Source: Macrostomum lignano (Eukaryota). From it: a DNA stretch of 64,000 nucleotides. Under the pieces are notes generated by a model. It made no database searches, had not been told where the DNA came from, and worked only from the letters and a program-made list of their open reading frames with translations. Below are positions 1 to 64,000 of this stretch, piece after piece; the stretch's first letter is position 1, and each line of letters starts with the position of its first letter. The position numbers and the translations under genes were made by a program. The stretch is from the NCBI GenBank assembly GCA_002269645.1, contig NIVC01002143.1:60768-124767 (forward strand), written 5' to 3'.

Positions 1-3000
1 CGGTGGCTCTGCAGCCCCATCGCATTCGGGTCTGTAGCAAACGGAAGCTGGTGATTGTAGTTGACAAAAGTGCCGGTGTTGTGGCCGTCTGTCGGCCTGA
101 CGGTCAGCTTGGGTTCAGCGTTGGGCCAAAGTTCAGCTGCCACAAGTTAGTGAACCCGATTTAATAAAGTATACTTTTGCACGATTTCATTTAAAGCTTG
201 AATTCCACTTTAGAAAGCTCGTGCAACACCCAGAGGACGCAGTGAGTACAGGTGACCAGCTCGTATTCTGCTGTCCAGACTCTGCGATCTTGATGGTGTC
301 CATCGCACGTCCTAAGAGTTGGCGTACGACACTCGTGAAGGAGCTGCTCAAGCTCAAAAGGCCTGTGCGTCTAGAGTGGCTGTTGAAGCCGAAGCTGCTA
401 ATCGTTCTTGACGAAGTTGGAAAGTGTCAGTATAAACTGTACGCATTTTCCATCTCCCTGACAAAGACGTCTGCTAATTTAAAAGTAAAGTCCCAGTCCA
501 GTGCTCCAGTGAAGTCCCTGGCCACTCCGTGCGTGCTGTGCAGCAGCAGCGGCACTCTGCTGTCTGTGCTGAGCTCTGAGGGACCGCAGATTGTCTGCAT
601 GGATGACGCCTGCACTTCAGTGCTGAGAACTGTTCGCTTATCGGTCAGGAAACCGGTGACTGACATGTGCTGGAGTGACCAGACACTGCTTGTCTGCTCC
701 GGTGGACAGGTTACTGATTGTGGCAGGTGAGAGAGCCTGAACTGTCACATTTTGATTGCGGAACAACCTGACCTGTGTGCTGCTTTATTTCCATTGCAGA
801 GAATACCAGTATTTTCCAAAGCTGACCAACAGTCAAGCTTCAGAGCTCAGCAAAGCTACTCAGCCTGGAGCCTCAGCTGTTCCACCCCAGACTCTGCTTA
901 CAGTGGGCTCGTCGGTACAAATTCACTCGGCTGCATTCCTGTCGGGCCAGTGCTTTTTTCTTCATCTGCAGTCTCCAGCTGTTCGAGTCTGCGACTCGGA
1001 GTCAAACCAAATTAGCAGCTTGTCAGTAACCAGCTCAGCTTCTGCGTCAGTTGCATCGCAGCAGCCGCGCGCTGTTCGAGTTTGCCGCAGCCGTCGCTTG
1101 GTGTTCATCGTATACCCGAGTGCGGTGCTCGTCTGCCAGCCAGATGGCCAGCTCAGCTTCCAGGTTGGGCCAAAGTTTAGCGACGCGTGAGTTTACTGAG
1201 CTCAATAGTTCATAAGCTGCCGTGTATCGAAGATAATTCGCAATTACAGAGTTTCATACATAATGAAACTGACAAAGTTCCATAATGGAAAAAGAGCCAT
1301 TTTGCAACATCTTTTCGAGGTTTACAAAGTTTCGTTCGGGTTGGGCAGCTCAGTGTCTCTTCCTTCTTACTGTTCCAACCAGCCACAGACGTCAGTCAGG
1401 AGCGGTTAGTATAGAATTTCAATCCGTTGCAGTCTTTGCTTTAGGCTTGACCGCAGAGTTTCATGGTCGGTTGTCATGATTACGCGGTAAAACAGTGGTC
1501 GCCAAACTCCGGCCTGCGGACCACATGGGCCCGCGAAGCTTCTTTATCCGGCCATCCGGTCCTTTCAAACTTCACAATAGCAATCCGGCCCGCTCAAGAT
1601 TGGTGTCTTTTCAGATCTCTCTCTCTGCTTTCTTCCCTCTCTTCTCTCCTCACTCCCATTTTTTCCTCTCTCCCCTCTCCCCTCCCTCCTCTCCTGTCTC
1701 CTCTCTCCCCCTTCTCCCCACTCTCCTTTTCTCCCTCTCCCTCTCCTCTCTTCCCTCTTCTTTCTCTCTCCATTCTTCTCTCTCATCTTCTATTCCCTCT
1801 CCTTTCCACTCTTATCAAACCCGCAGCCATTAGCTGGTTTCTTTATCTGGTCCTTGAGTTAAAATTTTCTAAACCAAGCACTCTTTCTGCACTGCTAACT
1901 GACTGTTTCCAATGCAGCTACAGCCTGGAAGCCCCAGAAGACGCTGTCAGCACCGGTCAGTTGCTCGCCATCTGCAGTCCCGAGTTCGCTCTCTACCTGG
2001 TGTCGCTAACCAAACCGGACGCCTGGCGGACCACCGTGCGGAAAGGCCGCTGCGACCTCGCCTGTCCGGTGCGTCTCGGCTGGATGGCCTCGCGCAAGTG
2101 GCTGGTGGTGGCCGACGAGACCGCGGCTGCGTCCACCGGGCGCAGAGTGCGACCCGGTGCGTACAGAATCCTGGCCTTTACCATCACTGTCATCAAGACA
2201 TCGGCCGCGCTGTCTCCGCAAGGATCTCCAGCGGGTGGAGTTCCGGTTGAGTCGCTGACTAGGCCGAGTCTGCTGTGCGGCCGGGATTGCATCTTGGTGT
2301 CTGTCAGCGGTACCAGCGGATCCAAAGTTCTTCTGCTGTCTGGCAGTCAGTGCGATTCAGTGCAACAGTTTACCGTTGAAGATGCGGGTTCTTCATTGGC
2401 TACTAACTTGTTTTGGTGGCAGCGAGAGCTGGCTTGTTGCCATGGAAACAAGCTACTACTCTGGCCGGAAATTAGCTATGAGAGGTTTGTCATTCTAAAT
2501 GTTTTTTTCAGCTGTTGTATTTTGCTATATCGACCCGGTCGCTTCCATTTTCACTCGGTTGCTTCAATTGTCACTCGGTTGCTTTTATTTTCTCTCTGTT
2601 GCTTAAATCATCACTCGGTTGCTTTACTTTTCACTCGGTTGCTTTAATTGTCACTCGGCTGCTTCAATTTTCACTCGGTTGCTTAAATTGTCACTCGGTC
2701 GCTTCAATTGTCACTCGGTCGCTTCACTTGTCACTCGGTCGCTTCAATTGTCACTCGCTCGCTTCAATTGTCACTCGGTTGCTTCAATTGTCACTCGGTT
2801 GCTTCAATTGTCACTCGGTCGCTTCAATTGTCACTCGGTCACTTCAATTGTCACTCGGTCGCTTCAATTGTCACTCGGTCGCTTCAATTTTTGTTCGGCT
2901 GCTCTTGCTGGCTTATTATTACTGATAAGAACCGAGCCAACCCAGAGCCAAAAGTGTCACTAGAAGCTGTTAATGTCCGCCATGCCAATTCCGCCACAGC

Positions 3001-3964
3001 TGCAGCAGTTGGACCCCATCAGCGGAGACAGCTGCGCCAAAACAGCAGAGTCCAGCTGATGTCACCTCTGACATCCTGGTTTCCTCAGCAGCCCGCCTGT
3101 CTGATCAGCTGTACATTCTGGAGCTGACTTCCAGATCCGTCCTAGTGGCATCAATGGACTGTCAGGACCGCCCGGCCAGCAGGCAGCCGCTGACGCTGAC
3201 CAAATCTGACGGCTCAAAGCTCAGCCCGCAGACAGCGCGAATCCGAGTCTGCGAGGAGCGCGGGCTTCTCATTCTCATTGATGAGCCGAGTCAAATTGTC
3301 TATGTCTGCAGCTCGGAGGGTAGACTGCAGTTTTCTGTTGGTCCTCGATTCAGCACCAAGTAAGGCGAATTTGATATTGTAATCATCTTTGCTCAATTGC
3401 CTGTAAAAATTAATTTCATTGTTCACCTTCCGGATCTGCAGCTTTCTGCTTTCTAAGCCATCAGATGCCATCAGCACTGGCGAGCTGCTGGCGATCTGCT
3501 CACCTGACAGGGGCCTCTACCTGGTGTCCCTGGCGCAGCCCAGTCAGTGGAGAACCACAATAAAAAAAGAGCGCAACAAGCTGCGCCGGCCGATCCGCCT
3601 GGCCTGGAGCGGCTCCCGCCAGCTGCTCATCGTGCTTGACGAAGTCTCCACCGACAGATTCTCCGTGAGCACCTTCCAGATCGTGAAGAGCCCTACTGCT
3701 GCCACGCTGCATCTCCAGGCCGCTCTTCGCGACCCCGTTCGCTCCCTGGCCGTCCCCAGCGTGCTGAGCAGCAGCGGCGGCTTCCTGCTGTCCGCACTCA
3801 CCGAGGAGGGGCCTCGGCTGCTGACCGTGGCCGCCGACTGCTCGGCTGTCAGCACCGTCGCCGACTGCCAGCTGCCTGCGGATGGCGGCGCCGTCACCGA
3901 CATGAGCTGGGCGGGGCGGCAGCTCTTGCTGTGCTGCGGCGGCAAGTTGATTCTTGACACCTGA
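1..3964 (+). CDS. Multi-beta-propeller (NHL-like) protein, paralog 1; 5'-truncated by window; 3 tandem six-bladed propellers
   Basis: Hand-spliced exons <1-145, 214-726, 800-1186, 1918-2484, 3000-3359, 3442-3964(TGA). Every intron is GT..AG, phase 2, and joins in frame. Recurrent motifs PxRIRVC..LVIVVD..VCxPDGxLxFxVGPxFS / PEDAVSTG..CxP / PVRLxW..LxVxDE / SLxxPxxL / VTDMxW resemble NHL blades. Bases 1-137 are nearly identical to ~5782-5918 of paralog 2. Confidence 0.8.
1610..1810. repeat. CT-rich low-complexity tract in intron
   Basis: Near-pure C/T run (ctctcc, ttctc) inside intron 1187-1917. Confidence 0.85.
2510..2890. repeat. 20-bp minisatellite (cttcaattgtcactcggtcg)
   Basis: Direct tandem copies inside intron 2485-2999. 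Confidence 0.95.
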
Positions 3965-4910
3965 AGTTAGTTGAGTTGGCATGCATTTACTTGTAGATTG
4001 GCTAAGTTGCTTACTAGCAGATAGTGCGAGTTACCAGTGAGCGTGTGCATGAGTGCGTGCGGTACTGGCGCGCTTGTATGTGCTTAGTAGTCAGCGGAAC
4101 GGGGCATGATGCCTACAGCTCTTCGATTTTGTATCTTTATTTATTCAAGCGTCTACTACTACTATCAAAAAAGAGATTTAGGCTAGCAATCAGGCTCACT
4201 ATCACCAGGCTCGCAGGTGTTATGCTCTCAGATAAGCCTGAAGCAAGCGGAAGGATCAGGAATAACCGGAACCAGACCAAACTGTCAAACTACTTGTCAA
4301 TCGGAGCCTGATAATTAAAGACTATTATGTAAACTTTAGCTCAAAAGATAGAGTCTCTTCTTATCCTTTTGCTTGTTCTCTCCTATCCTAGGTCCAATTT
4401 TTGTCACTTTTGCCAAATTCAGCTTACTGGTGTCACTGTGAGCAGAATGACGTATTATTTGTGTACATACATGTAGGTTACTCGGGCTCCACTTTATGAG
4501 CTTAAGTTGACAGGCCCTTTACTTCGTTTATTTTCGGTGTTAATCGATGGTGGCCAACCACGTGGCGAATTATTAATCTAAGCTGTGCTGTAATTTAACG
4601 CTTTTGTGTTGCCTCTGCATCGTTATTTGTGACTTTTCTGGCTGTACAGTGCATGCAGTGATTGCGATAGAGTTTTGTTTATGATTACTGCCTATTACTG
4701 TGTTATTTATTCAACACTTATTGCAGAGCAACTATTTGTTCAATACTGTGCCATATTCAATGCTCTATGAAAATAACATAGGCTGCCCTGTCAGCTCGTG
4801 TTGACATTTTATGACCATTGTTTTCTTCATTTTATTTAACTTCAAGGTAGGACTCAGAGCCTAGAAATTCGGTTTCTTATAGTTTCTATGGCAACGAATA
4901 ATATTTCAGC

Positions 4911-7900
4911 ATGGATTCGCCGGCCGTTGACGCCCTGCCGCAGCCCAGCAGCTTCGTTGAGCAGCTTCAACTGGCTGTGCAGAGGCGCCGTACTGCTGTG
5001 GCTGCGGAGATGGCCAGCCGAAGCCGGGCTCGAGACCGCCTGCGGGCCATCGTCGATATGGAGCTGCCAGCCTCTCTAGAGGAGCTGCTGGATGCTGAGG
5101 CTGTCTTGGATGAGGCTCTCAGTGATGAGTCCAGCTGGGCAATCAGCTGCTCTTGGGATGAGGCTGCGGCGGAGTCTGCGGCTATCGAACTGCTCAGAGT
5201 GATGAAGAAATTTCTTGATGCTTCAGGAGCTGAGTCAGCCACTGATTCGTCAAGTCAGGCTGTGTCAGCTACTGGTGCATCAAAACAGGCTGTGTCAGCT
5301 ACTGATTCGTCAAATCAGGCTGTGTCAGCTACTGGTGCATCAAAACAGGCTGTGTCAGCTACTGATTCGTCAAATCAGGCTGTGTCAGCTACTGATTCGT
5401 CAAAACAGGCTGTGTCAGCTACTGATTCGTCAAATCAGGCTGTGTCAGCTACTGGTGCATCAAAACAGGCTGTGTCAGCTACTGATTCGTCAAATCAGGC
5501 TGTGTCAGCTACTGGTGCATCAAAACAGGCTGCGTCAGCTACTGATTCGTCAAATCAGGCTGCGTCAGCTACTGGTGCATCTAAACAGGCTGTGTCAGCT
5601 ACTGATTCGTCAAATCAGGCTGCGTCAGCTACTGGTGCATCAAAACAGGCCGTGTCTGTCGCCAGCCTGTCAGGCCAGCTCCTTGTGCTGGAGCAGCCAT
5701 CAAATGTTATTCGGTTTTGCAATTCTTCTAGCCCAGCAATATTGATCCGTGACCTGACTGTGACGAACCCTGATGGGTCTGCGGTGGCTCTGCAACCCCA
5801 TCGCATTCGGGTCTGTAACAAACGGAAGCTGGTGATTGTAGTTGACAAAAGTGCCGGTGTTGTGGCCGTGTGTCGGCCTGACGGTCGGCTTGAGTTCAGC
5901 GTTGGGCCAAGGTTCAGCAAGAAAAGGTAGCTCAAAACTCTTAAAGTAATCAATGCTTTTTCGAGTTTTCTAATATGTTTGTATTTTGCATTGGAGTCAT
6001 GAAAGCCGTTGATTCACATTTAACAAGGGTTACCAATAGTAAATCCGAATTAAAGGGCCTAAATCTTTATATTTCAGGCTGCTGGAGCTGCCATTAGACG
6101 CAGTGAGCACGGAGAGCCGGCTGATGATCTGCTGCCCGAGCAACGGCATCTTTGCTGTGTACTTTGCCAATATTTCGGTCCGAACGGCCATCCCAAAGAA
6201 GATAATCGAACTGATGCGTCCTGTGCAGTTGGAGTGGCACTCGAAGCTTAAACAGCTAGTAGTTCTCGATGAAGTTGACAGCTGTCAGTACATGGTTAAA
6301 ATGTTTTCAGTTGGAAATGAAGCTGCATCCACTATCGGACTGAATCTCGTGTCCCAATCTAGTGTGCCAGTGAAGTCCCTGGCCACTCCGTGCGTGCTGT
6401 GCAGCAGCAGCGGCACTCTGCTCTCTGTATTGAGCAGTGAGGGACCGCAGATTGTCTGCATGAACGATACATGTACTTCCTTGATCGGTACTGTTAAACT
6501 CTCGGTCATGGAAACAGTTACTGACATGTGTTGGCGTAGCCAGACACTGATACTATGCTCTGCTGATGGAGTTTGTAGCTCAGTTCCTGAGAAATTCTTT
6601 GATGATACTTGTCGCAGGTGAGAGGACCGCTTCAGCTTCACCCCTCATTAAAGTGTAATAGCGCCGAATATTGACGTTCTCTAGTTTTGCTGTTTTTTAA
6701 ATTGCAGAGAACTGCGCTCAGGCTTGGTGAGTGCTGGCAGGGGTGCCCAACAATCAACATCGGTGCAGTCTAAGGAGACTATGCCGACTGCTCAGCCTGT
6801 GACTAAGGTGTCGCCTACTGGTGGAGTCGACTTTTCCACTTTTATCATCGCAGCGTCTGTATCTACATCAAGCTACGTAGTGTCGGCTGCCTGCTTGTCC
6901 AGTCGGATTTTCGCTACCACCCTCGCAGAGTCCCAGATTCGAGCATTCAGCTCCGAGGGAGCAGATTTGGGCCGCCTTGGCGTGTCTCGGCTGTCGCCGC
7001 ATCCCAGCCGCATCCGAGTATGCGACAAGCGCCAGCTGCTTATCATCCTGGATCAAGCTGGCCAAACTGTGACCGTCTGCCAACCAGATGGTCAACTGCG
7101 CTTTCAAGTTGGACCAAAGTTCAGCTGCAGGTTGGTTGGATTATTGCGATGCAATGGTCTCTGTCTTTACTGGCGAGAACATTCACGCAGCAAGCGTCTG
7201 AAATTTGGAATTTACAAGTGTAATAATTAACAAACTCTATAGATTTTAACAGAAATCGTTTTTCCTCTGTCCAGCTACAGCATCGAAAACCTGGAAGACG
7301 CGGTCAGCACTGGCAGTCTGCTGGCCATCTGCTGCTCCGACAAGGGCATTCTGTTTGTGTCGCTCCAGCATCCCAGCGCTTGGAAGACTGTCGTGAATAA
7401 AAGTAAAAAATTGAACAGATTGAGGCATCCGATTAGTCTGGCCTGGAGTAGCAAGTTGCAGAATCTGCTTGTTGTTGATGAGGTTGCCAGGCAACCAGAT
7501 GGCTACAGTCTCTACGCTTTCAAAGTGAATGCATTTAAAATGGCTGCCTCGCTGACTCTGCAGGCTGCTCATCCTGATGAAATTTTGTCACTGAGCAGGC
7601 CTTGCGTTCTGGCCAGCGATGAAGGCATCCTCGTCTCCGTGCTCACCGATGAGGGGCCAAGGATTCTGTGCCTGAGCAGCGACTGCTCAAGCATTGTTCG
7701 AATGGTCAGACTGAGCTTGGCTGGCGCTGTCAGAGACATGTGCTGGCTGCCGGACAGCCAGCTGGGCGTCTGCTGCGATGGCGGCTTGTGCGCGCCCCGC
7801 ACTGCTGGCGGCCTGCACCCTGAGAAGATGTTAGCAGCGACTGGGCCGCATTATTTCGAATATATTTTTCCTATTGTTGATCCAGAGTTACCTTCCCAGT

Positions 7901-10900
7901 TCGCTTTACTCATTCCCAGTTTAAATCTATAGTAGGTCCGCCGCCCTCCCAGATGCTGTGCCAGCCTCCCAGATCCTCAGTTGCTGTGTCACCCTCCCAG
8001 ATCCTCAGTTGCTGTGCCACCCTCCCAGATCCTCAGTTGCTGTGCCAGCCTCCCAGATCCTCAGTTGCTGTGCCAGCCTCCCAGATCCTCAGATCCTCAG
8101 TTGCTGTGCCAGCCTCCCAGATCCTCAGATCCTCAGTTGCTGTGCCAGCCTCCCAGATCCTCAGATCCTCAGTTACTGTGCCAGCCTCCCAGATCCCCAG
8201 ATCCTCAGTTGCTGTGCCAGCCTCCCAGATCCTCAGTTGCTGTGCCACCCTCCCAGATCCTTAGATCCTCAGTTGCTGTGCCACCCTCCCAGATCCTCAG
8301 TTGCTGTGCCACCCTCCCAGATCCTCAGATCCTCAGTTGCTGTGCCACCCTCCCAGATCCTCAGATCCTCAGTTGCTGTGCCAGCCTTCCAGATCCTCAG
8401 TTGCTGGGCCAGCCTCCCAGATCCTCAGTTGCTGTGCCAGCCTCCCAGATCCTCAGTTGCTGTGCCAGCCTCCCAGATTCTCAGTCCCCACTTGCTACAC
8501 ACCGGCACACTAATCTGCTGTTAATAATGCAAGCGGCGCAGGAAACTGAATTGCAGTGAGGACACCGACGCAAGCCACTCCGACAGTCCGTCTGCCGCCA
8601 TCGCTAGTCTGGTGCTGCTGACGCTCGCCACATCGAAACTGGCCGTCTCTGCCGGCGGGCTGGCCGACCGCTGCTTCATCCTGGAGCAGCCATCGGGAGC
8701 CATTCGGGTGTATGACTCCAGGGGCAGCCAGATCGGCCGGCTGACTTTGACAGGCCCCGCCGATGAGGCTATTCGGAATCTGCGACCCCACCGAGTTCGA
8801 ATCTGCAAACAGCGTCGGGTGGTCATTGTGGACAGGGCAAACTGCTCGGTGCTGGTCTGCGAGTCTGACGGCTCTCTGAGCTTCCGCGTTGGGCCGAACT
8901 TTGCCAATGACGGGTCAGACTTTGAGTAGAATATTTTACTGTTTGTTTGCTGCTCTAATCGCTGCGAGGCAAAGCAGGCGGTTTATCTTAGGCGTAGCTT
9001 AATTTGAGAGCTCATCTTGCAATAGTTAAGGGTGTAGTCAGAGCAAACCTTCTCGCCCACCGCCAACTTATTTGTGCGTATATTTCATTCTCGCACCCTA
9101 AATCTCTAGGGTCACAGATTAGGACTATCAATTGACTTCTGAAAGCCCATTGGCCGACATAACAGTGCACAAAATCATAATAACATAATAGCAAACTTGA
9201 GCACAGAGGCTAGAGGTAATTTGGGGTGGGGTGGGTCGCCCAGCCAATCAGAACTGGGTACGCGACAAACTGGGGCAGACGGGATGGGGGAGTGGGAATT
9301 ACGGAGGGTTTAGAGGGCAATGTCCGGCCCATCTGGCCAGAGATTGGTCATTGGTGCGGGTGCACCCGAGCGCAAAACTAACTCCACTTCCACTGTCTGC
9401 CTCTTTACGCTCCTCTGTTCCTTCTCCCTGCCCACTTTATCTCGTTTTTTAATCCTTTGATCAACCACTTTAATTCCTATTTCAGTCAACCAATGACCGC
9501 TCCGGAAGACGCAGTCAGCACGGGCCTGTTACTCGCCATCTGCAGCCCAGAGTTCGGGCTCTACCTGGTGTCGCTATCCGAGCCGGACGCCTGGCGGACC
9601 ACCGTGCGGAAAGGCCGCTGCGGTCTTGTTTGTCCGGTGCGCCTGGGCTGGCTGGCCTCGCGCAAGTGGCTGGTGGTGGCCGACGAGACGCCGAACTCCA
9701 ACCAGTACAGGCTGCTGGAATTCGTCATCAAAATTGGCAACAAGTCTGGCGGCGAGCAGCTGGCACCGCAGGGCTCGCCATTTGCTGTGCAGTCGCTGAG
9801 CAGGCCGAGCCTGCTGTGCGGAGACGACTTTGTCGTGCTAGCCATCGCCGAGTCGGTCGCGTCGCGCCTGCTCCTGCTGACGGGCAGCGGACTCCGGCTT
9901 ATTAGCCAATTCCACGTCAGCGGAGAAGATCCCATTGCCGATCTGTTTTGGTTAAAGCAGCCGCGTCAGCTAGTTGGTTGCCATGGCAACAAGCTGCGTC
10001 TCTGGCCGACGATCTGTTACGACAGTTGCGGCAGCTTTGAGGGGCCCTCGGAGGCGACGCCGCCGTTACCAGACGCGCCCGCCTCCATCGCCTGCCTGTC
10101 AGACCGCTGCTTTATTCTAAACCTGCCGTCCGGAACTGTCCGAGTGTCCGAATTGTTAATTAATGCCGTATCGAACGGGGACAAGCTTGCGCTGACCAAA
10201 CCGACCGGTGCCCAATTTGACGCGAGGCCAACGTGCGTCCGAGTCTGCGCCGAGCGCAACCGCCTCATCCTGGTTGACCAGACGGCTAACATGGTTCACC
10301 TGTGCAGCTCCGAGGGTCGCCTGTTTTTTTCAGTTGGTCCGCAGTTCACTAGCAGGTGAGCGGTAACTGTGATTTAGTTAGCTGTGCTCATTCCACTGAT
10401 TAATGTCAGGAGGCAGACAGGTTGAACTCGTAAGACGAAGCAGTCCAAGGCCCGTATATTTCAAGCAGCTGTGTATTCAAATTAGCGAATAATAATTACT
10501 AGCTATTAGCAAAAGCAAATTAAAACAAAAGGTACAGAGAACACAATCTCTTGTGTACCTTGGATGCGTACGCAGGCGCACACACTCACAGGGTGCACTG
10601 TGCACTCTGGCAAGATTTGTCTCATCGTCCTCAAAGAGGGTGCAGTTGGGAATCTCGGGCAGCGTTCTAGCATGCCTTTGCCCCGCCATGACAACGCAGC
10701 GCATTCGTTCGATGAGGCGTTTTGCCACCATGCAATACCGTCTCCAGAATGGTCCGCGCAGATGTTACTAATTGTAAAAGTGTAAACTTTCCCATAACAC
10801 AAGGCTTCAAAATTTCGCCCTGTTCTGTCAATTGGCAATCAAATCGTCGGTGTAGGCGTTGTTATCGGCGTCGACACCATCCTACGCGTCGTATTGGACT

Positions 10901-12006
10901 GCGAGACGCTGCTTCAATGGAGTTGAGGATCCACTTTCGTTAGTTGAGTACGACAGCTGTGACTGTCCCTGCCGGTGCAGCAAAATACACAAATCAATGT
11001 CAGGCTCATCCTCGTCTTCTGATTTAGTGCTTCGTTTAACATCCTTCGAAAACTGACCCTAGGATGAGGATTGAAAAGCAGCGCCTTATTTAGGGTTGTC
11101 CCCAAACTGATCATAAAACTGATCAAAACGCTATATTGCCTGGGCCAATACTGAATAAGATTTGACACTGCAAAGGTTGTATCAAGGCACACCTGCTTAC
11201 CTACTCTAGAGCCTATCATAGATAATAGAGTTACTTTAAAAACAAACAGTATATAAAACAGTCTATCACGCGATCGGAACTACTGTTTAGTTGATATGGA
11301 TTCTTGTGAAGATTCATGAACTACTACTGCTCAGTAGTCAGTCATTCACTAGTAAATGTGGGCTTTTGAAAAGGCGTGGTAGAATTCCGCTGTTTGCTTG
11401 CCCAGGTCGGCAATCAATTTCAGGTCAAATAATTATTCATATATTGCTTCAGTTTCGCAAGTGGACCCGGCCCTCTGCTTTTTCAGCTTGTCGCTGTCAA
11501 AGCCATCAGACGCCATCAGCACTGGCGAGCTGCTGGCGATCTGCTCGCCTGACAGGGGCCTCTTCCTGGTGTCCCTGGCGCAGCCCAGTCAGTGGAGAAC
11601 CAGCCTCAAGAAGGAGAACCACAATCTGAGCCGGCCGGTCCGCCTGGCCTGGAGCGGCTCCCGCCAGCTGCTCATCGTGCTTGACGAAGTCTTCATCGAC
11701 AGATTCTGCGTGAGCACCTTCGAGATCGTCACCATGCAGAGCGGCGCGTTTCTGTTTCGCCAGGCCACCCTGGGCGACCCCGTTCGCTCCCTGGCCGTCC
11801 CCAGCGTGCTGAGCAGCAGCGGCGGCTTCCTGCTGTCTGCGCTCACCGAGGAGGGGCCTCGGCTGCTGAGCGTGGCCGACGACTGCTCGGCTGTCAGCAC
11901 CGTCGCCGACTGCCAGCTGCCTGCGGATGGCGGCGCCGTCACCGACATGAGCTGGGCGGGGCGGCAGCTCTGGCTGTGCTGCGGTGGCAAGTTGATTGCG
12001 GCCTAA
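4911..12006 (+). CDS. Multi-beta-propeller (NHL-like) protein, paralog 2; coiled-coil leader + Ser/Ala repeat linker + 4 tandem propellers (~1426 aa)
   Basis: Exons 4911-5926, 6078-6617, 6708-7130, 7275-7829, 8557-8913, 9486-10355, 11487-12006(TAA). All six introns are phase 2; internal exons are multiples of 3 (540, 423, 555, 357, 870 nt); total 4281 nt. The terminal exon is paralogous to 3442-3964. Confidence 0.85.
5236..5660 (+). repeat. Coding 30-bp minisatellite ([20 protein letters not shown])
   Basis: About 14 in-frame 10-codon units within exon 4911-5926. Confidence 0.95.
7945..8485. repeat. 28/37-bp minisatellite (ccagatcctcagttgctgtgccagcctc)
   Basis: Tandem copies inside intron 7830-8556. 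Confidence 0.95.
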
Positions 12007-12087
12007 GGCGCGTTCGGTTAGCTAAGCTCTGCTGCTCTAACATCCTTGGTTAACCAATCAATCAGAGCGTCCGTATTTGGTTTGTGA

Positions 12088-12535
12088 CTCAGATACCAGA
12101 GTAACTAGATAAGCCACTTAGCACATTTGCGTGTAAGCTACTTTCAGTTCAGTAGTAAATTTAACAGAAGAATTTTATTGTATTTTTAAAGCCAAGGCTC
12201 ATTTATTGGGTCTTAACAAACCACCCTAGCTGAAAGCACCCAACCGCGTCTTTCCACACTGCCTCCGCCCCGCCCCGCTTCGCCCCGCCCCAAATTTTAT
12301 TGCCTTTCTCAGAATTCCAGCCTAAAGCTGCCATGCACATTTCAGTAGACTGGCTAATGTACATTATTGCTAACCAAGCCTGCACGCTTGGGCTTCTAAA
12401 CTTACTAAGTCATTTCAGCTGCCTTTATTCTTATAAAATAGCTTATGTGTTCTTATTTGCTACTGAACTGAAAGTAGAAAGCTGTTTCCTAAGTATATAC
12501 GCCTGAGTGGCCTATCTAGTTATCTTATTATCTGT
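12088..12535 (-). mobile_element. ~450-bp MITE-like element, copy 1
   Basis: Imperfect ~30-bp TIRs (ctcagataccagagtaactagataagccac / gtggcctatctagttatcttattatctgtg). The internal sequence is the reverse complement of 20228-20682 and 61781-62221. Confidence 0.8.
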
Positions 12536-13629
12536 GGTTTGGGAGAATTAAATAGTGATACAAAAGATAATGAAACATTTAAAATATGTCTTGCAATCTG
12601 AGACTATGATTTCTGTTACTAGTATTAAAGCCTGATGTTTTCAATCACAGTAGTACTGTCTTACAGAATAAAGTGTAATATATGGGGAGAACTCTACTAT
12701 ATTTAGCTATTTAATTTAGCTACTTTCTGTTCAGTAGTTTAAGCGTAAAAAGCAACATTTATTAAACTAGCTCCACTACTAGTAAATTTTGATCCTCTTT
12801 TTAAGCTTGGTCATAGAAAAAAACTTTTTTCAGTCTTTTGCATTGGGAGATGCTTTCATAGTACACACAAAATGCGTCCTATTGACTGAAACTGGGATCG
12901 TATCCTCCGCTTTTGCTTGTTTGAGCATTTTCATTGGTTGGTAATTCAAGTCTGGATAGAAAATACCGTTTTACTTCAATGATGCAGCTAAAAGCGCAGA
13001 GGTGCAGTCGAAAAGGATCAATAAATATTTCCTACTAATGACTTGGGAGCACTGACATGCGTTTTGTAGTCTTCTTTCTTACTGCTTTTTCAATTTTGGA
13101 CGCACTACCGTAATAGTTTACAATTTCTATTTTTTATTGTCAAATGATCTTAAAAATAATATAGATAATTTCTTTACTAACCTACTGCCAGTAGAAATGC
13201 AGGAGTAATAAACGCGCAATTCAGTAAAACGAATATTTTTTTATATCTACAAGCTACATGTATTTAATATTGAGTCGTTCAATACCTCCCACTGCTTTAA
13301 GAAGCTTAATATTTATTTTTCAATTTATAGTAAAGTGCCTATGCGGACTATTAATATCGATTTCTTCTATTAAAATTTCTCCTGTAATTTGTTTAGCGTT
13401 TTGGACAAGTAAAATTGCATTTTCTTTAGTTGGTGCTTTTCTAAAATCTGTAAGCAATCTCGCAATTCGCGTTTGTTTGTTTTGTGTTTTTGAGCTGCCT
13501 CCATAAGATATTGATCAATAAATTCCGAAACGTCCTCGCGGTTTAAATATTGAATATTTATCATGTCAGTTAATTTTTGGGGGTTTTGCTTTCGTTAATA
13601 ATTATTTATCTTTTGCATAAATACATGCA

Positions 13630-14150
13630 TCTATGCCCCATTCCCCACCCTATCTATGCCCCATTCGCCACCCTATCTATGCCCCATTCCCCACCCTATC
13701 TATGCTCATTCCCCACCCTATCTATGCCCCATTCCCCACCCTATCTATGCTCATTCCCCACCCTATCTATGCCCCATTCCCCACCCTATCTATGCTCATT
13801 CCCCACCCTATCTATGCCCCATTCCCCACCCTATCTATGCCCCACCCCCACCTATCTATGCCCCATTCCCCACCCTATCTATGCCCAATTCCCCACCCAA
13901 TCTATGCCCCACCCCCACCCTATCTATGCCCCATCCCCACCCTATCTATGCCTCATTCCCCACCCTATCTATGCCCAATTCCCCACCCAATCTATGGCCC
14001 ATTCCCCACCCTATCTATGCCCCATTCCCCACCCTATCTATGCTCATTCGCCACCCAATCTATGCCCCATTCCCCACACTATCTATGCCTCATTCCCCAC
14101 CCTATCTATGCCCAATTCCCCACCCAATCTATGGCCCATTCCCCAGCATA
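13630..14150. repeat. ~21-23-bp minisatellite (ccccattccccaccctatctatg)
   Basis: Tandem copies; source of three overlapping Pro-rich ORFs. Confidence 0.95.
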
Positions 14151-15646
14151 AGCCCATTGAATCCAAATTTTTCATTCAGTTTTTAATAGCTTACATTTGC
14201 ATGTAATGACGTCATATTTCAATAAGAAAGAGTTTAAACAGTAAACCTTCGTGGTTTCATGACCGTTAGTTACCATTTTTTACATATTTTAATTAATGAG
14301 CATACTACTTATAAAATAGTAGCCACTTAATGTCGAGTGAAATTGAGCTTATAATTTTTACTCCTTAACTACTGCAGTGTCAGTTAATTGATTATAATTT
14401 CGAAGCTGGCATTCAGAATTGGGTCTGTCTCGTATTTACGAGCGTATGAAGCCCCAATCTTGTCCCCCAGGGCTATTAGTGTGCGCTGCGTGAGAATGAG
14501 TTGAGAAGCAGACACTGAAAATCTGCTGGTTGCGACCTGAGAGAGAATACGGCTGAATATTTATATATATCTTCATGCCCCTCAACTGCCTGAATCTTTC
14601 TTTTATTTCTCTCGCATTCCTTTACAGCCACGCCCTAGCTCGGTGACAGTAGCAGACTGAACTGCAGCATTAATATGGAGAAATATAACTTGCTTCTACA
14701 ATACATGCAATATGCATTGGCTGGTGTCATTGCTCTATGAATTTTGTGCAAACTTTGTGCGCTTTTCAACGCTGTATATACGAGTACTGGACTGTAGGTG
14801 AAGGGGGGCGGTGCTGTGACAGTACAGTATGTGCTCATGAGGGGAAGAGAGTCCGGGGAGAGGGGGGGGGGAAGAAGCTCAAAGAGAACTTGAAGACGAA
14901 GTCCTCTCTTCTGTTGTAGCCCTAGTTTTCCCAACCTCCCACCCACTGTAACTTTTCCTCCCCTTCCCTACCTCAGCTCAGATCTCTTCCTAACAAGCCA
15001 GATTGCGGCCTCATCATCAAAGACTCCCTTTTGATTTTCCTTATCAGCTCGTCGCCCCAGCTCTGCAACACACCGCTACATCGAAGTGAAACAACCTGGC
15101 TTCTGTTTGCCGGCCTTTGGCTTCTATTGACAAGGCAATACAAAAACTCAATGAACCAGAGTTTGTGTGTTATGCCTTGTCTGTGTTAGTTTTCCTTACT
15201 CTCCTCTCCGTAAGCCTGCAGCACTGCAGCCGTTGCCCATTGTCCCTTGAGCACAAGCAACAGTACTAGAAAAGTGGGCATTATTCCTCTCCTTTTACTC
15301 TCTAGCTGTTCAGTAGGTGCGCGCGCACACACACACAAGCGTGCTGGCGCACACAAAGTCTGCTTGAGTCCACTCAGCAACGTCAGCCGACCCTGCAGCG
15401 AAAGAAACTCACGCCCAACACCCCTGCGCCCTCCTCAATTGTTGGAGTAGAAAAAATACCTTTTTTACAAGCTTCTCTGGGTGGACTCAATCTTTCACCG
15501 CAGACCCGAGTAAGAACGAGGCCAGGCTTAAGAAGAGCTCATGCGAGCATCTTTGCACTCAGCGAACCTTGCCCTGTCTCAACTGAGCACTTCAGCCCTT
15601 CAAACTTCATCGGATTTCCAGCAGAGGCGGTTTCCCGGATCCCATC

Positions 15647-33766
<18,120 letters not shown>

Positions 33767-33904
33767 GGACTGCAACTGACTGTTTACTGTTGAAGTGCTT
33801 TTTATAGCCCGAATCCCAACTGCATATTGCTCTAACTTAAAAATGTGCACCCAGTTTTTAGAAATAGGATATTGCTTTATTTTCACACTGCAGTACCGGA
33901 CATC

Positions 33905-34200
33905 CCTCACAAATCAGGTCGGTTATTTTTAGAAACAGGAGAACCCCGAAAATTCATATCGAATCAGACCGGCTATTTTTAGAAACAGGAGAAGCCCCAA
34001 AATCCAATCAGGCCGTCTATTTTTAGAAACAGGAGAAGCCGGAGAATCCATATCGAAACAGACCGGCTATTTTTAGAAACAGGAAAATTCCTGAAATCTG
34101 TTACAAATCAGGCTGGTTATTTATAGAAACATGGAAAGCTCGGGAATCCCCGACGAATCGGGCTGGTCATATTTCGAAACAGGAGCAGCCCAGGAATTCC
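33905..34200. repeat. Degenerate ~55-bp tandem repeat (tatttttagaaacagga core)
   Basis: About 6 copies just downstream of the spectrin/Ig gene stop. Confidence 0.8.
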
Positions 34201-36519
34201 TCACGATTCCATATCAATAAAAAATCCAAAAAAATATTCTATTGTTTCGAATCTTCCCTTCCAGCGTACTTTTTCCGACCCTATTTTTATTTGCTGCTGT
34301 GAAAGTCGAATTTCTGCGCATTATTGTTTAGTTATTTATCAAATTGATATTTTTGCATCCAACCATTAATTCTACTTACAATAAGAGACAGCACATTTAG
34401 CTAGCTTATTTTTTGTGTGTATTTTTTATTAACATGCGCCATTATACCTTAATATATATGAACTTTAATATTATCTAACAACTTTTTTCAGTTGTAATTT
34501 ATGTTGCGTCGCTTCTATACACCTGCTTAGCAATACATAATTAATATTTATTCTTTGTGCAAACCCTTCAATTAATCTTAACAAATTAATATTCTACTAA
34601 ACAGGCCTATCATATGCGCAACAGTCCCTCTTCCAGTACTAATTAAAAAACTGAATTTTCATTTTATTTGAACTACTTAAAATGAACGTTCATTGCGATG
34701 TATATGTACCAATTTACAAAAATATTTGACAAGATAAAATGCACTGTCTGCATGCTAACTGTTGATCAGTAGTGGCATAAGTTGTTAAACTTTACATTAT
34801 TACTCTTCGTAAATGTGTGATGAAAAATTACACGAACTTATGCTATGATTTTTTCCACAGGACAGATGAATGTAAAAAATTATTACAACTTTTTTGCTAC
34901 TCCTTGCCGCCCACTTTAAATTGTTCTTATTATAAACAAACTAAATTCACATTTGCAGCTCTACAATATTTAAGAAAAACAGCTCTACAATGTTCGTACT
35001 TTAAATTTTTATCTGCTGCTTTTACACAATTAGTCTTGATCATTTTTTCTTTAGCACCATGGACACTTAAAAGAACAAAAAATGTTAATAAACCTTGAGA
35101 AATATCTATTTAACAACAGTGCAATGTAATGTTCAAATTTATCACCTGGAAAGCTCTGGAAAATAAGCAACTCTAGAATAAAGTTGTGAGTTAAAAAATT
35201 TAAAATAAGTCAGTTATTGACCAATATCCCCGTTTGTATAATATGCATGCGTCCATCTACAATACATGTACGTACATAACAGTACATTGTACGTGTGCTG
35301 TACCGTCAGTGTTTTGAGATAGTACATCAGCGCTTCATGACGAAAATTTCTGCTTCTATGCATCATCAAAAATTTTTATTTAGTCTTGAGTAAATACTGG
35401 CTCGATACCGCGGTTCCTTTAACGACCTTGTTCGTTCTCCCCTGTTTAAAAATTAACGAGTGAAAATAAACAATCTCGTGATTAATTATTGAAACTATTT
35501 GTGTTCAATGCTACTTCTAATACGAGCGCTAAAATGCAGTGCTATGAGCTTGTTGTTTTAAGACCGGGAACTTTCTAAGATTTGGGTTTTAAGGATCGTT
35601 ACTTAAATCGACGACGTCGAACGCATGTAGAGTTACAAATTTAAATTGTTTTCCGCGTCGTGATTTAACAAAAGTAAAGACGTAGTAAATATGAAAATTA
35701 CTAAATAGCAATAAAAAATGTAAAAAATAAAAAAGAATCAAATTTAAACTAAAAAATGTACATTAATATTTTTATTACGTCTTTAAAGAGTGCATCGAAT
35801 ATTTTGTTGTTCCTAGAGCTTTTCAATTCTGATTTTCGTCAGGTTTTTTGGTTCAAAACAGCGCCATCTCATCATGCTTTTGAATTGAGTAGCATCGTTA
35901 GATAAATTCTTTGTGTGAATTTTTTAACTTTAATACATTGCAAAATATGATAGCTACGTTACACTGGCTGTAAATAGTCCGTCCGTAAAAGTATTTAACT
36001 TTTTCTTTTTCAGCCATTCCATTTACTGTTTTACAGTGACAGACAGTAAAAGTAAATAAAAGTTCGAAAGAGAAAGCTGACACTATGATCTCATCATCTC
36101 AACAATCATGGCCATTAAAAGAAGTTAGGCCTAAAATAACTGATATGTTTATATTTCTTTAACCTGCCTTGAAACAAAATTGAAACAGTGACATTTAACA
36201 GTTATTGAATTTTTTATTTTCATTATTTTCATTCATTCCATATTTTCATTCCAATATTCTACAGAATTTCATTCCATATTTCTACACAGGTACAAAAATA
36301 TTTTTATTGTAATATTATGTATAACTTGTATCGTATAATTTTGTTGTCTATAGTTTTTTAATATTATATTTTTTATTTATTGAGAAAAACCATTAACATA
36401 TTCTAGCACTTATTATACAGGTTGACTAAAAGCCTAAAAACTCAAATTTACAGCTCTCGCTGTATTGACTGACCAGAAAGCAGAAAGCAGTTTTTTTATA
36501 AACAGAAGATTTCTCAAGC

Positions 36520-37013
36520 ATGAGCAAGGCCTTGCTTATTCTTATAGCGTTAGCAGGTGAGAGTGAATATTGTTCGGTTCGGACCGATTTTTTTCGCTGG
36601 AACTTATCACAGAATATTTTCCTCTGCAGCCTCCCTGCTCACCGCCGACGCTCTCAACTGCTATGCTTGCTCAAGATGCAGCGCTTCCTTTAAAAAATCG
36701 CAACAGGCCGTGCTCTCAGACTGCACCCACTGTGCTGTGAGTTTTTGCGACAGACACGATTTGCAACTCGTTAAAAGTTAAATATCAACAACCATCAGCT
36801 TCTCTTGACTTGCAGCGTACAATTTACAAAGATAGCTCCACTGTCAGCCGGTACTGCGCCAGCTTCTGTGTATCGGGCACCGACTCCTTTGGCAACAGCG
36901 TCGATTGCTGCAACAACAAAAGCTACTGCAACTCTACCAGCCAACTCGGTGGCTTCCGCCTGACAACTCTGCTTTCGGGCTTTGTTCTCGCCGTCTTCTG
37001 CTCCCGGCTGTGA
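36520..37013 (+). CDS. Ly6/uPAR (three-finger, LU-domain) protein A, signal peptide + probable GPI anchor
   Basis: Exons 36520-36556, 36630-36736, 36816-37013. MSKALLILIALAASLL signal peptide, 10 Cys with CYAC..C and terminal CCNNKSYCN, hydrophobic C-terminal tail. Confidence 0.9.
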
Positions 37014-37019
37014 GCCGGC

Positions 37020-37445
37020 TATGATTGCTGCTTGAGTAGCCTTACAGCATCTGTGCTCACTGTGTGACTGCTGCTTGAGTAGCCTTACAGCATCTGTGCT
37101 CACTGTGTGATTGTTGCTTGAGTAGCCTTACAGCATCTGTGCTCACTGTGTGATTGCTGCTTGAGTAGCCTTACAGCATCTGTATTCACTGTGTGACTGC
37201 TGCTTGAGTAGCCTTACAGCATCTGTGCTCACTGTGTGATTGCTGCTTGAGTAGCCTTACAGCATCTGTATTCACTGTGTGACTGCTGCTTGAGTAGCCT
37301 TACAGCATCTGTGCTCACTGTGTGATTGCTGCTTGAGTAGCCTAACAGCATCTGTGCTCACTGTGTGTTTGCTGCTTGAGTAGCCTTACAGCATCTGTGC
37401 TGACTGTGATTGCTGCTTGAGTAGCCTTACAGCATCTGTGCCAAC
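37020..37445 (+). repeat. 41-43-bp minisatellite in 3' UTR of Ly6 gene A
   Basis: Unit ttgctgcttgagtagccttacagcatctgtgctcactgtgtga, starting a few nt after the stop. Confidence 0.95.
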
Positions 37446-38379
37446 TTTAGTAATCAACCTTTTAATCAACGAAGTATTCGAGCTCAGATTTGAGAACAGT
37501 TTCCAACTACCCAAATTTTGATTGTCTCGCCGTATAAATCTTTTTAAGCACTGCATTTTTAACAGACATTGCACGTACCTCGTCGACATGGTGATTTGCA
37601 TGTATCAGCAGATTTCAACAAAAAAATACATGTGTACATGTGTACTCGAATAAATATTGGTTCCTACTCGCTTAAACTGGCCTAATAATTTTTTGGTCAT
37701 TCAATGATTCTCTTTACCTTCAGTTAATGATTCCAATGGCATATAAGAATTCCATGATGCGCCTTGACCTCCAAGGTCTACTGTAATACATTTTGCACTT
37801 ATTTCGATTTTTTGCATCAAATAAAATTCGAACTGTAAAAGTCAGAACATACTACTAACTGAATAACGGTCAAAACAGTGTTATGGATTTGTTCATTGTA
37901 AACTACGTTGGTTTTCAAATAAAATGTTGATGAATATTCTGACCTTACAGGCTTGTTGAAAGTGCACAATGGCTTCCTGGTGTACTGGTTAATTTCGACT
38001 AAGAAATTCATGCATTCGTGACTTTTTCGTTGAACAATCAAGAAGACATTTGCAATAATTTAAACCTAACAATATTTGCTTTCAGTGGCCAGTGGCAAGT
38101 AAAAGTTCCCAGGTATTGTTGCAGCTGCTGAATGGAAGCCAACGGAATCTTAGATGAAACATTTTTAATCGATTTATTCTCGTACACACGCAAACCAAGC
38201 ACTGTCAGATGCATTTCAATTCCCCTTTAATGGTTCTTAGCGCTAAAGTACTGAAAATTGCTGACAAATTTCATAAATATATTTGTATTCGAATTGCAGG
38301 CACAAAAAATGAACAGTTTAAAATCTCTGTTTGAAGGCGCAAAATGCAGAATCAAAAAAGGTCGCAGAGTGGGGGTTGC

Positions 38380-38800
38380 TCAAGCAGCAATCACAGTGAG
38401 CACAGATGCTGTAAGGCTACTCAAGCAGCAATCACAGTGAGCACAAATGCTGTAAGGCTACTCAAGCAGCAATCACACAGTGAGCACAGATGCTGTAAGG
38501 CTACTCAAGCAGCAGTCACACAGTGAGCACAGATGCTGTAAAGCTACTCAAGCAGCAATCACAGTGAGCACAGATGCTCAAGGCTACTCAAGCAGCAATC
38601 ACACAGTGAGCACAGATGCTGTAAGGCTACTCAAGCAGCAGTCACACAGTGAGCACAGATGCTGTAAGGCTACTCAAGCAGCAATCACAGTGAGCACAGA
38701 TGCTGTAAGGCTACTCAAGCAGCAATCACAGTGAGCACAGATGCTGTAAGGCTACTCAAGCAGCAATCACAGATGCTTTAAGGCTACTCAAGCAGCATTG
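38380..38800 (-). repeat. Same 41-43-bp minisatellite, inverted, in 3' UTR of Ly6 gene B
   Basis: Reverse complement of the 37020-37445 unit. Confidence 0.95.
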
Positions 38801-38802
38801 GT

Positions 38803-39326
38803 TCACAGCTGGGAGCAGAAGACAGCAAGAGCAGCGAGCAGCAGCAGCAGCAGCAGCAGGCAGGAGCTGCGCAGCAGTCCAGTTGAATTGCAGTAGTCTT
38901 TGTTGCTGCAGCAGTAAATTCTGTTTCCAGACGTGTCGGTGCCTGAGACACACATGCTGGCACAAATCCTACTGACAGAGTCGCTGTCAGCGTATTTATA
39001 CTTCTGCGGGAAAAAATATCGCATTATAACGTACTTGATTACTAGATTAACAGGTACGATTCCCTCTGCCATCAGTCCAGAATTTGTGCTGAACTCACCG
39101 CGCACAGTGAGCAGCCTGATTCCTCGTAGACATATTTTTTCTCGAGGTTGTCGCTACATTTCGAACAAGTGTAGCACTTTCTAGCGTCAGTGGCGAGTAT
39201 GGAAGCTTAATGAGGTGGTAATTTTTGAATGTCATTGATTACTATACAATTGCTGATAATATTCTCAATCATATTAGTTACTGATTAGTTACCTCCGAGC
39301 GCAAGAAGAAGCAGGGCTCTGCTCAT
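38803..39326 (-). CDS. Ly6/uPAR (three-finger) protein B, paralog of 36520-37013
   Basis: Exons 39326-39293, 39205-39099, 39003-38803. Same intron phases (1, 0), 10 Cys, CCSNKDYCN, poly-Leu GPI-type tail ending LAVFCSQL. Confidence 0.9.
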
Positions 39327-40016
39327 ACTGAAAGTAGAAATTAATTAAAATTAGGATTTTTACTTTTTAGAAGCAGAGTATAATACTGTAGCGTACAAAT
39401 GTTATAATGAATATAAACTAACAATAGAATGCTTAATTCAAATATTAAAAAAATCATATCAAAACCACAAAGCTATGTTCTTTGAATTTTTCTAGAAATA
39501 TTTAAGGAGATAAAAAAATGGTATACAAAACTGCTTAAAATAAATATTAGCTGGTTAATGCGAAGTACTCGTAGATGTCGATTACTATAGATTTCTTTGA
39601 ACGAGTTTTAACTTAAGGTAATCTTTTGTATTTTTTTATTAATTATCCAGTAACTTTATGAAATAAAGTTAAATAATATTTACATAATATTAATGTCTTT
39701 TTAATGTTTATAATGATGATTATCTGCCTGACCCATTCAATATACATACACATTTTTAAATTATGAATAACTCATGCATCATTGCATACCTTCTTTTGTT
39801 TTCCTCTGACTTGAAAAAAAGTAAATATTTTATAAAACTGAGTTGAAACGCACCGGGTACAACAATTGATACAATACAACGCAAACAGATTCTTATTAAC
39901 TTGTTATCTGAAATTTGACAAAAACAATATTTTTAAATAATGTTTTCTGCACTACGCTCAACCTGTCTACTTTAATAACGTACAGCTGTTTCTTTTGTTT
40001 TATTGCGCATCACACC

Positions 40017-40280
<264 letters not shown>

Positions 40281-40926
40281 CTTAACGTAAAAAGCAAGTG
40301 ACATGCTTTTAGAAACTCCGAAGGCGAAGCTCCGAATTTTTCGCACAGGTCCGACGTGCCTACTTTTAAATATATGGTTTTTAGATAATTTCTATACAGT
40401 GCCTCAATGGAATTTTATAGCATTACGACCAAGGATCGCTGGTCCTTGAATACGACTCGTAGTCAAGCTAGCTGTGTCAGGTTGCCATTACGATCGCTAT
40501 TATTAAATGAAATATCTACGCTCTCTAAGAAGATTTGAGTGCCGCATTACTGCATGAATTAAATTAAACAATATTAACTTCAAAACTGTTGTACATGTGA
40601 GTGCAGTACGAGAATATTTGCACATTTTTGTTTACAATTATAATTATTTTCTTGCTTCATACATAGCCTTAACGAAAGCAGTGAAAAAAGTGCGAATCTG
40701 TGTAGACTAAATATAGCTCGAGTATATATCCGTCTAGCCTTTACCGAGATTGTTTATAAAGTCTACTGTGAATCCAGTTGATGGGTTCATTATTATACGT
40801 ACCCTTGCATGTACATGTACATGTACATGTATAATTGCCAGTACTGGATGTCAGCTACTGGTACTACGAGATGAGTGCGCACGTACATATAAATCGGCCT
40901 CAAATACAGGTTTTACAGATGACCAA

Positions 40927-45518
<4,592 letters not shown>

Positions 45519-45557
45519 CTGTGAGCGGGCTGCAGTCTCTGCGCTCTCCCTCTACCC

Positions 45558-45566
45558 TTTATATAC
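45558..45566 (-). promoter_or_regulatory. Candidate TATA box of aPKC
   Basis: Minus strand reads gtatataaagg ~45 nt upstream of the ATG at 45518. Confidence 0.4.
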
Positions 45567-45724
45567 AGTAGCTGGCTGCAGATACGCGAATTTCCTGTAT
45601 TTGTGCTACTGCTGACAGTAGTGAAAATTGAGCATTACTTTAAAATTTTGGTTGGAAATACAAAAAATCTGGATCTGCTTCATCGTATTTCTCAAAGCCT
45701 GTCCATTGCATACATGCAGTGGTA

Positions 45725-46090
45725 TATCTCTCAGTGTATGTCTCTCAATGTGTGTCTCTCATTGTGTGTCTCTCAGTGTGTGTCTCTCAGTGTGTGTCTC
45801 TCAGTGTGTGTCTCTCAGTGTGTGTCTCTCAGCGTGTGTGTGTCTCTCAGTGTGTGTCTCTCAGTGTGTGTCTCTCAGCGTGTGTGTGTCTTTCAGTGTG
45901 TGTCTCTCAGTGTGTATCTCACAATCTATATCTCACAGTCTGCATCTCACAGTCTATATCTCACAATCTATATCTCACAATCTATATCTCACAGTCTATA
46001 TCTCACAATCTATATCTCACAGTCGATATCTCACAATCTATACCTCACAGTCTGCATCTCACAGTCTGCATCTCACAGTCTATATCTCAG
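45725..46090. repeat. Compound repeat (tctcagtgtgtg)n then (tctatatctcaca)n
   Basis: Lies between the divergent aPKC and TMEM144 starts. Confidence 0.9.
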
Positions 46091-46431
46091 TCTATCAAGA
46101 AGTACTTTCCTTAGAACGAGAGGCCCTGCACTCTGCCAAAGCTCACTTCTACTATAAGTCAGCTGACGTCAGGATGTGCAAAGGTTTCTAAAGGCGCTAA
46201 CAAGTTTGTTCATTTCTTATCTCTCTTTGGGCTTTGCTTTGCTGGCAGAGACTGTGCGCAACCCAGCAGCTGGTTGGACTCTTTTATCTAAAAAATAGCT
46301 AAATTGCAACATTCCACTGCTTTTCTGCTATTTAGACCAAGAAACTAACGATTTTAGAAGCAGTTTCGCCTGGTTGCTTGTACCTCTTGTTATTCCAAGT
46401 GAAAAAAAACATTAATTCAGCTGAGGAGATC

Positions 46432-49400
46432 ATGAGCATACTTGTGGCGGAAACTTTACAGTTGAATTCGGATGTTGACAACTCCACACAGCCTCCTGAC
46501 TGGGCGGGGTTCACCGCCACGGGGATTGCTGTGCTGTTCTATGGCAGCAACTATGTTCCAGTGAAGAAGTTCGATACTGGAGACGGTGAGTCACTGCGGG
46601 GCTTGACGAGGGTTTTACAGACACAACTGAGGAACGCAGAAGCTGAGCTTGAAGCTTCATCAGATGGGAGACTGGGACTCAGACTGAAGCTTCATCAGAT
46701 GGGAGACTGGGACTCAGACTGAAGCTTCATCAGATGGGAGTCTAGAAATCAGACTGAAGCTTCATCAGATGGGAGTCTAAAAATCAGACTGAAGCTTCAT
46801 CAGATGAGAGTCTGAGCATCAGACTGAAGCTTCATCAGATGGGAGTCTGGGACTCAAACTGAAGCTTCATCAGATGATGAGAGTCTGGGACTCAGAATGA
46901 AGCTTCATCAGATGATGAGAGTCTGGGACTCAGACTGAAACTTCATTAGATGAGTCTGGGACTTCAAACTGGAGATTCGGTGACTCAGACTAGACCTTCA
47001 TTAGCTGGGAGTCTGGAAATCAGGCTAGAGCTTCATCAGGCGAGAGTCTGTCCCCATCCCGACCCCGCAGGCATGCTATTCCAGTTCTTCCTCTGCCTGG
47101 GCATCTGGCTGGTCGGCATGGCGGTCAACGCCATCCGAGCATTCCGCTGTTCCACCCGACTGTGCTGCTGGGCGGCGCAATCTGGACATTCGGCAACCTG
47201 TTCGCGGTGCCGATCATCCAGACCATCGGCATGGGCCTGGGCATACTGATCTGGGGCATGTTCAACATGCTGACTGGCTGGGCTACTGGCAGATTTGGGG
47301 TGCTCGGCATCCCACCGCAGGTGCCCAACAGCCTGGCCTTCAACTATGCCGGGGTGGCCATCAGCGCCGTCGCATCCGTGCTGTTCTTCTTCGTCAAGCC
47401 GGAGGCGGAGCAGCAGCTGCCGCAGGAATCCGCCACCTTCGAGGTGGAGCCCGGGCGGCGGAGTGTGCAGACCAGCGATCAGGTGGGTGTTGTTGATGTT
47501 GATGACATTGTTGTTGATGTCGATGACATTGTTGTTGATGTTGATGACATTGTTGTTGATGTTGATGACATTGTTGTTGACGTTGATGACATTGTTGTTG
47601 ATGTTGATCACATTGTTGTTGATGTTGTTGACATTGTTGTTGATGTTGATCACATTGTTGTTGATGTTGATCACATTGTTGTTGATGTTGATCACATTGT
47701 TGTTGATGTTGTTTACATTGTTGTTGATGTTGATCACATTGTTGTTGATGTTGTTGACATTGTTGTTGATGTTGATCACATTGTTGTTGATGTTGTTGAC
47801 ATTGTTGTTGATGTTGATCACATTGTTGTTGATGTTGTTGACATTGTTGTTTATGTTGTTGACATTGTTGTTGGTGTTGATCACATTGTTGTTGGTGTTG
47901 ATGACATTTTTGTTGGTGTTGATGACATTGTTGTTGATGTTGTTGACATTGTTGTTGATGTTGATCACATTGTTGTTGATGTTGTTGACATTGTTGTTGA
48001 TGTTGTTGACATTGTTGTTGATGTTGATGACATTGTTGTTGATGTTGTTGACATTGTTGTTGATGTTGATGACATTGTTGTTGATGTTGATGACATTGTT
48101 GTTGATGTCGTTGGCATTGTTTTTGATGTTGTTGGTATTGTTTTTGATGTTGTTGGGATTGTTTTTGATGTTGTTGGGATTGTTTTTGATGTTGTTGGGA
48201 TTGTTTTTGATGTTGTTGGGATTGTTGTTGATGTTGATGACATTGTTGTTGATGTTGTTGACATTGTTGTTGATGTTGATGACATTGTTGTTGATGTTGA
48301 TGACATTGTTGTTGATGTCGTTGGCATTGTTTTTGATGTTGTTGGTATTGTTTTTGATGTTGTTGGGATTGTTTTTGATGTTGTTGGGATTGTTTTTGAT
48401 GTTGTTGGGATTGTTGTTGATGTTGATGAAATCGTTACTGATTTTGTTGTAAATATTCTTTAAAATACTGTTTATGTTGTGGGCATTTTTATCAACTTTA
48501 TATTCGCAATCTGCTTATATTTTGTGCTGTTTTAGCGCTGTAGTTTTGCTCATTATACATGCACCTACAATTGCTCCCCCTGGCAACCAAAACTTCCTAG
48601 GAAGGCTCAATCTCAGTTTACGACGACGTTTTCGCCAATCAAGAGCAGGGCTCGAGCACAGGACTCTATCCCAGCCTGAGCGCCGGTCGCCGACGGGGCG
48701 ACAAGGCACCCATAGTGAGCCAGACCGCACCGGTGCCGGCGGCGCCTCAGCAGCTGCAGAAGCAGCCGTTCTGGCTGCAGATGTCCCCATTGAGGAGAAG
48801 GATTTTGTAAGGCTGATGCTGCAATCCACCTCTCCCCATCCCTCTGTGTGCTCCCCTCTCCACATCTCTCCCGATCTCCCTCTCTGCTCCCCTCCCTACA
48901 TCTCACCCGATCTCCCTCTCCCTCTCCCTCTGCTCCCCTCCCTACATCTCACCCCGATCTCCCTCTCCCTCTGCTCCCCTCCCTACATCTCTCCCGATCT
49001 CCCACTCCCTCTGCTCCCCTCCCTACATCTCACCCGATCTCCCTCTCCCTCTGCTCCCCTCCCTACATCTCACCCGATCTCCCTCTCCCTCTGCTCCCCT
49101 CCCTACATCTCTCCCGATCTCCCACTCCCTCTGCTCCCCTCCCTACATCTCTCCCGATCTCCCTCTCCCTCTGCTCCCCTCCCTACATCTCACCCGATCT
49201 CCCTCTCCCTCTGCTCCCCTCCCTACATCTCACCCGATCTCCCTCTCCCTCTGCTCCCCTCCCTACATCTCTCCCGATCTCCCACTCCCTCTGCTCCCCT
49301 CCCTAAATCTCTCCCGATCTCCCTGTCTCTCTGCTCCCCTCCCTACATCTCTCCCTATCTCCCTGTCTCTCTGCTCCCCTCCCTACACCTCTCCCGATCT

Positions 49401-52400
49401 CCCTCTCTGTGTCCCCACCTCCTTACATCTCTTCCGATCTCCCTTCCTGCATCTTTGCCCACATCTCAGATCCTGTGAAATTTATTGCCTGTACTGTCAA
49501 AGCCAGATAAATTTCCACCTCTATCCATCCAGCGGGGTGACCCTGTCGGTGCTTATCGGGCCCATGTTCGGCGTGGGATTCGTGCCGACCTACTATGTGC
49601 AGGCTCACGTGCCGGGCGCCTCCAAGAACGGTGAGAGTCACATGAGCTGCGATGGGTGGGGCTGTTGAGCTGGAGTCACCGATTCGCTCACACTGCTCAC
49701 GTGGTCAGTCTGCACTCACTCTCGATCACACTCTGGTCACACTGATCACACACTGCTCACAATCTGATCACACACTGCTCACAATCTGATCACCCACTGC
49801 TCACAATCTGATCACACACAGGTCATAATTTGATCACACACTGCTCACAATCTGATCACCCACTGCTCACAATCTGATCACACACTGCTAACACTGATCA
49901 CACACTGCTCACAATCTGATCACACACTGCTCACAATCTGATCACCCACTGCTCACAATCTGATCACACACAGGTCATAATTTGATCACACACTGCTCAC
50001 AATCTGATCACCCACTGCTCACAATCTGATCACACACTGCTAACACTGATCACACACTGCTCACAATCTGATCACACACTGCTCACAATCTGATCACCCA
50101 CTGCTCACAATCTGATCACACACTGCTCACAATCTGATCACACACTGCTCACAATCTGATCACCCACTGCTCACAATCTGATCACCCACTGCTCACAATC
50201 TGATCACACACAGGTCATAATTTGATCACACACTGCTCACAATCTGATCACCCACTGCTCACAATCTGATCACACACTGCTAACACTGATCACACACTGC
50301 TCACAATCTGATCACACACTGCTCACAATCTGATCACCCACTGCTCACAATCTGATCACACACTGCTCACACTGATCACACACTGCTCACAATCTGATCA
50401 CACACTGCTCACAATCTGATCACACACTGCTCACAATCTGATCACACACTGCTCACACTGATCACACACTGCTCACAATCTGATCACACACGCTCACACT
50501 GATCACACACTGCTCACAATCTGATCACACACTGCTCACAATCTGATCACACACTGCTCACACTGATCACACACTGCTCACACTGATCACACACTGCTCA
50601 CAATCTGATCACACACTGCTCACAATCTGATCACACACTGCTCACACTGCTCACACACTGCTCACAATCTGATCACACACTGCTCGCAATCTGATCACAC
50701 ACTGCTCACAATCTGATCACCCACTGCTCACAATCTGATCACACACTGCTCACAATCTGATCACACACTGCTCACACTGATCACACACTGCTCACAATCT
50801 GATCACACACTGCTCACACTGATCACACACTGCTCACAATCTGATCACCCACTGCTCACAATCTGATCACACACTGCTCACAATCTGATCACCCACTGCT
50901 CACAATCTGATCACACACTGCTCACAATCTGATCACCCACTGCTCACAATCTGATCACCCACTGCTCACAATCTGATCACACACTGCTCACAATCTGATC
51001 ACACACTGCTCACAATCTGATCACACACTGCTCACAATCTGATCACCCACTGCTCACAATCTGATCACACACTGCTCACCCGCTACCCCAAGGACTCGAC
51101 TATGTATTCGCGCACTTCACCGGCATCTTCTCCGCCTCGTCCGTGTTCCTCATCCTGTACACCGTTGCCACTGGCAACCGTCCGTCGGGCAGTCCGCGCA
51201 TCATCCTGCCAGCCATCGTCTCCGGGATGATGTGGGGCGTCGCCGGGGCCTCCTGGTTCCTGGCCAACCAGGTGCTGTCCGAGTCCATCTCCTACCCCAT
51301 CATATCGTCCGCGCCGGCCATAGTGGCCGCACTCTGGAGCGTCTGCGTCTTCCGCGAAATCCGGGTTCGTAACAGCTGACTATGGCTACCTCACCCTGAC
51401 TATGGCTACCTCACCCTGACTATGGCTACCTCACCCTGACTATGGCTACCTCACCCTGACTATGGCTACCTCACCCTGACTATGGCTACCTCACCTTGAC
51501 TATGGCTACCTCACCCTGACTATGGCTACCTCACCCTGACTATGGCTACCTCACCCTGACTATGGCTACCTCACCCTGACTATGGCTACCTCACCCTGAC
51601 TATGGCTACCTCACCCTGACTATGGCTACCTCACCCTGACTATGGCTACCTCACCCTGACTATGGCTACCTCACCCTGACTATGGCTACCTCACCCTGAC
51701 TATGGCTACCTCACCCTGACTATGGCTACCTCACCCTGACTATGGCTACTTCACCCTATGGCTACCTCACAATACGACTAGCTACTTCGCAGTGCTCCTG
51801 GCTACCCCACTCTACTGCTAGCTACCTCACTCTACCCTCAGCTACTCCACCCTACCTCACTCTACCCTCAGCTACCCCACCCTACCTCTAGCTACCTCAC
51901 TCTGCCCTCAGCTACCCCACCCTACCTCTAGCTACCTCACTCTACCCTCAGCTACCCCACCCTACCTCTAGCTACCTCACTCTACCCTCAGCTATCCCAC
52001 CCTACCTCTAGCCACCTCACTCTACCCTCAGCTATCCCACCCTACCTCTAGCTACCTCACTCTACCCTCAGCTACCCCACCCTACCTCTAGCTACCTCAC
52101 TCTACCCTCGGCTACCCCACCCTACCTCTAGCTACCTCACTCTACCCTCAGCTACCCCACCCTACCTCTAGCTACCTCACTCTACCCTCAGCTACCCCAC
52201 CCTACCTCTAGCTACCTCACTCTACCCTCGGCTACCCCACCCTACCTCTAGCTACCTCACTCTACCCTCGGCTACCCCACCCTACCTCTAGCTACCTCAC
52301 TCTACCCTCAGCTACCCCACCCTACCTCTAGCTACTTCACTCTACTCTCAGCTACCCCACCCTACCTCTAGCTACGAGTACCTATCTCACTCTAGCATAG

Positions 52401-52655
52401 CTATCTCACTCTCCTTTATCTACCTCACTCTACCTAGCTACCTCACTCTACCCTGGCTACCTCACTCTACTCCCAGTACTTCAGCTTACCTCTAGCTACC
52501 TTACTCTACCCCAGAAAACATTACTCCACTCTACCCATTCGAATCAAACGCAAACGATTTGCCAACTGCAGGGCGCCCGAAACCTGGTCATCCTCTGCAT
52601 CGCCATCTGCATGTGCACCGCAGGCAGCATTATGAATGGCCTGTCAAAAACCTGA
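46432..52655 (+). CDS. TMEM144: Transmembrane protein 144 (DMT-superfamily transporter-like); one -1 frameshift at ~47144
   Basis: Exons 46432-46585, 47071-47482, 48601-48806, 49533-49630, 51093-51364, 52572-52655. Hallmark GSNYVPVKKFDTGDG/MLFQ, GGAIWTFGN..VPIIQTIGMGLGILIWG, GLDYVFAHFTGIF, WFLANQVLSESISYPII. Confidence 0.9.
46640..46960. repeat. ~35-bp palindromic minisatellite (cagactgaagcttcatcagatgggagtctg)
   Basis: Tandem units with an internal tgaagcttca palindrome in TMEM144 intron 1. Confidence 0.9.
47485..48430. repeat. (gtt/gat)-based 21-bp minisatellite
   Basis: Starts immediately after the donor at 47483; source of false poly-V/D, poly-L and poly-N ORFs. Confidence 0.97.
48830..49440. 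repeat. ~41-bp C/T-rich minisatellite (ctccctctgctcccctccctacatctctcccgatctccca)
   Basis: Tandem copies in intron 48807-49532. Confidence 0.95.
49720..51080. repeat. 22-bp minisatellite (ctgatcacacactgctcacaat)
   Basis: About 60 units in intron 49631-51092. Confidence 0.97.
51378..52380. repeat. 20-bp (ctatggctacctcaccctga) then 40-bp (gctacctcactctaccctcagctaccccaccctacctcta) minisatellites
   Basis: Two related arrays in intron 51365-52571. Confidence 0.95.
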
Positions 52656-52974
52656 ATAAGAGTAACCAAATGCCTTTCCAGTAAACTGTTAATTTGACTT
52701 CATCCTCTGTTTGCAGAGGCAGGATTTCGCTAAGAAAACGATTAGTCTATTTGTTTAGACCAGTTATTGTTAAAAAGGCACAAGATAAAGAACATTTTTA
52801 TATTTTTGCGAATTCCATTCATACTGTATGAAATACATTAGAAACATTGCAAGCCTCAATGGGGCCAAATATATATTTAAAGACAAAAGGGTCTCCACAG
52901 AACTTTATCAGATTGTAAACAAAATATATGCGATTTGTTTACTTTATTTATGAAGACTGTTGTACAAGTGTGAG

Positions 52975-54540
52975 AGAGAGTAGAGAGGGCAGAGAGGACA
53001 GAGAGACCGGAAACAGATGTAAAGTGTTTGAGGGGAGAGGGAGTGAGGTGGCTGGTGGGGTAAGGGCAGAGAGGACAGAGAGACCGGAAACAGATGTAAA
53101 GTGTGTGAGGGGAGAGGGAGTGAGGTGGCTGGTGGGGTAAGGGCAGAGAGGACAGAGAGACAGGAAACAGATGTAGTGTGAGGGGAGAGGGAGTGAGGTG
53201 GCTGGCGGGGTAAGGGCAGAGAGGACAGAGAGAGCGGAAGCAGATGTACAATATGAGGGGAGCGGGAGTGAGGTGGCTGGCGGGGTAAGGGCAGAGAGGA
53301 CAGAGAAAGTGGGAGCAGATGTACAGTGTGAGGGGAGCTGGTGAGGTGGCTGGCGGGTAAGGGCAGAGAGGACAGAGAAAGTGGGAGCAGATGTACAGTG
53401 TGAGGGGAGCTGGTGAGGTGGCTGGCGGGGTAAGGGCAGAGAGGACAGAGAAAGTGGGAGCAGATGTACAGTGTGAGGGAAGCGGGAGTGAGGTGGCTGG
53501 CGGGTAAGGGCAGAGAGGACAGAGAGAGCGGGAGCAGATGTACAGTGTGAGGGAAGCGGGAGTGAGGTGGCTGGCGGGTAAGGGTAGAGACGACAGAGAG
53601 AGCGGAAGCAGATGTACAGTGTGAGGGGAGCTGGTGAGGTGGCTGGCGGGGTAAGGGCAGAGGACAGAGAGACCGGAAACAGATGTAAAGTGTTTGAGGG
53701 GAGAGGGAGTGAGGTGGCTGGTGGGGTAAGGGCAGAGAGGACAGAGAGACCGGAAACAGATGTAAAGTGTGTGAGGGGAGAGGGAGTGAGGTGGCTGGTG
53801 GGGTAAGGGCAGAGAGGACAGAAAGACAGGAAACAGATGTAGTGTGAGGGGAGAGGGAGTGAGGTGGCTGGCGGGGTAAGGGCAGAGAGGACAGAGAGAG
53901 CGGAAGCAGATGTACAATATGAGGGGAGCGGGAGTGAGGTGGCTGGCGGGGTAAGGGCAGAGAGGACAGAGAAAGTGGGAGCAGATGTACAGTGTGAGGG
54001 GAGCTGGTGAGGTGGCTGGCGGGGTAAGGGCAGAGAGGACAGAGAAAGTGGGAGCAGATGTACAGTGTGAGGGGAGCTGGTGAGGTGGCTGGCGGGGTAA
54101 GGGCAGAGAGGACAGAGAAAGTGGGAGCAGATGTACAGTGTGAGGGAAGCGGGAGTGAGGTGGCTGGCGGGGTAAGGGCAGAGAGGACAGAGAGAGCGGG
54201 AGCAGATGTACAGTGTGAGGGAAGCGGGAGTGAGGTGGCTGGCGGGTAAGGGTAGAGACGACAGAGAGAGCGGAAGCAGATGTACAGTGTGAGGGGAGCT
54301 GGTGAGGTGGCTGGCGGGGTAAGGGCAGAGGACAGAGAGACCGGAAACAGATGTAAAGTGTGTGAGGGGAGAGGGAGTGAGGTGGCTGGTGGGGTAAGGG
54401 CAGAGAGGACAGAGAGACAGGAAACAGATGTAGTGTGAGGGGAGCTGGTGAGGTGGCTGGCGGGGTAAGGGCAGAGAGGACAAAGAGAGCGGGAGCAGAT
54501 GTACAGTGTGAGGGGAGCAGGAGTGAGGTGGCTGGCGGGT
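52975..54540. repeat. ~70-77-bp minisatellite with ~667-bp higher-order repeat
   Basis: The variant monomer order recurs at 53007, 53673 and 54341. Confidence 0.9.
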
Positions 54541-55069
54541 TAAAGGTAGAGGTTGGACATTGGAAATTATCATAAAAAATAATTTCAATTTATTTATCAA
54601 ATGTGAAATCACAGATAGATCTAAAAAATTCTGAAAGAAGACTTTAAGTTGATTTTGAGGAATAACCTTCAAACATACTATACATCATGCACTAAAGTAA
54701 GTGAAATGAGACATTTATTTTGGATTTATAGTACACAGGCTTACAGTAGTATGTATTGCAAAAGAGCTAACGCAATACTGACTATGCACTTGGTACTACG
54801 ATTTTCATTGAGTTCACGCAGAAAGTGAGTGAAATGGCTAAGAAACTATTACCACGATTAAACTAATAATTTTTAAGTCACTAAATTAGGAAAGACCAAC
54901 TGACCACTATATGGACAATGATTTAATCTAAGAAAGTGAAAGCAAGCACAGTAAAAAAGTTTCAACGACAAATTTGCAGGAAAAGGCTATTAAAGCAATT
55001 GAAAATCTATAAATTCTGCTTCAATAAAACTAACATTAGGTTAACTTGTTTTAAATCAAATTAGCGATC

Positions 55070-56112
55070 TAGCAGCCAATCAGCAGTCATCTAGCAGCCA
55101 ATCAGCAGCCAATCAGCAGTCATCTAGCAGCCAATCAGCAGCCATCTAGCAGCCAATCAGCAGCCATCTAGCAGCCAATCAGCAGTCATCTAGTAGCCAA
55201 TCAGCAGCCATCTAGCAGCCAATCAGCATCCATCTAGCAGCCATCGAGCAGCCATCTAGCAGCCAATCAGCAGCCATCTAGCAGCCAATCAGCAGTCATC
55301 TAGCAGCCAATCAGCAGCCATCTAGCAGCCAATCAGCAGTCATCTAGCAGCCAATCAGCAGTCATCTAGCAGCCAATCAGCAGCCAATCAGCAGTCATCT
55401 AGCAGCCAATCAGCAGCCATCTAGCAGCCAATCAGCAGCCATCTAGCAGCCAATCAGCAGTCATCTAGCAGCCAATCAGCAGCCATCTAGCAGCCAATCA
55501 GCAGCCATCTAGCAGCCAATCAGCAGTCATCTAGCAGCCAATCAGCAGCCATCTAGCAGCCAATCAGCATCCATCTAGCAGCCATCGAGCAGCCATCTAG
55601 CAGCCAATCAGCAGCCATCTAGCAGCCAATTAGCTGTCATCTAGCAGCCAATCAGCAGCCATCTAGCAGCCAATCAGCAGTCATCTAGCAGCCAATCAGC
55701 ATCCATCTAGCAGCCATCGAGCAGCTATCTAGCAGCCAATCAGCAGTCATCTAGCAGCCAATCAGCAGCCATCTAGCAGCCAATCAGCAGCCATCTAGCA
55801 GCCAATCAGCAGCCATCTAGCAGCCAATCAGCAGTCATCTAGCAGCCAATCAGCAGCCATCTAGCAGCCAATCAGCAGCCATCTAGCAGCCAATCAGCAG
55901 CCATCTAGCAGCCATCTAGCAGCCAATCAGCAGCCATCTAGCAGCCATCTAGCAGCCAATCAGCAGCCATCTAGCAGCCATCTAGCAGCCAATCAGCAGC
56001 CATCTAGCAGCCATCTAGCAGCCAATCAGCAGCCATCTAGCAGCCATCTAGCAGCCAATCAGCAGCCATCTAGCAGCCAATCAGCAGCTATCTAGCAGCC
56101 ATCTAGCAGCCA
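55070..56112. repeat. 22-bp minisatellite (tctagcagccaatcagcagcca)
   Basis: Tandem copies abutting the PLPP6-like stop codon. Confidence 0.97.
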
Positions 56113-56125
56113 TGTACAGTCAGAG

Positions 56126-57440
56126 TCAGCTTCTCCCAATGGCAGCAGCCAGCAGGCCAGTCAGCCGGGCGCTGAGCTCCAGCCCGGGCAGGTAGGGCCA
56201 CATAAGCAGGGCCTCCAGGCAGCCAATAGCAAAGCCGCAGGCCACGTCCAGAGGAAAGTGCCGCCCAAGCAGCACCCTGGAGGCGGGCACAGCCAGCAGC
56301 CAGAGCAGGGCTGGCAGCCTTAGACAGGCGCTGAAGTGCAGCAGGCAGAGCATCATGCCGCACTTGCTGGCGTGACCAGAGGGAAATGAGTAGTGATCCA
56401 CTGCAACTGTGGCTGTCATGTCCGCCGCGTGGTTCCTGCCTGCCAGGTTCAGTCAAATGGACTTTTTAGAGTATAACCCGACCTAGGAAAGATCCCACTT
56501 TGGTCAGATCCCTATTCTGAACAGATTCCCATGCTTCCCAGATCCCCATTCTTGCCACATTCCCTTTCTGCCCAGATCCCCATTCTTCTCAGAACTCCAT
56601 TTTCCTAGGTCCCCTCTTCCCAGATCCCCATTCTTCCCAGATCCCCATTCTTTCCAGATCCCCATTCTGAACAGATCCCCATTCTTCCCAGATCCTCATT
56701 TGAACAGATCCTCATTCTTCCCAGATCCCCATTCTTCCCAGATCCCCATTTTCCTAGGTCCCCTCTTCCCAGATCCCCATTCTTCCCAGATCCCCATTCT
56801 TTCCAGATCCCCATTCTGAACAGATCCCCATTCTTCCCAGATCCTCATTTGAACAGATCCCCATTCTTCCCAGATCCTCATTTGAACAGATCCTCATTCT
56901 TCCCAGATCCCCATTCTTCCCAGATCCCCATTCTTCCTAGATACTAGATCCCCATTCTGCCTAGATCCCCATTCTTCCCAGATCTCCATTCTTCCCAGAT
57001 CCCCATTCTTCCCAGATCCCCATTCTTCCCAAATCCTCATTCTTCCCAGATCCCCATTCTACCCAGATACTAGATCCCCATTCTGCCCAGATCCCCATTC
57101 TCCCCAGATCCCCATTCTCCCTACGAGAACTCTTTAGCCCGCAGCAATCGATTCTCACCCGGCCTCCCCCGCCGGAACACCGCCTTCAGGCAGCCAATCA
57201 GCAGCAGGTCGAACAGCTGGCCGGCGAACAGGCGCAGACAGAGCAGCCGGGCCTCGGGGCCCCCGGCCTGCAGGGCGAAGAGCACAGCGAGCAGCGGCAG
57301 CAGCAGGGCAGCGTGACCCGACACCTCCAGCAGGAGGGCGACGCGGCGGAGTGGCGCGCGGGGCCGGGCCAGCAGCGACAGGCGCTCCGATAGGCCGCGT
57401 CGAGACTCAGCAGGCGATCCTGCAGTGCAAAACCACTCAT
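56126..57440 (-). CDS. PLPP6: PAP2-family phospholipid phosphatase, PLPP6/PLPP7 (PPAPDC2/3)-like; one -1 frameshift at ~57393
   Basis: Exons 57440-57159 (start uncertain) and 56439-56126. LLEVSGH, C1 KAVFRRGRP, C2 VDHYSFPSGH, C3 SRVLLGRHFPLDV. Confidence 0.85.
56500..57120. repeat. ~17-bp minisatellite (cccagatccccattctt)
   Basis: Fills the PLPP6-like intron. Confidence 0.95.
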
Positions 57441-57444
57441 ATTG

Positions 57445-58060
57445 GTCATTGGTCATTAGATAATTGGTGATTAGGTCATGCATAAAGGTATGAGTCATTA
57501 GGTCATCGGTCACTAGGTCATGTGTCATTAGGACATGTGTCATTAGAGCATAGGCCACTACATCATTTGTCATTAGATAATTGGTGATTAGGTCATGGGT
57601 CATAAAGGTATGGGTCATTAGGTCATCGGTCACTAGGTAATTGGTCATTAGGTCATGGGTCATTAGGTCATGTGTCATTAGAGCATAGGCCACTACATCA
57701 TTTGTCATTAGATAATTGGTGATTAGGTCATGGGTCATAAAGGTATGGGTCATTAGGTCATCGGTCACTAGGTAATTGGTCATTAGGTCATGGGTCATTA
57801 GGTCATGGGTCATTAGGTCATGGGTCATTAGGTCATGGGTCATTAGGTCATGGGTCATTAGGTCATGGGTCATTAGGTCATGGGTCATTAGGTCATGGGT
57901 CATTAGGTCATGTGTCATTAGAGCATAGGCGACTATGTAATTTGTCATTAGATAATTGGTGATTAGGTCATGGGTCATTAGGTCATGGTTCATTAGATAA
58001 TTGGTGATTAGGTCATGGGTCATTAGGTCATGGGGTAATTAGGTCCTGTGATCATGAAGT
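57445..58060. repeat. 15-bp minisatellite (ggtcattaggtcatg)
   Basis: Tandem copies directly upstream of the PLPP6-like exon. Confidence 0.95.
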
Positions 58061-58719
58061 CTTGGGTCATTATGTCATAATCGGATTAGAAGGTGCTGAA
58101 GGCTTTGCATATGAAAGACGAATAAATAAAAGTCTGTTATTCTGTACTCTGGCTAAAGAAATTAGAGCAAATGCGCAATCAGCGAAATTTTATTTTATTT
58201 ATCTAAATTCACACCCAATAGATCATCAATGAACTAAAATTGCTACTCACAGTAGGCACAGCACTGAGTGACACTTGATCAGCCTGTGGACTGGGCACGA
58301 ACGAAAAACAAAATCAAATTGCCAGGGACCGTTGGTTATGCTGAATGGATTAGAGACTCATCACCTACGAGCCTATAAAACAGCGGCATTGTAAAAAAGG
58401 AGTGGGGAAGTTGAGGAATGTGCTCACTAAACCATGCTGAGCGTCTGGGTGCGTGAATGGAAAAAAATATACTGCAACATTGCGAATTTAAATTAGCACC
58501 AAAAATTTAAGTCAATTCTAAAAATTGAAAACAGCTACGCGATTTTGGTTTGCGTAAATATATTCTTGAAGATAAGAATATTGATCCGTTGTGTGTACAA
58601 TAAAGGGATAGAATTTTGCGGGCCACGTACATTCAGGAGAAGGAAATATAGACCAGGCTTGTGTACTCGTACATTTACGCGATATACGAGTAAGAAGGAA
58701 TTCTGTCCGTACATTGAGG

Positions 58720-58930
58720 GATAAAAATTTCGAGGGCACGAATGTACACTCAGGGATAGAAATTGAGGGGCACGAATGTACACTCAGGGATAGAAATTGA
58801 GGGGGCACGAATGTACACTAAGGGATAGAAATTGAGGGGGCACGAATGTACACTCAGGGATAGAAATTGCGGGGGCACGAATGTACACTCAGTGATAGAA
58901 ATTTCGAGGGCCGAATGTACACTCCGGGAC
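58720..58930. repeat. ~34-bp tandem repeat (cacgaatgtacactcagggatagaaattgagggg)
   Basis: About 5 copies, intergenic. Confidence 0.85.
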
Positions 58931-59135
58931 TAAAATGAGGTTGGACTAGCGTACATTCAAATAAAAGAATTTTGTAAATGTTTGATTTAAATAAACAATT
59001 ATCAAGCGAGGCAGCGTATGTTCTAAAACAAAACTTTAATTTAATCAATTAGCTATATCAAAAATATATTTGAAAAATAAAAAACAGGTCCATTTCGACT
59101 AATCAGTGAAATCTTCCAACTCTCCAATATCATTA

Positions 59136-59608
59136 TCAAAGTTGCAATTTATTACCAGCAGATCTAACGTATCCATGGTAACAAGCGAAATCCATCAGGC
59201 TGTCAGCCAGCATGCCGCAGTACTCATCCGACACGGTGCCGCACTGCTTCGATCGAACATAATCCGGATTCTCCAGCTGGATGCAGTCCGCTTTGGTGCT
59301 GCTGTAATGATGTACGGTGTAGGCGCCGGAGTAATAGTTCGCCCCAGGGCCCGGGCTGGGCCTTCGGGCGCTCGGCACAACGGGCACGCTGCGACTCTCC
59401 AGGTAGGCGCCCAGGCTGTGCGGACCGGAGATCAGCTCGCTTGGCGACTGGCCCGACCTGGAGCACAGGCACTTCAGAGTGCACTGCTGGGCCGTGTAGT
59501 GACCGGAGTCCAGCAGGGAGGCCTTGATGCCGTAGCCAAGCTCCAGCCACTGCTCGGGATGGTCCTGGGAGAGAGTGAGACCCACGTTAACGAGACAGAC
59601 AGACAGAC

Positions 59609-59656
<48 letters not shown>

Positions 59657-59682
59657 GGACAGACAGACAGACAGACAGACGG

Positions 59683-59753
<71 letters not shown>

Positions 59754-61448
59754 CACACACAGACAGACACTCACGCTCAGCTCTCACCTGTCCGTGAAAG
59801 TCCAGAAGCAGCGGGTGGCCCCCACCCACTCCCTCATTGTCGTCGGCGCGGCGGCCAGGCGGCTAGCGGCCTCGAGAGCCGCCCGCACGCGGCCGTGATA
59901 GGCTCGGTAGGCGGTCACCGAGGCGGCGGCGCCGGGCTGGCAGGCGCGGGCCTCGCTGCGGTTCATGTTCACCTTGAGCCGGTCCACATTGTTGACAATG
60001 AGGAAGGCCTCCAGGCCGTAGCGATCTGTAAGCAGCTGGTGAACCCGCCTGGTCAGCGGGGCCACCAGATCGTCGTTGCAGGTGACCACCCCGGGCTGCT
60101 GGGGGTCCCGGTCAGGCATGTCCGCCGGCCGGAGGCTGCCATCGTGCGGGCAGGTCAGCACCAGCGGGCAGTTCCCCGGCGCGTAGCTGACGGCCGCCTC
60201 CGCTTCTGCACAGCCGCGGGCCTCCTGCAATCGGGACAGAGGGAGAGCTGTAGGCTCATTGATTCGTAGATAGATGAGCAGGTAGATAAGTGGGCATCCA
60301 GGTAGATAGATGGGCAGGTAGATAGATGAGCAGGTAGATAGATGGGCATGTATTGTAGATAGATATGCAGGTAGATAGATGAGCACGTAGATAGATTTGC
60401 AGGTAGATAGATGGGCAGGTAGATGAATGGGCAAGGTAGATGGATGGGCAGGTAGATAGATGGGCAGGTAGATAGATGAGCAGGTAGACAGATGGGAAGG
60501 TAGATAGATGGGCAGGTGGATGAATGGGCAAGGTAGATGGATGGGCAGGTAGATAGATGGGAAGGTAGATAGATGAGCAGGTAGACAGATGGGCAGGTAG
60601 ATAGATGAGCACGTAGATAGATTTGCAGGTAGATGGATGGGCAGGTAGATAGATGAGCAGGTAGACAGATGGAAAGGTAGATAGATGGGCAGGTAGATGA
60701 ATGGGCAAGGTAGATGGATGGGCAGGTAGATAGATGGGAAGGTAGATAGATGAGCAGGTAGACAGATGGGAAGGTAGATAGATGGGCAGGTAGATGAATA
60801 GGCAAGGTAGATGGATGGGTAGGTAGATAGATGGGCAGGTAGATAGATGAGCAGGTAGACAGATGGGAAGGTAGATAGATGGGCAGGTAGATGAATGGGC
60901 AAGGTAGATGGATGGGCAGGTAGATAGAGAGGCAGGGTAGATACATTGGAAGGCAGATAGATGCGTAGGGTAGATAGATAGGCAGACAGATAGATGGGCA
61001 GGTAGACAGATGGGAAGGTAGATAGATGGGCAGGTAGATGAATGGGCAAGTAGATGGATGGGCAGGTAGATAGATGGGAAGGTAGATAGATGAGCAGGTA
61101 GACAGAAGGGAAGGTAGATACATGTAGATGGGCAGGTAGATGAATGGGCAAGGTAGATGGATGGGCAGGTAGATAGATGGGCAGGTAGACAGATGGGAAG
61201 GTAGATAGATGGGCAGGTAGATAGAGAGGCAGGGTAGATACATTGGAAGGCAGATAGATGCGTAGGGTAGATAGATAGGCAGACAGATAGATGGGCAGGT
61301 AGATATATAAGCAGGCAGATGGAAGGATTTGGACGGTGGTAGAAGCATAGACTGTTCCTGCTAGTGAACTGCGCCGAGCCGGGACAGGCAATGAAAAGCA
61401 GGCCAACAATGCAACAATTATTAAACAGTCGTTAAAAATAAAAGACAT
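59136..61448 (-). CDS. N-formylglutamate amidohydrolase (FGase)-like zinc hydrolase, possibly secreted; one -1 frameshift at ~59820
   Basis: Exons 61448-~61353 (signal-peptide-like; weak donor), 60224-59788, 59564-59136. Motifs [46 protein letters not shown] match the FGase fold pattern. Confidence 0.7.
59590..59770. repeat. (CAGA)n microsatellite
   Basis: Fills intron 59787-59565. Confidence 0.97.
60260..61320. repeat. Degenerate gatagatgggcaggta-type minisatellite
   Basis: Fills the first intron of the FGase-like gene; produces the false 555-aa ORF. Confidence 0.95.
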
Positions 61449-61780
61449 CACAATACCTGCTGTACTTTGTCATGAAAATCTGCGCGTATTAGAAAAAAAA
61501 CAGCTGATGTGTCTAACTCAAAACCAAAGGAAGGTCCGGGGTTCGAAGCGCCGCGGGAAAATTGCATGCAAATTGTAAAAATGGAAAAAATATACCCATC
61601 TGTAGTAAAACTGCCAATACAAACGACGAAACGAGACACTGTTAACCTCTGCATAAATTCATAAATTTCTAATATTTTGCGTCAAAGCTTTTAAATAGAG
61701 GGAAAAATTGGGCGAATGGAAGAGAAGAAAATTCAGGTAATAAAATAAAATTTTATACTCGACTTTCGCTCAGTTTGAAT

Positions 61781-62221
61781 CGCAGATATTAAAATAACTG
61801 GATGGGCCACTCAAAACAGCTTTCTACTTTCAGTTCAGTAGCAAATAAGAATATATAAGCTATTTTATAAAATAAAGGCAGCTGAAATGACTGACTGAGA
61901 AGTTTAGAAGCCCAAGCTTGCAGGCGTAAACAACTTGCTAATTGGTTCAGCAATAATGTACATTAGCCAGTCCACTGAAATGTACATTGCAGCTATAGGC
62001 TGGAATTCCGAGAGAGGCAATAAAAATTGGGGCGGGGCGGGGCGGGGGGGGGGTAGTGTGGAAAGGCGCGGTTGGGGGGTTTAAGCTGGGGGTCAGGACC
62101 AATAAATAAGCCTTGGCTTTAAAAATACATTAAAATGCTTCTGTTCAACTTACTACTGAACTGAAAGTAGCTTACACGCAAATGTGCTGAGTGGCCCATC
62201 ATAGTTATTTTAGTATCTATG
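61781..62221 (+). mobile_element. ~450-bp MITE-like element, copy 3
   Basis: TIRs cgcagatattaaaataactggatgggccac / gtggcccatcatagttattttagtatctatg; body colinear with 20228-20682. Confidence 0.85.
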
Positions 62222-62981
62222 GCTTAAATTCGCGCGAAAAAATAAACGACTTTGAATAGCCTCATCAGCAGCTTTACAGATCTGTGAAGCAAATTCAACA
62301 GAAGCAGCAGTTAGAAACCAGCTTCTGTTAATTCTTGGAAAACGAAAAACGCTTTCGTGGAAAATCGGTGCGAAATAGTTCAGCAAAACAAAATTAAATT
62401 TTAAAGGAAAGCCGCAAACTCGGTTAGAATACTTGGTTAATACAGCATAAGGTCCGACAGTGCTATTTAAAAAGGAAAACAGAAAAAATGATAGGCATAA
62501 ATATTTAAATATTTTATAAATAAAAACGGTGAGCGCAGTAAAACAAGACAGCAGTTATAACAAAGTAATAAATGTTTATCATAGAATCTAATATAAACAC
62601 AACCTTCCGTGTAGAAAAAAGGAAAAGTCGGTTAAGTAAAAGTCCGCTAGAAAAAAGTAGAATTGGAAAACCTGTACAAATTAGTATGGACAAATGGTAA
62701 AAAAGCAGGTTGCTTTTATGGCTTGCAAACTTTAACTTCAATACTACTAACAGTAGATGAAAATACACAGAGGTTTGTGCATGAAAAAAAATTAATAATT
62801 CAGTTAAGGCACTTATCACTAATAAACTTTAAGTTCTCTATCTCTTTTACTCTTGATGCAAAATAAATGTAAAACGCTTTCTAAATTGCTTTTAGTAGCG
62901 ATAGTAGTGAAAATGATTTTATAATTTTTTTAATTAAAATTTAGTACTATTGGTCATTGGTTCGAATCGACAGCAGCAGCC

Positions 62982-63884
62982 CTAGCAAGCGGATTTCTGC
63001 CTGGTTGGAGACAGAATCAGCGGATCTTTCAGGCGCCTGGCCTCGTCTCGAGCTGCGAGATCTGCTCCCGAAGCATGTTGTACTGCTCAACAAGTCAAAT
63101 TTCTGTTTCTCCGCGTCTGAGTAAAATTTCTTCAGGTATTCCCGGTCCCACACTTGCGGAAGGTGTACTCCTGCGGATGGAGAAAGGAGTGCGGCACTCG
63201 GTTGAGCTGGTCACTCCGAGATATCACTCCGAGACTATGATATGGTCACTCCGAGACTAAAATATTGTCACTCCGAACTACAATATTGTCACTCTGAGAC
63301 TAATATTGTCACTCTGAGACTAATATTGTCACTCCGAGACTAAAATATTGTCACTCCGAGACTACAATATTGTCACTCTGAGACTAAAATATTGTCACTC
63401 CGAGACTACAATATTGTCACTCTGAGACTAATATTGTCACTCCGAGACTAAAATATTGTCACTCCGAGACTAAAATATTGTCACTCCGAGACTACAATAT
63501 TATCACTCCGAGACTATAATATTGTCACTCTGAAATTGTCACACTGACTCTTGAAGATTGTCACACTGTCACTCTGGAGTTGTCACACTGACTCTTTGGA
63601 GATTGTCAACTGTCACTCTGGAGACTGTCACATGTCACTCTGGAATTGTCACTCTTGCAGACGGGCCCAAAGGCACTCACCTGCTTGGTGATAACATAGT
63701 AGGCGTAGGCAACCATAAGCGTGCCGTAGCCAACAAAGTAGATGACGGGCTCCATGATGTCCCAGCTGTATTCCCACCAGGTCAAACGGGCCAAAAAGCC
63801 AAACTGCAGGCCCATGAAGGACAGGCCGAGCCAGGTGAGGACACGGGTCTGCTGTGACGCTTTGTTAGCGAGTTGAAGGCGGAC
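62982..63884 (-). CDS. MCU: Mitochondrial calcium uniporter, 3' exons only; three apparent -1 frameshifts in last exon
   Basis: Exon 63884-63681 encodes TM1[16 protein letters not shown]2. Exon 63170-62982 gives [41 protein letters not shown], matching the MCU C-terminal coiled coil. The gene start lies beyond the window. Confidence 0.9.
63225..63660. repeat. ~20-24-bp minisatellite (aatattgtcactccgagact)
   Basis: Fills the MCU intron 63680-63171. Confidence 0.93.
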
Positions 63885-64000
63885 CTTGGGAGAGAAATGG
63901 GATTTATGGCTTTTGCTAGCTTATAAGGGATATCGGAGTGCCAAGAGTGTAAGTGAATAGCAGTAAAGTATGAAATAAAAAAGGTATACATTAAAGAACT

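Follow-up and report, generated by a model that had tools for sequence, protein, structure and literature searches.

Gene organization of the locus

The first 12,006 nucleotides of the window (the 64,000-nucleotide stretch of Macrostomum lignano contig NIVC01002143.1 that was analyzed) contain two tandem paralogous genes on the forward strand. The region 1-12006 (+) is filled by two alternating types of exon-like open reading frame (ORF), and joining these at GT-AG boundaries yields two reading frames without stops: 13 of 13 exons are open and every junction is canonical and in frame. The spliced model of gene 2 (4911/4944-12006, +; four repeated units) corresponds to GenBank PAA60524.1 (P0007), with identity from residue 12 onwards, and that of gene 1 (three units, stop at 3964) is identical to P0012 (1202 aa) across the part that lies within the window. 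An earlier note, made from the sequence alone, had read the many short ORFs as exons of two large genes, and both the stop-free assembly and the identity to P0007 and P0012 bear this out. The contrary outcome it had named, transcripts that terminate past the donors and represent single-module genes, is not what the deposited proteins show: M. lignano protein models derive from a genome-guided RNA-seq assembly (PMC5730564), and these models span the exons.

The locus had been described as a tandem gene pair. Two tandem genes are indeed present in the window, but they are the last two members of a three-gene, same-strand tandem array, and gene 1 is cut by the window edge, its start lying 1413 bp upstream. 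Moreover, the term 'undescribed', as used in the earlier note, needs qualifying. A domain call had not been made so far, but both genes are already deposited as "hypothetical protein". No mention of the gene IDs was found in the main texts of the literature or in the supplements searched. UniProt contains numerous models of the locus that are fragmentary or fused (P0001-P0006, P0018).

The spacer between genes 1 and 2 measures about 950 bp (3965-4910, +), and the spacers of the array are 947 and 980 bp long. AG acceptors are found at 4908-4909 and 4942-4943. The sequence TTTCAG directly precedes the ATG of gene 2 as an acceptor, and the deposited 'partial' coding sequence of this gene begins exactly at the second AG acceptor (4944), where the ATG of the spliced leader is in frame. 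Operons of M. lignano that are resolved by the spliced leader (SL) have been defined by same-strand neighbors less than 1 kb apart, the downstream gene of which is SL trans-spliced (PMC8629364). Judged from sequence and annotation, genes 1 and 2 probably share a transcript that is resolved by spliced-leader trans-splicing. The locus tag ends in 'g2', which was counted as an operon hint.

Exon cassettes and introns

All 11 introns within the window are of the GT...AG type and in phase 2, with in-frame splicing, as had been noticed before. One unit is composed of a type A exon, encoding two blades, and a type B exon, encoding four, and phase-2 introns flank both types. In gene 1 (+), the 3' end of exon 1 (3-145; type A, blade 2 of unit 1; matching P0012) is followed by exon 2 (214-726; type B, blades 3-6 of unit 1), exon 3 (800-1186; linker and type A, blades 1-2 of unit 2), exon 4 (1918-2484; type B, blades 3-6 of unit 2), exon 5 (3000-3359; linker and type A, blades 1-2 of unit 3) and exon 6 (3442-3964; type B, blades 3-6 of unit 3, with the stop codon). 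Exons 2 to 6 follow from the spliced model and P0012, and the junction of exon 3 is also present in P0003. The introns occupy 146-213, 727-799, 1187-1917, 2485-2999 and 3360-3441, the fourth of these containing a 20-bp minisatellite (2536-2889).

The first exon of gene 2 (+) encodes a helical acidic head (4911-5237, residues 1-109), contains a coding 60-bp minisatellite of 7.1 copies (5229-5656), and in its 3' part specifies blades 1-2 of unit 1 (5643-5926; AF2 and unit HMM). It is followed by exon 2 (6078-6617; type B, blades 3-6 of unit 1; P0007 and AF2), exon 3 (6708-7130; linker and type A of unit 2), exon 4 (7275-7829; type B of unit 2), exon 5 (8557-8913; linker and type A of unit 3), a fused B3+A4 exon 6 (9486-10355), which carries blades 3-6 of unit 3 up to ~10023, a linker, and blades 1-2 of unit 4 from ~10072, and exon 7 (11487-12006; type B, blades 3-6 of unit 4, with the stop codon). 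Exons 3 to 7 are found in P0007, and the junction between exons 4 and 5 also in P0004. The introns extend over 5927-6077, 6618-6707, 7131-7274, 7830-8556, 8914-9485 and 10356-11486, and the fourth contains a 28/36/64-bp minisatellite (7950-8496). The donor of exon 5 lies at 8914, a position backed by P0002 and P0007, and the next GT, at 8926, was rejected on that ground.

The 11 shared phases do not constitute 11 independent coincidences, because the introns go back to just two ancestral positions, A|B and B|A. As exons of either type are 2-2 symmetric, an entire A+B pair can be copied or lost without a frameshift, and complete propellers have been gained or lost in this way. In fact, the A2+B2 pair, present in gene 2 and in P0049, is exactly what gene 1 lacks, in line with the symmetric exon duplication put forward in the earlier note. 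Across the site of its intron 4, the spliced product of gene 1 ('ISYE|SCSSW') lines up with 'ICYDSCGSF' of gene 2, a stretch encoded without interruption because gene 2 has no intron at the homologous place. The introns of the two genes have diverged beyond alignment.

The repeated unit is an NHL-type propeller

The unit HMM recognized three units in gene 1, the first of which is cut by the window edge, and four in gene 2, each 265-279 aa long; strings of three and four units of about 265 aa had been proposed. For unit 3 of gene 2 AF2 predicted a closed six-bladed propeller with a pLDDT of 88.3 and a pTM of 0.89, and for unit 1 likewise, with a pLDDT of ~90. Both models have 23-24 strands arranged in six four-stranded sheets, the six blades counted earlier from the sequence. 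These models cover two of the seven units, and the propeller in the remainder is deduced from a full-length identity of 32-63%.

The best Foldseek matches were the NHL domains of the TRIM-NHL proteins TRIM2, TRIM71, Thin, TRIM3, Lin41 and Brat (E 2e-10 to 4e-8, TM 0.6-0.7), in alignments spanning ~280 columns. The same relation emerged from profile searches. A family profile of 13 units matched Thin (2.5e-11), TRIM2/3 (6e-8), TRIM71 (1e-6) and Brat (4e-6) in the PDB, and its significant matches there were TRIM-NHL proteins only, the non-TRIM protein NHLRC2 reaching just 0.03; a profile of seven units matched TRIM3 at 2.9e-5. Blade 2 retains a near-canonical NHL repeat (PxRIRVC..LIVVD...V.VC..DG.L.F.VGP). 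The Pfam NHL model (PF01436) stays below its gathering threshold of 20 bits: its best match, a single repeat within gene 2 unit 3, scores 16.6 bits (E=0.0083). Thus, the AlphaFold and Foldseek check suggested in the earlier note returned the propeller fold for two units with TRIM-NHL domains as best matches, and its NHL assignment holds. The units are six-bladed beta-propellers homologous to those of TRIM-NHL proteins, and the gene pair presents this known type of domain in a new architecture. A WD40 propeller, which usually has seven blades, was rejected: there is no Pfam WD40 match, and in Foldseek the WD40 structures rank under all NHL domains, with lower TM. The WD40-type labels in some UniProt names are automatic.

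Head, spacer and missing domains

Each protein consists of an acidic helical head of ~110 aa, a spacer predicted to be disordered, and then three (gene 1) or four (gene 2) propellers. The head, which is conserved across the family and in gene 2 is homologous to the heads of single-propeller members, was modelled by AF2 as a confident 38-residue helix (residues 12-49) and two weaker ones (59-70 and 84-106). Of the coiled-coil leader claimed before, the helical character therefore stands, but no significant coiled-coil or TRIM_CC homology was obtained: the head family profile had no significant match in the PDB, and Pfam TRIM_CC appeared in one of seven members at E=0.028. The spacer is length-variable, rich in Ser, Ala, Thr and Gln, and encoded by the 60-bp minisatellite, the 20-aa repeat of which is predicted to be disordered (AF2 pLDDT <30).

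The reported lack of RING and B-box domains was confirmed. Pfam gave no match to RING or other zinc fingers in gene 2, full-length gene 1 (P0012) or their relatives, and none to the B-box; nor is there a Cys/His pattern upstream of the propellers, the 109-aa head containing a single Cys. Lacking a RING, the proteins cannot themselves be E3 ligases. No further domain was recognizable by Pfam in either protein, and no signal peptide or membrane-spanning segment was seen by eye.

Family and evolution

Members of the family carry one, two, three or four propellers, and all these forms are found in M. lignano. In a search of 1.84 billion cluster representatives, all 15 strong matches (E<=2e-20) appear to be from M. 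lignano (source checked for most). This agrees with the suggested lineage-specificity; by its sequence matches, the family looks lineage-specific.

The single-propeller paralogues (e.g. PAA61801-PAA61810, PAA91365-PAA91373 and PAA93908-PAA93911; P0019-P0027) share with the gene pair the head motif FFDxxIxxLExRRxEL ... RRTxRLLxxLxIxW, a low-complexity middle and a propeller with the PEDAVSTG and PVRLAW motifs, and they too are hypothetical proteins without a Pfam match. They differ in having one propeller (the paralogues P0038/P0020 have two) where the gene pair has three or four, in an extra ADNPFA motif after the head, and in forming their own clusters on other contigs.

The middle exons of genes 1 and 2 differ by a dS of about 1-2, with a dN/dS of 0.25-0.5, whereas dS is 0.06 and 0.16 at the 5' and 3' ends, respectively. 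The pattern of divergence identifies the genes as old duplicates, the ends of which have been homogenized recently. Overall, the dN/dS ratio ranges from 0.25 to 0.65 and is below 1 in every segment with enough substitutions to judge. Among units, sequence conservation is higher in the strands (0.58) than in the loops, which reach 0.49 on one face and 0.46 on the other.

Functional interpretation

The explanation that we consider rather likely for the locus as a whole is that these RING-less genes encode strings of NHL propellers that act as cytoplasmic, non-catalytic, multivalent binding scaffolds. The head would mediate self-association, as it may in the single-propeller relatives, and the floppy spacer would let the string of propellers reach out. 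Every propeller would present its own loop-defined surface for a ligand, protein or RNA. A single molecule could then hold on to several ligands, or attach with high avidity to one that is repetitive. We place the proteins in the cytoplasm only because neither a signal peptide nor a membrane-spanning segment is obvious when the sequence is inspected by eye; with 8-14 Cys each, the units are fairly rich in this residue, which counts against it.

A related reading, rather unlikely in our judgment, is that the proteins are sequence-specific, RNA-binding post-transcriptional regulators like Brat, LIN-41/TRIM71 and Mei-P26, with several RNA-binding propellers per molecule. Their nearest relatives by sequence as well as fold are RNA-binding TRIM-NHL propellers, which contact RNA via a top surface that bears positive charge (PMC9070667). 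As a whole, the units are slightly basic (pI 7.1-8.9), but when loops were roughly assigned to faces, the top loops of a unit carried a net charge of just -2 to +4, which is not positive throughout, and the loops are poorly conserved among units. In addition, some TRIM-NHL propellers, those of TRIM2/3 and Thin among them, are known more for binding proteins. The RNA recognition suggested in the earlier note thus received no direct support, and the same holds for its immune-type receptor. As a rapidly diversifying family, variable propeller arrays would sense non-self molecules or selfish elements, which would suit the lineage-restricted, expanded tandem arrays, the varying number of propellers (1-4), the variable loops on a conserved core, the moderately high dN/dS and the evidence for gene conversion. 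Still, Pfam showed no signalling or effector domain, nothing resembling a signal peptide or membrane-spanning segment was seen by eye, and dN/dS does not reach 1 in any segment that could be judged; we regard this reading as improbable.

The two remaining explanations deny that the units are binding modules or that the genes function at all. Drp35 lactonase, PAL and strictosidine synthase are among the Foldseek matches (E ~2e-7 to 8e-7), and the propellers might accordingly be six-bladed enzymes of these types, but all three rank under every TRIM-NHL domain, the PDB profile search was significant for TRIM-NHL proteins only, and Pfam SGL, Arylesterase and Str_synth gave no match, making catalysis very improbable. 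That the locus consists of separate genes of one module each, of pseudogene remnants in decay, or of an artefact of annotation can hardly be credited. It would account for the many short ORFs with in-frame stops just past each donor and for the fragmentary or fused UniProt models. Against it stand the uniformly open exons with canonical, in-frame junctions, the exact match of RNA-seq-guided models to these exons, a dN/dS below 1 between genes whose introns can no longer be aligned, and the collinear match between gene 1 after splicing and gene 2 where it has no intron.

Beyond the binding scaffold that we favor, a bolder version can be formulated, which we consider decidedly doubtful. In an M. 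lignano-specific, RING-less recognition family, gain and loss of cassettes and gene conversion in possibly operonic arrays would furnish a self-associating head with one to four propellers that differ in surface, and so diversify multivalent recognition of RNA or protein. If true, this would represent a recognition system, directed for instance against transposons or viruses, or a means of RNA control in germline or neoblasts, with no counterpart in other animals.

Comparison with known systems

The class VII TRIM proteins (TRIM-NHL: Brat, Mei-P26, Thin/TRIM32, TRIM2, TRIM3 and LIN-41/TRIM71) have the same six-bladed NHL propeller and, like the M. lignano proteins, a helical region N-terminal to it. 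However, their propeller is single and C-terminal, whereas the M. lignano pair has three and four copies, lacks the N-terminal RING, the one or two B-box zinc fingers and any filamin domain, possesses a minisatellite-encoded spacer predicted to be disordered, and has a head without significant similarity to the TRIM coiled coil, which in those proteins is an antiparallel dimer placed between B-box and C-terminal domain.

A string of propellers in one chain is also found in LRP5/6 and LRP1, where up to four tandem six-bladed YWTD propellers form multivalent ligand platforms. This likeness is one of analogy only: these propellers are of the YWTD/LDLR class B, extracellular and separated by EGF spacers, in proteins with a signal peptide and a membrane-spanning segment, and no homology to the M. 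lignano units was detected. Several NHL propellers per chain occur, finally, in bacterial multi-NHL-repeat proteins (e.g. P0034, P0029 and P0030), which the unit profile matched weakly, at the tail of its results, with E 1e-6 to 5e-4. Unlike the M. lignano proteins they are secreted or located at the cell surface, carry Por or CHU_C sorting domains and contain canonical Pfam NHL repeats, and they are far less similar to the M. lignano family than the TRIM-NHL domains are.

Gene structure

In the three-frame translation of the plus strand at window positions 1-12300 (the window is about 50% G+C, eukaryotic and rich in minisatellites), open segments of two alternating kinds are found. Type A segments have ...PxRIRVC..R.L.I.VD.....V.VC..DG.L.F.VGPxFS at their C-terminal end; type B segments start with a characteristic stretch of 15 residues (not shown) and end in ...V.DM.W....L..C.GG.L. 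Every segment has good splice sites at its two ends, an acceptor and a donor, and the joined segments form frames without stops. On the plus strand, the exons of gene 1 within the window are located at 3-145, 214-726, 800-1186, 1918-2484, 3000-3359 and 3442-3964, and those of gene 2 at 4911-5926, 6078-6617, 6708-7130, 7275-7829, 8557-8913, 9486-10355 and 11487-12006. All eleven introns within these limits are of the GT...AG type, and all are of phase 2, the latter as had been claimed from the sequence. This amounts to two independent facts and not to eleven, because all of the introns go back to two ancestral positions (A|B and B|A).

The model of gene 2, with a donor at 8914, is identical from residue 12 onward to the deposited protein P0007 (PAA60524.1, BOX15_Mlig023818g2, 'hypothetical protein, partial', 1415 aa), and the model of gene 1 is identical, over its part within the window, to the database protein P0012 (1202 aa). 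The M. lignano annotation was derived by genome-guided StringTie/TACO assembly from RNA-seq data (PMC5730564). For exon 5 of gene 2 an alternative donor at GT 8926 was rejected, as both P0002 and P0007 use 8914. Gene 2 lacks the intron that gene 1 has at 2485-2999, and the spliced sequence ...WPEISYE|SCSSW... of gene 1 is collinear with an unbroken exon of gene 2 (12 residues, not shown). This intron is 515 bp long, is of phase 2, consists for two-thirds of a 20-bp minisatellite and sits exactly where B3 and A4 are fused within one exon in gene 2 (window 9990-10080).

Two other readings of the short ORFs were considered. They could represent separate single-module genes, a reading rejected because the junctions are matched by the deposited RNA-seq-guided proteins. 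Alternatively, they could be the remains of pseudogenes. This reading was rejected as well, considering that the exons are open, that dN/dS between genes 1 and 2 is 0.25-0.5 in the old segments, and that only the exons can still be aligned (70-96% nucleotide identity) while the introns cannot. The deposited proteins, the collinear unspliced exon of gene 2 and the exon-only conservation agree, and thus the short ORFs of window 1-12006 are the exons of two real genes, in line with the earlier note.

Several introns contain repeats, at 1664-1790 (CT-rich), 2536-2889 (a 20-bp unit, 17.7 copies) and 7950-8496 (28/36/64-bp units). These are open in several frames and give rise to long spurious ORFs, for instance at 2515-2925, 7958-8524 and 7981-8559.

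The repeated unit is a TRIM-NHL-type propeller

With a hidden Markov model of the repeated unit, gene 2 was found to contain four full copies and gene 1 three copies, of which the first is cut by the window edge. The units are 265-279 aa long and share 32-63% pairwise identity across their whole length. The best match to the Pfam NHL model remained below threshold (16.6 bits versus a cut-off of 20). Comparison of a seven-unit profile with the PDB retrieved the NHL domains of TRIM3 (E=2.9e-5), TRIM2 and TRIM71, and a 13-unit family profile retrieved Thin (2.5e-11), TRIM2/3 (6e-8), TRIM71 (1e-6) and Brat (4e-6); for NHLRC2, an NHL protein outside the TRIM group, the E value was only 0.03.

The AlphaFold2 model of gene 2 unit 3 (pLDDT 88.3, pTM 0.89) contains 23-24 strands arranged in six four-stranded blades, and unit 1, modelled within residues 1-519, reached a pLDDT of about 90. 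In a Foldseek comparison of unit 3 with the PDB the sixteen best matches were all TRIM-NHL propellers (TRIM2, TRIM71, Thin, TRIM3, Lin41 and Brat), with alignments of about 285 columns, E values from 2e-10 to 4e-8 and TM scores of 0.65-0.71. Lower ranks were taken by WD40 propellers, lactonases and PAL, and unit 1 behaved in the same way. A WD40 identity of the units was rejected on the basis of this ranking. The unit belongs, as a diverged member, to the TRIM-NHL propeller lineage. The six blades that had been counted in a repeat of about 265 aa were confirmed by the predicted structure, and the proposed NHL-like character of the propeller is supported by profile and by predicted structure. 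Mapping of the exon borders on the model showed that exon A encodes the inter-propeller linker and the first two blades, and that blades 3-6 are encoded by exon B; the A|B intron position lies in the blade 2-3 loop.

The N-terminal head and the spacer repeat

The propellers of gene 2 are preceded by an acidic head of 109 aa (pI 4.3), in which AlphaFold2 predicts three successive helices, the first of 38 residues (12-49, pLDDT 75-86) and the other two weaker. Other family members have a homologous N-terminus, with the motif FFDxxIxxLExRRxEL ... RRTxRLLxxLxIxW. The head yielded no significant match in the PDB or Pfam, TRIM_CC appearing in one of seven members at E=0.028. Of the 'coiled-coil leader' described earlier, the helical nature was therefore borne out by the model, but the coiled coil itself found no significant match. 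No RING, B-box or any other Pfam domain was detected in the products of gene 2 and full-length gene 1 or in their relatives, as the earlier note had stated for RING and B-box.

Directly after the head, a 60-bp minisatellite (5229-5656) encodes seven copies of a 20-aa repeat (not shown) that is predicted to be disordered (pLDDT below 30). The copy number of this coding minisatellite differs among paralogues and allelic models (the database proteins P0001, P0006, P0012 and P0017). The uninterrupted exon-1 ORF of gene 1 in the genome (positions 3950-5100 of L001, the wider contig stretch in which position 5058 is window position 1) is 100 aa, i.e. five 60-bp units, longer than P0012, part of the repeat having probably been collapsed or 'spliced' in that model.

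Evolution of the array and possible co-transcription

The deposited protein P0007 places the region on contig NIVC01002143.1 of assembly GCA_002269645.1 (Mlig_3_7). Upstream of gene 1, this contig carries a third member, PAA60522.1 (733 aa). What had been taken for a tandem pair is a three-gene array (L001 1-9021), and the window begins within the first exon of gene 1. The three genes are on the same strand, with spacers of 947 bp (PAA60522.1 to gene 1) and 980 bp. No further family copies were found on either strand at 12-64 kb of the window.

Judged by unit-to-unit similarity, units 1, 2 and 3 of gene 1 are the counterparts of units 1, 3 and 4 of gene 2, and therefore gene 1 lacks exactly the A2+B2 exon pair. 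This is what symmetric 2-2 exons permit, and it agrees with the proposed symmetric exon duplication. The divergence between the two genes is uneven. dS is 0.06 in exon A1, 0.16 in the last exon and 0.9-2.1 elsewhere, the low values being confined to window 1-145 / 5782-5926 and 3442-3964 / 11487-12006, and the heads are about 94% identical. Homology between the two spacers of the array starts only about 40 bp before the ATG. The dS mosaic and the short spacer homology point to an old duplication that was followed by recent gene conversion at both gene ends; such a mosaic typically marks tandem duplicates whose ends have undergone gene conversion.

In both genes TTTCAG|C directly precedes the ATG (window 4900-4950 for gene 2, L001 3580-3650 for gene 1). 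These acceptors fit the motif [T/C]TNCAG reported for spliced-leader trans-splicing in M. lignano (PMC8629364). The start of the deposited 'partial' CDS of gene 2 corresponds to a second acceptor, CCGCAG|CCC, with 4944 as first exon base. As the M. lignano spliced leader ends in ATG (PMC8629364), its joining at 4944 would be in frame and would give M-PSSFVEQ. The spacers of about 950 bp, the TTTCAG acceptors, the 'g2' locus tag and the CDS start at 4944 together suggest that the array genes may be co-transcribed as a polycistronic unit and resolved by trans-splicing.

Family size and distribution

All close protein matches are from M. lignano, a free-living flatworm. When 1.84 billion cluster representatives were searched exhaustively with hmmsearch, 22 proteins were retrieved. 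Fifteen of these are strong hits (E<=2e-20) and appear to come from M. lignano, the source having been checked for most. Most proteins of the weak tail (E 1e-6 to 5e-4) are generic or bacterial, with NHL repeats or a related type of beta-propeller. Two word-indexed searches with the unit profile added M. lignano proteins only. The same type of search with the whole of gene 2 returned a single allelic model, probably because the low-complexity repeat swamped the candidate list. On present data the family is confined to one flatworm lineage, which agrees with the lineage-specificity proposed earlier.

Propeller number varies within the family: one propeller is found in the database proteins P0019, P0021, P0022, P0024 and others, two in P0038, three in gene 1 and four in gene 2, and the 5'-truncated model P0049 has 3.5. 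The single- and double-propeller members form tandem clusters of their own on contigs of 215 kb, 1.05 Mb and 1.57 Mb. These clusters (PAA61801-10, PAA91365-73 and PAA93908-11) are three near-identical copies, which fits the duplicated M. lignano genome. Some UniProt models fuse such members with Ig-domain genes, as also happens beside the array of the window. The automatic UniProt names of fragments of the family (P0002-P0005, P0013-P0015, P0025, P0026, P0037 and P0045-P0048) are inconsistent and comprise generic propeller-type labels (MMS1_N, STXB5, ANAPC4_WD40, WDR73, PHTB1_N, CNH, RIC1, DUF295, WD_REPEATS_REGION and 'Nuclear pore complex protein'), none of which points to NHL.

Functional implications and novelty

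In the regulation of stem cells, germline and neurons, the propellers of TRIM-NHL proteins serve as key modules for binding RNA and protein. To our knowledge, and according to PDB and literature searches, these propellers occur once per protein, behind RING, B-box and coiled coil. The array proteins share the propeller type but lack the RING, the B-box and the single C-terminal propeller, and are classified as a new architectural variant within a known domain family. Literature searches returned no description of tandem TRIM-NHL-type propellers in eukaryotes, flatworms included, and no paper combining 'Macrostomum lignano' with 'NHL'. Mlig023818, Mlig024027, Mlig001956, Mlig001862 and Mlig016611 were found neither in the main texts nor in the supplements of three M. 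lignano papers, and Mlig019517 was not found in the main texts. The label 'undescribed' thus holds for the literature searched but not for the databases, where the proteins are deposited as hypothetical proteins.

Since there is no catalytic or signalling domain, the proteins are most simply read as cytoplasmic multivalent binding scaffolds, in which the head would self-associate, the spacer would provide flexibility and the three or four propellers would serve as ligand platforms. In a comparison of 17 family units, conservation was higher in the beta-strands (0.58) than in the loops of the two faces (0.49 and 0.46), and in a crude test the net charge of the nominal top loops varied from -2 to +4 per unit. 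This pattern of conservation and charge argues that the propellers probably present different surfaces. The NHL domains of Brat, Lin41 and Mei-P26 have a strongly basic RNA-binding face (PMC9070667); a similar face is not evident in the top-loop charges obtained with this crude test. Protein or mixed ligands are rated as somewhat more likely than RNA alone.

The array shows that a TRIM-NHL propeller can leave its ubiquitin-ligase context and be strung three or four times. The pairing of a 2-blade with a 4-blade exon, each bordered by phase-2 introns, provides a simple genomic means of changing propeller number, and the array constitutes a clean case of propeller multiplication by exon cassettes within an unusual RING-less multi-NHL architecture. 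In addition, a set of GenBank 'hypothetical proteins' now has a domain assignment, and inconsistent UniProt names are corrected. M. lignano is a model for regeneration and stem-cell research for which transgenesis and RNAi are available (PMC5730564), and the family is therefore experimentally tractable.

Neighbouring genes and repeats

Downstream of the array, positions 17225-30500 of the plus strand hold at least one gene with helical (sub-threshold Spectrin) repeats and several I-set immunoglobulin domains, which may be obscurin/UNC-89-like. The GenBank model that starts near window 21880 encodes 1213 aa, and the UniProt entry P0018 wrongly fuses duplicated copies of the last exon of gene 2, a TBP-like piece and the Spectrin/I-set gene. 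Long minisatellite arrays are located at 13.6-14.2, 15.9-16.7, 19.3-19.9, 21.9-22.6, 24.1-24.6, 30.4-31.0, 44.2-45.0, 47.3-48.4, 48.9-49.4, 52.9-54.7, 57.1-58.0 and 59.6-61.4 kb. On both strands these arrays can be read through in several frames (e.g. the (GTCT)n-type 'SVCL/DRQT'), and their abundance is consistent with the tandem-repeat content of 15% reported for the M. lignano genome (PMC5730564).
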